This document shows, piece after piece, positions 1-54,652 of a stretch of 54,652 nt of DNA (position 1 is the stretch's first letter; each line of letters opens with the position of its first letter). The stretch is from assembly GCA_018715145.1 (NCBI GenBank), contig DVMD01000079.1, positions 1 through 54,652 on the forward strand, in the 5' to 3' direction. The notes under the pieces are model-generated. The model was not told where the DNA came from. It was given only the letters and a program-made list of their open reading frames with translations, and ran no database searches. The position numbers and the translations under genes are program-made. This DNA comes from Candidatus Onthocola stercorigallinarum (lineage in GTDB: Bacteria > Bacillota_I > Bacilli_A > RF39 > UBA660).

Positions 1-185
1 ATTGCTCTCATCTCTTTCATTGTGTCATAAAATTCTTCGCCCGGTTTTTCTCTCGGCTCAAAACCTATAATCAAGTTTCTTAATAACTCTGATTCATTAA
101 GTCCAACTTTCTTTGCTTTCTTTTTTAATTGTGTTGCTTCTTCTCTATTAAGCCATACTTGTTTTTTTATATTTCTATTTCTCAT
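1..185 (-). CDS. MobC-like ribbon-helix-helix relaxosome accessory protein, C-terminus cut by window edge
   Basis: Absent from the ORF track because it runs off the edge. ATG at 185 gives MRNRNIKKQVWLNREEATQLKKKAKKVGLNESELLRNLIIGFEPREKPGEEFYDTMKEMRA. The pattern (basic N-terminus, then LxxxAxxxGxSxSELLRxLI) is typical of MobC-type proteins that precede relaxase genes. Confidence 0.55.
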   Translation of the reverse strand, partial: MRNRNIKKQVWLNREEATQLKKKAKKVGLNESELLRNLIIGFEPREKPGEEFYDTMKEMRA

Positions 186-330
186 CTTGCACCTCCGTAT
201 TTGCCTTTTCTAACTCTGCACATTTTGCTTCCATTTCATTTATTCTGTTAATCTGTAAACAACACATAAGAGTTGTCATTGATAAACCTCCAATAATCAA
301 TCCCATTATAAAAAATAATAATTCTCTCAT
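175..330 (-). CDS. Small (51 aa) single-pass membrane protein of the conjugative element
   Basis: Hand-translated: MRELLFFIMGLIIGGLSMTTLMCCLQINRINEMEAKCAELEKANTEVQDEK. It has one hydrophobic helix and overlaps the mobC-like start by 11 nt, which suggests translational coupling. It falls below the ORF-track size cutoff. Confidence 0.4.
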   Translation of the reverse strand: MRELLFFIMGLIIGGLSMTTLMCCLQINRINEMEAKCAELEKANTEVQDEK

Positions 331-362
331 ATTTCATTTTCCTTTCTCACATAATTTTTATT

Positions 363-401
363 AAGAAAAAAGAGCCAACATATTTTTTAAATATTGGCTC
401 T
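363..401 (-). terminator. Rho-independent terminator after the 180-aa XRE gene
   Basis: Hairpin AGAGCCAA(c)ATATTT-tt-AAATATTGGCTCT at 371-401, followed on the minus strand by a T-run (forward A-run 365-370). Confidence 0.5.
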
Positions 402-420
402 GATATTCTCATAAGGGGTT

Positions 421-464
421 TGGGGACTTTCCCCACATACGAATATATACGGGAGTATATATTC
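421..464. promoter_or_regulatory. Candidate oriT inverted repeats
   Basis: TGGGGA-CTT-TCCCCA (421-435) and a perfect GAATATATAC-GGGA-GTATATATTC (441-464), lying just upstream of the small-TM/mobC-like operon. That is where oriT usually sits. Confidence 0.3.
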
Positions 465-505
465 AGTGCTGGCTAGGACATACCTTTCTTAAAGATATCC
501 TGTTC

Positions 506-1048
506 TTAAAGTAAACATCTTCCACATTCTGAACAAAAATATGGGCAATTTTTACAGCATTTTTCTTCAGTTTCTTCTGTAAACTCTTCCTCGATTTCTT
601 CGTCATCATCTTCAACTTCTTCAATTTCCATTTCAGTAAATTCATTTGCAATTTCCATTCCATCTAACTCAAATAAATCTACTTCATTTAAAATTTCATC
701 TACCATTTCAACTGCTTTTTCTTCACTTTCTGATCCAACTTCCAATTCAATTTGTTTTGATTTTTGTACTAAAACTTTAAACTTTTTCATACTTTCCAAT
801 CCTCTCTTTCTAATATTTTTATCAACTAAATAATTAGTTTCTTTTAATAAATTCACAAAATCCAAATCTAAAATTTCGCATAATTTTATTAAAGTTACTA
901 CATCAATTTTTGGCTTAAAACCATTTTCAATTCGTGATATTTCACTATGACTTACATCAATTAAATCTTCAATATCTCTTATTGTAAGTTTTAATTGATT
1001 TCTTCTGTCCTTTAAAATTTTTGCTAATTTATAATAATCAAATCTCAT
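506..1048 (-). CDS. XRE-family helix-turn-helix regulator with acidic linker and Cys-rich C-terminal tail
   Basis: N-terminus LKDRRNQLKLTIRDIEDLIDVSHSEISRIENG is a classic XRE HTH. The C-terminus is an acidic run followed by CCKNCPYFCSECGRCLL. Confidence 0.8.
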   Translation of the reverse strand: MRFDYYKLAKILKDRRNQLKLTIRDIEDLIDVSHSEISRIENGFKPKIDVVTLIKLCEILDLDFVNLLKETNYLVDKNIRKRGLESMKKFKVLVQKSKQIELEVGSESEEKAVEMVDEILNEVDLFELDGMEIANEFTEMEIEEVEDDDEEIEEEFTEETEEKCCKNCPYFCSECGRCLL

Positions 1049-1052
1049 AATT

Positions 1053-2021
1053 TTACCTTTCCCTTTCTCTATTTTTCTTTGGATTTATTCCTAATTTTTT
1101 ACACAAAAAATCATTGACGTCCTTTCCAACTTTTGGTGGATCATCAATGATTTCATACTTATCTTTTAGCAATGTTTGAATTGCTAATGATGAGTTTCTA
1201 CCTGCATTGTCATTATCTAAATGAAGAATAATCTTTTTAATTTCTTGGTGTTCATTAAGATAATATTTTAAAGAAATTGGTAATGAACTATCCTTTATTT
1301 CTTTGGCAGGTTGATAAACTCCTCCTAATGATATAAGTGTTTCATTATACCATTCAAGGTTATATATTTTCATTAAAGTAGCATAAGAAAGTAAATCAAT
1401 AGCACTTTCAAATAGATGTATTCTATCTGTTTTTTCTAGTGCCTCTAATCTAAAAGAAAAAGCCTTATGGCTTCCTGTTGCTTCTTTCATATACCTACTT
1501 TCATTTGTTCCTCTACACATTGCATACCTTGCGTTTTTATTGTTATCATATCCAACAAATACAACATTATTGTTAGGATAATCTTGATAAATCAAATCAT
1601 TATCTATACATTCTTGTATGATATTTTCATCAATTCCTCGACTAACTAGATATGCTTTTGCCTTATCATTATTTGGTGCTTTCTTTGGTAAATATAATCT
1701 ATTTTCCTTTTTTGTAGAGTAACTTTTATAAGGTCTTGGTGGTACAACTGCTACTTTACCAACAATAGTTTCTACTGCTTCTAAAAAAGAATATTCTTTT
1801 ACTTGTATTAAATATTCTAATGCACTTTTGCCACCAATTCCTCTTGAAAACCAATACCACATACCATTACTTATTTTTAAACTATCGTGAGTTTTGGTCA
1901 TAAAAGTATTTCTATTGAACTGTACTAATTCTTCTGGCTCATAGTTTTTTAAATAAGTTAGTAAGTCCATTTGTTTTACTTTTTGAATAATCTCTGGTGG
2001 GTAGTAAGCCATATATATCAC
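1053..2021 (-). CDS. DUF3991/Toprim domain protein (conjugative-element primase-like)
   Basis: The N-terminal region (LLTYLKNYEPEELV...SLKISNGMWYWFSRGIGGKSALEYL) is typical of DUF3991 proteins. The C-terminal Toprim signature is HLFESAIDLLSY ... LHLDNDNAGR. Confidence 0.8.
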   Translation of the reverse strand: MIYMAYYPPEIIQKVKQMDLLTYLKNYEPEELVQFNRNTFMTKTHDSLKISNGMWYWFSRGIGGKSALEYLIQVKEYSFLEAVETIVGKVAVVPPRPYKSYSTKKENRLYLPKKAPNNDKAKAYLVSRGIDENIIQECIDNDLIYQDYPNNNVVFVGYDNNKNARYAMCRGTNESRYMKEATGSHKAFSFRLEALEKTDRIHLFESAIDLLSYATLMKIYNLEWYNETLISLGGVYQPAKEIKDSSLPISLKYYLNEHQEIKKIILHLDNDNAGRNSSLAIQTLLKDKYEIIDDPPKVGKDVNDFLCKKLGINPKKNRERER

Positions 2022-2368
2022 TACCTTTCCATAGATTTATTCTTTTCTTTTTGTTCTCTTTTTAAAGTTTCTATTGTATCATCTATACTGTATTCTAAAG
2101 ACTCGTGTATTCCTCCATCAAAATCCATCCATCCTTGATAAAGTTCTTCAAGTGGCTTTTCACATTTGTTTAATGCTTTAATATCACTAATATCATATTT
2201 CTCATATTCTGGATAAAACATTGAAACAAGTTCCTCTTTCATAACTTTTTCATAGGCACTATCTATAATTTTTTCCGGAGATAATTGCTTTAAATTTTCA
2301 ATAAAAAGATCATATTCTTTTTCCATTTTACTATATAATTCTTCTCTAACATTCATAATATTTTCCAC
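2021..2368 (-). CDS. Hypothetical conjugative-element protein (DUF3848-like from memory)
   Basis: 115-aa ORF whose stop abuts the start of the Toprim gene. It is acidic and helical. The family call is from memory only. Confidence 0.55.
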   Translation of the reverse strand: MENIMNVREELYSKMEKEYDLFIENLKQLSPEKIIDSAYEKVMKEELVSMFYPEYEKYDISDIKALNKCEKPLEELYQGWMDFDGGIHESLEYSIDDTIETLKREQKEKNKSMER

Positions 2369-2411
2369 CTTTCTTTGTTTTAATTACAATAAAAAAAGCA
2401 ACTAGATTTCT

Positions 2412-2651
2412 CTAATCGCTTTTCCTTTCAGTAAAGAATTTTACTATTGGAACATTTAAAATAATTGATATATTCTCTATTAAAACAAGTGTTGGCTCTT
2501 TCTTATATTTTTCTTGTTCCAAATTTTCTATAAACTTTTTTGTCTTACCAAGTCTTACTGATAATTCTTCTTGACTTAAATTATTTTGCTCTCGATAATA
2601 TTTAATATTATTTGTAACTATCGTTTTTAATTTACAATTTTTATCACTCAT
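2412..2651 (-). CDS. Small XRE-family HTH regulator
   Basis: NIKYYREQNNLSQEELSVRLGKTKKFIENLE is an XRE HTH pattern. Confidence 0.75.
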   Translation of the reverse strand: MSDKNCKLKTIVTNNIKYYREQNNLSQEELSVRLGKTKKFIENLEQEKYKKEPTLVLIENISIILNVPIVKFFTERKSD

Positions 2652-2652
2652 T

Positions 2653-2934
2653 CTAATTATCCTCCATTACAATTTTTTGAAAATAGTTTTCTTTCGTTAA
2701 AGATTCCAAACTGGTATTTAATGTTTTACATATATCTATTACAACAGCTACAGGAGGAATCTTTTTTAATTTTAGGCTTTCTAATCTTTCAATATAATCT
2801 TTAGGTTTACCTATGATTATTGATAATTCTTCTTGACTCAAGTTGGCTTTTATTCTATAAATCATAATGTTTATAGCCAATTTATTCATCAATTCAAAAT
2901 CTTCACTTGCCATATAATTCTTCCTTTCCTGCAA
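2653..2934 (-). CDS. Small XRE-family HTH regulator (tandem paralogue)
   Basis: NIMIYRIKANLSQEELSIIIGKPKDYIERLE. It sits directly upstream of the 79-aa paralogue. Confidence 0.75.
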   Translation of the reverse strand: MQERKNYMASEDFELMNKLAINIMIYRIKANLSQEELSIIIGKPKDYIERLESLKLKKIPPVAVVIDICKTLNTSLESLTKENYFQKIVMEDN

Positions 2935-2974
2935 CCATTATAAATAATCAAAAGAAGATAAACAAATGTGCAAA

Positions 2975-5900
2975 TTATCTTGCATAAGCCTTTTCGTAGG
3001 TTTGACATTCTACTTCTTCATTATCAGAGAAATCTATTACTTCTTTTTCCTTATCATTCATATTTAATTTTATATTTAATTCGTCTAATCTTTTAGATTT
3101 TTCTTTTAATTCTTGCTCTTGTTTGAAAGGTCTTTTTGCTTCTTCTTTTGCATTTTCAAATTGTAAATTGGTATCTTCTAGTGATGTTATAGTATCTTTT
3201 AATATTTCGTTTATATCTTTTAATTTATTATCAATACGTGTAATATTTCCACTAGGATCAGTTCCTAAACTAACTTCATAAGACAATTTATTTTTTAAAA
3301 TCAAGTTAAAAGTTCTTCCTACTTTATCAAACTCAATACTTGTTTTAAATCCTTTATATTCTCCCAATTCTATTGGCTCTGGATTAGTCATACCCTTACA
3401 AATTTCTAATATTCTATTTCCTGCTTCCATTCTATCTGTATAGGTTTTATCTTTAATAACCATACTATCGAACTTAATTTCTTCGGTCTGTAAATTACTA
3501 TTTAATAGTTCTATATCTTCTTTTAAATCCGATATTTTTGTTTTTAATCTTTTAATTTCATTAGGATAATATTTAATTATTTTATCCTCTATTGCATATA
3601 TCTGACTTAAATGACTTTGCTTTAATAATTTTAATTTGGCAACCTCTGTATCAAGTTCTGTCTTTTCAATTATTAGGGGATTACCAGAAGCAAGAGATTT
3701 AATTTCAGCATAAGATAAAGCTGTTTCATCAATATCTTCTGCACTTCTAACTGGTGTTTTAGAAGTCATTATTTGTGAAATAAATCGTTGTTTATTTTCT
3801 ACCAACTGATAAAGATATGCGTCAAATGTTCCCTCAGTTACATAGCGATAGATAAACACCTCTGGATTATTATTTCCTTGTCTGATAATTCTTCCAGAGC
3901 GTTGTATTAAATCGCTAGGTCGCCACGGACAGTCAAGATCGTGTAATGCTATAAGTTTATCTTGGCAGTTAGTTCCTGCACCCATTTTTTGGGTACTGCC
4001 CATTAAAACTCTGGTAATTCCTTTCCTAACTTTTGCAAATAATTCTTTCTTTCTAATATCAGTATTTGCATAATGAATAAATTGTACTTCATCTTCTGGT
4101 ACACCCATTTCTTCTAGTTTTTTCTTTAAGTCATCATATACATTAAACTTACCATCATTGTGTGGAGTGGACAAGTCACAGAATACAAGTTGAGTAAGTT
4201 TTTGGTCTTTATTTTCTTCCCATATACGATAAATATTTTTAGCACAGGTAGCAACTTTACTGTTTGGATCATCTGGTAATATTTCATTCATAAGTCTTTG
4301 ATCTAGTGCTAATTTTCTACCATCATTTGTAATTTTAAGCATATTATCAATAGATGAGTCTACCATTTTATTTCTTACTCTTTCAGCACGTTCTGCAAGT
4401 TCTGCAACCATTTCTTTTTGCAATTCAGTAGGCTTTACTACAACATTTTCATAGTTTGCTTTTGGTACTGGTAGATTAAGCATATCTGATGTTTGAATAT
4501 CAGCAACTTCTTTAAACATTGCAAGTAATTCTGGTAGATTATAGAATTTTGCAAATCTTGTTTTAGCACGATAACCTGTCCCCTCTGGTGCAAGTTCTAT
4601 GGCAGTTACTGTTTCTCCAAAGGTCGAAGCCCAAGCGTCAAAATTCTGGAGATTTCTTTTTTCAAGTTCTGCATACTGCAAATATCTTTGCATTGTATAT
4701 AATTCTACCATACTATTACTTACTGGTGTTCCTGTGGCAAACGTAACACCTTTTCCACCAGTTAGTTCATCAAGATAGCGACATTTCATATATAAATCAC
4801 TAGATTTTTGTGCTTCTGTTTGAGCTATGCCACCCACGTTTCTCATCTTTGTATATAAAAAGAGATTCTTATAATAATGTGCTTCATCAACAAATATTCT
4901 ATCGACACCTAACTCCTCAAATGTGACAACATCATCTTTTCTTGATGTGTCATTTAATTTCTTTAATTTTGTTTCCAAAGTCTTTTGTGTTTTCATTAAC
5001 TGTTTGATAGTAAATCTTTCTCCGTGATTTTCTTTTAAATCTGCTATGCTTCGCATAATGTCATCTATTTGCTTTTGTAGTATTTGTGTTTGTCTTTCAA
5101 CAGACATTGGTATTTTTTCAAATTGACTGTGTGAGATAATAACTGCGTCATAATCTCCTGTTGCGATTCGTGAACAAAACTTCTTTCTATTACCAGTTTC
5201 AAAGTCTTTCTTTGTCGTTACGAGAATGTTCGCAGATGGATATAATTGCAGAAATTCTGAACTAAACTGTTCCACAATATGATTAGGTACTACAAACATA
5301 CTTTTATTACATAGTCCTAATCTTTTTGCTTCCATAGCTGCAGCAACCATTGTAAACGTTTTCCCTGCTCCAACTTCGTGTGCTAATAAGGTATTACCTC
5401 CATAAAGTATTCTTGCTACTCCATTTATTTGATGTTTTCGTAGTTTTATTTCTGGATTCATTCCATTAAATCTAATATGTGAGCCATCAAATTCTCTTGG
5501 TCGAATTGAATTAAATTTTTCATTATATATTTTACATAGTCTTTGTCTACGTTCTGGATCAGTCCATATCCATTCTTCAAAAGCACTCTTTATTTGTTCT
5601 TGCTTTGCTTGTGCAATAGCCGTTTCTTTTTTATTTAATTCTGGTACTCGCCTACCCTCATCATCTATTGTATAATCATAAACTCTTACATCTTTTAAAT
5701 TAAGTGTTTCTTCTATAATTTTATAAGCATTTACTCTATGAGTACCAAAAGTAGAATTGGCTTTTACATTTCCTCTATCATAGTTTTTATTTTCAATACT
5801 CCATTGGGCTGTACTTTCCATATAATGAACTTTCACACTATCTTTTACATACCAAGATGGAGTTAGTAAATACCACATAAATTCTTCTATATCTTCTGGT

Positions 5901-8900
5901 GGCAACCACGTTGCACCTAATCTTACGGCAATTTCACTTGCTTCTAAATCTTTGGGTTGTACTTCTTTTAAATGTTTTACATTTGTTTCAAACCTTGAAT
6001 CTGTTTTAGAAAATTCTTCGGCTATTTTTAATTTTTCTCTAACATTACCACTCAAATATTCATCAGCAGTTACCCATATATTTGGATCACCGTAAGTTGG
6101 AACATTGAATATCTGTCCCTCTAAATCTTCTATCATTTTATCCATATCCATACCAGTTAATTTTTGCATATAATCAAGGTCAACTCTTGCCTTTTCAGAT
6201 ATAGATACAACTAATGCTTCTTGGGCAGTATCAACTTTTGTTATTTCAATATTTGGCTTAATAGTTCTTTTTGTGAACATATCAGCCTTGCATTTTAATT
6301 CTTTATTTTCGTCTAATATTTCTAACGAACATAATAAATAAAAACTATTATCATTAGAAAAAGCAGAGGTATTTGCTCTGCTATTGATAAGACCATATTT
6401 TTTTGTAAAATTATCATATAAAACATTTAACTTTCTTTGTTCTTGCTTTATATCTTCGTCTGGATAATCTTCTGTTTGTAGTTCAATTAAAGTTCTAACA
6501 CAATCTCTAATTTCAATTAAGCCTTTTATTCTATTTTGAGTAGTAAGTGGTAATTCTTGTGGATACATTCTACTGTTTTCACGATAATATATTTTATTAT
6601 CTACTAATGTGTATGAGAAGTTTCTAACACTTACATCAGCAGGAATTGATAAATCTTCCTCATTTTCTTCTACGTCATCAAATTCATATTCTTTTATTTC
6701 AGCGTGTATATTTTGAATTGCTTTATTTAATTGTTCTTCAAGTGTAGTATCTTCATTTGCTTTACAAGCAGAGTCCATACCAAATTGTGTAGATTCCATT
6801 ACCATATTTCCACAAATCATCTCTGGATAATCTATGAAATATTTATTCATTTTGATACCATCTTCATTTGTATCTAAATGCACCCACTCTGGCTCTAAAT
6901 CTGTGATAGAATCTCTTTTTTGTAGGAATATAATATCTGAAGTTACTTTTGTTCCTGCGTTTGCTTTGAAAGTATTATCCGGCAAACGAATAGCACCTAA
7001 AAGGTCTGCTCTTTGAGCAATATATTTTCGTACAGCAGAACTTTCCTTATCAAGTGTACCTTTACTCGTGATAAAAGCAATAACTCCTCCCGGTCTTACT
7101 TTATCTATGGCTTTTGCAAAGAAATAATCGTGAATCAAAAAATTGTGTTTATCATACTTTTTATCTAGTAATTTAAAATCTCCAAATGGGACATTTCCAA
7201 TACAACCATCAAAAAAAGAGTCTGGAAGTGCAGTATTTTCAAACCCTTGTACTGCAATAGAACTCTTTTGATATAATTGTTGTGCTATTTTACCAGATAT
7301 TTTATCAAGTTCTACTCCGTATAATTTACATTCATTAAGAGTTTCTGGCAACATTCCTATAAAATTACCCGTACCACACGCAGGCTCTAGGATATTTGCC
7401 GTTTTCATACCCATTTGTTCTAGTGCTTTATACATTGTTCTAATAACTACTGGTGGTGTATAAAAAGCAGTTAAAGTTGATTCCATTGCTGATTTATATT
7501 CATCTTCATCTAGCAAATTCTTTAATTCTAAATACTCACTCTCCCAAGAACTATTTTTCTCATCAAAGGCTTGTGGTAATCCACCCCATCCAACATATTG
7601 AGATAACACTTTTTGTTCTTCTGGTGTAGCAAAACGATTTTCTTTTTCACACAATTTCAAAACTTTAATTGCTTCAACATTTCGATTAAACTTTTCTCTA
7701 TCTGTTCCAACACCTAACATATCATCAGTAATATGAAAATTGTACCTATCTTCATTTTTAATTTCTGGGTGTAAATCAAAAGTAGTAACTTTCGATTTTT
7801 TCTTTTTTTCAAAAGCAGGTACAAATTCTGTCTTTTCTTTTTCAGTCAGTAATTCTTTTACATAGTCTATATTTTCTTCTCTAAATATAGGAAAGCCAGT
7901 TGTACCTTGAAAAGTAACATCTCTTAAAGATACTCTATCATTATGGATAGTATCAACAATAAACTCTCTATTATCTATTGTTAGATGTTCTCCCACAAGA
8001 TCATCAACTTGTGATGTTTGCTCCTGTATTTCTTCTTTTGTTTCTTCTTTTGGAGTTATTTCTTCTACTGTCTTACTTTTCTTTACCTTTAAATGGTCAT
8101 TAGCAGGATTTTCTTGAACTTTCCTATCAAATTCTTCTCGTGTCATTTCCTTATTAAACAAAGGATATTGATAATCATATAATCTAACTGTGTTTTCATC
8201 AAATGAAAGAATTTCGTATTCTTCTGCACCAATATATACTTTATCTCCTAAATGATACTCATATTCTTCAATAAAATCTTCTTGTTGTTCTACTATTTCA
8301 ATATCATTTTGTTCTTCTTGTTCTAAAACATTTTCATCTTTATATTCTTCTCTTTGACTATTTTCATATTTTTCTAACCACGTTGGATAATATTCTTTTT
8401 CTTTTGGGTTTAGATAACGATCCAAACTTATTAGTTCTTTTAATCGTTTTTCAATAGTATTCCATTTTAATAATATTTCTATCTCATCTGCTTCATATCC
8501 TCGATATAAAGTAATTCCTTTACCATTGCTATTAAACCCAACACCAGAGCCTTTTACCGTATGGCTACTTCCACTTATTCCATAAAGATTTTTTAAAAAT
8601 GTTATATTATCACTTGTAGACAAACTGCTTTGTAATTGTCTATAAATATAATACTTTCTTTCAGAGTTTTGCTCTTGAAAAAAAGTATCTATGAACTCTT
8701 GTGAAAATTCTAACTCTGGTCTTTCTTGTTCTTCAGTAAGGTCTAGTAATGATAATTGTTCTTTTTCAGTAGGTAACTTCTGTTTTCTATCATATAACTG
8801 TTTCAACAATATCATTGAATTATAATGTTCAGTTAAATCTTCCCAACTTATAAAACTTTCGGTATCTCTTGATAGGAAGTTTCCTTTCCAAATTAAAAGT

Positions 8901-10348
8901 CCATTGTCAAATGCTTTATACCCATATAATTCAGTACCGACATAAATACCAACATAGACATTATCAAAAGCATTTTTTAAATATTCTGCTCTTTTAGTTT
9001 TATCTTTTTCGGTTTCAAAATAATTTCTAATTTCTTCATTAGTAACTTTTAAATTAGCAGAACTTAATATTTGATTTACTTTTGCGTCTATAACGACATA
9101 AGGACAGTGATGACTGTCCTTATCAAATACTCCTAATTGTAAATTAGTTCTTTCGTTGTTATCTCCTCTGCTATCATCTTCAAGTTGTTCATTAAGCCTA
9201 CCCATTTCATCTGGTCTTGTTGTTTCAATTCCTCGTTGATATTCTCTTTTATCCTCATCTGTGATACTAATTGTTCCACTCTCATTTCTGATTGTTCCTG
9301 TATCTCTGATAGATGTTCCATCAACTGGTCTTTCATTAGGAGTGTTGTGTATAATGCTTTCTTGTGTTCTTTTAGGTAGTTTAGCCTCATCAATGCGTAT
9401 TTCCCATTGACTTCTTTCCTCTCTTTCGGTGGCAACATTAGGTCTGGTATTTTGTAATCTCCCTGCATTGTGTAAGTTACTTTTTGCATATTCCTCGCTC
9501 CTTTCACTTTCAATATTTCTGTTTTCACTTATATCATAATCTATTTGTTTTTCTTTATCAAATGTGCGAATTTTATCTATTTCATTTTTTCGTACATTTT
9601 TAATAGTAGCATATATTTCACGCAAACCCATTTCAGATATATCACTTGTAGCAACACCTAATCTAGTTATTGTGTCATAAGTATTGAACTCTTGTATATC
9701 TTTAAAATCATCTGCTTTAAAATATTCAGTAGGATCAATACCACATCTTTTCATCATCATAAAAGCAACACTATTTGATAATAAAGTCTGATATGTTGCT
9801 TTAATATGGTTATCATCTTGCGAGCCTAACATACTATTATCAGAAAATTGTTTTAAATCTTCTAAATAATCTGGCAAGTTATCTTCTACCATATTATATG
9901 CAGATGAAATAATTGCAGTCGCAAGAGAGGTTTTATTCTCTAATTCTCCATATCTGTTTTCTAATGCTTCTATAACATTTTCTTCATAAGCCTTTGTTAC
10001 TGTCCAAAGAAGAAAGTTTTTGCCTAATCTACTATTGGTATCCGATACATCAAACACATATCTTAAAAACGGATACCCATTTTTTTCGGTAAGTAGAGCA
10101 ATACCAGTCGCTCCTTTATTTACCCATCTTTTAAAACTTCTATTCCAAGTTTCAATTTCAGCACAAGCAACAGTTTCTGGTTTTTGGGCATATATAAGTG
10201 CTTGATCGGAGAAAGAATATTTATAATTCATTGCAGCACATTCCATAAATGAAAGCCACTCATCTGGACTTTTACTTATTTCTTTTAATGTTTCTCCATA
10301 TAATTCTGTAATATCTCTAATTCTTCTAGTCAATATAGTCACCTCCAT
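2975..10348 (-). CDS. Large polyvalent conjugative-element protein: ArdC-like N-terminal domain, N6-adenine DNA methyltransferase, SNF2/DEAD-type helicase, coiled-coil C-terminus
   Basis: 7.4-kb ORF. Methyltransferase motif I EPACGTGNF and catalytic GNVPFG lie around nt 7180-7390. Helicase Walker A is AHEVGAGKT (about 5360-5385), the DEAH box is VDEAHYYKN (about 4880) and motif VI is QRSGRIIRQGN (about 3890). The N-terminus (SFMECAAMNYKYSFSDQALIYAQKPETVACAEIETWNRSFKRWVNKGATGIAL) resembles ArdC-type ssDNA-binding domains. A TTG start at 10333 behind GGAGGTGA is a possible alternative. Confidence 0.9.
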   Translation of the reverse strand: MEVTILTRRIRDITELYGETLKEISKSPDEWLSFMECAAMNYKYSFSDQALIYAQKPETVACAEIETWNRSFKRWVNKGATGIALLTEKNGYPFLRYVFDVSDTNSRLGKNFLLWTVTKAYEENVIEALENRYGELENKTSLATAIISSAYNMVEDNLPDYLEDLKQFSDNSMLGSQDDNHIKATYQTLLSNSVAFMMMKRCGIDPTEYFKADDFKDIQEFNTYDTITRLGVATSDISEMGLREIYATIKNVRKNEIDKIRTFDKEKQIDYDISENRNIESERSEEYAKSNLHNAGRLQNTRPNVATEREERSQWEIRIDEAKLPKRTQESIIHNTPNERPVDGTSIRDTGTIRNESGTISITDEDKREYQRGIETTRPDEMGRLNEQLEDDSRGDNNERTNLQLGVFDKDSHHCPYVVIDAKVNQILSSANLKVTNEEIRNYFETEKDKTKRAEYLKNAFDNVYVGIYVGTELYGYKAFDNGLLIWKGNFLSRDTESFISWEDLTEHYNSMILLKQLYDRKQKLPTEKEQLSLLDLTEEQERPELEFSQEFIDTFFQEQNSERKYYIYRQLQSSLSTSDNITFLKNLYGISGSSHTVKGSGVGFNSNGKGITLYRGYEADEIEILLKWNTIEKRLKELISLDRYLNPKEKEYYPTWLEKYENSQREEYKDENVLEQEEQNDIEIVEQQEDFIEEYEYHLGDKVYIGAEEYEILSFDENTVRLYDYQYPLFNKEMTREEFDRKVQENPANDHLKVKKSKTVEEITPKEETKEEIQEQTSQVDDLVGEHLTIDNREFIVDTIHNDRVSLRDVTFQGTTGFPIFREENIDYVKELLTEKEKTEFVPAFEKKKKSKVTTFDLHPEIKNEDRYNFHITDDMLGVGTDREKFNRNVEAIKVLKLCEKENRFATPEEQKVLSQYVGWGGLPQAFDEKNSSWESEYLELKNLLDEDEYKSAMESTLTAFYTPPVVIRTMYKALEQMGMKTANILEPACGTGNFIGMLPETLNECKLYGVELDKISGKIAQQLYQKSSIAVQGFENTALPDSFFDGCIGNVPFGDFKLLDKKYDKHNFLIHDYFFAKAIDKVRPGGVIAFITSKGTLDKESSAVRKYIAQRADLLGAIRLPDNTFKANAGTKVTSDIIFLQKRDSITDLEPEWVHLDTNEDGIKMNKYFIDYPEMICGNMVMESTQFGMDSACKANEDTTLEEQLNKAIQNIHAEIKEYEFDDVEENEEDLSIPADVSVRNFSYTLVDNKIYYRENSRMYPQELPLTTQNRIKGLIEIRDCVRTLIELQTEDYPDEDIKQEQRKLNVLYDNFTKKYGLINSRANTSAFSNDNSFYLLCSLEILDENKELKCKADMFTKRTIKPNIEITKVDTAQEALVVSISEKARVDLDYMQKLTGMDMDKMIEDLEGQIFNVPTYGDPNIWVTADEYLSGNVREKLKIAEEFSKTDSRFETNVKHLKEVQPKDLEASEIAVRLGATWLPPEDIEEFMWYLLTPSWYVKDSVKVHYMESTAQWSIENKNYDRGNVKANSTFGTHRVNAYKIIEETLNLKDVRVYDYTIDDEGRRVPELNKKETAIAQAKQEQIKSAFEEWIWTDPERRQRLCKIYNEKFNSIRPREFDGSHIRFNGMNPEIKLRKHQINGVARILYGGNTLLAHEVGAGKTFTMVAAAMEAKRLGLCNKSMFVVPNHIVEQFSSEFLQLYPSANILVTTKKDFETGNRKKFCSRIATGDYDAVIISHSQFEKIPMSVERQTQILQKQIDDIMRSIADLKENHGERFTIKQLMKTQKTLETKLKKLNDTSRKDDVVTFEELGVDRIFVDEAHYYKNLFLYTKMRNVGGIAQTEAQKSSDLYMKCRYLDELTGGKGVTFATGTPVSNSMVELYTMQRYLQYAELEKRNLQNFDAWASTFGETVTAIELAPEGTGYRAKTRFAKFYNLPELLAMFKEVADIQTSDMLNLPVPKANYENVVVKPTELQKEMVAELAERAERVRNKMVDSSIDNMLKITNDGRKLALDQRLMNEILPDDPNSKVATCAKNIYRIWEENKDQKLTQLVFCDLSTPHNDGKFNVYDDLKKKLEEMGVPEDEVQFIHYANTDIRKKELFAKVRKGITRVLMGSTQKMGAGTNCQDKLIALHDLDCPWRPSDLIQRSGRIIRQGNNNPEVFIYRYVTEGTFDAYLYQLVENKQRFISQIMTSKTPVRSAEDIDETALSYAEIKSLASGNPLIIEKTELDTEVAKLKLLKQSHLSQIYAIEDKIIKYYPNEIKRLKTKISDLKEDIELLNSNLQTEEIKFDSMVIKDKTYTDRMEAGNRILEICKGMTNPEPIELGEYKGFKTSIEFDKVGRTFNLILKNKLSYEVSLGTDPSGNITRIDNKLKDINEILKDTITSLEDTNLQFENAKEEAKRPFKQEQELKEKSKRLDELNIKLNMNDKEKEVIDFSDNEEVECQTYEKAYAR
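9133..9489 (-). CDS. TnpV-like protein (118 aa) encoded in an alternative frame inside the giant polyvalent gene
   Basis: The same-strand alternative frame is open over 9133..9528. AAAGGAG lies 8 nt upstream of ATG 9489. Product: MQKVTYTMQGDYKIPDLMLPPKERKEVNGKYALMRLNYLKEHKKALYTTLLMKDQLMEHLSEIQEQSEMRVEQLVSQMRIKENINEELKQQDQMKWVGLMNNLKMIAEEITTKELIYN. From memory this matches the transposon-encoded TnpV family along its whole length. Confidence 0.55.
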   Translation of the reverse strand: MQKVTYTMQGDYKIPDLMLPPKERKEVNGKYALMRLNYLKEHKKALYTTLLMKDQLMEHLSEIQEQSEMRVEQLVSQMRIKENINEELKQQDQMKWVGLMNNLKMIAEEITTKELIYN

Positions 10349-10368
10349 TCTGTTTTATATTTTGCTTC

Positions 10369-10704
10369 TTATTCATTATTCATTTCTTGTTTTTTCGCTT
10401 CTCTTACCTTTTGTAGGACTTCAAAATAGTTGGTACTAATATCTAGGTCATCTACATTGTAAATTAGCATATATATAATTTCTGACGCTTCATTAGGATA
10501 AAATCTAATATCAACTTTTGTATCTTGTCCCTCCTCTGTTCTTGGAATACTATATCTTAATAGTTTATCTTTCATTTTAGTTGCAAGTTGTGCAACTCTT
10601 TCATCACTCATTTGTGTATATCTTGTAAGCATTTCCACTAATAAATTAAATTTTTCTATACTTAATTCCACTTTTACAGGTGGTATTCTTTTTTGATATG
10701 GCAT
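10369..10704 (-). CDS. Hypothetical conjugative-element protein (111 aa)
   Basis: ORF with GGAG-type RBS context, co-oriented and tightly packed with its neighbours. No motif recognised. Confidence 0.6.
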   Translation of the reverse strand: MPYQKRIPPVKVELSIEKFNLLVEMLTRYTQMSDERVAQLATKMKDKLLRYSIPRTEEGQDTKVDIRFYPNEASEIIYMLIYNVDDLDISTNYFEVLQKVREAKKQEMNNE

Positions 10705-10719
10705 TTTATAATCTCCTTT

Positions 10720-10914
10720 CTATCTTTCAAAATCTCTATTTTCTTTTACTTTGCTGACTAAAGAAATATTGTTTTGATATTTTTCTAATGCTTCTTTCAA
10801 AGCAGTATTTGCTAGTAATTCATCTACTTTTGATTGTGCTTCTTTTTTATTATGTGCTTGAACTTCAAAAGTAATTTTTCCATTTATATTTACATCTACT
10901 TCAAATGTTTTCAT
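10720..10914 (-). CDS. Hypothetical small protein (64 aa)
   Basis: Its start overlaps the stop of the upstream 77-aa ORF by 4 nt (coupling). No motif recognised. Confidence 0.5.
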   Translation of the reverse strand: MKTFEVDVNINGKITFEVQAHNKKEAQSKVDELLANTALKEALEKYQNNISLVSKVKENRDFER

Positions 10915-11144
10915 TTGCTCTCATTTCCTTTCTCATAATTTCCACTTAAAAAAGCAATTATCTGTTTATTTTTAATTGCTTCTTTGAACTCAATAATAGT
11001 CATTATTTCGGCAGAAGATAATGTTGGTATTTTCTTTAAATCTGCCATCTGCATTGCAAGTATTTTTTTATCTGTATTAAAACCTGCTTTAAATAATTTT
11101 TCTAATGTTTTTGTAATTAGATTTAAACTATACTTTACCTCCAT
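10911..11144 (-). CDS. Hypothetical small protein (77 aa)
   Basis: Compact ORF between the sortase gene and the 64-aa ORF. No motif recognised. Confidence 0.5.
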   Translation of the reverse strand: MEVKYSLNLITKTLEKLFKAGFNTDKKILAMQMADLKKIPTLSSAEIMTIIEFKEAIKNKQIIAFLSGNYEKGNESK

Positions 11145-11156
11145 TTTATCCCTCCT

Positions 11157-11816
11157 CTATATCTTTTCTACCAATTCACATATAATTACTATTTGTTTAT
11201 TAGTATTATGTCTGCACGTTATTAGTGTTAAAGTGCTTTTTTGGGCATTTCTTGTTATTTCAACACTTCCAGTTTTTTCTACATCATAAGTATTTATCAT
11301 TCTGTACTTATACTCATATCCATTGTAGAAAATACTAACCGTGTCATCTATTTGTAATTTATCAAGATTTTTAAAAAATGCTGTTCTTCCATTTCCACTA
11401 TGTGCAGCTAAAATAACATTTCCATTTTCTTGATCAGGCATATCTGATTCATCTAGTATTTTAATGTTTCGATTTACATTATTATAATAACTATCTTTGG
11501 CAACTAATCCTTTTTCTAGTCCTATACTAGGTATTTTTAAAACTGCAATATAATCTAGTGAATTTGTACTTTTTGCTTGTTCAGTTGTATTATCCGTTTC
11601 TTCTGTTTCAGTTGGTATTTCATTATCAATTTTTTCTTGTTCTTCATAAAATTCTACCAAAGCAATATCTTCTAAATTATCTGCTCTTACATCAAGGAAT
11701 ATTTTAATTCCAATTACACTAATACCAATTAAGATAAGCAAAGAGCCAACTATTAAAAGTTGACTCTTTTTGCCTTTCTTATTGTTGTTTTTTTCTTTTT
11801 TTAACATAAACAACAA
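11157..11816 (-). CDS. Sortase (membrane-anchored cysteine transpeptidase)
   Basis: N-terminal TM segment, catalytic His context ILAAHSGNG, catalytic Cys motif LTLITCRHN. It overlaps the adhesin 3' end by 38 nt. Confidence 0.85.
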   Translation of the reverse strand: MLFMLKKEKNNNKKGKKSQLLIVGSLLILIGISVIGIKIFLDVRADNLEDIALVEFYEEQEKIDNEIPTETEETDNTTEQAKSTNSLDYIAVLKIPSIGLEKGLVAKDSYYNNVNRNIKILDESDMPDQENGNVILAAHSGNGRTAFFKNLDKLQIDDTVSIFYNGYEYKYRMINTYDVEKTGSVEITRNAQKSTLTLITCRHNTNKQIVIICELVEKI

Positions 11817-14550
11817 CTCCTATTCCACTTATAATTAGTAATCCACCAACAATTTCGATAATATGATAATCGTTAATTCCTGTATTTGGAACTTCAACAA
11901 CAACTTTTTCATTTTCCATTGTGGCTTTTACAATTTCTCCATCCTCAAGAATTTCAAAATACATTCTTTCTTCATTAAGGATATAGCCCTCTGGTGCCTC
12001 TTTTTCTAAAATATAATAGCGACCATATCTCATTTCTTCAATAATAATTTTTCCATTTTCGTCAGTTCTACCACTAAATACTAATTCATCTTTGTCATTA
12101 TAAATTTCAATTAGTGTATTTGGTAATGGTGTTCCTGTTGATAAATCTACTTTTGTAAATTCAAGAGTACCTGTAATAGGTTTATTTTTCATTTCTGCTT
12201 TAATTACCTCGCCATCTTCTGTGATTTCAAAAGTAACTTTTTCATCTGTTATTACATAGCCAGTTGCACTTTCCTTTTCTAAAATATAGTATTTTTTTCC
12301 TGCAACTAGGTCAGTAATTATAATTTGACCATTCTCATCAGTTTCTCCTGTGAAAATTAGTTCATCTGTATCTTCTACATAGATTTCAATAACTGTATTT
12401 GAAATAGGCTCTCCATTTACTAAATCAGTTTTTGTAAATTCAAGTTCTCCCTTTTTCAATTCATTTTTTAATTTTAATGTTTCAGATACAATGGCAGTTT
12501 TATTATCAATTTCAGTTAATTCAATTTTGTGTTCAGTTGTATCAATAACGTGATTATCTACTGTCTTGGTTTCCTTAATTAGATATTTTCCCAAATAAAG
12601 GTCAGTAAATGTGGCAGTTCCCTCTGATCCTGTTTCAATAGATTTTATGAACTCGCCCTTTTTATAATGAGTAACACCATCTGGTGTAATAATGTCCTCA
12701 TCTGCATAAATTGAAAACTCTACTCCACTTAATTTGATTTCTTCATAAGAGTATTTTCCATCTTCAATAGTAAATGCTTCTCCTGTTTTTTCGATTACAA
12801 CTTCGCCCATTATTTTATCATTAGCAAATTCAACTTCAATATATTTGCCATAATCATCATCTTCGATAATTGTACTATTCTCATCTAATCTAAATACAAT
12901 ACCTTCTTCATTTAAAAGATAGCCAGACGGACTTGTTAGTTCCTCGATTTGATAAGTGGCACTTGTTAAAGGGTATGGAGTGATAAACACACCGTTTTCA
13001 TCTGTTTTGAACTCGCAAATTTCTTCTTTATCTGGATAAGTTACTTTTTGACATACATATTCTCCCGTATCAAGATTTTTAATTTTAAATGTTACATTTT
13101 CATAAGGTATAACTTTTCCAGATTCAGAGTCTGTCTTTACAAGTTTTAATTTTGCTGTAATTGGAGCATTTGATAATGAATATCTTATTGTTTCTGGTGA
13201 ATTTCCATTAACAACTATTTTAAAGTCTTTTACTTTTTCGTGTCCATCTGTTGTATTAAGTTGTTTTACTGTATAAGTGCCATAAACGAGATTAACTTTT
13301 GAGTAACCTTGTTCATCTGTCTTAACAGTTGTAACGTGATTTCCCTTGCTATCATAAATACCAAATTCGATATTAACTTCTGGTTTTAAAATTCCTGTTT
13401 CTGCACTTGCATAATACTTATTGATTTCAACATCTCTTTTAATGATTTGCTCATACACACTTATTGCAGGGTGTAAATCTTCAGTAGTAATTTCAAAATA
13501 GTATTTATTTGTATCTAGTTCATAACCTGTACTTGGACTAATTTCTTTTAAATAGAATGTTCCAATGTCTGGTAAAATTGGACTTGTTACTGTACCATCT
13601 GCTTTTGTTGTAACTTTTTCTACTAATTCATCATTAAGATTATAAATACCATAAACTGCTCCCTCTAGTGTTGCTTCAACACCTTGTGGCTCGTTTGTTT
13701 GAGTATCATTATCTTTCTTTTCTACTGTTACATCTCCACCTTTGGTATCGACTTTAACAGAAGCAACTACTGGATCAGAAAATCTAAAATAACCCATTTT
13801 TTGAGAATTTACTCCATTTCCTAAATACACAATAGTTGTAAAATTATCGTAATGTTTTCTTACAACATTTAATGTTTGCTCACCAACTTCAAGTGGTGTG
13901 ACATATATATCATTTCCATCTATTCTAACAGAAAGTCCATCAGAACTATAAACTTCATATTCACTTAATACACCATTTGTATCAGTTAGTTTAAATTCTT
14001 GACCTATTACTGCTTCTTGTGTTGTTCCATTGAAGCTAGGTTTATTATAATGAGAATTTACTAATCTCATTATTTCATTTTTCTCTGCGTCTATGTTGAT
14101 ATAATCCCCATATCCAGAGGCTTGAGTCCAAAATTCTACAATTTGACCACCTGTTGTTTCCCATATAAGGGCTTGTGCAGCCATTCTATATCTTAATGTT
14201 TGATGTCCGGGATAGTCATATCCATAGTGACCAATAAGTTCTATTTTTTTATTGATCTCATCACTATATGGAGATGACTGTAATCCATCATAGCCTAAAT
14301 AACTTGTTGTAGCAATATCAATTCCCGGCTCTATGCAATAGACAACTTTTCCGTTCATCGTATAAGTTTCATATTGTGCTGACATATATGGCTTTCCACC
14401 ACCACGTCTTGTGTACCATACATCTGGTACTTTTGGATGTGATAATGTTTCATTTGTCGCTGCACTTACTATTGCTGGTATAGAAAAAGCAAATACTTCA
14501 AACAAAGTAAGTGCTATTAACAATACTGATAATAATTTTTTCTTTTTCAT
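11779..14550 (-). CDS. Cell-wall-anchored adhesin: signal peptide, thioester-like N-terminal domain, multiple Cna-B/SpaA-type repeats, VPNTG sorting signal
   Basis: Signal peptide MKKKKLLSVLLIALTLFEVFAFS. The YCIEPG and AAQALIWE pair is typical of Cys-Gln thioester domains. Repeated modules include TDENGQIIITDLVAGKKYYILEKESATGYVI and TDENGKIIIEEMRYGRYYILEKEAPEGYIL. The C-terminus is VPNTG, a hydrophobic helix and KKRKKQQ. Confidence 0.9.
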   Translation of the reverse strand: MKKKKLLSVLLIALTLFEVFAFSIPAIVSAATNETLSHPKVPDVWYTRRGGGKPYMSAQYETYTMNGKVVYCIEPGIDIATTSYLGYDGLQSSPYSDEINKKIELIGHYGYDYPGHQTLRYRMAAQALIWETTGGQIVEFWTQASGYGDYINIDAEKNEIMRLVNSHYNKPSFNGTTQEAVIGQEFKLTDTNGVLSEYEVYSSDGLSVRIDGNDIYVTPLEVGEQTLNVVRKHYDNFTTIVYLGNGVNSQKMGYFRFSDPVVASVKVDTKGGDVTVEKKDNDTQTNEPQGVEATLEGAVYGIYNLNDELVEKVTTKADGTVTSPILPDIGTFYLKEISPSTGYELDTNKYYFEITTEDLHPAISVYEQIIKRDVEINKYYASAETGILKPEVNIEFGIYDSKGNHVTTVKTDEQGYSKVNLVYGTYTVKQLNTTDGHEKVKDFKIVVNGNSPETIRYSLSNAPITAKLKLVKTDSESGKVIPYENVTFKIKNLDTGEYVCQKVTYPDKEEICEFKTDENGVFITPYPLTSATYQIEELTSPSGYLLNEEGIVFRLDENSTIIEDDDYGKYIEVEFANDKIMGEVVIEKTGEAFTIEDGKYSYEEIKLSGVEFSIYADEDIITPDGVTHYKKGEFIKSIETGSEGTATFTDLYLGKYLIKETKTVDNHVIDTTEHKIELTEIDNKTAIVSETLKLKNELKKGELEFTKTDLVNGEPISNTVIEIYVEDTDELIFTGETDENGQIIITDLVAGKKYYILEKESATGYVITDEKVTFEITEDGEVIKAEMKNKPITGTLEFTKVDLSTGTPLPNTLIEIYNDKDELVFSGRTDENGKIIIEEMRYGRYYILEKEAPEGYILNEERMYFEILEDGEIVKATMENEKVVVEVPNTGINDYHIIEIVGGLLIISGIGVVVYVKKRKKQQ

Positions 14551-14575
14551 ACTCTATCATTTCCTTTCCTAAATT

Positions 14576-14604
14576 AAAAAAAGCAACCGTTTTATTGGTC
14601 GCTT
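14576..14604 (-). terminator. Rho-independent terminator after the 204-aa gene
   Basis: The minus strand reads AAGCGACC-aataaaac-GGTTGCTT followed by TTTTTTT. Confidence 0.5.
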
Positions 14605-14624
14605 ATAACTAAAATTTTATTTAA

Positions 14625-15239
14625 TTATTCCATTGGATTTGTATAATCAATGTGTAACTTATATCCTAACACTTCGCCTTTATAAATTATTTCTTGACAA
14701 CTAAAACCCAATATATTTACTGTGTCTGCAAAGGCTTTTTCAAAACCTGCTTTCTGGCATTCCTCGTAAGTATCATATTCCACCTGTTTTTTTAACCTTT
14801 CATATTCCTCATCAACTTGTGGTGTTTGCTCCTGTATTTCTTCTTGAACATTGCTAGTAGTTGGTGGATTTTGAGTTGGTAATTGTTCTTCTTGAATTTG
14901 AGATTTGTTTTCGCTTTGCTCCGTTTTAACAGACTGTTTCGTTTCCTCTTTTGGAGTTACAGTAGTTTGTTTTTCGGTATTCCTTTGAGCCTCTTTATTT
15001 TCTTGCTCCTCTTGTTTTTCTTCTGTCGCTCCATTTGAAGTTTCTGCCTTTTCTGTTTCATTAACCGTTTCTATATTTTCTTTCATCTCATTTGTTTCTT
15101 CAATTTCACTTCCCACGTTCACTTTTTCTTCCACCTCTGTTTTCGCATTTTCTCTGTTTAGTGTTAATATTGCAACACCAATAGCAATCAAGAGCACAAA
15201 AATAATTACAACTACAACTTTTTTTCTCATACCAATCAC
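14625..15239 (-). CDS. Membrane-anchored protein with E/Q/T-rich low-complexity region and small Cys-containing C-terminal domain
   Basis: N-terminal TM segment VVVVIIFVLLIAIGVAILTL, a long acidic low-complexity spacer and a structured tail YEECQKAGFEKAFADTVNILGFSCQEIIYKG. Confidence 0.65.
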   Translation of the reverse strand: MIGMRKKVVVVIIFVLLIAIGVAILTLNRENAKTEVEEKVNVGSEIEETNEMKENIETVNETEKAETSNGATEEKQEEQENKEAQRNTEKQTTVTPKEETKQSVKTEQSENKSQIQEEQLPTQNPPTTSNVQEEIQEQTPQVDEEYERLKKQVEYDTYEECQKAGFEKAFADTVNILGFSCQEIIYKGEVLGYKLHIDYTNPME

Positions 15240-15375
15240 TTCCTTTGGTATTAGTATAATCTAAAATATTTATTCTTGCATTTGTGTAATTATATATTTT
15301 TTTTCAGTTAGTATTACAGTTAGTAATATACTAGGGAGGTTTGTAAGGAGGGATTTACCGTAAAAGATACTCCCA

Positions 15376-16293
15376 CTACCTTGCTTCCATACTTCGCTTT
15401 TTTTCCAAATACCTGTTGTAAAAGTCCAATGCTTTGTAAATGTGATCGGCATATTTCTCCTTTGGCATACCTCTTGGCATTTTTGGAGTTAGGTTTTTGA
15501 AATCAAGTTTTAATTTTTCTACTTGATTTGGCTTTTGTTGGCTCAAAAGTTCTTCGATTTTATCTTCATCTAAATTCCCACTTTGACTTAATCGTTTCAA
15601 CTCTTGAGCTTGAGATAACGATGGTGTAGCAACATTACATTCAATACTATTCATAAGCCATTTTTGTTCTTGCTTTGTTAAGAATGAAAGTTCTACTGCT
15701 GGACTAAATGCAATTTCTTCATTATCGACCATATCAAGCAATGGCTTTATTAGTTCAGTAAGTCTTATATATCTTTGTATTTGTGATTTGCTATCTGGAC
15801 TATTAGCAGATAATTTTTCTACTGATGTCAACTTCTCCCCAACTTGGTCAGAAGTTAAATCATTTCTCTTGCCTTGATGTGTCATTGCTTCTAATTTCAT
15901 TTTATAAGCAAATGCTCTTTCACTAAATAGTATTTTTTGTCTTTGTTGCAAGTTACTATCAACCATTATAATTGCAGCCTGCTCATCAGTTAAATCTCGA
16001 ACAATACAAGGCATAGTATTTTTATTTGCAATTTCACTTGCTTTCTTTCTTCTATGTCCAGAAATCATTTGATATTTACCATTTCCTATTGATCTTACTA
16101 ACGCAGGCTCTCGTACGCCATCTTTTTCTATACTACTTGCCATTTCTTTTAATTCATCATTTACAATAACTCTAAATGGGTGATTTGGAAAGTCCTCAAT
16201 TTCTGTTATTGGTATATCAATAACTTTTTCTAAATTAGCCGTTTGTCTTTCTTCCTCTGTTGTAAATAACTCATCTAACTTTGGTAACGGCAT
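15376..16293 (-). CDS. parB: ParB/Noc-family partition protein
   Basis: ParB N-terminal box GVREPALVRSIGNGKYQMISGHRRKKA. The track ORF extends to 16443, but that stretch overlaps parA. ATG 16293 (MPLPKLDELF) gives the usual short parA-parB overlap. Confidence 0.85.
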   Translation of the reverse strand: MPLPKLDELFTTEEERQTANLEKVIDIPITEIEDFPNHPFRVIVNDELKEMASSIEKDGVREPALVRSIGNGKYQMISGHRRKKASEIANKNTMPCIVRDLTDEQAAIIMVDSNLQQRQKILFSERAFAYKMKLEAMTHQGKRNDLTSDQVGEKLTSVEKLSANSPDSKSQIQRYIRLTELIKPLLDMVDNEEIAFSPAVELSFLTKQEQKWLMNSIECNVATPSLSQAQELKRLSQSGNLDEDKIEELLSQQKPNQVEKLKLDFKNLTPKMPRGMPKEKYADHIYKALDFYNRYLEKKRSMEAR

Positions 16294-17101
16294 TTTTGCT
16301 TCGTTCTTTGCCAATATCAACCACCTCCTTTGCAAATGAAGAATATGCTTCTGCCACCTTGCTATTTTTGTCATAGGTAAATATACTTTTACCTCGTGAA
16401 GTAGATTCTGCTGTTTTAATTGCAAGAGGTATTTGAGTATCAAAAAGTTTTAATAAACTTCCGTAATTCTCTTGTAATTGTACTTTCATTTCTTTTGATA
16501 AATTTGTCCTTTTATCTACCAAAGTTAATAATGCACCATCTACTTTTAAATCTGGGTTAATTTGTCTTTTTACTTTTGAAATTGTTTTCAATAAATGTGT
16601 CATACCTTTCGCAGCAAGATATTGCGACTGTATCGGTATAATTACACTATCAGCACTAGCAAGAGCATTTATTGTTACCATTCCTAAACTAGGCATACAG
16701 TCTAAAATAATATAGTCATAATCTTTTTTGACTTCTGACAAACAATTTCTCATAGTGTACTCCCTACTCATTGCATTTACTAATGACATTTCCATTGCCG
16801 ATAAATCAAGATTAGATGGAATTAAGTCTACATTCTCTTTATGGTGTAATATCGCTTCCTTTGCCCTTATTGGCTCATCATTCATAGACTGTTCCATTAG
16901 GTCTGCTAATGTTAATGGTAATTTATCTTGTTCATACCAACCCATATAAGTTGTTAAATCGCCTTGTGGATCAGCGTCTACTAAAAGAACTTTTTTACCC
17001 ATTTTTGATAATGCTACTCCTAAACTAAAAGTTGTAGTAGTTTTACCAACGCCACCTTTTTGATTTGCAACAGCAATTACTCTACATTGTGACATTTTCA
17101 T
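16271..17101 (-). CDS. parA: ParA/Soj-family partition ATPase
   Basis: Deviant Walker A VANQKGGVGKTTTT, with ParA-like sequence throughout. Confidence 0.9.
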   Translation of the reverse strand: MKMSQCRVIAVANQKGGVGKTTTTFSLGVALSKMGKKVLLVDADPQGDLTTYMGWYEQDKLPLTLADLMEQSMNDEPIRAKEAILHHKENVDLIPSNLDLSAMEMSLVNAMSREYTMRNCLSEVKKDYDYIILDCMPSLGMVTINALASADSVIIPIQSQYLAAKGMTHLLKTISKVKRQINPDLKVDGALLTLVDKRTNLSKEMKVQLQENYGSLLKLFDTQIPLAIKTAESTSRGKSIFTYDKNSKVAEAYSSFAKEVVDIGKERSKNAVTKVR

Positions 17102-17216
17102 CTCCTCCTTTCTTTTTATATTTAGCCATCTTAAATAAAATGGCTATGTACTGCCTTTCAAGGCACAAAAAAAGAACTGATATTTTACTACCAGTTCAAA
17201 ATATGTTATATGTTAT

Positions 17217-17363
17217 TTATTTCTTATCTACTAACCTTAATAATAATTCATCAACAGGAGATGTATCTTCTTTTTCTCTTAATAATTTATTTCTTAATTC
17301 AACTAATCCATTCACAAGCATTCCATATTCTATATTATCAACTTTTAATTTTATTTTTTTCAT
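17217..17363 (-). CDS. Small hypothetical protein (48 aa) upstream of parA
   Basis: Hand-translated: MKKIKLKVDNIEYGMLVNGLVELRNKLLREKEDTSPVDELLLRLVDKK. The RBS is weak. It falls below the track cutoff. Confidence 0.3.
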   Translation of the reverse strand: MKKIKLKVDNIEYGMLVNGLVELRNKLLREKEDTSPVDELLLRLVDKK

Positions 17364-17687
17364 TTTTATCACACTCTCATTTCATATAAATATGATACTA
17401 TATTTTTTTAGCAAATGAAAATGTGTAACAACTATTTTCTTGTTTCAAGGGCGATTTTTTTTAGGGGGTTGCAATGACGTAATCACCATTCTAATTCCCA
17501 TCATAAATATCATTAAATTTGCTATATTTTTATCTATTTTGAATGATTTTAGGCTTTTTTCATCAAAAATGTGCAAGATCAAAAATCAAGAAAAGCCTTT
17601 ATTTATAAGGTTTTTGCTAGGGGTTGCAATAAATCGTAATCAACCAATTAATATTATTTTCATTCATAATTTTCGCCTTCTTTCTTA

Positions 17688-18527
17688 TTATGTATATTTT
17701 ACTTTCCTTATTTCTTGCTTTTTTTCTCTTTCCAGTTCTTTTAAACTCTTCTTAGGGGTAGGCATTTCTTCTGGCATCATGCCTCCGATATCAGCAATGG
17801 CTTGTCTTACCTTTTTACCAACTTCATAATGAACATTTTTAGCATTATTTTCACCTTGGACTTTATCTCTTAAAAGCTTTTGTTTTGTTTGATTTATTCT
17901 AAATAGATTTGCAATTAATTCATCTTCATTCATGTTATCCAAAATATCTTCTCTATAACGCAAATTTTTTCTTTTAAATATATCATTGGCAGTTTCCCCG
18001 TTATACAAGCCTTTATATCCAGCATTATGAAATTCAGCCATATTTTTTACACCAGCAGTTGATGCAACTTTTTGCAAAGTATAATTACCTTGTTTTGTTA
18101 ATTTTCTTTGATAGAATCTTTTTTCATCTTCTGTTAGTAAATCATACTCTTGTTCTGTTATTTCCTGTTTCCTAGTTTGAATAGCAAAATAAGTTTGACC
18201 TAAAGCAACAACTTCTTTACTAGGGTCAGCATTTTGCACTATTAAATAACAAATATATCTTGATAACTTATAATCTTTAATAAGTTCTTGTTTTCCCTTA
18301 CCAGTTATTATTGGCTTGTTGAACTCAACAACCCAATCTTCATTACCATGAATACTATTATTTGCAGATATTATTGATTTATCAATTACTTTTTTAAAAT
18401 TTCGCCATTCTTTATATTCCAATACTTTTTGTAATTCACGAGCATACCAAAATTCATTACCGTATTCATCAATGTGTTTAATATCTTCAAAAGTTTTATT
18501 ACTATATTTATTAGTAATTGATTCCAT
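17688..18527 (-). CDS. DinD-like (DNA-damage-inducible protein D family) protein
   Basis: FEDIKHIDEYGNEFWYARELQKVLEYKEWRNFKKVI ... DYKLSRYICYLIVQNADPSKEVVALGQTYFAIQTRKQE closely follows the E. coli DinD pattern as I recall it. Confidence 0.75.
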   Translation of the reverse strand: MESITNKYSNKTFEDIKHIDEYGNEFWYARELQKVLEYKEWRNFKKVIDKSIISANNSIHGNEDWVVEFNKPIITGKGKQELIKDYKLSRYICYLIVQNADPSKEVVALGQTYFAIQTRKQEITEQEYDLLTEDEKRFYQRKLTKQGNYTLQKVASTAGVKNMAEFHNAGYKGLYNGETANDIFKRKNLRYREDILDNMNEDELIANLFRINQTKQKLLRDKVQGENNAKNVHYEVGKKVRQAIADIGGMMPEEMPTPKKSLKELEREKKQEIRKVKYT

Positions 18528-18655
18528 ACATACTCCTTTCTAATATTATTGATTTTATCACCGTCGAAAATTTCGACAGTGTTTGTTCTTCTTTTATATT
18601 CCGTCGGAATTTTCGACGGAAGTTTTATTTTAGTACAATTTCTCTCTATAAACCA

Positions 18656-19657
18656 TTAATTGTTCTTTTCTAATTCCTTAAGTTCTATATTCATAATTTC
18701 TAAATAATCTTTCTCAGCTCTAGTTAAATGTTTTTGCATATATTTATCATATTCGGCATGCGCTTTTTTTAGGGCTTCTTCATGTGAAACAATTCCCTTT
18801 GTTTGCAATATATCATTATGTGTCATCTTTAAAAAACTATCTAATTCATTAACCCAATCTTGCATAGTCATCGGCTTTCTCTTTAAAGCATTTATTTCCG
18901 CAATATCAAGATAAGCCGACACTAATCTGTTTAAAACTTGTAATTCTTCGTGTGTTAAATAGTTTTTAGCAATTTCCGTTTCTTTTCTTGTGGGCATATC
19001 GCCTTTAAAGTTCGTAAGGCCTATGTTATCCTTACTACTATCAACTCTATTATAAACTATTTCAGCAGCAGTATTATTTGAAACTGCATAATGCATTTTA
19101 TTTTGAACAGTTTTAAAAAAATTAATTGTGATTTCTTTTTTTGGATTATAATCAATTGATGTGGCATATATATCTAATATCTTTCTCCAAAAAACTTTTT
19201 CACTTGATCTGATGTCTCTTATTTTATCTAGAAGTTCATCAAAGTATGGATCATTATTATTATTTTTAAATCTTTCAACATTTAAATTATATCCTTTTAC
19301 TAAATATTCTTTTAATTTTTCATTCGCCCAGATTCTAAACTTAGTTCCTTCACTAGATTTTACTCGAAAACCAATAGCAATTATCATATCTAGATTATAA
19401 TAATTAGTAGGCTTGGTAGAAAATTCGGAATTTCCGAATTTTCTCATAGTATTTGTTTCCAATAATTCTTGTTCTAAATAAATATTTTTTATATGCTCAT
19501 TAATTGTAGATTTAGCTTTATTATATAGTTTACTTATTTGTTCTTGAGTAAGCCAAATATTTTCTTCTTCTAAGATAACTTCAACTTTAATATCATTATC
19601 CGATTCATATATTAAAATATTATTTTCTTTGATATCTTCTTTTTTATTTACACTCAC
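18656..19657 (-). CDS. RhuM-family protein
   Basis: Typical RhuM layout: N-terminal IWLTQEQISKLYNKAKSTINEHIKNIY, central FRIWANEKLKEYLVKGY and a C-terminal helical region. Confidence 0.75.
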   Translation of the reverse strand: MSVNKKEDIKENNILIYESDNDIKVEVILEEENIWLTQEQISKLYNKAKSTINEHIKNIYLEQELLETNTMRKFGNSEFSTKPTNYYNLDMIIAIGFRVKSSEGTKFRIWANEKLKEYLVKGYNLNVERFKNNNNDPYFDELLDKIRDIRSSEKVFWRKILDIYATSIDYNPKKEITINFFKTVQNKMHYAVSNNTAAEIVYNRVDSSKDNIGLTNFKGDMPTRKETEIAKNYLTHEELQVLNRLVSAYLDIAEINALKRKPMTMQDWVNELDSFLKMTHNDILQTKGIVSHEEALKKAHAEYDKYMQKHLTRAEKDYLEIMNIELKELEKNN

Positions 19658-19690
19658 AAATTACACCTTCTTTCTTTTTTTAATATTTTT

Positions 19691-20293
19691 TTATAAATCT
19701 TTTGAACAGATTTTACTTTTATATTCTTTAAAATATTTTCTTAATGTATCATTAACATTAATCCAATAATAATTCGTTAAAGCATTATCGTTTAAATCTA
19801 TTTCAGTTTTTTCTATTTTTCCTCCGAGAGATTGAATCACTTTATTAGAAGCAATATTATCAACGGTACAATCGAGCAATATATTGGTTTCTCCCAGCTT
19901 TTGTTCTTCAAGTAAACCTAAATATAGTGCTGTTTTGGCATATCCTTTTTTTCTTTCGGTAGGTCTTATTCCATAACCAATGTGAGATGCTCCCCTATTT
20001 ATTAGTTCACTGGAAATATTATATCTAACATTTATCATGCCAACTATTCTATCATCGTTTTCTCTTACTACAAAAAATGTTTTTGAAGGACACCTATTTA
20101 TCTTACTGACATACTCTATATTCTTTCTTCTTTCAATTTCGAGTAACCAGTCTTCATATGATGCATCACCTAAACACATATCCATACTTCCTGTTCCGTT
20201 TAGCTCTGAGTTGTATTTTATATGTTCTTCTAAATAATCTAATGCTTCTTTTTTTCTACTGAGTGTAGGAATTTCCAAAAAAAGTTTTTCCAT
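19691..20293 (-). CDS. GNAT-family N-acetyltransferase
   Basis: Acetyl-CoA-binding-type segment IGYGIRPTERKKGYAKTAL in a roughly 200-aa protein of GNAT size and pattern. Confidence 0.7.
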   Translation of the reverse strand: MEKLFLEIPTLSRKKEALDYLEEHIKYNSELNGTGSMDMCLGDASYEDWLLEIERRKNIEYVSKINRCPSKTFFVVRENDDRIVGMINVRYNISSELINRGASHIGYGIRPTERKKGYAKTALYLGLLEEQKLGETNILLDCTVDNIASNKVIQSLGGKIEKTEIDLNDNALTNYYWINVNDTLRKYFKEYKSKICSKDL

Positions 20294-20531
20294 GCTTTTC
20301 TCCTTAATATTTTTTAGATGAGCACTTTCTATTATATCATCTACTAATTCATTTTGTCTTTATTTTTTTAAATATTTTTTAAGCTAGTGTAAAATAATAC
20401 ACTAGCTTAAATCCATTTCTAAAAATTATTGACTCTATTAAATTGTAAACTTGTTTTTTAGTAAAAGATTTATCAACCCCACCTACACTATAACAAGCAA
20501 ACTTTAATTAGTCAATAAATTTTTTTATTAA

Positions 20532-21146
20532 TTATTCATGATGTTCTTGTAATTTACCATTTTTCATACGAACATATTTAGATATTTGATTGCGATAACT
20601 TACTACAAATCCTTCAACATTTCTTTTTACTCTTGTAGTATATTTTTCATATAAACTATCTAAATGTCTTTTATCAGGTAATACTTTAAGTTCTGCAACT
20701 ACTGGAACAATTCCAATAAATTTGGGTATTTCTTGGGACTCAAAAGGATATATAAAATCATCATGATTATAATTAAGATTATACAAATTAAAATCATCAT
20801 CGACATTAGCTTTGGCAAACATATACCATCTTTTATCAAAGTCATCAATATTATATTTAATTTGTCCCATGCCTAGCCATTCACCACAAATAGCACTACC
20901 TTCATGTAATTCTTGAATTAGAGCTTCTTTATAGTTATTTAGCCATTCACTTAAGCCTTTATAAAGAATATCTTTAGCACTATCTAATTCATCTATGGCA
21001 ATTATATTTTTTCTTTGAGCAATATAAACTGTGCCATTTTTCTTAAAAATTACTAAATTACTGCCATCTAATTTTTCTGTAACGCATACTGTTTCACCAT
21101 TACATTTTACCCTTGCAGTTTTTGGGTAAATTTCTTTTTTTAACAT
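20532..21146 (-). CDS. Minimal ATP-dependent RNA/DNA-ligase-like nucleotidyltransferase
   Basis: Covalent nucleotidyltransferase motif I EKLDGSN (KxDG), motif III-like ICGEW, motif IV-like EGFVV and motif V-like KYVRMK in a 204-aa protein. Confidence 0.6.
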   Translation of the reverse strand: MLKKEIYPKTARVKCNGETVCVTEKLDGSNLVIFKKNGTVYIAQRKNIIAIDELDSAKDILYKGLSEWLNNYKEALIQELHEGSAICGEWLGMGQIKYNIDDFDKRWYMFAKANVDDDFNLYNLNYNHDDFIYPFESQEIPKFIGIVPVVAELKVLPDKRHLDSLYEKYTTRVKRNVEGFVVSYRNQISKYVRMKNGKLQEHHE

Positions 21147-21338
21147 TTAAAATTCCTCCTTATTTAATATTTTGTTTTGTAAATATCATAGCGTGATGTG
21201 TTGTTACTATGATTTAACTTTGTTTCCAAAGTTCTTCTCCTTCCATATATATTTCGCCCTAAACATAAATATAAAATAATAAACTAAAATCAAGGGAGGG
21301 CCTTAATATCTAATAAAATTATAACATCTAATTTATCC

Positions 21339-21371
21339 AAAGAAAAGAAAAAATTTGCTTTTAGCAAATTT
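21339..21371 (-). terminator. Rho-independent terminator of the rplS-lepB-127aa operon
   Basis: Hairpin AAATTTGC-tttta-GCAAATTT (21351-21371) overlaps the stop codon. A T-run follows on the minus strand. Confidence 0.55.
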
Positions 21372-21753
21372 AACTTTTTTTATCATTTAATGATTTAATT
21401 CTTAATAATACATCTTCAGATGAATACCCATCATATTCTAAAGCTCTTTCTATCTCTGGAATATCAAATAAATCCCAGTATTTTAATTTTATATGATAAG
21501 TCGCTGGTCCAAGTGGAGTATTAATGCCCGCAATAAAAGAGTCATCAAACATAGGATCAGCTTCATTATCATAATGTTTTTTAGATTTCCAAGATATATC
21601 TGGATATACATTACATAGAGCACTAAATAAAATTATTCTGTGTTCATATAATTCTTGAAAAGTATGATAACCATCACTTATATCTTTAGTAGAAATCCCC
21701 TCATTTTTTAATTCTTCGATTTCTTTATTTATATGATTTATTTTATCAGGCAT
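21370..21753 (-). CDS. Hypothetical protein (127 aa), last gene of the rplS-lepB operon
   Basis: It starts 11 nt after the lepB stop. The motif DGYHTFQELYEHR is present, but I cannot name a family. Confidence 0.6.
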   Translation of the reverse strand: MPDKINHINKEIEELKNEGISTKDISDGYHTFQELYEHRIILFSALCNVYPDISWKSKKHYDNEADPMFDDSFIAGINTPLGPATYHIKLKYWDLFDIPEIERALEYDGYSSEDVLLRIKSLNDKKS

Positions 21754-21764
21754 TTTTAGACTCC

Positions 21765-22244
21765 TTATATTGTTCCAAATTTATTAAAAGGCCATAATCT
21801 AAAAATAATTTTACCAATTATTTCATCTTCTTTTACTGGACCAAAATATCTTGAATCTTTACTTATTGGACGATTATCCCCTAAAATGAAGTATTCATCA
21901 TCATCTAAAGTAATTTCTTCATAATCACTTGTTTCCCCATAAGCATAGTCTTCTTCTACTTCTTCCCCATTTACATAAATGGTGTTATCCCTAATACTTA
22001 CAGTATCACCAGGCATACCAATAATTCTTTTAATAATTATTTCGCCTTCTTTTTCTTCATCTAATACTACTATATCACCATAATCAACATTAGCTAATTT
22101 ATATAAAAGAAGTATTTGTCCGTCCTCTAGGGTTTGATCCATACTAGCACCATCTACTCTAACTGGAGTAATAATAAATGTTCTTATTAAAATAACTGCA
22201 ATAATTATTAATACATATGGAAGTATTTCTTTAATAATTTTCAT
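21765..22244 (-). CDS. lepB: Signal peptidase I
   Basis: S26 catalytic Ser box DGASMDQTL, Lys box IKRIIGMPGD and GDNRPISKDSR. Confidence 0.9.
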   Translation of the reverse strand: MKIIKEILPYVLIIIAVILIRTFIITPVRVDGASMDQTLEDGQILLLYKLANVDYGDIVVLDEEKEGEIIIKRIIGMPGDTVSIRDNTIYVNGEEVEEDYAYGETSDYEEITLDDDEYFILGDNRPISKDSRYFGPVKEDEIIGKIIFRLWPFNKFGTI

Positions 22245-22276
22245 ATTTCACCTAACCAACCAAAATAAGGAAAGAA

Positions 22277-22618
22277 TTAATTTCTTTCCTTAACTTTGTA
22301 TTCTTTACGCATTCCCTTAATAAAGTTAAGTTTAGCTCTTCTAACTTTACCTTTTTTAACTACTGTAATTGAATCAATTGTAGGGGCATTAACTGGGAAT
22401 ATTCTAGATACTCCAACAGTACCTGATTTCTTACGAACAGTAAATGTTTCAGAAACTCCTCCACCTCTTTTGGCAATTACTAAGCCTTCAAAAGATTGGA
22501 TTCTTTCCTTTTTACCTTCTTTTACCCAAACATCAACTTTTACAGTATCCCCAACTCTAAATTCAGGAATATCTTTACGAATATGTTTTGCATTAATCTT
22601 ATCAACTAGATTAGCCAT
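22277..22618 (-). CDS. rplS: 50S ribosomal protein L19
   Basis: FRVGDTVKVDVWVKEGKKERIQSFEGLVIAKRGGG...TFTVRK is canonical L19. Confidence 0.95.
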   Translation of the reverse strand: MANLVDKINAKHIRKDIPEFRVGDTVKVDVWVKEGKKERIQSFEGLVIAKRGGGVSETFTVRKKSGTVGVSRIFPVNAPTIDSITVVKKGKVRRAKLNFIKGMRKEYKVKERN

Positions 22619-22692
22619 ATATTACCTCCTCACTATTACCTATAATCTTATATTAAATACAGCGGATTATATACTTTTTTTGGGTCTAATCC

Positions 22693-22721
22693 ATTATATC
22701 ACAACTTTTTTAAATATGCAA
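22693..22721 (-). promoter_or_regulatory. SigmaA-type promoter of rplS
   Basis: The minus strand reads TTGCAT, a 17-nt spacer, then TATAAT, with TG at the extended -10 position (gTGaTATAAT). Confidence 0.6.
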
Positions 22722-22726
22722 ACTAT

Positions 22727-24238
22727 TTAAGTGTTTTTCAACTTAAATAAATAACCGTACATATGAAATCTTTCAAAATCTTGTTGCTCGCTCATAATTA
22801 AATCATAATTTAAGAACAAATCATTTTCTTCTTCTTTTAATTTTTCTTCATCCAATAATGTATAATAAACAATAAACATAGTTTCTCCATTTTTAATATA
22901 TTCCTCAAAAGAATCTAGAATATCAGGAAAATATTCATATTTAATATTTTGTTTTTGGAAAAAATATGTACTAGGATATAAGCCAGCTAAAGTATAGATG
23001 CCACTATCTAAAAATCCCATATTAACTATGCTCGGATTTTCTTCTTCACTTATAATATTAGCAAATTTATATTGAAATAAATCTTCCTTTTTAATTTCAA
23101 AATATGCTTTATTATTAGAATTATAATATGCATTAAATCCAGAAATTAGTACTATTATAACTATTAAAGGATAATACCATTTATTAAGTTTAGCAATATA
23201 TTTATTTAGTAAATTAAATGCACATAGTAAGCCAATTCCTATAAAAAATAATATAAATAATAAATAGTATCTATAAAATTTTAATCCAACATAAACACCA
23301 ATTATTGTTATAAATAAAGTTACTAATAATAATACTTTTCCTCTTAATTTTAAATCTAATTTCCAAATTAAAATTGGGGCACATAGTAATACTATATAAC
23401 AAGCCATATTATTATAAAAAGCACTAAATAAACCTACAAACATTTTATTTATTCTTGTAAAAATGTTTATTTTTTCTCCCCCATAAGCAGTAATATTAAC
23501 CCAAAAATAATTATAGAAAAAGTCTCCAACAGCATGGTTTATAGCAAAATAAATCAAAAATATAGCAAATGTAATAAACATACCTAGAAGTAAAACTAAT
23601 GGATATATTATAGCTTTTTTATAACCTTTTTGCATTATATAATCAATAAATATTGTTAAAGTAAAACCAAACCAAAAGCCAAGTAAAGTATATTTGATAA
23701 GTAATATAAATCCAGCAATTACACCATTTAATAACATTTCTTTTTTAGTTAATTCTTTTACTTTAAAGTGTTTAATAAAATAATATAAAGTTATAAAGAA
23801 AAAAGGTACACAAAATTCTTCAGCTGAGCCACCATGAGTAAATGCTCTAGTTGTAACAATCAGGCTCATAAATATTGGAAGTATTAATAAAGAGACTTTA
23901 GTACTTAAAAACAATTTTAATATCTTATATAAATATATTAAAGCTACCGTCCAAAATAATACTTCTAAAATAAAGATGCCTAGAAAAGATTTAAAAGAAA
24001 TTAATGAACCTATGCCATAAATTAAATATAAAAGAGGACCTTTTTGTTCAAATAAATCCCTGTAAGGGACTATGCCATGCATCATGGATTTTCCCACAGT
24101 AAAAAAGGCATTAGCATCTACCCAATCATTAAATGGATAAAGAAAAGAATTTTTGCTGGCGACACTTAAACAAATAAAAGATATAAAAAGAGCATAAAGA
24201 CCAATTAATATGTTTTTTTTATTAAATATTTTTTTCAT
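22727..24238 (-). CDS. Polytopic membrane protein, GT39/ArnT-like glycosyltransferase family
   Basis: 503 aa with more than 10 predicted TM helices. The N-terminal region is similar to the PMT/ArnT-type fold (VPYRDLFEQKGPLLYLIYG). Confidence 0.65.
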   Translation of the reverse strand: MKKIFNKKNILIGLYALFISFICLSVASKNSFLYPFNDWVDANAFFTVGKSMMHGIVPYRDLFEQKGPLLYLIYGIGSLISFKSFLGIFILEVLFWTVALIYLYKILKLFLSTKVSLLILPIFMSLIVTTRAFTHGGSAEEFCVPFFFITLYYFIKHFKVKELTKKEMLLNGVIAGFILLIKYTLLGFWFGFTLTIFIDYIMQKGYKKAIIYPLVLLLGMFITFAIFLIYFAINHAVGDFFYNYFWVNITAYGGEKINIFTRINKMFVGLFSAFYNNMACYIVLLCAPILIWKLDLKLRGKVLLLVTLFITIIGVYVGLKFYRYYLLFILFFIGIGLLCAFNLLNKYIAKLNKWYYPLIVIIVLISGFNAYYNSNNKAYFEIKKEDLFQYKFANIISEEENPSIVNMGFLDSGIYTLAGLYPSTYFFQKQNIKYEYFPDILDSFEEYIKNGETMFIVYYTLLDEEKLKEEENDLFLNYDLIMSEQQDFERFHMYGYLFKLKNT

Positions 24239-24299
24239 ACTACCACTAACCTTTATTATAGCAAATTTCCATAATTATAAACAACATAAGGAAAACAAA

Positions 24300-25694
24300 T
24301 TATTTATTTCCCTTATTTAAAATGTCTCTGGCAGCTACTATTCCTGTTGCAGCAGCAGTCACAATATTGCCGGCTTTACCAGCCCCATCACCAACAAAAT
24401 AAATTGCTTCACTCTTAATTTTCATAAAATTATCGGTTTCTATTTCATTTGAGAAAAATTTTATTTCTGGTCCATATAATAATGTTTCATCATTATTAAC
24501 ACCTGGTATTATTTTATCAAGAACTTCTAGACCTTCTAAAATATTGGTAATAATGCGATGTGGCATAACTAAGGCCAGATCTCCTGCTACAACATCTTTT
24601 AGAGTTGGTTCAATAAAGCCTTTTTTTATTCTTGATTCGGTACTTCTTCTTCCTCTTCTTAAATCTTTTAGAGTTTGAACTATTGGTTTACCTCCCCCTA
24701 GAGTATTGGCAATTTTAGCAATAGATTCGCCATATTCTCTAGTATTAGTAACTGGTTCAGTTAAATTAACTTTAGAAATAAAAGCAAAATTAGAGTTATT
24801 ACTTTTTTTAGATTTCAAGGCATGACCATTAACACAAATATAACCATAATAATTTTCTTTAGTAACATATCCACCAGGATTAGTACAAAATGTTCTAATT
24901 TCATCATCATAGGTTTTAGTTTTAATAAATATACTTGGGTCATATATAGTACTGGTAATTGAATCTAATATTTCTTTTCTTACCTCTACTCTAACTCCAA
25001 TTTCAATACTTTGCGATACATAGATAAGATTGTGTTTATCCGCTAATTCTTGAACCCATTTAGCACCAGTCCTGCCAGGAGCTATAATGATATTTTTGGT
25101 CTTTATATCATAATCTTTATTTTTAAGTTTAGTATGAACAATATAGTGATCCCTTTCTTTTTCATAGTCTAATGTCTCACAACATTCTAAAATTTCTACC
25201 CCATTAACCCTTAAAAACTCGGTAAAATCAGTAATATATTTAGGCAAGTTATCACTACCTAAATGTTTTTGCTTAATAACAAGTAAATTAGCACCACACT
25301 TGGCAACATTTTCTTTAATCTTTAGTGCTTCATCCATATTACTAGGATAAACCTTACTATCCATACCAAATTTATTAAATATAGTTTCGGTATAATCAAT
25401 TAATTCTTCAGCTTCACTAATACTCATATATTTATATAAATTACTTTTACCAAGTTTAGGTATAAAATTAAGTTTACCATCACTAAAAGTTCCAGCACCA
25501 CCGAAACCCGCCATGATATTACATGGATTACAATTGACACATGGAATTTTTTGCTCATTCATTGGACAATGTCTGTTACTCGCCAAAAATCCTTTATCTA
25601 GTAAAGTTACTTTTAAATCATTATTTTTACTTATTAGTTCAAAGGCCGCAAATAAACCGGCTGGACCAGCTCCTATTATTACTACATCTTGCAT
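24300..25694 (-). CDS. FAD-dependent oxidoreductase (COG2509-like)
   Basis: N-terminal dinucleotide fold VVIIGAGPAGLFAAFEL and C-terminal FVGDGAGKAGNIVTAAATG. Confidence 0.8.
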   Translation of the reverse strand: MQDVVIIGAGPAGLFAAFELISKNNDLKVTLLDKGFLASNRHCPMNEQKIPCVNCNPCNIMAGFGGAGTFSDGKLNFIPKLGKSNLYKYMSISEAEELIDYTETIFNKFGMDSKVYPSNMDEALKIKENVAKCGANLLVIKQKHLGSDNLPKYITDFTEFLRVNGVEILECCETLDYEKERDHYIVHTKLKNKDYDIKTKNIIIAPGRTGAKWVQELADKHNLIYVSQSIEIGVRVEVRKEILDSITSTIYDPSIFIKTKTYDDEIRTFCTNPGGYVTKENYYGYICVNGHALKSKKSNNSNFAFISKVNLTEPVTNTREYGESIAKIANTLGGGKPIVQTLKDLRRGRRSTESRIKKGFIEPTLKDVVAGDLALVMPHRIITNILEGLEVLDKIIPGVNNDETLLYGPEIKFFSNEIETDNFMKIKSEAIYFVGDGAGKAGNIVTAAATGIVAARDILNKGNK

Positions 25695-25864
25695 ACTTCA
25701 TACTCCTTTAATTCAATCACATATCCATTATACATAAACATCTAACAAATAATCAATACATTTTACAGCAATTTGACAATATATTTTAGATATCATCTTG
25801 ATGAAATTCATAAATTTATAGACAAACTAAAATTCCTTTGCTATACTTTAACTAGGTGGTAACT

Positions 25865-26806
25865 ATGAAGAAAACTTTAATTTTAATATTTTTATTTGTA
25901 TTTTTTATTACAGGATGCTCTGATACATCTAATGTTCATAAATTAGATGAACAAGAAAAAGATTCAACTAGTGATATTCTTTTAAAACGCGAAGAAGAAA
26001 GAAATATGAAAGTTATTAGTAAATTACAAACATTACTTAATAAAACTTATAATACTAATTATGCATTTGAATATAATATTAGTTATCCTAATGAAACTTA
26101 TAAATATAATGGCGAAAAATATTATAATGTTATACAGGGAATATACAATGATACTTATGGCTATCAAATAGAAAATCACAAGTTTTATAATTCTAGTACT
26201 TTTGAAGAAACGGAAAGTATATATTATAATTTAAATTATAATTTAATTAATTTAAATGAATATGTATCTAAAATTAATAATGATTATACTTGTACTATGA
26301 GTAATAATATTAGTATATGTGAGGCAATTTTCAAAAATATTTCCATAACATTTTATTATAATGATGATTATATAACAGAAATCTTATTTATTGGTGATAA
26401 TGCTACTTATAATTTAAAATATTCTGATTTTAATAATATTGATCCTATTCCTTTAGTGGAAGATGAAGAAATTAATATAACTTATAATACAACAAACAAT
26501 ATTGAAAAAATCGAAGTAACTGAGGATGTCGACTATCCATATACCATATATAATTATTATGTTGCTAATGCTACAGTTAATATTAATGATGAAGAAAGTG
26601 AAGTTGTTGGTAACATGGAAATATTTAATAATCCTATGTATTATAGAGATTATACTGATAATATAATTGATAAAGTGACTTATAAAAAAGTTGAAGAATA
26701 TATCTATAATGATAACTTTATTATAATAGTAATCAATAATGATATATATTATTTATCTACAATAGAATATGAAGATGAAATTTTATCTCAATACATTGAA
26801 AACTAG
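25865..26806 (+). CDS. Lipoprotein, N/Y-rich, unknown function
   Basis: Signal peptide with lipobox MKKTLILIFLFVFFITGCSD. ATG 25865 follows AGGTGG (25854-25859), so I prefer it to the track GTG at 25856. Confidence 0.75.
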   Translation: MKKTLILIFLFVFFITGCSDTSNVHKLDEQEKDSTSDILLKREEERNMKVISKLQTLLNKTYNTNYAFEYNISYPNETYKYNGEKYYNVIQGIYNDTYGYQIENHKFYNSSTFEETESIYYNLNYNLINLNEYVSKINNDYTCTMSNNISICEAIFKNISITFYYNDDYITEILFIGDNATYNLKYSDFNNIDPIPLVEDEEINITYNTTNNIEKIEVTEDVDYPYTIYNYYVANATVNINDEESEVVGNMEIFNNPMYYRDYTDNIIDKVTYKKVEEYIYNDNFIIIVINNDIYYLSTIEYEDEILSQYIEN

Positions 26807-26824
26807 AGTCAAAGCTCTAGTTTT
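26799..26824. terminator. Bidirectional terminator shared by the convergent lipoprotein gene and valS
   Basis: Perfect 10-bp stem AAAACTAGAG-tcaaag-CTCTAGTTTT with built-in A/T runs. It spans both stop codons. Confidence 0.6.
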
Positions 26825-29336
26825 CTTCCATTAATTTTAACTTTTCTTCTTCTTCCTTTAAAGTCATTCGTTCTTTTTCAACTAACTCTTTTGGTGCTTT
26901 ATTAACATAAGAGGAATTAGCCAGTAATTTTTTTCTTCTTTCAATACTTTGTTTTAAAGATTCAAGTTGTTTTGCTTTTAAATCTCTATCTTCTTCTGAT
27001 AGAACTATTTCATAATATAGATTAATATCATAATCTAAATATTTAACATTAATCTTTTTCTTAGAAGATTCTTTAACTTGTTTTTCAGGAGTAATCTTTA
27101 ATACTTTAAATATTAAATCATAATTATTTTCTTTATTAATACTTACTTCAAAATTACTTCCTATTTTATTTTCTAATTTTACTGTTCTAAAGTTTTTAAT
27201 AAATTCTAACATATTATCTACTTCATTAGTTTCATCTAAATATATTTCCTGCTTATTATATTTTGGATAATGACTTATAATAATACTTTCTTCTTTGATT
27301 GGTAACATGTTATATACTTCATCAGTTACATAAGGCATAAATGGATGTAACATTTTTAATATGTCTGTTAAAACTTTTAATAAAACAGATTTAGTAGTTA
27401 AATTATCTAAATTAAATTTAGCAAATTCAATATAATTATCACAAAAATCATTCCAAACAAAATTGTATATTTCAGATCCAACAATGTTAAATTCATATTT
27501 TTCCATATGTTTGGTTACTGTTTTAATGGTAGTATTAAGTTTAGTTAAAATCCATTTATCTTCTTGTTTTAAATCATCTAGAGTATAATTAGTTTCATTT
27601 AAACTATCAATGTTCATTAAAACAAAACGAGAGGCATTCCAAAGTTTATTGATAAAATTCCAAGAAGCAGCAACTTTATCTTCATCATATCTTAAATCCA
27701 TACCTGCAGCAGAAGAAGTTGCTAAGAAATATCTTAGGGCATCTGCGCCATATTTTTCAATGACATCCATAGGATCAACACCATTACCTAAAGATTTACT
27801 CATCTTTCTTCCTTCTTTATCACGAATAAGTCCATGAATTAAGCAGTCTTTAAATGGTCTTTGTCCCGTAAAATGTAAGCCTTGGAAAGTCATTCTATTT
27901 ACCCAAAATGGAATAATATCATAACCAGTTACTAAAACATTATTAGGATAAAACTTTTCATAATCTTTAGTGTAATCCGGCCAACCTAGAGTAGAAAATG
28001 GCCATAAAGCACTACTAAACCAAGTATCAAGTACATCTGGATCTTGTACCCAATCATCATCAGGAGCAGTATCTCCAACATATACTTCATCACCTTTATA
28101 CCAAGCCGGAATTCTATGTCCCCACCAAAGTTGTCTTGATATACACCAATCATAAGTTATTTCCATCCAATGATTCATTATTTTTTCAAATCTCACTGGG
28201 ACAAAATTTACTTTGGTATCTTTATTTTTTTGGTTTTCGAGTACAGCATCTGCTAAAGGGCGCATTTTAACGAACCATTGTTTAGATAGGAATGGTTCAA
28301 TCATTACGCCACTTCTTTCACTATGACCCACATTATGAGTAATTTCTTTAACACTAATTAATAATCCTTCTTTTTCTAAATCTTTTACAACCGCATCCCG
28401 ACAGGCAAATCTATCAAGTCCTTCGTATTTGCCGGCGTTAGCATTCATGGTGCCATCCGGATTCATGACAACTACTCTTTCTAAATTATGTCTGTTTCCA
28501 ACCTCAAAGTCATTAGGATCATGAGCTGGAGTTATTTTAACAATACCTGTGCCAAATTCTGGGTCCGCATGTTCATCACCAATTATCGGAATCATTTTAT
28601 TAACTAGAGGCAAAATTACCATTTTACCAATTAATTTATTGTATCTGTTATCGCTCGGATTAACAGCAACTGCCGTATCTCCAAATAGAGTTTCGGGACG
28701 AGTTGTGGCAACTTCTAAGTAATCTTTTGTTCCTGCGATAAAGTATTTTATGTGATAAAATGCTCCTTTTGTTTCTTTATAAATAACTTCTTCATTAGAT
28801 AGTGCCGTCATAGCTAAAGGATCCCAATTGATGATTCTCTCACCTCGGTAAATTAATCCTTCGGCATAAAGTGTTTTAAATACATGATTTACCGCTTTAT
28901 TTAAGCCTTCATCAAGAGTAAATCTTTCTTTAGAATAGCACAAAGAAAGCCCAAGTTTTGCCCATTGTTTATGAATATTATCGGCATATTCATCTTTCCA
29001 ATCCCAGGCATATTTTAACCACTCTTCTCTTGACAGGCTTCTCGGATTTATGCCCATACTTTTTAGTTTAGCATCAACCTTAGCTTGCGTTGCAATACCT
29101 GCATGATCCATGCCCGGTAACCACATGGCATTATATCCTTGCATTCTTTTAAATCTTATAATTATATCTTGAAGAGTTGTATCCCAAGCATGACCTAAAT
29201 GAAGTTTTCCTGTAACATTTGGTGGTGGTATAACTATGGCATAGGGTTGTAAACCTTCCCTTTCTTCAAAATACTTAAGCCAAGTTTCATATTTTCCTTC
29301 TTCAACTATTAAATGATTATATTTTTTATCTAACAC
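26817..29336 (-). CDS. valS: Valyl-tRNA synthetase
   Basis: Class I HIGH motif [19 protein letters not shown] motif [10 protein letters not shown], ValRS-like editing domain and C-terminal coiled coil. Confidence 0.95.
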
Positions 29337-30006
29337 GCTTTTTCCTTCTTTCTAAATTGAATTTTACTTCTCTATTTTTAAGTTCTATTTTATCATCTGC
29401 TAAAATAATTATTTCATCTTCTAAATCCTGATTAATGACTCGAAATTTATAAAATCCAGTAGTATTTTGATAAAATTCTCCAAGGACAGGTACAGGATTA
29501 ACAATGTTTCTTGTTATATATTTACCATCAGTTCTTTGATGATGAATATAAGTAGAATGAAATAACAATAGTATTTTCCCTTTTGCAGCCATATTTTCAA
29601 CAAATCTTTGAACATTCTTTTTTTCTGATATTTGTTCATAATATTTTTGAACATTCATAGAAACGAATTTTTCATAATCGGCATCATCTGCAAATGAATA
29701 AAAATCTAGCCCTTCTAAAAATGTTTCAAAGCCTTTGGGAATGAGTGCTAAATATGTATGACAAAAATAATTTATATAGTTACCTTTATCTATAGCATAA
29801 AAAATTGCAAACTCTTTAAATGTATATTTTGAATTAGGATTATTTTTAAAATGTTCTTTATATGCAATTGCATCTGGTTCAAACAATTTTAAAACTTCAG
29901 TAGCATTTGTATCTTGTATATTAGTTCCGTTATTTAATGAATTTAAAACTATCTCAATTCTCTCTTCAACATTTGAAACAAAACTTAATTTAAAACCATC
30001 ATCCAT
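29326..30006 (-). CDS. Hypothetical protein (226 aa) between the T-box leader and valS
   Basis: The track ORF runs to 30126, but its first 40 codons read through the T-box terminator. The likely start is ATG 30006 (MDDGFKL) or 30024. Its 3' end overlaps the valS start by 11 nt. Confidence 0.6.
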
Positions 30007-30029
30007 AAAACTTAAACCTCTCATAATAA

Positions 30030-30215
30030 AAAGGATAGTACAAGGAGTCTTACGACGGTACCATCCTTTATTTAACTTAATTGTTTTAACGCACTTCTGC
30101 GGTATTCCTCTATTTGCAACCTTCAAATAACCCTAATTTTAGTTTCCACCAACCACTAAATCTCTCTGATTAGGCATTATTTTACTCCTCAAATGTCTTC
30201 GAAATATAAACATAT
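30030..30215 (-). promoter_or_regulatory. T-box riboswitch leader (probable Val specifier GUU)
   Basis: On the minus strand I see an AGAGAG bulge, the distal hairpin TTTAGT-ggttggtggaa-ACTAAA and the stem CCTAAT/ATTAGG. The specifier-loop candidate is GAAG-GUU-G (forward 30118-30120). The T-box sequence is AAATAAAGGATGGTACCGTCG. The terminator is AAGGATGGTAC...GTACTATCCTTTTTATT. Confidence 0.7.
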
Positions 30216-30228
30216 TTTACCAAATTAT

Positions 30229-31152
30229 TTAATCAAGCGCAATAGTATTATGCAAATTTCCATCAAGCATTATATCTATTCCATTATCACTTTTTACAAA
30301 ATCTATTTCTTCATAGTTTGGTAAAGTAATATTTTGAGTAATTGTATTACTGCTATCTCGATAAACTAATAAATTATTAATATTACTAACAATTAAAGTA
30401 TAGTTATCTATTGTTGCAACATAACTTTTTATTATATTACTAAATATTTCTTCACCATTATAATTATATATATGATATCCATCTGTATAAGTTATGTAAT
30501 AATCATCATTAAAATCTACTATTTCTTCATTAACAGTAATAAGAGCATTATTTTCAAGAACATCAACTATTTGCCAAACATCATCATTATTTACTATAAT
30601 TTTGGATCCATCTAGAATGTGATCACTAGTTAAATGATTAGGTAGAGCAACATAATTGAAATTACTATCTAATACTGCAACAATGCCATTTTCACTTAAT
30701 TGAATTACTCTCCAGACATCACCAATTTGAGCAAACATTAAATTATTAGTATTAGCAATATTATAAGTTTTAATAGCATCATACTCCGCTAGTTTAACAT
30801 TTAAATTATAATCGTAGATAATTATTTTATCTCCTTCAGTAAATATTGCCTGAACACTACTTATAATTGGTTCTATTTCTTCAGTACCATATTTATAGTA
30901 ATTGGTATGATACTCTGTATCATTAATTGTTGTAACTACATTTGAGCAATTATTACATGGATAGGTATTTATTAATTCATTATTATAATAGAAATATACT
31001 TTATTATTATAAATAAATTCATGATTAGGATTATCATCTATTACTACATTATCATCTTGGTTATTGATATGTCTATAAGTTCCAATAACTGCTAAAGGAA
31101 CAAATATAACTAGTAATACAATTATAACTACTAAAGTTTTCTTATCATACAT
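30229..31152 (-). CDS. Membrane-anchored extracellular protein (307 aa), repeat-containing
   Basis: N-terminal TM segment LVVIIVLLVIFVPLAVIG. The ectodomain has repeated Y-x-Y/N-G strands (YHIYNYNGEEIF). Confidence 0.7.
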   Translation of the reverse strand: MYDKKTLVVIIVLLVIFVPLAVIGTYRHINNQDDNVVIDDNPNHEFIYNNKVYFYYNNELINTYPCNNCSNVVTTINDTEYHTNYYKYGTEEIEPIISSVQAIFTEGDKIIIYDYNLNVKLAEYDAIKTYNIANTNNLMFAQIGDVWRVIQLSENGIVAVLDSNFNYVALPNHLTSDHILDGSKIIVNNDDVWQIVDVLENNALITVNEEIVDFNDDYYITYTDGYHIYNYNGEEIFSNIIKSYVATIDNYTLIVSNINNLLVYRDSSNTITQNITLPNYEEIDFVKSDNGIDIMLDGNLHNTIALD

Positions 31153-31159
31153 AATATCA

Positions 31160-33283
31160 CTATCCTATATATATTTCTGTTACTTCTTTTGTACCATTAA
31201 TTGTATGTGTAAGTGATAATACATTACCACTTCTTAGACCATAACTTATTTCATTAGGTATGTCTTTGCCATCAATATATAGATTTAAGTCTTCTGCTAA
31301 ATTGGTATCACCATGAGCAAAAGTATATACTCCTATTTTATTTTCTGTATCTACAGTAATATAATAAGTATCTTCAAGAATTATATATTTACTACTCTTA
31401 ATTATTGGTCCATCTAAACTATAGATAGTATATTCCTCACCAGCATTAACTAAAATATAATTACCCTTATAATCAACTATTTCATTTTTAGTTTCAATAT
31501 TTTCAGTTATTTCATCACCATCAGCATTATATAGATGATATGTACCATTACTTCTTTTAAATAAGTAATTATCTCCAAGCATTTTAACTTCAGTATTGGT
31601 ATCACCATTATCTTGTCTAAAGGCAATAACACCACTTACATTACTAGTTTCGATATTGATTAAACCATAGGAATCACTAGTATTTTTAGCAAGTACTAAA
31701 GTTCCAGCAGTTTCAACAAAACTAATATTTAATTCATCGCTATATACTCTAGCATCTACCTCTTTGTAAGTTGCTAATTTTTTATTATTTTTTAAATCAT
31801 ATAATATGATATTATCATTAGCATTAGGTCTTGATGTATCAGTTATAAAGACAAATCTTTCATTATATATTGGTAAGTAACCGACATTAACATCTTCACT
31901 AGTATTTAACACTTTAGTTTCTTTAGCAATAAAGCAGTTTTGAAGCTCTGTAGATTCACTTGTAACATCATTAGCATAACTACAAGCATAACTTCCTAAT
32001 ACTTCTTGCTTTTCTTCATCGGCATAGAAATATAATTTTCCTTGAAAATAACTAATATATGCCATATTTTTACTAAATGTGCTTTCTGCTAGTTTAAGGT
32101 CCGTATATTCACCATCATGTTCAATTCTAAAATTACCATTTTCCACATAAGCATTAAAAGCTTCTTCTTTACCAGTTTGAACTGATTCATCATTAAATAT
32201 AAGTCTGGTATTATAAGAATTACTATCAATTCTTACTCCTTCTAGGTTAAGAGGATAAACATCACTATCAAAGGCATACAATCTTCTATTATCAGCAGCA
32301 ACTATATAATTATCTACAAATCTAATATAATCATAGGCATCTTCTCTTTGTCTTATACCTTCATAATTATAAATGTAATAATCACCATCAATTTCTACAC
32401 TTATATGTTTACTATTGAAGTTTTTAATTTCTCCCGGGATATTATCACTTAATTCTTCACCATCCATACTTAGTAAAATATAATTATTGTTATTAGCTCC
32501 AACTATTGCACTAGATTCTAAAATATATCCTAAATAATCATAGTTAAAGGCTATAGTCTCTTCAATTTCCCCAGATAAGTCTAATACTCCATAATTTTCA
32601 TCTAGATCTTTAGCAATTACTTTTTCTTCATTAATTTCTTTAACTAATTCATATTCTCCAACATTTTCATTGTTTTCTAAATCATATAATATGACATTAC
32701 CATCTTCTTTAGTAGTATTATCATATATAAATACATATTTATCATTAAATATATCACTTCTTATATCAACAGGAACCCCATTTTCATACACTCTTTTATT
32801 TGTATCAAAATCATCTTCATTACTATAATAAGCAACATAACATAATTCTTCATTTTTATTAGTACATTCATATGTTCCTAATTCATTTTTTTCAGCATCA
32901 ATAATTACTAAAAATCCATCTTCATAACGATAATTATCTTTTTCAACAATTACTACTGGATCTTCAGGCCTTTTTTCTTCTGGTGTTCTATCTCTAAAAA
33001 CAAAGAAATATAAAAGCACACCAATTATAATTAGTAAAACAAGTACTATACTAACAATTATAATAATTCTAGTTTTTTTAGGTAACATACTCCATTTACT
33101 TGGTTTCTTTACTTTTTTATCTTTCTTTTTAGATTTATCATTGTCTTCAATTTCTTTTAAATCATATTGGGTTTTAGTTATTTCTTCATTTTCATCAATT
33201 TCAACTATTTCATTAGTATTAGCATTTTCTTCTTCATTTTTAATTTCATCAATTATATCTTTATCTAGCATAAATACCTCCAT
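31160..33283 (-). CDS. Membrane-anchored extracellular repeat protein (707 aa)
   Basis: Acidic and basic N-terminal region followed by a TM segment IIIIVSIVLVLLIIIGVLLYFFVF. It has many beta-propeller-like repeats (YIYNYEGI, HLYNADGDEI, IYSLDGPII) and resembles the neighbouring 307-aa protein. Confidence 0.75.
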   Translation of the reverse strand: MEVFMLDKDIIDEIKNEEENANTNEIVEIDENEEITKTQYDLKEIEDNDKSKKKDKKVKKPSKWSMLPKKTRIIIIVSIVLVLLIIIGVLLYFFVFRDRTPEEKRPEDPVVIVEKDNYRYEDGFLVIIDAEKNELGTYECTNKNEELCYVAYYSNEDDFDTNKRVYENGVPVDIRSDIFNDKYVFIYDNTTKEDGNVILYDLENNENVGEYELVKEINEEKVIAKDLDENYGVLDLSGEIEETIAFNYDYLGYILESSAIVGANNNNYILLSMDGEELSDNIPGEIKNFNSKHISVEIDGDYYIYNYEGIRQREDAYDYIRFVDNYIVAADNRRLYAFDSDVYPLNLEGVRIDSNSYNTRLIFNDESVQTGKEEAFNAYVENGNFRIEHDGEYTDLKLAESTFSKNMAYISYFQGKLYFYADEEKQEVLGSYACSYANDVTSESTELQNCFIAKETKVLNTSEDVNVGYLPIYNERFVFITDTSRPNANDNIILYDLKNNKKLATYKEVDARVYSDELNISFVETAGTLVLAKNTSDSYGLINIETSNVSGVIAFRQDNGDTNTEVKMLGDNYLFKRSNGTYHLYNADGDEITENIETKNEIVDYKGNYILVNAGEEYTIYSLDGPIIKSSKYIILEDTYYITVDTENKIGVYTFAHGDTNLAEDLNLYIDGKDIPNEISYGLRSGNVLSLTHTINGTKEVTEIYIG

Positions 33284-33330
33284 CTACTATAAAAAAATTA
33301 TAGCATAAATAAAGATAATTATCAATTTAA

Positions 33331-33350
33331 AAAAGCACTAATGTGCTTTT
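33331..33350 (-). terminator. Terminator after the 293-aa gene
   Basis: AAAAGCAC-taat-GTGCTTTT, with T-run continuation on the minus strand. Confidence 0.5.
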
Positions 33351-34230
33351 AGTTGTTATTTTTAAAATTTTGATACCAATTATTTAATTTATCTTTGGCA
33401 CTGTTCCACAAACTAGATGATACATCTCCGATAAAATTAATGGCATTTTTAGTATAATACACAAGTTCATCTTTAGCATCAATAATACTTTGATAATTAT
33501 CTTCCCCTAGTTTCTCTCTGGCAAAATCATTTAAATCATTAGCGCCCTTTTTAATTATTTCGCTAGCTTTATTAAAAGCATTACTTGCTTTATCACTAAT
33601 AGTTTCTTTATATCCTGGAAATTTATTTTCAATAGCACTATCTATACTACTAGCAATTTCTAATACTTTCTTTTTACCACTATCACTTAGTTCATCAAAA
33701 GTAACACCATTAATCTCACCATCATAAAATAGAAAATCAACAACACTTATAAATGTTGCTTTAGCACTATCTTTAAAACTAGAAGTAACTTCACTACTTC
33801 TTACAGTACTTAAAGTATCATTTAAACTATTAATTACTTCAGTATCTTTATCACTGTATGTAATAGTATTACTATTATTTGTGTTAGTATTATTAGTATT
33901 GGTATTGGTATTATTTATTATTTCTTCTTTTTTATCAATTATACTCTCATTTACTTTATCTTTATTTATAGTTGTATTATCCTTTACAGTATCTTTAAAT
34001 TCTTCCATTTCATCTGATACTATATTATCTTCACTAACTTTATTTTCTTCATTACTTACAGTATCATTAGTTACTTTGTTACTTGTTTTATTATCACTAA
34101 TACTCGCGCTTATATCACTACTTTTATATTCTTTTTTTTCTATTATATTAAAAGTAATTACTAATCCAATAGCTAAAAATATAACACCACCAAGAATTAC
34201 AATAAGATTTTCTTTTTTCATATACAACAC
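33349..34230 (-). CDS. Membrane-anchored protein with N/T-rich low-complexity spacer and helical C-terminal domain
   Basis: TM segment LIVILGGVIFLAIGLVITFNII and an NTNTNTNNTNTNNSNT tract. Confidence 0.7.
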   Translation of the reverse strand: MLYMKKENLIVILGGVIFLAIGLVITFNIIEKKEYKSSDISASISDNKTSNKVTNDTVSNEENKVSEDNIVSDEMEEFKDTVKDNTTINKDKVNESIIDKKEEIINNTNTNTNNTNTNNSNTITYSDKDTEVINSLNDTLSTVRSSEVTSSFKDSAKATFISVVDFLFYDGEINGVTFDELSDSGKKKVLEIASSIDSAIENKFPGYKETISDKASNAFNKASEIIKKGANDLNDFAREKLGEDNYQSIIDAKDELVYYTKNAINFIGDVSSSLWNSAKDKLNNWYQNFKNNN

Positions 34231-34292
34231 CTATATATATTATATAGCAAATAGTATATTTTTTCAATTATCTTCAACTACTATTTTTTATT

Positions 34293-34323
34293 AAAAAAAC
34301 TTAGTTATATTGCAAACTAAGTT
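34293..34323 (-). terminator. Rho-independent terminator after the 57-codon ORF
   Basis: Perfect 9-bp stem AACTTAGTT-atattgca-AACTAAGTT. The forward A7 run (34293-34299) is a U-tract on the minus strand. Confidence 0.55.
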
Positions 34324-34328
34324 AGTGT

Positions 34329-34502
34329 TTATTCAACAGTTTGAACTAAGTCTGATATCACAATGGTTTTTGATACTAATAACTCTTTTTGAGTTTGATT
34401 TTGAACAATTATTGTATAAGTATGGTTTAAAAATGCATTAATTCCTACTGAAGTTAAACTAGTAAAGTCCCAACCATCAAAATTTAATAAATTTATAGTC
34501 AT
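34329..34502 (-). CDS. Short ORF (57 aa), possibly a gene remnant
   Basis: Hand-translated: MTINLLNFDGWDFTSLTSVGINAFLNHTYTIIVQNQTQKELLVSKTIVISDLVQTVE. GGAGG lies 16 nt upstream of the ATG, which is poor spacing. Terminators flank the ORF on both sides. Confidence 0.2.
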   Translation of the reverse strand: MTINLLNFDGWDFTSLTSVGINAFLNHTYTIIVQNQTQKELLVSKTIVISDLVQTVE

Positions 34503-34556
34503 ATTACCAAAGGCACTGCCTCCAATTAGGTACCCCTATTTTTTCCCATTCTACCC

Positions 34557-34579
34557 AAAAAAATCAACCGTTCGGTTGA
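34557..34579 (-). terminator. Rho-independent terminator (minus strand) inside the large intergenic gap
   Basis: TCAACC-gttc-GGTTGA. The forward A7 run (34557-34563) gives a U-tract on the minus strand. Confidence 0.45.
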
Positions 34580-34703
34580 AAATTATACAATTTTTGACAG
34601 AAACCAAAAATTGTTGAAATTAAGATTTTATTTTACTCCTATAATTTATCTCATACTTCTTTATGTTCTTTTGCTAATTTTATTCTTTCTAATTTAATAT
34701 TTT

Positions 34704-34730
34704 TGTCGAACCATGTCTAGTTTTGTCGAA
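34704..34730 (+). promoter_or_regulatory. Three 10-bp-phased Spo0A-type (0A box) heptamers
   Basis: TGTCGAA (34704-34710), TGTCTAG (34714-34720) and TGTCGAA (34724-34730). The 0A box consensus is TGNCGAA. Box, 3-bp spacer, box is the known tandem arrangement. Confidence 0.5.
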
Positions 34731-34734
34731 TCGC

Positions 34735-34762
34735 TTGCAATATCAAAATTTTTCTTTATAAT
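34735..34762 (+). promoter_or_regulatory. SigmaA-type promoter immediately downstream of the 0A boxes
   Basis: TTGCAA (34735-34740), a 16-nt spacer, then TATAAT (34757-34762). Confidence 0.5.
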
Positions 34763-34862
34763 AGATAACTGTTACCTGTATTGGTGAGGCATCGTGTTGT
34801 CCAACTTTCCTCCTTCTTTGGGGGTTAAGGAAGGTTATCCTGTAAAGGAGCGTGATAATGCA

Positions 34863-34946
34863 ATGAACGAAGATATTTTTCTTCAAGTAATTATAATTCT
34901 GGTAATCATTATTTATGGTAACCAGAAAAAAGACGCCAACAAATGA
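34863..34946 (+). CDS. 27-aa hydrophobic peptide (type I toxin-like or sporulation micropeptide)
   Basis: MNEDIFLQVIIILVIIIYGNQKKDANK. The SD AAGGAG is at 34845-34850 and a complementary CTCCTT is at 34810-34815 in the leader. A two-codon uORF ATGCAATGA overlaps the start. Confidence 0.4.
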   Translation: MNEDIFLQVIIILVIIIYGNQKKDANK

Positions 34947-34992
34947 AATGTAGCGTCAACCAAACTTGATGCTACCCAATATGGGTAACTAC
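34926..34992 (-). ncRNA. Candidate cis-antisense small RNA, convergent with the 27-aa ORF
   Basis: The minus-strand promoter is TTGCAT (35027-35022), a 17-nt spacer, then TATATT (35004-34999). The RNA has a hairpin TACCCA-tat-TGGGTA, then the terminator GACGCTA...TGGCGTC plus T6 (34957-34926). It overlaps the last 21 nt of the peptide ORF. Confidence 0.3.
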
Positions 34993-35033
34993 ATATATAA
35001 TATAGCAAAAATTTAATAATTATGCAATTATTT

Positions 35034-36215
35034 TTATAAAATATCTTCAAATTGTTTTTCTTCTTCTTTAATTTTTATTACTTGTTTTGTTTTTATTGCT
35101 TCATTAATTAATTCTTCATATGGTATTAGTTTTTCATATTCTAGACATTTACTAAGTTCTGGATTAATTACAGGATGAACTGGTACAAATACTGTACAAC
35201 AATCTTCATAAGGTAAAGTACTTATATCAAATGTTCCTATTTTTTTAGCAATATCAATTATTTCTAATTTATCAAAACAAGCAACTGGTCTAATTACAGG
35301 CATATCTACAACAGCATTAATAACAGACATACTAGTTAAAGTTTGACTAGCAACTTGACCAATAGATTCACCATTAACTATTATTTTAGAGTTTTCGCTC
35401 TTAGCAATCCTCTCAGCTATTCGATACATCATTCTGCGCATTATGGTAATTAAATATTCATAAGGAATATTTCTTAAAATTGTTTCTTGAATTTTAGTAA
35501 AGTTAATGCCGTATAAAGTCATGTTTGGGTTATATTTAGATAACACTCGAGCTAGTTTAATTACCTTATCTTTAGCCGCCTTGCTTGTGTGCGGTGGAGA
35601 TTCAAAATAAAGAGCTGATAGTTTTACTCCCCTTTTTATTGTTAAGTAACCTGCAACTGGAGAATCAATTCCTCCGGATAACATAAGTAGGCCTTTACCT
35701 AAAGTACCAACAGGATAACCACCTAGGCCAGGAATTCCTTTTGTATAATAAAGAATAGCATCTTTTCTAATTTCCACATGAATAATAACTTCGGGATTAT
35801 GAACATCTACCTTGCATTCTTTATTTTTTAAAATAACACCCCCAAGTTTTCTGCTTAATTCCATACTATCAAGCGGATATTCTTTATCACTTCTTTTGGT
35901 TTCGACTTTAAATGTTTTAAATTCTTGCGTTTTAATTAAATCTAAAACATTTTTGGCAATTGCTTCAATTTCTCTATCTTCATCGATAAATCCGATGACA
36001 ATTTCATGAATACCAAAGGTATGAAGTAAAACATCTATTGTTTTATCTATATTATCTTCACTAACAATAATAAACATTCTTCCTCGGTCATAACTAATTG
36101 TATGATTCCACATTAAAGCATTATCAATATTATTCTTGAGTGTCTTTAAAAAGAAATTAATATTAGCTTTTTTAGTTGATAATTCTGCATATTTTAAAAT
36201 GATTATTTTTTCCAT
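35034..36215 (-). CDS. thiI: tRNA 4-thiouridine(8) synthase ThiI
   Basis: THUMP-type N-terminus and the PP-loop LMLSGGIDSPVAGY. Confidence 0.9.
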   Translation of the reverse strand: MEKIIILKYAELSTKKANINFFLKTLKNNIDNALMWNHTISYDRGRMFIIVSEDNIDKTIDVLLHTFGIHEIVIGFIDEDREIEAIAKNVLDLIKTQEFKTFKVETKRSDKEYPLDSMELSRKLGGVILKNKECKVDVHNPEVIIHVEIRKDAILYYTKGIPGLGGYPVGTLGKGLLMLSGGIDSPVAGYLTIKRGVKLSALYFESPPHTSKAAKDKVIKLARVLSKYNPNMTLYGINFTKIQETILRNIPYEYLITIMRRMMYRIAERIAKSENSKIIVNGESIGQVASQTLTSMSVINAVVDMPVIRPVACFDKLEIIDIAKKIGTFDISTLPYEDCCTVFVPVHPVINPELSKCLEYEKLIPYEELINEAIKTKQVIKIKEEEKQFEDIL

Positions 36216-36224
36216 AAACCCACC

Positions 36225-37352
36225 TTATTTAACTATTTTTAAACTATCATATACTTCACTAAAAATATTTAAAAATTTATTTATTTCATCAGTTGTTGTC
36301 ACATGTGATAAACTAATTCTAAGAGTATGTTTAGCTCTTTTTAAATCATCATAAATAGCCATAATACTATGAGATACTTCACCGCTTGAACAGGCGGTAT
36401 TGGTAGATAAATATACTTCGTATTTATCTAGAGCATTAATCATTACCTCTGGCATAACATCCATTATACTAATATTTAATATATGGGGTATTGAATATTT
36501 AGTTTTATTGATTAAAATGTTGGGATATTTGCTTAGATTATTAACTACTTTTCCATTTAAAAGATTAACAAATCTTTCTTTTTTTTCTAAGTCATTTAAA
36601 GCTAGTCTTAAAGCTTTTGATAAGGCTGCAATTAAAGGAAGTGGTGGTGTTCCAGGATTTAGAGCATTAGTTTTACCACTGCCATATAAAATTGGAGTAA
36701 TACTAACCATACTGTTTTTATATAGGAATCCTATTCCTTTAGGTCCAAATATTTTATGAGCAGACATACTAGCTAAATCAACATCATGAAAATTAACAGG
36801 AACTTTACCTATTGCTTGGGTCATATCGGAATGAAGTAGTGCCCGTTCATTTTCTTTTTTTATGATTTGTCTAATCATCTTTAAAGGTTGTCTTACTCCT
36901 GTTTCACTATTAACTGCACAAATGCTTACTAAAATTGTATCTTCTCTAATTTTATTTTTTAAATCATCAAAATCAATTAATCCTTCAGAATCATTATTAA
37001 CATAATCAATGCTAAAGCCAATGCTCTTTAAATAATCACAAATAGCATAAATACTTGGGTGTTCTAGTTTGGATACAATAATATGTTTTCCCCTTTTGTG
37101 ATATTTCATGGCAACACCAATTAAAGCCATATTATTAGCTTCAGTTGCTCCGCTGGTATAAGTAATTTCACTAGTATTAATACCTAGGATATCAGCAATT
37201 TGTTTCGTTGCACTTTCAAGAAGACTTGCGGATTTTCCTCCTAGGGCATTAATAGAATTAGCATTACCAATAAATTCTTTAGTTACTTTAGAAATTGTGT
37301 CAAATACCTCATATGATACGGGAGTTGTTGCACTATAATCTAGGTAAATCAT
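36225..37352 (-). CDS. Cysteine desulfurase (NifS/IscS-like, class V aminotransferase)
   Basis: PLP-lysine context SMSAHKIFGPKGIG, with TSGATEANN. Its position upstream of thiI matches the nifZ-thiI arrangement in Bacillus. Confidence 0.9.
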   Translation of the reverse strand: MIYLDYSATTPVSYEVFDTISKVTKEFIGNANSINALGGKSASLLESATKQIADILGINTSEITYTSGATEANNMALIGVAMKYHKRGKHIIVSKLEHPSIYAICDYLKSIGFSIDYVNNDSEGLIDFDDLKNKIREDTILVSICAVNSETGVRQPLKMIRQIIKKENERALLHSDMTQAIGKVPVNFHDVDLASMSAHKIFGPKGIGFLYKNSMVSITPILYGSGKTNALNPGTPPLPLIAALSKALRLALNDLEKKERFVNLLNGKVVNNLSKYPNILINKTKYSIPHILNISIMDVMPEVMINALDKYEVYLSTNTACSSGEVSHSIMAIYDDLKRAKHTLRISLSHVTTTDEINKFLNIFSEVYDSLKIVK

Positions 37353-37780
37353 TGATCAGCCTCCGCATTAGCTATAGAAGCATAGCCATCACAAGCGGTA
37401 CCTGTTGGACTTAATAAACATTCTTGGCATTCTTCTATAGATGTTAAGACATCACCAGTAAAATTAGATATTAAATCAAATACTACTTTAATTATAGTAG
37501 GAACAAAAAATATAATTATACCTGCTATAAATCTTCTTAATAAACTTTTACCTGCTGTAGATATAGCTTTATCATCACTAGAAGCTATAGCTTTAGCAAA
37601 ATCAACAATTCCTAAAACAATTATTAATAATGGAACAACAATTTTTAAGGCAAATAGAAAATAACCAATAAATTGCCATATTGGAGCAGTTCTCCCACAA
37701 AAATTTAATTCAGCTGCTGATACATTAAGTGGTAAAAGCAGAATAACTAATAATAAAAAACTAATAACTTTTAACTTCAT
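37349..37780 (-). CDS. Secreted two-TM small membrane protein (143 aa) with Cys-rich tail
   Basis: Signal peptide ending VSA-AE, two hydrophobic helices flanking KAIASSDDKAISTAGKSLLRRF, and C-terminal CQECLLSPTGTACDG. Its stop overlaps the desulfurase start (caATGAtt). Confidence 0.65.
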   Translation of the reverse strand: MKLKVISFLLLVILLLPLNVSAAELNFCGRTAPIWQFIGYFLFALKIVVPLLIIVLGIVDFAKAIASSDDKAISTAGKSLLRRFIAGIIIFFVPTIIKVVFDLISNFTGDVLTSIEECQECLLSPTGTACDGYASIANAEADQ

Positions 37781-37789
37781 AAATCCTCC

Positions 37790-39505
37790 TTACTTGTATT
37801 CTTCAAGTAATCTTTTATAAATGCCTGGTTCAACAATATTTATAGCATTTATAGCATTTTCTAAGCTACTTTTAAAATTACCTTTTAAGAAGTTATTTTC
37901 GGCTTTAATTAAATTAAAATCAACTTCTTTATTAGTAACTCGGTATCTATTACCATAAACTATTGCCACCTCAGCCATTCTCGCAGTTTTAACTGTTTCA
38001 TTAATAGTATTATAAACTTTTAAAACTAGGTCTCTCGCAGTATCAACTCGAACATTTAATATTTTAATCGAAATTGGTCTTTTGTCAAGAGCTTTTATAA
38101 GTTCATTAATCGCCGCCATGGCTTCGGATAACTCAACATAATAATTTTTAGGAACACTTGGAAGTTTAAATGAACGCACTTTTTCTTTAGTTTGATTAAG
38201 TATTTTCTTTATTTCATCAAGTTGTTCTCTTGCTCTTAGTTCATCTTCTTTTAAGCTACCTAAATTCTTTAATGCGCCATTTAATTTTTCTTCAGTTTTA
38301 ATAAGTTTAGAGTTAATCATTTCCATTTCTCTTGCAAGCTTACTATATGGCATCATTTTACTTCTAGCAACATCTACTATTTTATCATAGCTAGCTCTAA
38401 TGTTCATTATTTCATTTTTAATCTCTGCAATTACTGCTACTTCATCATCTGTTAAATCATAACTATATTTAATATCATCGATCTTTTTATATAATTCGTT
38501 ATTAATTTTTTCTAATTTAGTAGCTTTAATTAGAATACTTCTACTATAATCTTCATAAATCTTCTTACTTACTTTTTCTTTATCAAAATCATTATATAAT
38601 GAATCAAAATAATCATGCATCGTCTTAAGTTCAAATAAAGAGTCTTCAATATTTAATACATTTAATCTTTGAAATATATCTTGAATCTTTTTATTTGCTT
38701 CTTCAATATTATAATCAATATTTAAATATTCTAAGTTATAGCCTTCTTTAGTCATTTTACTAGCAATATTTTTTATATCCTCAATTTTTTTAGGTATTAA
38801 ATTTTTACCTAAATTAACTATTGGTCTAGTTTCTTCAATAACAGCCTTTAAATTATCAATTATATCAGATATAGCTTTAACTATTTTACCTACTTCAGTA
38901 TAAGCATTCTTTTCCATTGATGATTCAAATGCCTGAAATAATTTATCAACATTTTCAAATTGTAATTCAAGTGGAACTTTAATTATACTATATTCTTCTT
39001 CATAATCTTTATAAGTACTATAAATATCTCTATATGTTGCTTTTAATTTAGTAATAGTTTCTCTATTTCGCTCTTCACTTAAAGTTACATCTTTTATTTC
39101 ATCAAGTAAAAATCCTGCTTTAGTTTTTAAATTATTTAATTCAAAATCTACTTGTAACATTAATTTTTTTAGATTCTTATAATCTTTATCTTCAAATAGT
39201 TCCTCTATTTCATTAATAGTATCAGTAACTTTAGGTAATGCCACATCTTTTATTTCATTAAATCTTTTCTTCCAATCAGCTAATTTTTCTTTCATTTCAT
39301 CATTATTAACTAAAGCTTCAACTTTATTTAACTCTGATAGCATACTGGCAGATATTATTAAATTTTTTTCTTTTTCTAATTCATCTATTTCTTTTTTTAA
39401 TCTATTTTTTTCTCTTTTACTCATTAAAGATAAAACAATTATTACTATAATTATTGTTAATATATAATAAGCAACCGCAATTAATAAAAAAGTTGTCCTT
39501 CCCAT
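37790..39505 (-). CDS. ezrA: Septation ring formation regulator EzrA
   Basis: Single N-terminal TM segment followed by about 540 aa of coiled-coil repeats. Size and synteny (ezrA next to nifZ-thiI) match Bacillus. Confidence 0.8.
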   Translation of the reverse strand: MGRTTFLLIAVAYYILTIIIVIIVLSLMSKREKNRLKKEIDELEKEKNLIISASMLSELNKVEALVNNDEMKEKLADWKKRFNEIKDVALPKVTDTINEIEELFEDKDYKNLKKLMLQVDFELNNLKTKAGFLLDEIKDVTLSEERNRETITKLKATYRDIYSTYKDYEEEYSIIKVPLELQFENVDKLFQAFESSMEKNAYTEVGKIVKAISDIIDNLKAVIEETRPIVNLGKNLIPKKIEDIKNIASKMTKEGYNLEYLNIDYNIEEANKKIQDIFQRLNVLNIEDSLFELKTMHDYFDSLYNDFDKEKVSKKIYEDYSRSILIKATKLEKINNELYKKIDDIKYSYDLTDDEVAVIAEIKNEIMNIRASYDKIVDVARSKMMPYSKLAREMEMINSKLIKTEEKLNGALKNLGSLKEDELRAREQLDEIKKILNQTKEKVRSFKLPSVPKNYYVELSEAMAAINELIKALDKRPISIKILNVRVDTARDLVLKVYNTINETVKTARMAEVAIVYGNRYRVTNKEVDFNLIKAENNFLKGNFKSSLENAINAINIVEPGIYKRLLEEYK

Positions 39506-39582
39506 ATCTATTCACCTTATATAATAAGTTTATCACATATTATGATTTTTTTAAAGGTTTAAATGAGTCGAACAACAATTTA

Positions 39583-39972
39583 TTAACTAATTTTATCAAA
39601 ATATACATAACAACTATCTGGACGATTTGCTTCAACCATAACTTGTTTAGTTTCATTATTCCATGAAACACTACTACCATTGGTACAATTAGATTTCTCT
39701 TTATTATATTCGAAATTTTCATCTAACCAAATAATATCAGTAATCTCTTCATAAGTATTAGTATCAATTCCCGTTTCTCTAAGCATTGTTATAGTATTAG
39801 TACTATAAAATTCTTTATTATTACTATTATTAGTATTTGGATTAGTATCATTTTCTCTTTGTAAAACATCTAAACTAACATCACTTTCCGGATAAAAATA
39901 AAATAAAGAGATGATTAATACCACCAACAAACAAATACACACTACTAGTACATTAATTTTTCTTTTCATCAT
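39583..39972 (-). CDS. Small membrane-anchored protein (129 aa)
   Basis: ATG 39972 (MMKRKINVLVV...) follows GAAAGGAAA. The track start at 39996 lacks an RBS. The protein has a TM segment and an N/T-rich ectodomain with two Cys. Confidence 0.6.
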   Translation of the reverse strand: MMKRKINVLVVCICLLVVLIISLFYFYPESDVSLDVLQRENDTNPNTNNSNNKEFYSTNTITMLRETGIDTNTYEEITDIIWLDENFEYNKEKSNCTNGSSVSWNNETKQVMVEANRPDSCYVYFDKIS

Positions 39973-40021
39973 AATAATTTTCCTTTCAACAAGCATTATA
40001 TCAAACTAAAGTTAAATAATT

Positions 40022-40038
40022 TGTCGAACTATGTCGAC
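40022..40038 (+). promoter_or_regulatory. Tandem Spo0A-type boxes in a divergent intergenic region
   Basis: TGTCGAA (40022-40028), spacer cta, then TGTCGAC (40032-40038). Confidence 0.45.
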
Positions 40039-40046
40039 ATATTAAG

Positions 40047-40067
40047 TATAGACAAAATTTGTCTATA
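40047..40067. promoter_or_regulatory. Perfect 10-1-10 palindrome (operator-like)
   Basis: TATAGACAAA-A-TTTGTCTATA. Confidence 0.4.
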
Positions 40068-40135
40068 AAGCAAGTAAAATTAATAATAATTTAATTAAAT
40101 GGACATATAATTAAGTAGATTAAATGGAGGGTATT

Positions 40136-40621
40136 ATGGTAAATAAACAAAATTTATGGTTTGTAACATTATTTTCATTAATTTTAGTATTAGGTATTTA
40201 TTATGTTAGTATGGGAGATGAAACTCTGGCAACTCTTGCGGGAGATAATGATGTCTCCGAGGTTGTAGAAGTAACAGAGTCGGATGTAATTGTAGCTTTG
40301 CAGGTTGAAGATGATGAATCAGTATTAGAACAAATGACGGAATATCAAAATATATTACTTGACTCATCTGCAACACTTGAAGAAAAAAATGACGCCTACG
40401 AGGGATTACAAGCCCTGAACAATAATCAAAGTGAATGTGAAAAAATTGAAAAATTAATTAGTGATGAATTTAAATATGATAATTTTGTCAAAATTGATGG
40501 CGATACTATTAGTATAGTTATTGCAAGTAGTGATCATAATACAGAAATTGCTAATAAAATAATTAGAGCAGTTCAAGAACTTTATGATACTCAAAAATAT
40601 ATTACAGTTAAATTTGAATAA
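40136..40621 (+). CDS. SpoIIIAH-like protein
   Basis: ATG 40136 lies 5 nt after GGAGG (40126-40130). The protein has an N-terminal TM segment, an acidic linker and a C-terminal domain resembling SpoIIIAH (…KIDGDTISIVIASSDHNTEIANKIIRAVQELY). Confidence 0.5.
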   Translation: MVNKQNLWFVTLFSLILVLGIYYVSMGDETLATLAGDNDVSEVVEVTESDVIVALQVEDDESVLEQMTEYQNILLDSSATLEEKNDAYEGLQALNNNQSECEKIEKLISDEFKYDNFVKIDGDTISIVIASSDHNTEIANKIIRAVQELYDTQKYITVKFE

Positions 40622-40637
40622 AATGACACCAAAATAT

Positions 40638-40675
40638 AAAATACTTCATAAAATACTATGAAGTATTTTGTTTTT
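40638..40675 (+). terminator. Rho-independent terminator
   Basis: AAAATACTTCAT-aaaatact-ATGAAGTATTTT followed by gTTTTT. Confidence 0.65.
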
Positions 40676-40689
40676 AGGAAGGGATAAAT

Positions 40690-40896
40690 ATGAATAAAAA
40701 AATATTAACTGAAAGAGAGCAAGAAGTTTTTGAACTTTTAGTAATTAATAAAACAACTAGTGAAATAGCTGAAACTCTAGGAATCAGCGAAAAAACTGTC
40801 CGCAATCACATATCTAATGCTATTCAAAAACTGGGAGTTAAAGGCAGAGCCCAAGCAGTTGTAGAATTAATTAAACTTGGAGAAATAACAATTTAA
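40690..40896 (+). CDS. gerE: GerE (LuxR-type HTH sporulation regulator)
   Basis: LTEREQEVFELLVINKTTSEIAETLGISEKTVRNHISNAIQKLGVKGRAQAVVELIKLGE is nearly collinear with B. subtilis GerE as I recall it. Confidence 0.85.
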   Translation: MNKKILTEREQEVFELLVINKTTSEIAETLGISEKTVRNHISNAIQKLGVKGRAQAVVELIKLGEITI

Positions 40897-40898
40897 AT

Positions 40899-40920
40899 AA
40901 AGACTTCGGTCTTTTTCTTT
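40899..40920 (+). terminator. Rho-independent terminator after gerE
   Basis: AAAGAC-ttcg-GTCTTT followed by TTCTTTATTT. Confidence 0.65.
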
Positions 40921-40954
40921 ATTTAAATAAATATAATTAAACAGGTGTTTAATT

Positions 40955-41860
40955 ATGTTAAGAAAATCATCCATTAGAAGAATAATGCTAGCAACTCTTG
41001 CTCTATTTTTATTATTAATTATTTATTTTTTTCCAACTACCCCAAGTATTTCTGAATCACTTTCCTATATAGAAAAAGAAGAAATGCCAATATTTTTAGT
41101 AGATAATATGGAATATATTGCTAGAACATCAATTGTTAAAAATAGTGATAATACCGATGATTTAATTAAAGAAGTTATTGAAAGTCTAACTATTGGATCA
41201 AATAAATCTAACTATATTCGTGAGGGTTTTAAAGCAGTAATTCCGGAGGGTACTAAAGTATTAGATATAAAGCTAGAAGATAGTATTTTAACTATTAATT
41301 TTAGTAAAGAACTTTTAAATGTCTCTCAAGACAGCGAAGAAAAAATGCTAGAAGCTATAATCTATTCTCTTACCGAAATAGATAGTGTAAAAAAGATCAA
41401 AATACTAGTTGAAGGTGAACATTTAACTAATCTACCAAATAGTAATAAAAAAATACCAGAACTTTTAGATAAAAATTATGGTATTAATAAAATATATAAC
41501 CTAGATTCAATTAAAGATACTAGCAAAACTACTATATATTATTTAAGTAAATATAATGACTATTATTACTATGTTCCTGTAACTAAAATTAGTAATGAAA
41601 ACCTTGAGAAAGCGGAAATAATTATTAATGAACTAAAAACCACTCCGATTTATCACACTAATTTAATAAGCTACTTGGCCGCATCAACTAATTTAACTAA
41701 TTATGAAATACTTGAAAATAGTATATCTCTATCTTTTGATAATCACTTGCTCGCAGGTATTGATGATGAAGATATGCTTGAAGAAGTTAAATATGCCATT
41801 TCCCTATCTATTAGAGATTCTTATGGCATCGATGAAGTAATATTTAATATTTCAGAATAG
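40955..41860 (+). CDS. GerM-domain (germination protein M-like) lipoprotein/membrane protein
   Basis: N-terminal hydrophobic anchor and two GerMN-like modules (IPEGTKVLDIKLEDSILTINFSKELL). Confidence 0.7.
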   Translation: MLRKSSIRRIMLATLALFLLLIIYFFPTTPSISESLSYIEKEEMPIFLVDNMEYIARTSIVKNSDNTDDLIKEVIESLTIGSNKSNYIREGFKAVIPEGTKVLDIKLEDSILTINFSKELLNVSQDSEEKMLEAIIYSLTEIDSVKKIKILVEGEHLTNLPNSNKKIPELLDKNYGINKIYNLDSIKDTSKTTIYYLSKYNDYYYYVPVTKISNENLEKAEIIINELKTTPIYHTNLISYLAASTNLTNYEILENSISLSFDNHLLAGIDDEDMLEEVKYAISLSIRDSYGIDEVIFNISE

Positions 41861-41924
41861 AAATTTACTCCGTTTTTACTCCGATATATATAAAATATAT
41901 GGAAAATATGGGAAATTCGGGCAA

Positions 41925-41946
41925 GAAAAAAGCCCGTAAATACGGG
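41925..41946 (-). terminator. Terminator downstream of tRNA-Arg
   Basis: The minus strand reads CCCGTA-tt-TACGGG followed by CTTTTTTC. Confidence 0.5.
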
Positions 41947-41960
41947 AAATTTTAAAATTC

Positions 41961-42037
41961 TGGTGTCCTCGAAGCGATTCGAACGCTTGACCGTACGCTT
42001 AGAAGGCGTATGCTCTATCCAGCTGAGCTACGAGGAC
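41961..42037 (-). tRNA. tRNA-Arg (anticodon TCT), CCA encoded
   Basis: Minus-strand sequence GTCCTCG-TA-GCTC-AGCTGGATA-GAGC-A-TACGC-CTTCTAA-GCGTA-CGGTC-AAGCG-TTCGAAT-CGCTT-CGAGGAC-A-CCA. This is a full cloverleaf with a T-loop TTCGAAT. Confidence 0.9.
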
Positions 42038-42138
42038 ATCAACAAGATAATTATAGTATAAAATTTAAAATAATGCAATACTTTTGCTTGTAATAAATCT
42101 AAGAATTTGATAATATAATTATAGAAAGGAGTATGTAT

Positions 42139-42606
42139 ATGAATTATTACGACTATAATAGCATAACTTCAACTGCAAATACTCTTGAAGGCGTTGCTGT
42201 ATGGACAATAGTTTCTTTAATACTAGCTATTATTGGTGGAGTTTTAGTTTATTTCTTATTCATCAAAAATAAACATTTAAAATTAACTCCATTCTTAAAG
42301 AATTTAAGAGACTTACTAGATTTTAAAGTAATGATTTTAGAAACAATACTAAAAATACTATATTTAATTATTACAATATTTGTTATTTTAGTATCATTTA
42401 GCTTTATTGCTGTTAATTTCTTAACATTCTTACTAGTTTTAATTTTTGGACCAATAATTGTTAGAATTATTTATGAAGCATCAATGATGTTAATAATGAT
42501 TTGGAAGAATACCAAAATAATTGCTGACAACACTACACCAAAAGAAACTAAAAAAGAAGAAAAAAAAGAAACTAAGAAAAAAGAAATAAAAGAAGAAGAA
42601 GATTAA
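42139..42606 (+). CDS. Small membrane protein with K/E-rich tail
   Basis: ATG 42139 lies 7 nt after AAAGGAG, whereas the track ATG 42133 is only 1 nt after it. The protein has three hydrophobic segments. Confidence 0.6.
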   Translation: MNYYDYNSITSTANTLEGVAVWTIVSLILAIIGGVLVYFLFIKNKHLKLTPFLKNLRDLLDFKVMILETILKILYLIITIFVILVSFSFIAVNFLTFLLVLIFGPIIVRIIYEASMMLIMIWKNTKIIADNTTPKETKKEEKKETKKKEIKEEED

Positions 42607-42643
42607 TGCAAAAAAAAGAATTCCTTATACATTAGGAATTTTT

Positions 42644-43204
42644 TTATGCTCTACTTGCGTATTTACCATCTTTGGTAGATACTAATATTTTTTCTCCTTG
42701 ATTAATAAATAAAGGCACCTTTACAACATAACCAGTTTCAATAGTTGCATCTTTAGTAGCGTTTGTTACAGTATTACCTTTTACTGCTGGTTCTGTTTCT
42801 ATTACTTCAAATTCAATTTTTTCTGGCAATGTAATACCAATTATTTCCCCTTCATAGAAATCAATATCAATTTCTAATCCTTCTTTAATAAAGTTGATAT
42901 TATCTCCTAAAACAGAGGCAGGTATTTCAATTTGTTCATATGTTGTATTATTCATAAATACATAAGTATCTCCCATAGAATATAAATATTGGGCATGTAC
43001 TTTATCTATATGAGCTTTTGTTATTTTAATATTGGTATTAAAAGTATCTTCTGTAACAGCTCCAGTTCTTAAATTTTTTCTTTTAATTCTAACAAATGCT
43101 GGACCTTTACCTGGTTTTACATGTTGAAATTCTACAATAGTATATAGAGCTCCATCCATGATAATAGTCATACCATTTTTAATGTCATTAATGTTTATAT
43201 CCAT
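42644..43204 (-). CDS. efp: Elongation factor P
   Basis: IVEFQHVKPGKGPAFVRIKRKNLRTGA is the canonical EF-P loop. Length is 186 aa. Confidence 0.95.
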   Translation of the reverse strand: MDININDIKNGMTIIMDGALYTIVEFQHVKPGKGPAFVRIKRKNLRTGAVTEDTFNTNIKITKAHIDKVHAQYLYSMGDTYVFMNNTTYEQIEIPASVLGDNINFIKEGLEIDIDFYEGEIIGITLPEKIEFEVIETEPAVKGNTVTNATKDATIETGYVVKVPLFINQGEKILVSTKDGKYASRA

Positions 43205-43223
43205 TTAACTCACACTCTTTCTT

Positions 43224-43388
43224 TTATTTTTTTTCTTTAGCAATAACAGCTTTTTTACACTTAGGACAATATCTTTTAATTTCTAAACGGTCCGGAGTGT
43301 TCTTTTTATTTTTACTAACAGGGCGTAACTCATATCCACAAACAGAACATCTCATAGTTACTTCACTACGGTTTTCTTTTTTTGCCAT
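43224..43388 (-). CDS. rpmG: 50S ribosomal protein L33
   Basis: Hand-translated 54 aa: MAKKENRSEVTMRCSVCGYELRPVSKNKKNTPDRLEIKRYCPKCKKAVIAKEKK. It has the CxxC...CxxC zinc ribbon and the NTPDRLE core of L33. It falls below the track cutoff. Confidence 0.8.
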   Translation of the reverse strand: MAKKENRSEVTMRCSVCGYELRPVSKNKKNTPDRLEIKRYCPKCKKAVIAKEKK

Positions 43389-43420
43389 AATATTCCCTCC
43401 TTACTGACAAGTTCTCTATA

Positions 43421-43448
43421 ATTATACCAAAATTATGAGATTTTTCAA
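43421..43448 (-). promoter_or_regulatory. SigmaA-type promoter of rpmG-efp
   Basis: The minus strand reads TTGAAA, a 16-nt spacer, then TATAAT, with extended -10 TGgTATAAT. Confidence 0.55.
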
Positions 43449-43484
43449 CTAATTTAGCTTAAAATAACAAATTTTTGCTAAAAA

Positions 43485-44324
43485 TTATTCTCCAGTAACC
43501 AAGTTTAGGGAATTAGTTAAATCATTTAAAGAACTACTACATACTCCACTATCTTTATTTATATAATAATTTAAAGTATATAATTTATCTTCATAAATTA
43601 AAGCATAAATACAAGTATTTTCTTCATTAAAATAATACCAAGTATTATTATTAATGACTATACTTTCAATATTGCTTGCTTGATAGACATTTTCTAAATA
43701 AGCATTTTCATTATCATAATTATTATTCATAGTTTGAATTACAAAATTACAATCGTTTTCTTCATCAGTATATCTATAAGAAGAATAGGTATTACTTTCA
43801 TAATTATTTACAAAACCATTAGGTACATTATAATCAATTCTTGTAATTTTTTCTTCTTTTAAATCATTAGTATTATTTAAAATATTAGATATTCTCTCAT
43901 ATTCTTCTTTATATGAAATTATTAATATAACTGAATATATAACAATAGAAATTATTAAAGCAATATTAGATACTCCACCCTTTTTCTTGATATTTTCTAG
44001 TATCTCTTCTTCATTGTTAGTACTCATTCTTATTTTTTTAATATCTCTATTTATTTTATATAAATATAAATCTTTAAATTTCATGGCTACAATAAATGAA
44101 TATATAATAGATATTAAACTAGTAATTGTAGGCATATTAAAAATTGAATCAAATATTAAAGTTATTAAAAAATTAATAATATAATAAATTAATGCATATA
44201 ACCATAATTTGCGATACAAAAAATAAATTATTGATACTAAAAAAGTCGGCCAGGAAAAAGTAGAATTCATTATTTTATCATAATTTTTACCTATATAAGC
44301 TTCAATATATTTTTCATCTTGCAT
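43485..44324 (-). CDS. DUF2628-like membrane protein with extracellular C-terminal domain
   Basis: The start is set to ATG 44324 behind GGTGA. YIEAYIGKNYDKIMNSTFSWPTFLVSIIYFLYRKLW resembles the DUF2628 N-terminus. Confidence 0.6.
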   Translation of the reverse strand: MQDEKYIEAYIGKNYDKIMNSTFSWPTFLVSIIYFLYRKLWLYALIYYIINFLITLIFDSIFNMPTITSLISIIYSFIVAMKFKDLYLYKINRDIKKIRMSTNNEEEILENIKKKGGVSNIALIISIVIYSVILIISYKEEYERISNILNNTNDLKEEKITRIDYNVPNGFVNNYESNTYSSYRYTDEENDCNFVIQTMNNNYDNENAYLENVYQASNIESIVINNNTWYYFNEENTCIYALIYEDKLYTLNYYINKDSGVCSSSLNDLTNSLNLVTGE

Positions 44325-44353
44325 AATATTCACCATTAACATCAACAAGGAAA

Positions 44354-45265
44354 CTATTTTTTATCAAAGTATTTGCCAACATCACTCGGATTAGTTCCTG
44401 CTCCACCTCCAACTATTTGGGATAGTTCTTGCATACTTAAACTAGTTCCTTCTGATATAGTTTCTAAAGGTATTCCTAGTTTATGCAATCTTTTTGCAGT
44501 CTTTATATTTGCGTTCTTTTCTCCCTTCGCGATACCACGCTTTTCTCCATTGGCAAAGCCATCATCATATTTTTCATCTAATTCACCTTTATGTAACATT
44601 TCTCTATCTTTTTCGGGTGTTACTCCCCAGTAAAACTCAACATTATCATTTATTCTCATAACTATTTCTTTAAACCTCCTTACATATTCATCTTCTGGAT
44701 AAAACTCTTCTAATGCTTGTTTTTCCAATTTTAGCATTAATAAATATCTATATTTATCCATTTCTTTTTCATCATTATAACATAGATTTTCTAAACTATC
44801 TAGGCTTACATTACAAACTTTAACATTATCTAATATACAATCAAAATTCTCATTTCTATATTCAAAAATTTCAATAGGTTCTTTTGTTACTTGACTATTA
44901 GCATTCAAATTAACCAATATATAATTATTTTTAACATCATATTTTTCATTAGTCAATTCTTTCTGAGAAGCATAACTCATTAAATACATATAATTGCGAT
45001 ATAACTTAGTTTTATTAAAGTCGCCATTATTCATTTCTACCACCATATAACCATAATTAGTTTCTACTAAAACATCAAGATTCTTTTCTTTTTCTTCTTT
45101 AGTACGCTGCGGTAGTGTTGGGACAATATATCTTTTTACTATTATTTTTCTATCAAATATAGTACTAAGAATCAGGCCTAAAACAATTTTACCATAATCA
45201 TTATCAATACAAACATTTTTAAATATTACATCATATACAGCTGGGAAAAATTCTTTAGTTTCCAA
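44354..45265 (-). CDS. Rpn-family recombination-promoting nuclease / putative transposase (PD-(D/E)XK)
   Basis: VIFKNV...LDVLVETNYGYMVVEMN nuclease core, with the characteristic C-terminal repeat region GFANGEKRGIAKGEKNANIKTAKRLHKLGIPLETISEGTSLS. Confidence 0.75.
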   Translation of the reverse strand: METKEFFPAVYDVIFKNVCIDNDYGKIVLGLILSTIFDRKIIVKRYIVPTLPQRTKEEKEKNLDVLVETNYGYMVVEMNNGDFNKTKLYRNYMYLMSYASQKELTNEKYDVKNNYILVNLNANSQVTKEPIEIFEYRNENFDCILDNVKVCNVSLDSLENLCYNDEKEMDKYRYLLMLKLEKQALEEFYPEDEYVRRFKEIVMRINDNVEFYWGVTPEKDREMLHKGELDEKYDDGFANGEKRGIAKGEKNANIKTAKRLHKLGIPLETISEGTSLSMQELSQIVGGGAGTNPSDVGKYFDKK

Positions 45266-45314
45266 AATTTTACCTCCTTGGCTCTATATAATAGCACACT
45301 CATTTTAAAAAATT

Positions 45315-45331
45315 TGTCGAACAATGTCGAT
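45315..45331 (+). promoter_or_regulatory. Tandem Spo0A-type boxes between the PBP and Rpn genes
   Basis: TGTCGAA (45315-45321), spacer caa, then TGTCGAT (45325-45331). Confidence 0.4.
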
Positions 45332-45352
45332 AGATTAAAAAAATTGTAATTT

Positions 45353-47329
45353 TTAATAATTATCTGCAAGAAAAGAGGTTAATTCTTTAGTTATTTTACT
45401 AGCACCATAATACATTGTATCATTTGTTCCATTATTGTGAGATATATTCGGAGTTATTACAACAACACTATATTTTGGATCTTCATTAGGAAAATAGCCT
45501 GCAAAAGTGGAAGTAATGGTCTGTACATCAACTTTACCATCATTATCACTATCATAAAAAGATTCACTAGTTCCTGTTTTACCTGCCGCCAGTAAATCAT
45601 CACGAACATAAATTTTACCAGTCCCCTCTTTTAAAACTAAAGTTAAACCTTCCCTAATTCTGTTTAAATATTCTTCGTCTACTGCAACATCATTAAGTAC
45701 TTCTATTTCATTTTTAACAACTACTTCATCATCATTTCTAATTTCCTTCATTAGTGATAAACTCATCCTTGTTCCACTAGCCATACTATTAATATATTGT
45801 AAAACCTCAATTGGAGTATAAGTATCATATTGCCCAATTGCTAAATTAAGAAGAAGATCATCTGCAACAGTAGAACCAATTATACCTGTAGTCTCTCCGG
45901 GTAAATCGATGTTAGTGATTGCTCCAAGGCCAAAGCTTGCTAACATATCCCGATATATTTTAAAATGTTCTTCTGTTGCATTTAACTTCATATTTGGAGT
46001 ATAAGTATTTCCCGTAAGAGCTATAGCAATCATAAATTGATAATAATTAGAAGAATATGCTAGTGCTGTTAAATCATTAATTCTTCCTAAACTTTTAAAA
46101 CTACATTTCTGTGGTGTTAAATAAAGTTTAACACAAGAATCAGTTATATATTTACCCATTTCAATTAAATTATTTTGATAACCTACTGCAATAGTTGCAC
46201 CCTTTACAGCTGAACCTATTGTAAATGATTTATTAATTGTATTAAGAGAAATATCACTCCAAGTATCATCACTATTAAGTCTAATACCTGCCATAGCAAT
46301 GATTTCACCAGTTAGAGGATTACTAACTAGAGCATATGAATCTTTGTAATAATCGGTATTAGGATATTTCTTCCCCAATAATATTTTATCTTTAATTATT
46401 TCTTCAGCTTTCATTTGAATATCAATGTCGATAGATAAAACTAAATCATTGCCCCTTTGTTCTTCTTCAACTAAAGTAAGAGTATTATCACTATTAACTA
46501 AATATTTAGCCTTTTCTCCTTTTAAATATTCTTCATATTCTTTTTCTAAATAACTAATTCCTACAATATCTGTTAGTTCATAGCCATTACTTAAATACTC
46601 ATCTACCTCCTCACTTGGAATACTACTAACAGAACCTAATATATTTCTTAGGGTATCCCCATATAAATAAATGCGCTCCCATGATAGTTCTCCAGTAACT
46701 CCAGGAATATTACTTTCAATTACTTTAGCATATTCTTCATCACTAACTCGCTTTAATATCTCTTTTTTACTGTAGACATATCCATCATTCATTAAACTAT
46801 ATATTTTAGCACACTTCCTAAATAATTCATCTTCTTCATTTAACATATCTTCAGTTATTCGCTCTATTTTTAAATCATATAAATCACTACTAGATAGTTT
46901 TCTTTCATCAAGTAATTTATATTCTTCTTCAGTTATTAAATTACTACCATTATTATTGTTTACTAACCAAAATTCTTTTTGTTCTAAAATACTACCTTCA
47001 TCAACACTTAAGATACCAGCTAACTTTTTGGCTATTTCAATTTCTTCACTAGTACTTATGCCTTTTATTTTATTATAATAAATTGTTTTTACTCCTAGGT
47101 TATCTACTAAAACTTTACCATTAGTATCAAGTATTCTTCCTCTTGGAGCACTACCACCCGACACATAAACTACAGTTTTATTTTCAAGTGCTAAAGTAAA
47201 GAGCTCTTTATCAGACCAAATAAAAACTAATCTTGTTAAAAAGACTCCAAAAACTGCAATAATTAATAAATACAAATACATCTTCTTTTTCATATTTATA
47301 GTATTTCTTTTTTTAGTTTTTTCATACAA
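45353..47329 (-). CDS. Class B penicillin-binding protein (PBP2B/SpoVD-like transpeptidase)
   Basis: N-terminal TM segment, SxxK (GSAVKG), SxN (YSSNYY) and KTG (GKTGTSE). Confidence 0.9.
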   Translation of the reverse strand: MYEKTKKRNTINMKKKMYLYLLIIAVFGVFLTRLVFIWSDKELFTLALENKTVVYVSGGSAPRGRILDTNGKVLVDNLGVKTIYYNKIKGISTSEEIEIAKKLAGILSVDEGSILEQKEFWLVNNNNGSNLITEEEYKLLDERKLSSSDLYDLKIERITEDMLNEEDELFRKCAKIYSLMNDGYVYSKKEILKRVSDEEYAKVIESNIPGVTGELSWERIYLYGDTLRNILGSVSSIPSEEVDEYLSNGYELTDIVGISYLEKEYEEYLKGEKAKYLVNSDNTLTLVEEEQRGNDLVLSIDIDIQMKAEEIIKDKILLGKKYPNTDYYKDSYALVSNPLTGEIIAMAGIRLNSDDTWSDISLNTINKSFTIGSAVKGATIAVGYQNNLIEMGKYITDSCVKLYLTPQKCSFKSLGRINDLTALAYSSNYYQFMIAIALTGNTYTPNMKLNATEEHFKIYRDMLASFGLGAITNIDLPGETTGIIGSTVADDLLLNLAIGQYDTYTPIEVLQYINSMASGTRMSLSLMKEIRNDDEVVVKNEIEVLNDVAVDEEYLNRIREGLTLVLKEGTGKIYVRDDLLAAGKTGTSESFYDSDNDGKVDVQTITSTFAGYFPNEDPKYSVVVITPNISHNNGTNDTMYYGASKITKELTSFLADNY

Positions 47330-47346
47330 TATAATAGGTGTTATTT

Positions 47347-47607
47347 ATGTATAATTTAATTGAGAGATATATGGCTATTATGACTAAAGATGATGTAGCT
47401 AATTTTGCCACTAAAAAAGGCATCAATTTAAGTGATGCCGAAGTAACTTTTACTTATAATTTTCTTAAGAAAAACTGGAGAGATTATTTAAAAAATCCTA
47501 ATGTATTTGATATAAATCGTTATAAAGATAACTTTAGTCCTGAAAATTTTATAAAGGTGAAAAAAGTATTTGAAGAATATTATCAAAAGTTTGGATCATT
47601 TTTATAA
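47347..47607 (+). CDS. Small DUF2624-like protein
   Basis: ATG 47347 lies 6 nt after AGGTG. The sequence MYNLIERYMAIMTKDDVANFATKKGINLSDAEV resembles YqfT/DUF2624 from memory. Its 3' end overlaps the convergent nfo. Confidence 0.5.
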   Translation: MYNLIERYMAIMTKDDVANFATKKGINLSDAEVTFTYNFLKKNWRDYLKNPNVFDINRYKDNFSPENFIKVKKVFEEYYQKFGSFL

Positions 47608-48479
47608 TAATTTTCTACATCACTTTCTAAACTCGGATTAAATTTTTTACTTTTAATCATGGCAATTTCAAATTTATATGGTGGAAATTCTCCAATATAA
47701 GGTGTTTCTAATATTTTAGGAACATCTTTTAATTTAGGGTTATATATAACATTAATGAGATTTTCAAAACCAATTGTTCCATAGCCTATATTAGCATGTC
47801 TATCCTTTTTTGAACCAATTACATTTTTACTATCATTTACATGAACACACTTAACTTTATCAAGACCAATTTCACTATCAAAAACACTTAAATACTCATC
47901 AAATTTAGCAATATCTACTCCAGAATCATTCAAGTGACATGTATCAAGACAAATGCCAACTTTATCTTTTAAATTAACTTTATTTAGTATACTTTTAAGT
48001 TCATAAATATTTATTCCACATTCACTACCTTTACCTGCCATGGTTTCAAGTAAAATCATTGGCAAGGTATCCTCATCAATTATATAATTTAGAGCTTCTG
48101 CTATATTAAAAAGGGCTTCTTCTCTATCTAGTTTTAGAGCATTACCAGGATGCACTACAATATAATTTACTCCCATTTGGGTAATTCTTTTTATTTCATT
48201 TTTTAAAAAACTAATAGAAAAGTTCCAAGATTCTATCTTTTCTTTATTAGCTAAATTAATAATATATGGGGCATGACATATAACATTATTTATATCAATA
48301 CCATTATCTTTCATATATTCTTTAGCTTCATGAATTAAATCTTCCTTTAATTCTGCTCTAATAGTATTTTGGGGAGCTCCAGTATAAAACATAAATGTAT
48401 TTGCATCAAAACTTACCGCTACTTTAGCAGATGCTAATAATTGATCTTTTCCAAAAGATACATGAGAACCTATAATCAT
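47583..48479 (-). CDS. nfo: Deoxyribonuclease IV (endonuclease IV)
   Basis: IGSHVS...HAPYIINLA...VVHPG...ETMAGKG...CLDTCH...HVNDSK. These are the Nfo metal-binding motifs. Confidence 0.9.
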   Translation of the reverse strand: MIIGSHVSFGKDQLLASAKVAVSFDANTFMFYTGAPQNTIRAELKEDLIHEAKEYMKDNGIDINNVICHAPYIINLANKEKIESWNFSISFLKNEIKRITQMGVNYIVVHPGNALKLDREEALFNIAEALNYIIDEDTLPMILLETMAGKGSECGINIYELKSILNKVNLKDKVGICLDTCHLNDSGVDIAKFDEYLSVFDSEIGLDKVKCVHVNDSKNVIGSKKDRHANIGYGTIGFENLINVIYNPKLKDVPKILETPYIGEFPPYKFEIAMIKSKKFNPSLESDVENYYKNDPNF

Positions 48480-48536
48480 TTAAATCACCAATATAATTAT
48501 ACAAAAAAAATAGCCTTATGAAAAGCTATTTTAATA

Positions 48537-49070
48537 TTAATTGCCAGTTGATTCGCCACCAGATGATGATGCTTTATCACAATTATTATATAAATCTTTC
48601 CAGTTCCCTTCATAATTTTTTACATCATCTAGTGCAACATCTTTGTTAGTATTAGTGTTTGTATCAACTCCAGCTCCAACAATTTGATATTCACCATTAT
48701 GAATCCAAACTTTATAAAGGAAAAGACCTCCACTTCTGGTTACTTGAACACTACCTTTATATGTATCAATGTCAGCATCATAAAAACCAGCTTTAATTAA
48801 GTCTTCAATACTAATACATTTCCAAGAACCTTCACCTACAGGTAATGTATCTCCACCCATTAAATTACCAGCTGTAAAATAACTTTGAGCAGATTGAATT
48901 GCTGAATTGGCTTCTATAGCTAAAGCATTTCTTCTAGCTTTATCCATTTGAGGAAGTACTGCATTAACAGCAATTAAAATAATAATTGCTAAAACTACGA
49001 TAACTGCTAGTAATTCGATTAAGGTAAATCCTCTAAAACTATTTAATTCCCTATTTATATCTTTGTTCAT
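48537..49070 (-). CDS. Type IV pilin-like protein (prepilin N-terminal cleavage/methylation domain)
   Basis: Leader MNKDINRELNSFRG, then FTLIELLAVIVVLAIIILIA, the class III signal peptide with Glu at +5. Confidence 0.8.
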   Translation of the reverse strand: MNKDINRELNSFRGFTLIELLAVIVVLAIIILIAVNAVLPQMDKARRNALAIEANSAIQSAQSYFTAGNLMGGDTLPVGEGSWKCISIEDLIKAGFYDADIDTYKGSVQVTRSGGLFLYKVWIHNGEYQIVGAGVDTNTNTNKDVALDDVKNYEGNWKDLYNNCDKASSSGGESTGN

Positions 49071-49096
49071 TTTCTATAAGCACCTCTCTATTTTTA

Positions 49097-49125
49097 ATAA
49101 TACTATAATTTTTAATAATAGTCAA
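49097..49125 (-). promoter_or_regulatory. SigmaA-type promoter of the pilin gene
   Basis: The minus strand reads TTGACT, a 17-nt spacer, then TATTAT. Confidence 0.45.
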
Positions 49126-49131
49126 TAACTT

Positions 49132-49353
49132 TTATTTTAAAACATCTAAAACTGAAGTGATTAAATCCATATTTTCTACTACATTATTAATTTTATCAGT
49201 TACGCGTTCTTTATACTTAATTTTCATATCTTCATTAAATTTTTTATAATCTATAGCTCCCCGATTTAATTCTTTAAAATAATATGAATTTTCTTTTAAT
49301 TGCCTATAGCTTTTAGCATTTTCTCTAAACTGCATTTGTAAATATATTTGCAT
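49132..49353 (-). CDS. YlbE-like small protein
   Basis: 73 aa. The pattern YRQLKENSYYFKELNRGAIDYKKF resembles Bacillus YlbE from memory. It is coupled to the upstream YlbD-like gene. Confidence 0.45.
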   Translation of the reverse strand: MQIYLQMQFRENAKSYRQLKENSYYFKELNRGAIDYKKFNEDMKIKYKERVTDKINNVVENMDLITSVLDVLK

Positions 49354-49712
49354 TAGTCCTCAAAAAATTTATTTAATGGTCTTGGAGCAACTGGTCCTTT
49401 ATTTAAATTATTAATAGGATTTTGGGGAGTTTTCTTAGTTAAATCTCCAATAAAATCAATTGCTTTTTGGGCAGTATTGATATGACTTTTAATAGAATCA
49501 ACATTGACATTTTTAACCATATCGGTAATTTTAGAAATACTATCAACTGCAGCACGATCATTATTTAAAATGTATTTATTCCAAACACTTTCATCTTCCC
49601 CATAAATATCATATAATTCATAAAATTTCTGCCATGTCATTTCCCCGCTTTGAACATATTTAATTAATTCTGGTTTTGTTTTAATAAAATTTTTAAATGC
49701 TTCATGTTTCAT
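49353..49712 (-). CDS. YlbD-like (putative coat) protein
   Basis: ATG 49712 sits behind GGGTGA. The sequence FKNFIKTKPELIKYVQSGEMTWQKFYELYDIYGEDESVWNKY resembles Bacillus YlbD from memory. Confidence 0.45.
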   Translation of the reverse strand: MKHEAFKNFIKTKPELIKYVQSGEMTWQKFYELYDIYGEDESVWNKYILNNDRAAVDSISKITDMVKNVNVDSIKSHINTAQKAIDFIGDLTKKTPQNPINNLNKGPVAPRPLNKFFED

Positions 49713-49759
49713 ATAAAAAATCACCCACTAAATTTTATGAATTAAGTGAGTGATTTATC

Positions 49760-52246
49760 CTAGATTTTAAAATCTTTAACAAAATCATTAAATGATAATT
49801 GCTCTTGTTCTACCTTTTTAGGTTCTTCTTCCTTTTTTTCTTCTTTAGTTATTAAATTAACATCAACTGGTTTTAGTGCCCATAAATCTACTTGTTTTTT
49901 ACTTAACACACTACCAGTACTAGCAATATCCATAATAGGGATTTCACTGTTTTTAATCTCTTTAATATCAGTATCAATTTTACATAAATTGACATCTTTA
50001 CTATTAGTTAAATAAGCATAGTCTAATTTATAATCTTTAGTTTTAGCTTTTTTAAATAACATATTACCTTTTTTAGCACGAGATATTAAAGATAAATCAC
50101 TTAATTTAATTCTTTTACCAGTATGCATATTGGTAAATATATTTAAATATTCATCTTCTTCTTTAATATCTGCTCCATATATGACATAATCATCTTTTAA
50201 GTTAATTCCTTTAACACCACTAGCTTTTACTCCTACAACTGGAATTTCACTAGTTTTAAATCTAAGATAAAAACCATTATGAGTAACAAATAATGTATCT
50301 TCCTTAGCTGTTGTAACATTAACAAGTTCATCATCATTTTTTAGTTTTATAGCCGTCATTGGTTTAGAATATCTAGTTACTTCAAAGTCTTTTAATGTGA
50401 CTTGTTTAGTTAATCCATTTTTTGTAAACATTACAACATTTTTCTTCTTATCTTTTAAAATCATACTAGCAACTATTTTTTCTTCTTCTTTAATAACTAC
50501 TGTATTACTAATATGTTTACCTAAATCTTTCCATTTACATTCTGCTATTTTATGAACAGGAACATATAAATAATTACCTAGGTTTGTAAATAATAGTAAG
50601 GTATCTTGAGTAGTTACAAAATATTTAGCTCTTATAAAATCTCCAGGTTTAAGGGCTGTTTCATCAGTTGCCAAGTTATAACTCTTAAGACTAACTCTTT
50701 TTACATAGCCTTCATTAGTAACTACTACTACTACCTTTTCATTTGGTATCATTTCTTTTAAATCAACTTTTATCTCAGAAACTTCATCAACAATTTGGGT
50801 TTTTCGCGGGTTTGCATATTTCCTCTTAACATCCCGAAGTTCTGATTTCATAACACCCTTAAGCTTAGATTCATCATTTAATATTTCTTCACATTCTTGG
50901 ATTAAGCCTTCTAGTTTTTTGCTTTCTTCTTCAAGTGTTACAATATCAGTATTTGTTAAGCGATATAATTGTAGGGTTACTATTGCTTCTGCTTGTTCCA
51001 TAGTAAAATCAAAACTTTTAACTAAATTTTCTTTAGCATCAGCTTTATTTTTACTTGCTCTAATAACTTTAATTACTTCATCAAGTATTGATATTGCTTT
51101 AATTAAACCTGCGATTATATGATAGTTCTTTTTATAAAATGCCAAATCAAATTCAGTTCTTTTCGTAATTGTTTCTCTTAAGTGAGCAATGTATGCATCA
51201 AGTATTTCTAGTATTCCTAAAGTTTTTGGAGTTCTATTAACAATGGCTACCATATTGTAGTTATATGATATTTGTAATTCCGTATTTTTAAGCAAATAAT
51301 TTATAATAAAATCTTTATTAGCACCACTCTTTAAATCAATTACTATTCTTAAACCTTCTCTATCGGTTTCATCACGAACTTCTGCAATACCTTCAATCTT
51401 TTTATCAATTCTAATACCTTCCATTTTAGATACTAAATTTTGTTTATTAACATCAAAAGGTATTTCAGTAATGATTATTTGCTCTTTACCTTTTTCTTTT
51501 TTAAATTCATATTTACTTCGAACAATTACTTTGCCTCGTCCAGTTTTAAAAGCATCAATTATACCTTGTTTACCTTGCGCTATACCTCCGGTTGGGAAAT
51601 CTGGTCCTTTAACTATTTCTAAAATAGTATCTAAATAACAATTCGGAGAATCAATTCTCTTAATAGTGGCATCAATTATTTCTCCAAGATTGTGTGGTGG
51701 AATGTTTGTCGCATAGCCTGCCGAAATACCATTAGTTCCATTAACTAACAAATTAGGAAACTTGGCAGGAAGCACAGTTGGTTCAAGTAATCTATCATCA
51801 AAGTTTGGGGCCCAAGCAACTGTATTTTTATCTAAATCGCGAAGTAACTCACCACTAATGGGAGCAAGTCTTGCTTCGGTATAACGATATGCAGCTGGTG
51901 GATCACCATCCATTGAACCATTATTACCATGAATATCAATTAAAATATGATTTTGTTTCCACCACTGAGACATTCTAACCATTGCATCATATACGGAAGA
52001 GTCCCCATGTGGGTGATACTTACCTAATACATCCCCAACAGTGGTAGCACATTTTAAATATCCTTTATCCCAGGTATTACCAGCTTTAAACATTGCATAT
52101 AAAATACGCCTTTGCACAGGTTTTAGGCCATCACGAACATCTGGAATAGCTCTATCTTGAATTATTTCTTTTGCATATTTAGCAAATCTATCTCCCATGA
52201 TTTCTTCAAGGGAATAATCTTCAATTTTCTTTAATATATTTTCCAT
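49760..52246 (-). CDS. parC: DNA topoisomerase IV subunit A
   Basis: DGLKPVQRRILYAM, catalytic AAYRYTEARL, and HGNNGSMDGDPPAA, which is the ParC/GrlA-type signature rather than the GyrA QGNFGS. It follows the B subunit gene. Confidence 0.85.
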   Translation of the reverse strand: MENILKKIEDYSLEEIMGDRFAKYAKEIIQDRAIPDVRDGLKPVQRRILYAMFKAGNTWDKGYLKCATTVGDVLGKYHPHGDSSVYDAMVRMSQWWKQNHILIDIHGNNGSMDGDPPAAYRYTEARLAPISGELLRDLDKNTVAWAPNFDDRLLEPTVLPAKFPNLLVNGTNGISAGYATNIPPHNLGEIIDATIKRIDSPNCYLDTILEIVKGPDFPTGGIAQGKQGIIDAFKTGRGKVIVRSKYEFKKEKGKEQIIITEIPFDVNKQNLVSKMEGIRIDKKIEGIAEVRDETDREGLRIVIDLKSGANKDFIINYLLKNTELQISYNYNMVAIVNRTPKTLGILEILDAYIAHLRETITKRTEFDLAFYKKNYHIIAGLIKAISILDEVIKVIRASKNKADAKENLVKSFDFTMEQAEAIVTLQLYRLTNTDIVTLEEESKKLEGLIQECEEILNDESKLKGVMKSELRDVKRKYANPRKTQIVDEVSEIKVDLKEMIPNEKVVVVVTNEGYVKRVSLKSYNLATDETALKPGDFIRAKYFVTTQDTLLLFTNLGNYLYVPVHKIAECKWKDLGKHISNTVVIKEEEKIVASMILKDKKKNVVMFTKNGLTKQVTLKDFEVTRYSKPMTAIKLKNDDELVNVTTAKEDTLFVTHNGFYLRFKTSEIPVVGVKASGVKGINLKDDYVIYGADIKEEDEYLNIFTNMHTGKRIKLSDLSLISRAKKGNMLFKKAKTKDYKLDYAYLTNSKDVNLCKIDTDIKEIKNSEIPIMDIASTGSVLSKKQVDLWALKPVDVNLITKEEKKEEEPKKVEQEQLSFNDFVKDFKI

Positions 52247-52249
52247 TTA

Positions 52250-54154
52250 TTACACCGCCCTGTAATTATCTTCCATAGTAAATACTACATTTTCATTAAT
52301 CCATTCCTTGCGAGGTTCTACTTTATCTCCCATTAAGACATTTACTCTTTTTTCTGCTAGAGCAGCATCATTAATATTAACCCGTATTAAACTACGAGTA
52401 TCAGGATTCATGGTTGTATCCCAAAGTTGATCAGGATTCATCTCTCCAAGACCCTTGTATCTTTGAATAGAGTATTTACCAGTATTTTCTCTTTTTATTT
52501 CCTCTAATTCTTCATCAGAATAAGCATAATATTTTTTCTTACCATAATCTAATTTATATAAAGGTGGCATTGCAATATAAAGTTTACCAGCTTCAATAAG
52601 TCCGCGCATATAGCGATAGAAAAATGTAAGCAGTAGTATTTGAATGTGCGCACCATCAACATCGGCATCAGTCATGATAATTACTTTATCGTAATTAGAA
52701 TCATTTACATCAAAATCCGCACCAACACCAGCTCCAATAGTATAGATTAAAGTATTTATTTCTTCATTTTTCAAAAGTTCATCAATATTAGATTTTTCAC
52801 TATTGATAACTTTTCCCCGGAGAGGTAGTATTGCTTGGAATTTTCTATCTCTTCCTCCTTTAGCAGAACCACCAGCTGAATCTCCTTCGACAATAAATAG
52901 TTCATTAATTTTGGCATTTTTACTTCCAGCTGGAGCAAGCTTACTAGATAAATTTCTTTCTTGTTTTTTCGATTTGCCGTTTCTAGCATCTTCTCTTGCT
53001 TTGCGAGCGGCTTCTCTGGCAACTTTACTTTTCATAGCTTTATCAAGTATCGCTAGAGCTACTTCTTTATTTTCTTCTAAATAAAATTTAATTGCTTCAT
53101 ATGTGATACTTTCTGTTACACTTCTGGCCTCAGGTGTTCCAAGTTTTCCTTTAGTTTGACCTTCAAATTGCAGTAACTCTTCAGGTATTCGTAAACTTAT
53201 GACAGCTGATAATCCCTCACGGACATCTGATCCATCTAGTGACCCATCCTTAGCTTTAAAAATATTATTATTTTTAGCATAATCATTAAAAGCTTTAGTT
53301 ATACCAGTTTTAAAACCAACTTCATGAGATCCGCCATCAACAGTTTTAACATTATTAACGAATGATAAAATATTTTCGTTATAAGTATCAGTGTATTGCA
53401 TAGCAACATCTACTTCAATTTTACCTTTGGTATTACTAAAATTAATTACTTTATGCAAGGTATTTTTACCTTCATTCATATATTCAACAAAACTAATTAA
53501 CCCATTATCATAATGAAATTTCGCTTGTTTTTTATCTTCTTCATCAATTACTTCAATAGTAAGACCACTTAGTAAAAAGGCACTTTCTTGCATTCTTTCA
53601 ACAATAGTTGTATAAGAGAATTGACTTTCTTTAAATATTTCTGGGTCTGGCATAAACTTAACTATAGTTCCAGTTTTATTTGTTTTACCCACAGTTTTAA
53701 GAGGAGTTTTAACATGTCCACCATTTTCAAATTCAATCATCGAAATAAGGCCATCACGATAAATTACTACTTGCATAGATTTGGATAAGGCATTAACAAC
53801 ACTAGCCCCAACACCATGAAGTCCTCCGCTCACTTTGTAGCCGTCCTCACTAAATTTACCACCAGCATGAAGGATTGTATAAATAACCTCTGGAGTTGGT
53901 TTACCAGATTCATGCATTCCAATAGGTATGCCTCTACCATTATCAGCAACCGTAATACTTCCATCTTTATTAATAATTACTTTAATATAATTACCATAAC
54001 CATTTATTACTTCATCTATTGAATTATCAACAATTTCCCATACTAAATGATGCAGACCTCTTTTGTCTGTTGATCCAATATACATACCAGGTCTTTTACG
54101 AACAGCTTCTAAACCTTCAAGAATTTTTATCGATGACTCATCATATTTTGCCAT
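52250..54154 (-). CDS. parE: DNA topoisomerase IV subunit B
   Basis: GHKL ATPase LEAVRKRPGMYIGS, HHLVWEIVDNSIDE, Toprim ELFIVEGDSAGGSAK and PLRGKV. The parE call rests on its pairing with the ParC-type A subunit. Confidence 0.85.
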   Translation of the reverse strand: MAKYDESSIKILEGLEAVRKRPGMYIGSTDKRGLHHLVWEIVDNSIDEVINGYGNYIKVIINKDGSITVADNGRGIPIGMHESGKPTPEVIYTILHAGGKFSEDGYKVSGGLHGVGASVVNALSKSMQVVIYRDGLISMIEFENGGHVKTPLKTVGKTNKTGTIVKFMPDPEIFKESQFSYTTIVERMQESAFLLSGLTIEVIDEEDKKQAKFHYDNGLISFVEYMNEGKNTLHKVINFSNTKGKIEVDVAMQYTDTYNENILSFVNNVKTVDGGSHEVGFKTGITKAFNDYAKNNNIFKAKDGSLDGSDVREGLSAVISLRIPEELLQFEGQTKGKLGTPEARSVTESITYEAIKFYLEENKEVALAILDKAMKSKVAREAARKAREDARNGKSKKQERNLSSKLAPAGSKNAKINELFIVEGDSAGGSAKGGRDRKFQAILPLRGKVINSEKSNIDELLKNEEINTLIYTIGAGVGADFDVNDSNYDKVIIMTDADVDGAHIQILLLTFFYRYMRGLIEAGKLYIAMPPLYKLDYGKKKYYAYSDEELEEIKRENTGKYSIQRYKGLGEMNPDQLWDTTMNPDTRSLIRVNINDAALAEKRVNVLMGDKVEPRKEWINENVVFTMEDNYRAV

Positions 54155-54267
54155 TTTTATTCACCCTAAACCATTATATCAAGAAAAACCCGAGAAAATC
54201 AAGGTTTTATCACATAGGAAATCACAAATTAGTCAAATGACTAAAGAAAAAACAACCAAATGGTTGC

Positions 54268-54652
54268 TTAGCGATTAATATTATATGTTTCCCCAGTTAT
54301 ATTATCAATATTAGGCCCTTCTTTTTTTTCTTCCTTTTTTAATGAAGGAAGTTCTAGATTATCATCATCAGTAATTGTAAATAAACTAATATTTTTTGGT
54401 TTTTCTTCCACTTTTTCTTCTACAACTTTTTCTTGAGGTTTTTCTTCTTTATTATTTACAAAAACTGAACTAAATACTTGTGGTCCTGGTGTGTATTTCT
54501 TTTCTTCATTTCTATCTTTTAATCTAGAAGGTATTTCTGGTTTTTCTTCTAATTTTCTATCTAATCTTGAAGGAATTACTTCTTCATCTGCAAATAAAGG
54601 TTTTATTTCTTCCTTCTTTTCTTCTTTTGGTAAATCGATATTTTTAAATTCT
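54268..54652 (-). CDS. C-terminal part of a K/E/P-rich protein (5' end outside the window)
   Basis: The open minus-strand frame from the window edge ends ...ITGETYNINR at stop 54268-54270. It is followed by the terminator GCAACC-attt-GGTTGT plus a T-run. Confidence 0.45.
   Translation of the reverse strand, partial: EFKNIDLPKEEKKEEIKPLFADEEVIPSRLDRKLEEKPEIPSRLKDRNEEKKYTPGPQVFSSVFVNNKEEKPQEKVVEEKVEEKPKNISLFTITDDDNLELPSLKKEEKKEGPNIDNITGETYNINR

Follow-up and report, generated by a model that had tools for sequence, protein, structure and literature searches.

An out-of-frame tnpV gene within the linker region of a giant multidomain gene of Bacillota mobile elements

In bacteria, long genes nested out of frame in other genes are regarded as uncommon, and annotation pipelines discard them. 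One described case is comS, a small gene carried on the same strand but out of frame, with its own start, within the very large multidomain gene srfAB of Bacillus subtilis. ComS has 46 amino acids; it is known only from close relatives within Bacillus, and no free-standing homologues of it are known. Two frames read from the same DNA are also known from the programmed frameshift genes dnaX, prfB and IS3 orfAB. The TnpV protein of Tn4451 and Tn4453 (PF14198) is always found on mobile elements. In the literature, its function is given as unknown or conjectured to be that of a Xis-like factor (PMC3158075), and in the IMEs of Faecalibacterium it is described as of 'unknown function, may be involved in transfer' (PMC12084326). 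Giant multidomain proteins have been described as the polyvalent proteins of conjugative elements (Iyer et al. 2017, PMC5512222) and as the product of the 'snf2' gene of ICESa2603-family ICEs and enterococcal plasmids (PMC12942858). The terms TnpV, overlapping and frameshift have no occurrence in these two papers, neither of which refers to an internal gene, and we found no earlier literature report of a tnpV nested in a giant gene.

The window analysed here is a stretch of 54,652 nucleotides from Candidatus Onthocola stercorigallinarum (contig DVMD01000079.1). It resembles comS/srfAB in that a small protein is encoded on the same strand, out of frame and wholly inside a giant Firmicute gene. 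It differs from comS in that the nested product has 118 amino acids, belongs to a Pfam family that also has free-standing members, and has been kept with its host across several Bacillota classes. Moreover, the overlapped part of the host is here a predicted disordered linker whose amino acids are apparently unconstrained, and the nested gene apparently has a promoter of its own. Where the polyvalent-protein papers take the linker following the header domain as plain protein sequence, the linker DNA here also contains the nested tnpV.

The giant gene and the frame within it

All the features described below lie on the minus strand of the window. The host gene (2975..10348), defined from the list of open reading frames, its translation and Pfam, encodes 2457 amino acids, and an identical 2457-aa protein is annotated as one gene on two ENA contigs. 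The protein begins with an ArdC-N-like domain, which a disordered linker connects to the remaining part; the latter comprises further domains, an N6-methyltransferase region and a SNF2-type helicase. The Pfam families SNF2-rel_dom, ResIII and Helicase_C are matched above their cut-offs, and Eco57I and Methyltransf_25 more weakly, just under the cut-off. The gene lies among conjugation genes and its product combines multiple effector or enzymatic domains in one polypeptide. The giant size, the methyltransferase, the SNF2 helicase and the surrounding conjugation genes are shared with the polyvalent-protein and snf2 class, as is, tentatively, a header of the ArdC-N type.

The N-terminal domain (aa 1-261; 9566..10348) is predicted to be folded (AlphaFold2 pLDDT ~90). 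It is followed by a linker of about 165 residues (aa 262-427; 9068..9565) that is predicted to be disordered (pLDDT 24-47) and within which the entire TnpV cassette lies in the +1 frame. Read in the host frame, this linker is of low complexity, with 77% of disorder-promoting residues against 60% in the remaining protein. A preliminary description of this DNA had placed a low-complexity linker behind an ArdC-like domain; the first half of this statement stands, and the label 'ArdC-like' is supported indirectly, through a Listeria homologue. The N-domain of the window has no Pfam ArdcN match and no Foldseek match in PDB, but tblastn ties it to Listeria 'ArdC-like ssDNA-binding domain' proteins (E = 1e-7), and the Listeria homologue passes Pfam ArdcN with 25.3 bits (cut-off 22.6).

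The frame as first listed extends over 131 codons, from the GTG at position 9528 to the stop (9133..9528). The TnpV coding sequence occupies 9133..9489, with the ATG at 9489..9487 and the stop codon TAG at 9135..9133; it encodes 118 amino acids and covers nucleotides 860-1216 of the host gene, corresponding to host residues 287-406. The 13 codons between the GTG and the ATG are probably untranslated, since the open run upstream of the ATG is not conserved and varies between 0 and 89 codons among lineages. The Shine-Dalgarno sequence AAAGGAG (9498..9504) is separated from the ATG by the 8-nt spacer CGAGGAAT. The preliminary description had reported a complete TnpV-like gene with this Shine-Dalgarno, read in another frame than the giant gene; all its coordinates and sequences, including the 131-codon frame, were verified. 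The assignment to TnpV made there proved right: the product matches PF14198 with 126.5 bits (E = 5.9e-37; cut-off 27) over the whole profile (positions 1-111 of 111). The AlphaFold2 model is confident (pLDDT 88.4) and displays a beta-hairpin and a helical bundle. No match to this fold was found among the PDB structures, so that any function proposed for TnpV is tentative.

The neighbours of tnpV encode ParA/ParB, a SpaA pilin with a sortase, DUF3991/TOPRIM and NikA/MobC-like proteins, which indicates a mobile-element setting. TnpV of Tn4451/Tn4453 belongs to the same family and has a similar size, but the Tn4451-type gene is free-standing and, in its prototype context, located beside a large serine recombinase, whereas the window tnpV is nested and no recombinase was detected among its called neighbours. 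The prototype context is seen in a Campylobacter plasmid, where a free-standing tnpV adjoins a serine recombinase; another free-standing tnpV sits upstream of tet(O/W). The recombinase neighbourhood describes a setting of tnpV and does not define the family. The host protein presumably acts on incoming DNA. Based on the fixed linkage of tnpV to the head domain of such a protein and on its presence in mobilisable elements, TnpV might tentatively be linked to transfer or establishment, and not to transposition. The nesting links TnpV to the conjugative entry and establishment machinery and is in this respect a concrete lead on its function.

Conservation and selection in the two frames

Outside tnpV, the +1 frame of the host gene contains 202 stops with a median open run of 7 codons, and its next-longest open run is of 53 codons, compared to 131 at tnpV. 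Synonymous recoding of the window TnpV, following the codon usage of the gene itself, introduced 10.4 stops on average into the host frame, which stayed open in none of the 5000 trials. The double openness over about 400 nt is thus not attributable to chance, as had been argued beforehand from the AT-richness of the DNA.

We collected 82 TnpV loci from plasmid records and from GTDB species-representative genomes. In 76 of them, tnpV is wholly inside a giant ORF of the same strand and always in the +1 frame of the host, a count that applies to loci sampled as the 80 best matches to a nested query and is not a share of the whole TnpV family. The nested genes are found at a median distance of 844 nt from the host start, in host ORFs with a median length of 2478 codons. 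Over tnpV, the host frame contains no stop in any of the 42 lineages, where 2-13 are expected under synonymous recoding (probability of an open frame 0-0.098, median under 2e-4). This avoidance is seen in the TnpV codons themselves: T-ending codons are absent ahead of codons starting with AA, AG or GA (0 of 1546), compared with 476 of 3355 elsewhere. The third frame contains 7-27 stops over the same interval, and the free-standing TnpV relatives have 3-14 stops in the frame equivalent to that of the host.

More distant giant genes with a nested TnpV were found on seven plasmids, from Clostridium botulinum, C. perfringens, Bacillus thuringiensis, Virgibacillus, Enterococcus faecalis, Listeria and Selenomonas. 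Their N-domains are 21-32% identical to that of the window and their host frames are open in the same manner. The +1 ORFs have 113-173 codons and begin at host residues 173-244 (113-145 codons and residues 230-244 for six of them); they match Pfam TnpV above the cut-off, with 29-86 bits. The expectation that both frames would stay open in homologous giant genes is therefore borne out in 42/42 lineages and in the 7 distant loci. The pairwise identities of the N-domains and of the TnpVs are correlated (Mantel r = 0.86; none of 5000 permutations as high), and TnpV is kept beside the host domain down to 16-29% identity. As far as sequence comparison goes, these data show that tnpV and its host gene have co-diverged and that their association is ancient, across plasmids and ICEs of Clostridia, Bacilli and Negativicutes.

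The same counts bear on the idea that the N-domain, tnpV and the helicase/methylase are three separate cistrons and that the open host frame is a compositional accident or a recent relic. Some RefSeq records indeed call TnpV and start the SNF2 gene downstream, and variants with a broken host frame circulate. We nevertheless consider this organisation extremely improbable: the 42 lineages and the 7 distant loci are devoid of host-frame stops where 2-15 are expected, at a dSN of up to 1.4 (saturated), the free-standing TnpVs do have stops in that frame, and the N-domain lacks a stop of its own just as the downstream part lacks a conserved start.

Substitutions were analysed with a simplified OLGenie-type count. 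In the TnpV frame, dNN/dSN is 0.18-0.27 (bootstrap CI 0.11-0.35; 74 nested loci), which denotes purifying selection, whereas the host frame in the overlap has a dNN/dNS of 0.93-1.18 with a CI that includes 1, both estimates being made from non-independent pairs and with very few SS sites. Judged from these substitution patterns, the amino-acid sequence of TnpV is preserved by selection and the other frame is preserved only from stops. As TnpV is under purifying selection and the host frame has no detectable amino-acid constraint, the overlap is read as asymmetric, with one constrained protein and one 'open spacer'. The term overprinting, proposed earlier, has to be qualified, TnpV being the sequence-constrained partner and the host frame rather a passenger. 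A constrained, folded frame paired with a linker frame that has merely to remain open makes a natural system for studying DNA shared by two genes. The selection analysis also contradicts the view that the nested ORF yields no product and is there by chance or as a decaying remnant. Long nested genes are generally rare in bacteria, which would favour this view, but with a full-length Pfam match, a dN/dS of about 0.2, ATG and Shine-Dalgarno in all 42 lineages, retention down to 16-29% identity and no other +1 run beyond 53 codons, its chance of being correct is practically negligible.

Start signals and a candidate internal promoter

An ATG preceded by a GAAAGGAG-type Shine-Dalgarno, at a spacing of 6-9 nt, is present in 42/42 nested lineages, and the RNA around the Shine-Dalgarno is predicted to be unstructured (z = 0.08). 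In the host frame, the AAAGGAG sequence imposes an E-R-S motif. Dual coding and internal initiation, listed earlier as separate explanations, merge into one model supported by these start signals, by the purifying selection on TnpV and by the stop-free host frame. The existence of free-standing genes in the TnpV family was also counted toward an independent gene. Very probably, then, tnpV is an independently initiated gene nested in the giant gene, and the host protein reads across it as an unconstrained linker. The linker DNA harbours a cassette made of a -35/-10-like pair, a strong Shine-Dalgarno, an ATG, 118 codons and a stop. Ribosomes coming from the start of the giant gene would cross this cassette in frame 0 and produce a spacer whose sequence is irrelevant provided that it is free of stops; other ribosomes would bind at the internal Shine-Dalgarno and ATG and produce TnpV in the +1 frame. 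The templates for TnpV would be the full-length mRNA and probably also a shorter mRNA made from the internal promoter.

The candidate -35 box TTGATA (9556..9561) and the candidate -10 box TATGAT (9533..9538), found by consensus scan and conservation, are separated by 17 nt, and another 43 nt lie between the -10 box and the ATG. The TTG of the -35 box is invariant in the 37 aligned lineages although the encoded residues differ (F, I, L or V, then A, D, E or V). The TAT..T of the -10 box is conserved at 0.95-1.00 and its last T is invariant although its codon specifies A, D, H, N, P, S or Y. The spacer is of exactly 17 nt in 34 of the 35 motif-bearing lineages and is free in sequence. In the alignment anchored on the host protein, the third-codon positions conserved at 0.85 or more are exclusively those of the -35 TTG, the -10 TAT..T, the Shine-Dalgarno and the ATG, and the amino acids specified there differ among lineages. 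The consensus promoter scan of the region gave 4 matches, fewer than in shuffles (9.2), so the case for a promoter rests on comparative conservation and not on the scan. From this conservation, tnpV apparently has its own internal promoter of the sigma-A type.

The motif is part of a longer conserved 14-nt block, AATCGCACATTTGA, that extends past a -35 box and includes a CGC Arg codon rare in the host gene (5 uses against 86 of AGA); this block could have another role at the DNA or RNA level. The promoter-like motif is missing or different in about 5-8 of the 42 lineages (L050 and L068 are among those without the usual motif, and in L047 and L076 another motif lies further upstream), and it is not evident in the distant plasmids. 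Together with the result of the simple scan, these points make it conceivable, although in our opinion rather unlikely, that TnpV is translated from the internal Shine-Dalgarno and ATG on the full-length mRNA only and that TTG-17-TATnnT is conserved for another reason, such as contacts made by the last residues of the N-domain, a site for a regulator or for recombination, or an RNA element. However, the invariant nucleotides are the key positions of sigma-A promoters (TTG, T-A-T..T and 17 nt) while the residues change, and the segment is in a predicted disordered part of the host protein.

With a recognised family, 118 codons, its own Shine-Dalgarno and ATG and an apparent promoter, this nested pair has an unusually strong comparative support. 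It has been maintained from Clostridia MAGs to Listeria, Enterococcus, the Bacillus cereus group, Clostridium perfringens and C. botulinum, and Selenomonas plasmids.

Frame-switched variants, annotation and origin

With dnaX, prfB and IS3 orfAB, the locus shares two open frames on the same DNA and an SD-like element near the frame junction. In principle, the usual form of TnpV could be the C-terminal portion of an ArdC-N-TnpV fusion of about 400 aa, produced by programmed +1 frameshifting or transcriptional slippage, the conserved Shine-Dalgarno being then a frameshift stimulator and not an initiation site. The +1 position of TnpV, with an SD-like element just upstream, would suit this mechanism, and fusions of precisely this kind are numerous among database proteins of 383-415 aa. 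One of them, P0164, is found on 24 contigs or more: there, a single-nucleotide change within an A6 run directly before the Shine-Dalgarno brings the N-domain into the TnpV frame, and the host-type frame is open into a downstream gene of 1856 aa. However, six lineages (L015, L034, L035, L038, L040 and L082) have a stop in the TnpV frame 0-2 codons ahead of the ATG, in some cases between the Shine-Dalgarno and the ATG. An upstream shift would terminate at these stops, so that the fusion cannot be the general mechanism and is excluded as the normal product in these six lineages. Unlike in the programmed frameshift genes, several lineages thus have a stop between the two frames, immediately ahead of the ATG, and the second product has its own start. 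Further, the open run ahead of the ATG is anywhere between 0 and 89 codons long, no shared slippery motif was noticed in the aligned upstream regions, and an invariant ATG spaced 6-9 nt from the Shine-Dalgarno suits initiation. The fusions switch frame at many positions in the overlap and are nearly all singletons, as expected of sporadic genomic indels in a doubly open region; the one indel that was checked is a single-base deletion outside homopolymers. The frameshift fusion, which the preliminary description had listed, is accordingly dismissed as a general mechanism, and as the normal origin of TnpV we judge it very improbable. Sporadic genomic variants with 1-nt indels that encode N-domain-TnpV fusions do exist, and they yield misleading 'ArdC-N-TnpV fusion' proteins in databases.

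In RefSeq, TnpV is hidden under 'SNF2-related protein', or TnpV is called and the giant gene is truncated or dropped. As a consequence, domain censuses are biased for TnpV as well as for the polyvalent proteins.

Concerning the origin of the family, TnpV may have been born, or have long resided, in the linker region of the giant ArdC-N/SNF2 gene, the free-standing tnpV genes found in Tn4451-type transposons, IMEs and resistance plasmids being escaped copies. We regard this scenario as doubtful. If it were true, a disordered linker would be the cradle of a folded and now widespread protein family, and 'gene bridging', where a giant ORF extends across a gene in another frame, would be a route to building polyvalent proteins. 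Two observations are compatible with an escape from the linker: the nested copies span the deepest divergences (16-29% identity), and the sampled free-standing copies are 44-57% identical to particular nested ones.

The nested TnpV gene and its host

The giant gene (2975..10348, minus strand, 2457 codons) contains, on the same strand, an inner ORF at 9133..9528. The start codon ATG is located at 9489 and the stop codon TAG at 9135..9133, and the Shine-Dalgarno (SD) sequence AAAGGAG (9504..9498) is positioned exactly 8 nt 5' of the ATG (all minus strand). The ORF list and the sequence agree with the preliminary description on all these features. The gene occupies nucleotides 860-1216 of the giant gene, corresponding to the host residues 287-406, and is read in phase +1. 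Its product of 118 amino acids had been assigned to the TnpV family in the preliminary description, and this assignment was correct: the match to the Pfam profile TnpV (PF14198) has an E-value of 5.9e-37 and a score of 126.5 bits (cut-off 27), and covers positions 1-111 of the 111 positions of the profile. A search of NCBIfam gave no useful name. The AlphaFold2 model of TnpV (pLDDT 88.4) is composed of a beta-hairpin and a helical bundle, for which neither the sequence profile search nor Foldseek revealed any significant structural relative in the PDB. Elsewhere in the giant gene, the +1 frame contains 202 stops, with a median open run of 7 codons and a next-longest run of 53 codons, in accordance with the earlier argument that such an opening is not expected by chance.

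In the AlphaFold2 model of the host residues 1-520, the N-domain (residues 1-261) is predicted with confidence (pLDDT ~90), the residues 262-427 have pLDDT values of 24-47, and a folded domain follows. The whole TnpV cassette is therefore included in a linker predicted to be disordered. The only conserved patches of this linker are echoes of the TnpV frame, since the SD is read in the host frame as a recurrent E-R-S, and the TnpV blocks QGDY and DQMKWV as AGRLQ and RPDEMG, respectively. Concerning the N-domain, Foldseek matched no ArdC structure with the model of residues 1-520 and Pfam ArdcN gave no match in the domain of the window; the label "ArdC-N-like" is thus kept as an indirect one. 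The host gene is a member of the "polyvalent proteins" of conjugative elements and of the genes named "snf2" in the streptococcal and enterococcal literature (PMC5512222, PMC12942858).

The window belongs to a conjugative element (~28% G+C). The neighbouring genes include ParA/ParB, a SpaA-type pilin and a sortase upstream, and HTH regulators, DUF3991/TOPRIM and NikA/MobC-like genes downstream. The giant protein is identical to one found in two gut-type metagenome contigs (one of them ENA ERZ25890363, 114.9 kb), and a TnpV with 98% identity to that of the window occurs in a MAG that is labelled "uncultured Tenericutes" (CAMMMH010000006.1).

Distribution and annotation of the nested arrangement

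Only protein-level searches were informative, the region having no match in plasmids by blastn. With tblastn, the TnpV product recovered two distant plasmid records (TnpV 47-51% identical), in both of which a giant ORF (3208 and 2554 codons) contains the TnpV ORF at the equivalent position and in the same phase. When GTDB genomes, one per species, were scanned with the TnpV alignment, at least 584 loci matched, of which the best 80 were examined. Together with the two plasmid loci, TnpV is fully nested in a same-strand ORF at 76 of 82 loci. The nested TnpVs are always in phase host +1 and begin a median of 844 nt from the host start; the median host ORF is 2478 codons (loci with both ends inside the contig). 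At the other loci, TnpV is a free-standing gene of a 122-126-aa subtype (five or six cases) or is accompanied by extra frame breaks (one case).

More distant giant genes were selected by searching ever more divergent matches of the host N-terminal domain in plasmids. The seven hosts come from C. botulinum, C. perfringens, Virgibacillus, B. thuringiensis (pMC183), E. faecalis, Listeria (pLM1-2cUG1) and Selenomonas, with N-domains 21-32% identical to that of the window. All seven display a +1 ORF in the corresponding region of the gene, with scores above the Pfam TnpV threshold (29-86 bits). This ORF measures 113-145 codons at host residues 230-244 in six of them, and 173 codons from residue 173 in Selenomonas. 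The TnpVs of B. thuringiensis and E. faecalis, used as query sequences, matched 27 and 26 further plasmid records, where most of the matches are situated under genes labelled only "SNF2-related", "helicase-related" or "N-6 DNA methylase". In S. agalactiae, the snf2 gene of an ICESpy009/ICESa2603-type element (CP138365.1, host ORF 8001-15296) carries a 140-codon +1 ORF at the equivalent position (host residue 260). With 15.9 bits, it is below the Pfam cut-off, and could represent a very divergent TnpV in this much-studied ICE family. Both frames are open in homologous giant genes from 42 lineages (nested TnpVs clustered at 90% identity) and at the seven distant loci, and these comparisons indicate that the nested TnpV is real, non-random and much broader in distribution than was visible in the preliminary description.

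The arrangement is treated inconsistently in RefSeq. Three records call TnpV, and in them the giant gene is cut short, missing or supplanted by a spurious antisense ORF; others call the giant gene only. In NZ_OY725736.1, NZ_CP051681.1 and NZ_CP017043.1, a "TnpV protein" is followed by an SNF2 gene that begins 120-1900 nt downstream or is omitted; the uninterrupted giant ORFs of 2554, 2086 and 2414 codons, respectively, are not annotated as such. In the Cohnella record among these, an antisense "hypothetical protein" has been added over the N-domain. The nested TnpV belongs to the same-strand nested genes, an already known kind, where the closest known mechanistic analogue is comS inside srfAB.

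The nesting is described nowhere in the literature covered (on TnpV and PF14198, on polyvalent proteins, and on overlapping genes in conjugative elements), which includes few subscription journals, so that an earlier report is possible. The paper on polyvalent proteins mentions neither TnpV nor overlapping frames or frameshifts (PMC5512222). TnpV has been conjectured to be a Xis-like factor of Tn4451 (PMC3158075). For MOBQ2 IMEs, another paper (PMC12084326) describes it as a domain whose function is unknown and which "may be involved in their transfer". A link of TnpV with the Tn1806-type integration hotspot in snf2 was rejected: the corresponding paper places the sites in methyltransferase genes generally and makes no connection with TnpV.

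Selection on the two frames and frame-switched variants

In this overlap, a host-frame stop is possible only where a TnpV codon with a final T is followed by a codon that begins with AA, AG or GA. From the 42 lineages, we observe that T is present at none of the 1546 at-risk junctions; elsewhere, 476 of 3355 codons end in T. After synonymous recoding of each TnpV according to the codon usage of the gene that hosts it, the host frame contains 2-13 stops on average and is open in 0 to 9.8% of the trials (median below 2e-4). The third frame over TnpV has 7-27 stops in these lineages. The same stop avoidance in the host frame is found at the seven distant loci, and free-standing TnpVs have 3-14 stops in the equivalent frame. 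Selection was estimated by a simplified OLGenie-style count on 74 nested loci, each change being classed by its effect in both frames. The dNN/dSN of TnpV is 0.18-0.27 (bootstrap CI 0.11-0.35) and the dNN/dNS of the host frame is 0.93-1.18 (CI spanning 1), which argues for purifying selection on the amino acids of TnpV and for a host frame selected only for the absence of stops. The dual open frames and the asymmetric selection are shown by the sequences themselves, as are the SD and ATG and the co-divergence of TnpV with the N-domain.

The preliminary description had also proposed a frameshift product fusing the N-domain to TnpV. The search with the N-domain recovered many proteins of 383-415 amino acids carrying the Pfam TnpV domain. 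They switch from the host to the TnpV frame at many different points of the overlap and nearly all are singletons, as expected where both frames are open, because any 1-nt indel then yields a fusion. One fusion contig differs from the window by a single non-homopolymer base deletion. Such a fusion (~396 aa) was rejected as the general state given these scattered, mostly singleton switch points. Frameshifting also fails as a general mechanism, because six lineages have a stop in the TnpV frame 0-2 codons upstream of the ATG. The list of N-domain matches (host residues 1-280) is misleading on the architecture of the family because it consists mainly of contig-end fragments and frameshift variants; the 120 best matches are all of 490 amino acids or fewer, though the collection searched does contain the 2457-aa protein, and we attribute this absence to a limitation of the search tool rather than to biology.

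One 396-aa fusion protein, P0164, is recurrent, being present in at least 24 contigs, including four ENA metagenome contigs (L083-L086; gene at 10001-11191 of L083). A single-nucleotide difference within an A6 run immediately 5' of the SD places the ArdC-N-like domain in the TnpV frame (junction near 10800-10850 of L083). At this locus, the host-type frame restarts after three stops and is open through TnpV into a downstream helicase gene of 1856 amino acids. P0164 could correspond to a fit mutant, a phase variant or a slippage site.

Expression signals and free-standing TnpVs

An ATG preceded 6-9 nt upstream by a GAAAGGAG-type SD is present in all 42 lineages, so that the earlier view of a TnpV gene with its own SD holds well outside the window. 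From these signals, we infer translation of TnpV from the internal SD and ATG. A masking of the SD by RNA structure was not supported by the prediction (z = 0.08).

A promoter scan detected a candidate -35 box TTGATA (9561..9556, minus strand) and, 17 nt after it, a candidate -10 box TATGAT (9538..9533, minus strand) that ends 43 nt before the ATG. In AT-rich DNA such a pair alone would mean little, and it is the comparative evidence that counts. For this comparison, 39 lineages were aligned with the host protein, and not the motif, as anchor. Third-codon positions are conserved at 0.85 or above at five places only: a T and ACA just before the -35, TTG, TAT..T, the SD and the ATG. The amino acids specified there are variable (F/I/L/V, A/D/E/V or A/D/H/N/P/S/Y), and at well-conserved residues of the folded N-domain the third-position conservation is only 0.4-0.7. 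Of the 35 motif-bearing lineages, 34 have a spacer of exactly 17 nt between the two boxes; its sequence is free, and the -10 lies 22 to 46 nt from the ATG. In the conserved block, Arg is encoded by CGC, a rare codon in the giant gene (5 uses versus 86 for AGA). A minority of lineages lack the motif or have a different one, and no evident copy is seen in the distant plasmids. Taken together, an internal promoter of the sigma-A type appears fairly probable for TnpV. The 14-nt block AATCGCACATTTGA (9556-9571 of the window, minus strand), which reaches ~8 nt upstream of the candidate -35, displays silent-position conservation in 34 lineages whose GC3 ranges from 0.12 to 0.71; it might correspond to an UP-like element or a regulator site, or serve a purpose unrelated to the promoter.

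The N-domain and TnpV have diverged together: for 47 nested loci, their pairwise identities are correlated with r = 0.86, a value reached in none of 5000 Mantel permutations, which argues for a joint inheritance through the whole depth of the family. The free-standing TnpVs sampled are found beside a serine recombinase (Campylobacter), upstream of tet(O/W/32/O) (pSGG1) and in a Salmonella IncHI2 plasmid. They are far closer to particular nested TnpVs (44-57% identity) than distant nested copies are to each other (16-29%), and the most economical reading of these pairwise identities of short proteins is that the sampled free-standing genes left the nest. Concerning the origin of the nest, TnpV possibly arose in the linker, a scenario kept alive by the nested copies occupying all deep branches. 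It is also possible that an independent tnpV cassette was bridged through the fusion of an ArdC-N gene on its upstream side with a methylase/helicase gene on its downstream side, and this second origin is favoured because TnpV is the constrained and folded partner.

In pSGG1 (NC_015219.1), the free-standing gene (4989-5339) is located directly upstream of tet(O/W/32/O). This TnpV travels with tet(O/W/32/O) across phyla, with identical protein-level matches in many plasmids, including those of Campylobacter, Enterococcus and Salmonella. In a 2.5-kb contig (ENA ERZ28614770), a TnpV 98% identical to that of the window (1878-2234) has, in place of the N-domain, a divergent AAA_21/SMC_N gene 88 nt upstream; the downstream sequence of the giant gene is intact. 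This arrangement may be the result of an insertion, a rearrangement or an assembly chimera.

What the first reader, a model, noticed from the sequence alone, without database searches (positions are those of the whole stretch)
34704..35027. Spo0A-box-fronted promoter driving an anti-SD leader and a 27-aa hydrophobic peptide, opposed by a small convergent antisense RNA (type I toxin-antitoxin-like module under predicted sporulation control)
This module lies in the largest non-coding gap of the window (34231-35033).

- Upstream boxes: TGTCGAA, TGTCTAG and TGTCGAA start at 34704, 34714 and 34724, in exact 10-bp phase. They abut TTGCAA, a 16-nt spacer, then TATAAT (34735-34762). TGNCGAA is the Spo0A 0A box, and box plus 3-bp spacer plus box is the tandem arrangement known from B. 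subtilis abrB-type sites.
- Leader: the predicted leader carries CTCCTT (34810-34815), complementary to the SD AAGGAG (34845-34850). A two-codon uORF ATGCAATGA overlaps the start codon.
- Peptide ORF: 34863-34946 encodes MNEDIFLQVIIILVIIIYGNQKKDANK, one hydrophobic helix with a Lys-rich tail.
- Antisense RNA: on the other strand, TTGCAT, a 17-nt spacer, then TATATT (35027-34999) would give an RNA of about 65 nt. It ends at a hairpin plus T6 (34957-34926) and is complementary to the last 21 nt of the ORF and its 3' UTR.

This is the txpA/ratA- or bsrG/SR4-style architecture (3'-overlapping antisense, SD-sequestering leader, tiny membrane peptide). The novelty is the predicted Spo0A input. The alternative reading is a SpoVM-like sporulation micropeptide.
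Basis: partly seen in the sequence, partly recalled or inferred. Interest (0 to 1): 0.75.

Follow-up and report, generated by a model that had tools for sequence, protein, structure and literature searches.

The report
Small toxin gene with opposing antisense RNA
A roughly 350-bp cassette beside thiI encodes a 27-residue membrane-type peptide on a tightly folded mRNA, opposed by a small antisense RNA: a new multi-copy family of the known "type I toxin-antitoxin" kind in uncultured gut Bacilli, possibly controlled by the sporulation regulator Spo0A.

Summary
Comparison with about 25 related copies shows a real, conserved cassette.

- **Two promoters.** A sense promoter (TTGCAA-16-TATAAT) and a convergent antisense promoter (TTGNAN-17-TATATT) are kept while the spacers drift.
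- **A real coding ORF.** The 26-29-codon ORF evolves like a gene: changes at codon positions 1/2/3 are 41/12/53, and pN is mostly below pS. It encodes a hydrophobic core with a charged tail.
The roughly 220-nt mRNA is closed by a 14+7-bp helix between its 5' and 3' ends. This helix covaries across copies (fold z = -7.2). The roughly 65-nt antisense RNA is complementary to the 3' strand of that helix.
- **Behaviour of the cassette.** It sits in at least five genomic contexts, in tandem copies, as decayed copies, and as swapped alleles behind one promoter.

This fits a new family of 3'-overlapping type I toxin-antitoxin modules. There is no Rfam, Pfam, plasmid or phage match.

The tandem TGTCGAA boxes are conserved in the family and match the Spo0A core. 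Spo0A's presence and binding could not be tested. Toxicity and transcripts remain unproven.

The parts
34704..34730 (+). Three 7-bp boxes in 10-bp phase (TGTCGAA cca TGTCTAG ttt TGTCGAA). They end 4 bp upstream of the -35 and match the Spo0A 0A-box core.
   Evidence: They are identical or near-identical in L001, L002 and L110. Tandem TGTC-type boxes lie upstream of the -35 in all 13 sense promoters recovered. The core motif is defined in PMC3485338.
34735..34762 (+). Sense (peptide mRNA) promoter: TTGCAA, 16 nt, TATAAT.
   Evidence: 10 of 12 consensus matches. It is conserved as TTGCAA-16-TATAAT or TTGCNT-17-TAGAAT in 13 copies.
34769..34989 (+). Predicted peptide mRNA of about 220 nt. The 5' end is inferred from the -10 box. 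The 3' end is uncertain because no + strand terminator was found.
   Evidence: Fold of -79 kcal/mol, z = -7.2, against z = -3.7 for the same span on the minus strand. Homologues fold with z = -6.95 and -8.45.
34771..34794 (+). 5' strand of the closing helix: P1a GTTACCTGTATTGG (34771-34784) and P1b GGCATCG (34788-34794).
   Evidence: Covariation is shown.
34967..34989 (+). 3' strand of the closing helix: P1b TGATGCT (34967-34973) and P1a CCAATATGGGTAAC (34976-34989). This stretch is also the target of the 5' part of the antisense RNA.
   Evidence: P1a is 99.5% paired in 14 sequences, and 3 pairs change on both sides. G-U pairs fit the + strand only.
34838..34850 (+). Small hairpin UCCU-GUAA-AGGA that hides the Shine-Dalgarno AAGGAG (34845-34850).
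   Evidence: pair probabilities 0.87-1.0. The SD is mostly paired in 5 representative homologues.
34863..34946 (+). 27-codon ORF encoding MNEDIFLQVIIILVIIIYGNQKKDANK (hydrophobic core, charged tail).
   Evidence: ORFs of 26-29 codons are kept in most copies; codon-position changes are 41/12/53; L105 differs from the window only by synonymous changes, including CTG to TTA.
34926..34957 (-). Terminator of the antisense RNA: GACGC/GCGTC hairpin followed by T6. It overlaps the last 21 nt of the ORF, so the A-run encodes the Lys-Lys of the peptide tail.
   Evidence: The stem is 100% paired with 2 covarying pairs. The U-tract is present only on the minus strand in all copies.
34999..35027 (-). Antisense promoter: TTGCAT, 17 nt, TATATT.
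   Evidence: TTGNAN-17-TATATT is kept in 19 distinct copies with variable spacers, including copies not next to thiI.
34926..34992 (-). Predicted antisense RNA of about 65 nt: a 5' hairpin (GUUACCCA/UGGGUAGC) followed by the terminator hairpin.
   Evidence: -21.3 kcal/mol, z = -3.7. The ends are inferred from the promoter and terminator. No transcript data exist.
34858..34866 (+). Two-codon uORF ATGCAATGA overlapping the start codon. It is probably incidental.
   Evidence: Present in the window, L088-L090, L094, L098 and L103 subgroups. A similar overlap occurs in L099. No equivalent exists in L001 or L095.

Best explanation
The segment 34700-35030 is a self-contained cassette of about 350 bp of the type I toxin-antitoxin kind.

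**Inferred from sequence and comparison**
- A sigma-A-type promoter drives an mRNA of about 220 nt for a 27-residue peptide with a hydrophobic core.
- The mRNA is locked into a compact fold. Its first 24 nt pair with its last 23 nt (closing helix P1), and its Shine-Dalgarno sequence sits in a local hairpin, so the full-length transcript should be stable but poorly translated.
- A convergent promoter makes an antisense RNA of about 65 nt. This RNA ends at its own hairpin plus U6 terminator inside the 3' end of the ORF. It is perfectly complementary to the ORF's last 21 nt, the 3' UTR and the 3' strand of P1.

**Inferred by analogy with txpA/RatA and bsrG/SR4**
- The antisense RNA pairs with the mRNA's 3' region and displaces the 5' strand of P1. 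This creates a long duplex for RNase III and exposes both mRNA ends, so the peptide is not made while the antisense RNA is present.
- If the antisense RNA is lost, the peptide is made and damages the membrane.

**Hypothesis only**
- The tandem TGTCGAA boxes just upstream of the -35 probably bind a response regulator, most likely Spo0A~P. That would couple toxin transcription to entry into sporulation. The direction of control is unknown. Repression, as at the phage phi29 and Nf early promoters, is at least as likely as activation.
For: **Homologues.** Copies lie downstream of thiI in L001, L002, L003 and L006. Others sit elsewhere: L059 (helicase/ZnuA-like context), L088 and L089 (thioesterase/miaA context), L090, and 13 metagenome loci L091-L103.

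**Promoters.** Both are conserved with fixed spacing and drifting spacers.

**Coding signal.**
- ORFs of 26-29 codons have a hydrophobic 13-mer with Kyte-Doolittle score of 3.0 or more in 13 of 16 variants.
- Codon-position differences are 41/12/53.
- pN/pS is 0.03/0.51, 0.10/0.40, 0.11/0.31 and 0.24/0.68 in four comparisons.
- L105 differs from the window in the ORF by 3 synonymous and 0 non-synonymous changes, including CTG to TTA.

**Structure.**
- z-scores are -7.2, -6.95 and -8.45.
- P1a is 99.5% paired and the whole structure 91% paired, against 31-42% when partners are slid.
- 7 pairs change on both sides, and only 2 of 500 shuffles reach that number.
- L059 and the L012-type copies keep the closing helix with a quite different sequence.
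- G-U pairs and the strand asymmetry of folding assign the helix to the + strand.
- The SD is mostly paired in 5 homologues.

**Selfish-element behaviour.**
- L005 and L080 lack the cassette.
- Tandem copies occur in L090, L094, L102 and L103, and L091 carries two copies about 3 kb apart. Five contigs come from one sample.
- Decayed copies: a frameshift in L093, lost stop and lost antisense -35 in L090b, a deleted promoter in L088 and L089, a deleted ORF in L102b and L032, and ATG to ATA in L032.
- Alleles are swapped behind an identical promoter in L110.

**Organisation.** It matches the Gram-positive families in which the antisense RNA lies 3' of the mRNA and overlaps the ORF (PMC8594479).

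**Boxes.**, with PMC3485338 and PMC2731898.
Against: - No transcript, toxicity or antitoxin data exist. Everything is inferred from sequence.
- No + strand terminator follows P1 in the window-type copies, so the mRNA's 3' end is unknown.
- The hydrophobic core is short (13-16 residues).
- The conserved KKD tail is confounded with the antisense terminator's U-tract.
- One allele (L002, L091, L110: MIRILKSYIMIIINIKIKFSINKKDATRK) is conserved but not hydrophobic (Kyte-Doolittle 1.85).
- No match exists to any known toxin or antitoxin family.
- The codon comparisons reuse some sequences and are short.
- For the Spo0A step: spo0A was not found in any DNA held. Eight of the 14 intergenic TTTGTCGAA sites are the cassette's own promoters, so they are not independent evidence. 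The box-to--35 distance differs by 5 bp between promoter types. The L012-type sister family lacks the boxes.
Confidence: 0.7

Rival explanations
1. The cassette encodes a non-toxic small membrane protein, for example a sporulation-linked micropeptide in the manner of SpoVM or CmpA. Its expression is tuned by a cis-antisense RNA. It is not a toxin-antitoxin pair.
For: The ORF is clearly under purifying selection. The promoter carries 0A-like boxes. The window holds sporulation-linked genes: SpoIIIAH-like, Germane-domain and YlbD_coat. Toxicity is untested.
Against: - Housekeeping micropeptides are normally single-copy and syntenic. This cassette is multi-copy and tandem, sits in at least five contexts, is absent from close relatives, and is often decayed or allele-swapped.
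- The core is uniformly hydrophobic rather than amphipathic.
- No Pfam match was found at E up to 10.
- A locked mRNA paired with a dedicated antisense RNA is the hallmark of type I toxin genes (PMC8594479).
Confidence: 0.15
2. The functional products are two non-coding RNAs (a structured sense RNA and its antisense partner), and the short ORF is incidental.
For: RNA structure is the best-conserved feature. ORF-less derivatives persist with an intact promoter and closing helix in L032, L034 and L014. AT-rich sequence easily yields Ile/Lys/Asn-rich ORFs.
Against: Substitutions show three-base periodicity (41/12/53), pN is mostly below pS, and double synonymous Leu changes occur. The SD and start codon are kept at workable spacing in most copies. 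The sister subfamily's peptide is conserved through 6 synonymous changes against 1 replacement.
Confidence: 0.05
3. There is no separate antisense RNA. The hairpin plus T6 at 34957-34926 is simply the thiI terminator, and the promoter-like hexamers are chance AT-rich matches.
For: thiI ends at 35034 and needs a terminator, so read-through from thiI must end at this hairpin. The -35 matches consensus at only 3 of 6 positions and was not listed by the scan.
Against: TTGNAN-17-TATATT is kept with exact spacing in 19 distinct copies while the spacer varies. This includes copies that are not downstream of thiI: L059, L088, L089, L094, L099, L102 and L103. In the metagenome hits the -10 is conserved by construction of the search pattern, but the -35 and its spacing are not.
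Confidence: 0.07
4. The TGTCGAA repeats are not Spo0A sites. They bind another direct-repeat-recognising regulator, or they are only inherited parts of the cassette's promoter.
For: - All box-bearing promoters are homologous, so conservation may reflect descent.
- The box distance to the -35 differs by half a helical turn between promoter types.
- The L012-type sister family lacks the boxes.
- The site upstream of the SpoIIIAH-like gene is not kept in close relatives.
- spo0A was not seen in any DNA held.
Against: - The match to the 7-bp Spo0A core is exact, and the 3-bp tandem spacing is as at known sites (PMC3485338, PMC2731898).
- The boxes are the most conserved part of the upstream region while the flanks diverge.
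- Two further tandem sites in the window are intergenic and unrelated to the cassette.
- TTTGTCGAA is 78% intergenic against 10.6% of sequence.
- The nearest named relative belongs to order RF39 (PMC8035907), and RF39 is predicted to sporulate (PMC10868615).
Confidence: 0.5

Closest known systems
TxpA/RatA and BsrG/SR4 (with BsrE/SR5 and YonT) type I toxin-antitoxin systems of Bacillus subtilis
   Same: Convergent genes. The antisense RNA lies on the 3' side and overlaps the 3' end of the toxin ORF (organisation per PMC8594479). The toxin is a small hydrophobic peptide with a charged C-terminus. The SD is partly hidden. The expected mode of action is duplex formation at the 3' end followed by mRNA decay (from established knowledge of these systems).
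   Different: - No sequence or covariance-model similarity was found.
- The peptide is shorter: 26-29 aa against 38-59 aa.
- Here the antisense target includes one strand of a long-range closing helix between the 5' and 3' ends.
- The promoter carries tandem 0A-like boxes.
- The host is an uncultured RF39-like lineage, and the cassettes are chromosomal, multi-copy and not seen on phages or plasmids.
hok/Sok (plasmid R1) and AapA1/IsoA1 (Helicobacter pylori)
   Same: The full-length toxin mRNA is held inactive by a long-distance pairing between its 5' and 3' ends, together with SD sequestration. This is the 'fold-back inhibition' principle (Franch et al. 1997 as cited in PMC8594479; PMC6733600).
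   Different: In those systems the antisense RNA targets the 5' or translation-initiation region, and activation requires 3' trimming. Here the antisense RNA is complementary to the 3' strand of the closing helix itself. Those systems are Gram-negative families and share no sequence similarity with this cassette.
Fst/RNAII (par locus of pAD1, Enterococcus) and the Fst/Ldr superfamily
   Same: Convergent toxin mRNA of about 200 nt and antisense RNA of about 65 nt. The toxin is a tiny peptide with a hydrophobic N-terminal part and a charged tail.
   Different: In par the two RNAs share a bidirectional terminator, and the inhibitory contacts are at 5' direct repeats outside the overlap (PMC8594479). 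Here the terminator works on one strand only (the U-tract is on the minus strand), and the antisense RNA resembles, rather than complements, the mRNA's 5' end. No Pfam or Rfam match was found.
Spo0A-repressed early promoters of phages phi29 and Nf
   Same: Tandem 0A boxes, perfect or imperfect, separated by 3 bp and abutting the core promoter of a selfish element (PMC2731898). This offers a rationale: silence a harmful function when the host sporulates.
   Different: Those are phage promoters with binding shown experimentally. Here binding is only predicted, and the boxes lie wholly upstream of the -35, so activation is equally possible.
Clostridioides difficile type I toxins (CD-toxin/RCd pairs)
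   Same: Small peptides with a hydrophobic N-terminal region and a lysine-rich C-terminus, in multiple copies per genome (PMC6563280).
   Different: The C. difficile modules are associated with prophages, CRISPR arrays or the skin element, and their toxins are 30-56 aa. No sequence similarity was found. The cassette here is not phage-associated.

Membership tests
Type I toxin-antitoxin system (generic) | Small (under 60 aa) hydrophobic peptide ORF that is really coding | tested here: met
   27 aa with a hydrophobic 13-mer scoring 3.6 on the Kyte-Doolittle scale. Codon periodicity is 41/12/53 and pN is mostly below pS.
Type I toxin-antitoxin system (generic) | Cis-encoded antisense RNA with its own promoter and terminator, overlapping the toxin mRNA | tested here: met
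   Met at the sequence level only. TTGNAN-17-TATATT and a minus-strand hairpin plus U-tract are conserved in 19 copies. No transcript data exist.
Type I toxin-antitoxin system (generic) | Structured toxin mRNA with a sequestered ribosome-binding site | tested here: met
   z = -7.2. The closing helix covaries. The mean probability that the SD is unpaired is 0.00-0.43 in 5 homologues.
Type I toxin-antitoxin system (generic) | The peptide is toxic when expressed, and the antisense RNA neutralises it | not testable with these tools
   Needs expression experiments. Decayed and promoter-less copies are only indirect hints of counter-selection.
Known Gram-positive antitoxin RNA families held in Rfam (RatA, SR4-type, par RNAII, SprF-type and others) | Match to the family covariance model | tested here: not met
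   No hit at gathering score in the whole window. At E up to 10 over 34200-35100 there were only chance-level hits to unrelated families.
Known toxin peptide families in Pfam and PADLOC (Fst, TxpA-like, SpoVM and others) | Profile match of the peptide | tested here: not met
   No families at E up to 10 for the window and L001 peptides. Power is low for peptides of 27-29 aa.
hok/Sok-type fold-back-inhibited toxin mRNAs | Long-distance pairing between the 5' and 3' ends of the toxin mRNA | tested here: met
   A 14+7-bp helix is present in all full-length copies and covaries.
hok/Sok-type fold-back-inhibited toxin mRNAs | The antisense RNA targets the 5' leader or translation-initiation region | tested here: not met
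   The antisense RNA is complementary to the 3' end (34926-34992). Its 5' part resembles, rather than complements, the mRNA's 5' arm.
Spo0A regulon promoter | One or more matches to the 0A-box core TGTCGAA, typically in tandem with 3-bp spacers | tested here: met
   Two perfect boxes and one 5-of-7 box in 10-bp phase. Eleven of 13 sense promoters recovered carry a perfect core box within 45 bp upstream of the -35. The motif is defined in PMC3485338 and PMC2731898.
Spo0A regulon promoter | The genome encodes Spo0A | not testable with these tools
   No spo0A lies in the 1.14 Mb of DNA held (the query sequence was recalled from memory). Indirect support: the window holds SpoIIIAH-like, Germane-domain and YlbD_coat genes, the nearest named relative belongs to RF39 (PMC8035907), and RF39 is predicted to sporulate (PMC10868615).
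Spo0A regulon promoter | Spo0A~P binds and changes transcription | not testable with these tools
   Needs EMSA, footprinting or ChIP, plus expression data.

The most novel reading that the evidence does not exclude
The cassettes are a family of selfish type I toxin-antitoxin modules that have placed their toxin promoter under the sporulation master regulator Spo0A. Spo0A~P would then switch toxin transcription as the cell enters sporulation. One possibility is silencing, so that the dormant spore does not inherit a stable toxin mRNA without its unstable antitoxin. The other is induction, as a killing or lysis factor. In addition, the antitoxin would act by a mechanism not described before: it invades the closing helix between the mRNA's 5' and 3' ends by competing with the mRNA's own 5' end, which it resembles.
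Probability: 0.3. Interest if true: 0.8.

Novelty: new member of a known kind. Interest (0 to 1): 0.6.

Why it matters
- **Reach of type I systems.** These systems are almost unknown outside cultured model bacteria, because the genes are too small to be annotated. Gene callers missed this 27-codon ORF or extended it wrongly. This cassette extends them to an uncultured, genome-reduced gut lineage close to RF39. It also provides about 25 natural variants, including intact, decayed and allele-swapped copies, for studying their evolution.
- **A distinctive RNA design.** The antitoxin resembles the mRNA's 5' end and competes with it for the mRNA's 3' end. That is a clear, testable structure-function case.
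- **A possible link to sporulation.** If the 0A-like boxes are real Spo0A sites, this would link a toxin-antitoxin module directly to the decision to sporulate. It would also give a first cis-regulatory handle on Spo0A in a lineage whose sporulation is only predicted from gene content.
- **A practical point.** The cassette is a repeat that breaks metagenome assemblies near thiI and elsewhere.

Tried and rejected
- **Rfam.** The gathering-score scan of the whole window found only a tRNA. The E-value scan over 34200-35100 gave only chance-level hits.
- **Peptide profiles.** Pfam and PADLOC returned nothing.
- **Plasmids and phages.** blastn of the cassette found only 40-nt AT-rich chance hits.
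- **Viral contigs.** A scan for the promoter 17-mer gave 7 hits, all inside coding sequence with no promoter or RNA. They were rejected as chance.
- **Peptide alignment search.** The 50-aa GTG-extended ORF was used instead.
It is 8.3 kcal/mol worse, and the SD pairs with 34838-34841.
- **The uORF** is not conserved.
- **P1 and SD exposure.** Removing the 3' arm does not change predicted SD accessibility. P1 is therefore more likely to act on stability and antisense access than on SD masking.
- **Independent 0A-like sites.** The site upstream of the SpoIIIAH-like gene is not conserved in close relatives, so it adds little.
- **spo0A search.** tblastn against all DNA held found nothing.
- **Alignment limits.** An arms-only MAFFT alignment misplaced the L006 bulge. 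In the full alignment the P1b register differs between subgroups, so only 68% of its cells pair by column. No covariance model was built because the RNA of about 230 nt exceeds the practical size limit.
- **The 57-aa neighbouring ORF** has no family beyond near-identical copies.
Full report
**1.

Every motif is at the coordinates given:
- Boxes TGTCGAA, TGTCTAG and TGTCGAA start at 34704, 34714 and 34724.
- TTGCAA-16-TATAAT lies at 34735-34762.
- AAGGAG is at 34845-34850.
- The ORF at 34863-34946 encodes MNEDIFLQVIIILVIIIYGNQKKDANK.
- On the minus strand, TTGCAT-17-TATATT lies at 35027-34999, and a GACGC/GCGTC hairpin plus T6 lies at 34957-34926.

The window comes from an AT-rich, uncultured gut lineage of Bacilli. 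The flanking genes are thiI (35034-36215, minus strand), a cysteine desulfurase and ezrA. The closest thiI relatives are MAGs labelled uncultured Bacilli or Tenericutes. A relative at 63% ThiI identity is Candidatus Coprovivens, which is assigned to order RF39 (PMC8035907).

**2.

- The + strand RNA 34769-34995 folds at -79 kcal/mol, z = -7.2. The same span on the minus strand gives z = -3.7.
- The fold is closed by a long-range helix. GUUACCUGUAUUGG (34771-34784) pairs with CCAAUAUGGGUAAC (34976-34989). GGCAUCG (34788-34794) pairs with UGAUGCU (34967-34973).
- No Rfam family matches, even at E up to 10.

**3. It is a conserved cassette**

Homologues lie downstream of thiI in L001, L002, L003 (ThiI 91-93% identical) and L006 (70%). 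L005 and L080 (73-74%) lack the cassette cleanly.

Further copies come from three sources:
- L059, in a helicase/ZnuA-like context.
- L088-L090, found by a protein search with the 50-aa GTG-extended ORF. These sit in a thioesterase/miaA context.
- Thirteen metagenome loci, L091-L103.

A profile search counts 25 hits. These include tandem pairs in L090, L094, L102 and L103, two copies about 3 kb apart in L091, and five contigs from one sample.

A sister subfamily (L012, L017, L029, and a decayed copy next to thiI in L032) has the same architecture. Its peptide is MDYLIILIVLLVVLSKIYSKKD.

**4. The ORF is coding**

- Sixteen variants are 22-29 aa, and the window-type copies are 26-29 aa. Thirteen have a strongly hydrophobic 13-mer.
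- Summed over ten comparisons, differences at codon positions 1/2/3 are 41/12/53. pN is below pS in most, for example 0.03 against 0.51 for L012 and L029. The comparisons are short and share some sequences.
- L105 is 93.6% identical to the window over the cassette. Within the ORF it differs only by CTG to TTA (Leu), GTA to GTT (Val) and TGA to TAA.
- The conserved KKD tail is confounded. Its AAAAAAGACGC sequence is also the U-tract and stem of the antisense terminator.

**5. The RNA structure covaries**

This was counted on the 14-sequence alignment A6:
- P1a is 99.5% paired, and 3 of its 14 pairs change on both sides.
- The terminator stem is 100% paired, and 2 of its pairs covary.
- The whole structure is 91% paired, against 31-42% when partners are slid by 1-3 columns.
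- Seven pairs change on both sides, and only 2 of 500 shuffles reach that number.
- P1b pairs in only 68% of cells by column, because its register differs between subgroups. It forms in each sequence folded alone.
- L059 and the L012-type copies keep the closing helix with different sequence.
- Eleven G-U cells in P1a would be A-C mismatches on the other strand, so the helix belongs to the + strand RNA.

The SD is predicted to be mostly paired in five homologues. Removing the 3' arm does not change predicted SD exposure.

**6. The antisense RNA**

- TTGNAN-17-TATATT is kept in 19 distinct copies while the 17-nt spacer drifts. This includes copies far from thiI. The -10 was part of the metagenome search pattern, so only the -35 and its spacing count as independent evidence for those hits.
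- The hairpin has a U-tract only on the minus strand in all copies.
- The predicted RNA of about 65 nt (34992-34926) is complementary to the last 21 nt of the ORF, the 3' UTR and the 3' strand of P1. Its 5' part (GUUACCCAUAUUGGGUAGCAUC) resembles the mRNA's own 5' arm (GUUACCUGUAUUGGUGAGGCAUC). The two must therefore compete for the same partner.

**7. Mechanism**

Shown by sequence analysis: two convergent conserved promoters, a coding hydrophobic ORF, a locked and covarying mRNA fold, a hidden SD, and a 3'-overlapping antisense RNA.

Inferred by analogy with the Gram-positive 3'-overlap families (organisation per PMC8594479): antisense pairing opens P1, forms a duplex of about 65 bp for RNase III, exposes the mRNA ends, and prevents peptide synthesis. 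The peptide is presumed to be membrane-toxic.

The cassette behaves like a selfish toxin-antitoxin module:
- It is present or absent among close relatives.
- It occurs in tandem and dispersed copies.
- It breaks assemblies: 61 of the 71 blocks carrying the neighbouring 57-aa ORF hold contigs under 2 kb.
- Its decay is varied: a frameshift in L093, loss of the stop codon and of the antisense -35 in L090b, a deleted promoter in L088 and L089, a deleted ORF in L102b, L032 and L034, and ATG to ATA in L032.
- In L110 a different allele sits behind an identical promoter.

**8. The Spo0A question**

In favour:
- TGTCGAA is the exact 0A core, and Spo0A proteins of both B. subtilis and C. difficile recognise it (PMC3485338).
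- Tandem boxes 3 bp apart next to a core promoter repress phage Nf and phi29 early promoters (PMC2731898).
- All 13 sense promoters recovered carry two or three 10-bp-phased TGTC-type boxes. Eleven have a perfect core.
- TGTCGAANNNTGTC occurs three times in the window against 0.22 expected, and all three sites are intergenic. One is upstream of a SpoIIIAH-like gene.
- TTTGTCGAA is 78% intergenic, against 10.6% of the sequence.
- The window encodes SpoIIIAH-like, Germane-domain and YlbD_coat proteins. RF39 is predicted to sporulate (PMC10868615).

Against or untested:
- Eight of the 14 intergenic sites are the cassette's own promoters.
- The site upstream of the SpoIIIAH-like gene is not kept in close relatives.
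- Box positions differ by 5 bp between promoter types.
- The sister subfamily lacks the boxes.
- No spo0A lies in any DNA held.

I put Spo0A control at about 0.4, with the direction of control unknown.

**9. Comparison and novelty**

In organisation the cassette works like txpA/RatA and bsrG/SR4. In its pairing between the 5' and 3' ends it resembles hok and aapA1. It matches none of their RNA or peptide models. It has no plasmid or phage relatives. No paper links type I systems to RF39, and a review of clostridial type I systems reports no Spo0A-controlled case. It is a new family of a known kind.

**10. Verdict**

- The finding is real and well placed.
- The type I toxin-antitoxin reading has confidence of about 0.7.
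- The Spo0A link is an attractive but unproven addition.
- Interest is 0.6.

Noticed in passing
window 34329-34502 (-), leader 34503-34600: A 57-aa orphan ORF with a GGAGG ribosome-binding site lies in the same 'non-coding' gap. Only near-identical copies exist among 5.8 billion proteins. Its leader holds an extended -10-like TTGTATAAT, followed by a hairpin plus U7 (34579-34564, minus strand) before the SD. This looks like an attenuator. A second terminator follows the ORF near 34320-34293.
   Followed up: partly
window 40020-40067 and 45313-45331: Two further tandem 0A-like sites (TTTGTCGAAC-N-ATGTCGA) are intergenic. One is upstream of a SpoIIIAH-like gene and is followed by the palindrome TATAGACAAAATTTGTCTATA. 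The other lies between a class B penicillin-binding protein gene and an unknown 303-aa gene. The first site is degraded or absent in close relatives (L001-L004).
   Followed up: partly
window 40124-40621, 40955-41860, 49353-49724: Sporulation-linked genes are present: SpoIIIAH-like, a Germane-domain (GerM-like) protein and YlbD_coat. They suggest that this genome-reduced lineage still sporulates or did so recently.
   Followed up: partly
window 1-21000: A block that looks like an integrated conjugative element: Toprim/DUF3991 primase-like protein, DUF3848, a 2457-aa protein, a sortase, a SpaA/thioester-domain adhesin, ParA and ParB, a Bro-N protein, RhuM, and an HTH regulator at the left edge.
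   Followed up: no
L110:1380-1736 compared with window 34690-35033: A strain with an identical 57-aa ORF and an identical box-bearing promoter, and with thiI in the same position, carries a different transcribed cassette. It is the L002-type allele, whose peptide MIRILKSYIMIIINIKIKFSINKKDATRK is not hydrophobic. The allele appears to have been swapped behind a constant promoter. This non-hydrophobic peptide is itself conserved in L002, L091 and L110.
   Followed up: partly
L032:5624-5800, L034:5760-5923 (-), L014:8298 onward: ORF-less derivatives of the cassette persist as RNAs of about 100 nt. They keep the box-bearing promoter, the 5' arm, a matching 3' arm and a terminator. They could be decay products or small RNAs derived from the cassette.
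   Followed up: partly
L012:9345-9601 (-), L017, L029: In the sister subfamily the closing helix extends to about 28 bp and is followed directly by a U7 run. The whole-molecule closing helix may therefore double as the mRNA's terminator. These copies have no TGTCGAA boxes.
   Followed up: partly
L002-L004, L088, L092, L096, L100, L103 (contig ends): Many public contigs end inside or next to the cassette. Most contigs carrying the neighbouring 57-aa ORF are under 2 kb. The repeat evidently breaks short-read assemblies of this species.
   Followed up: partly
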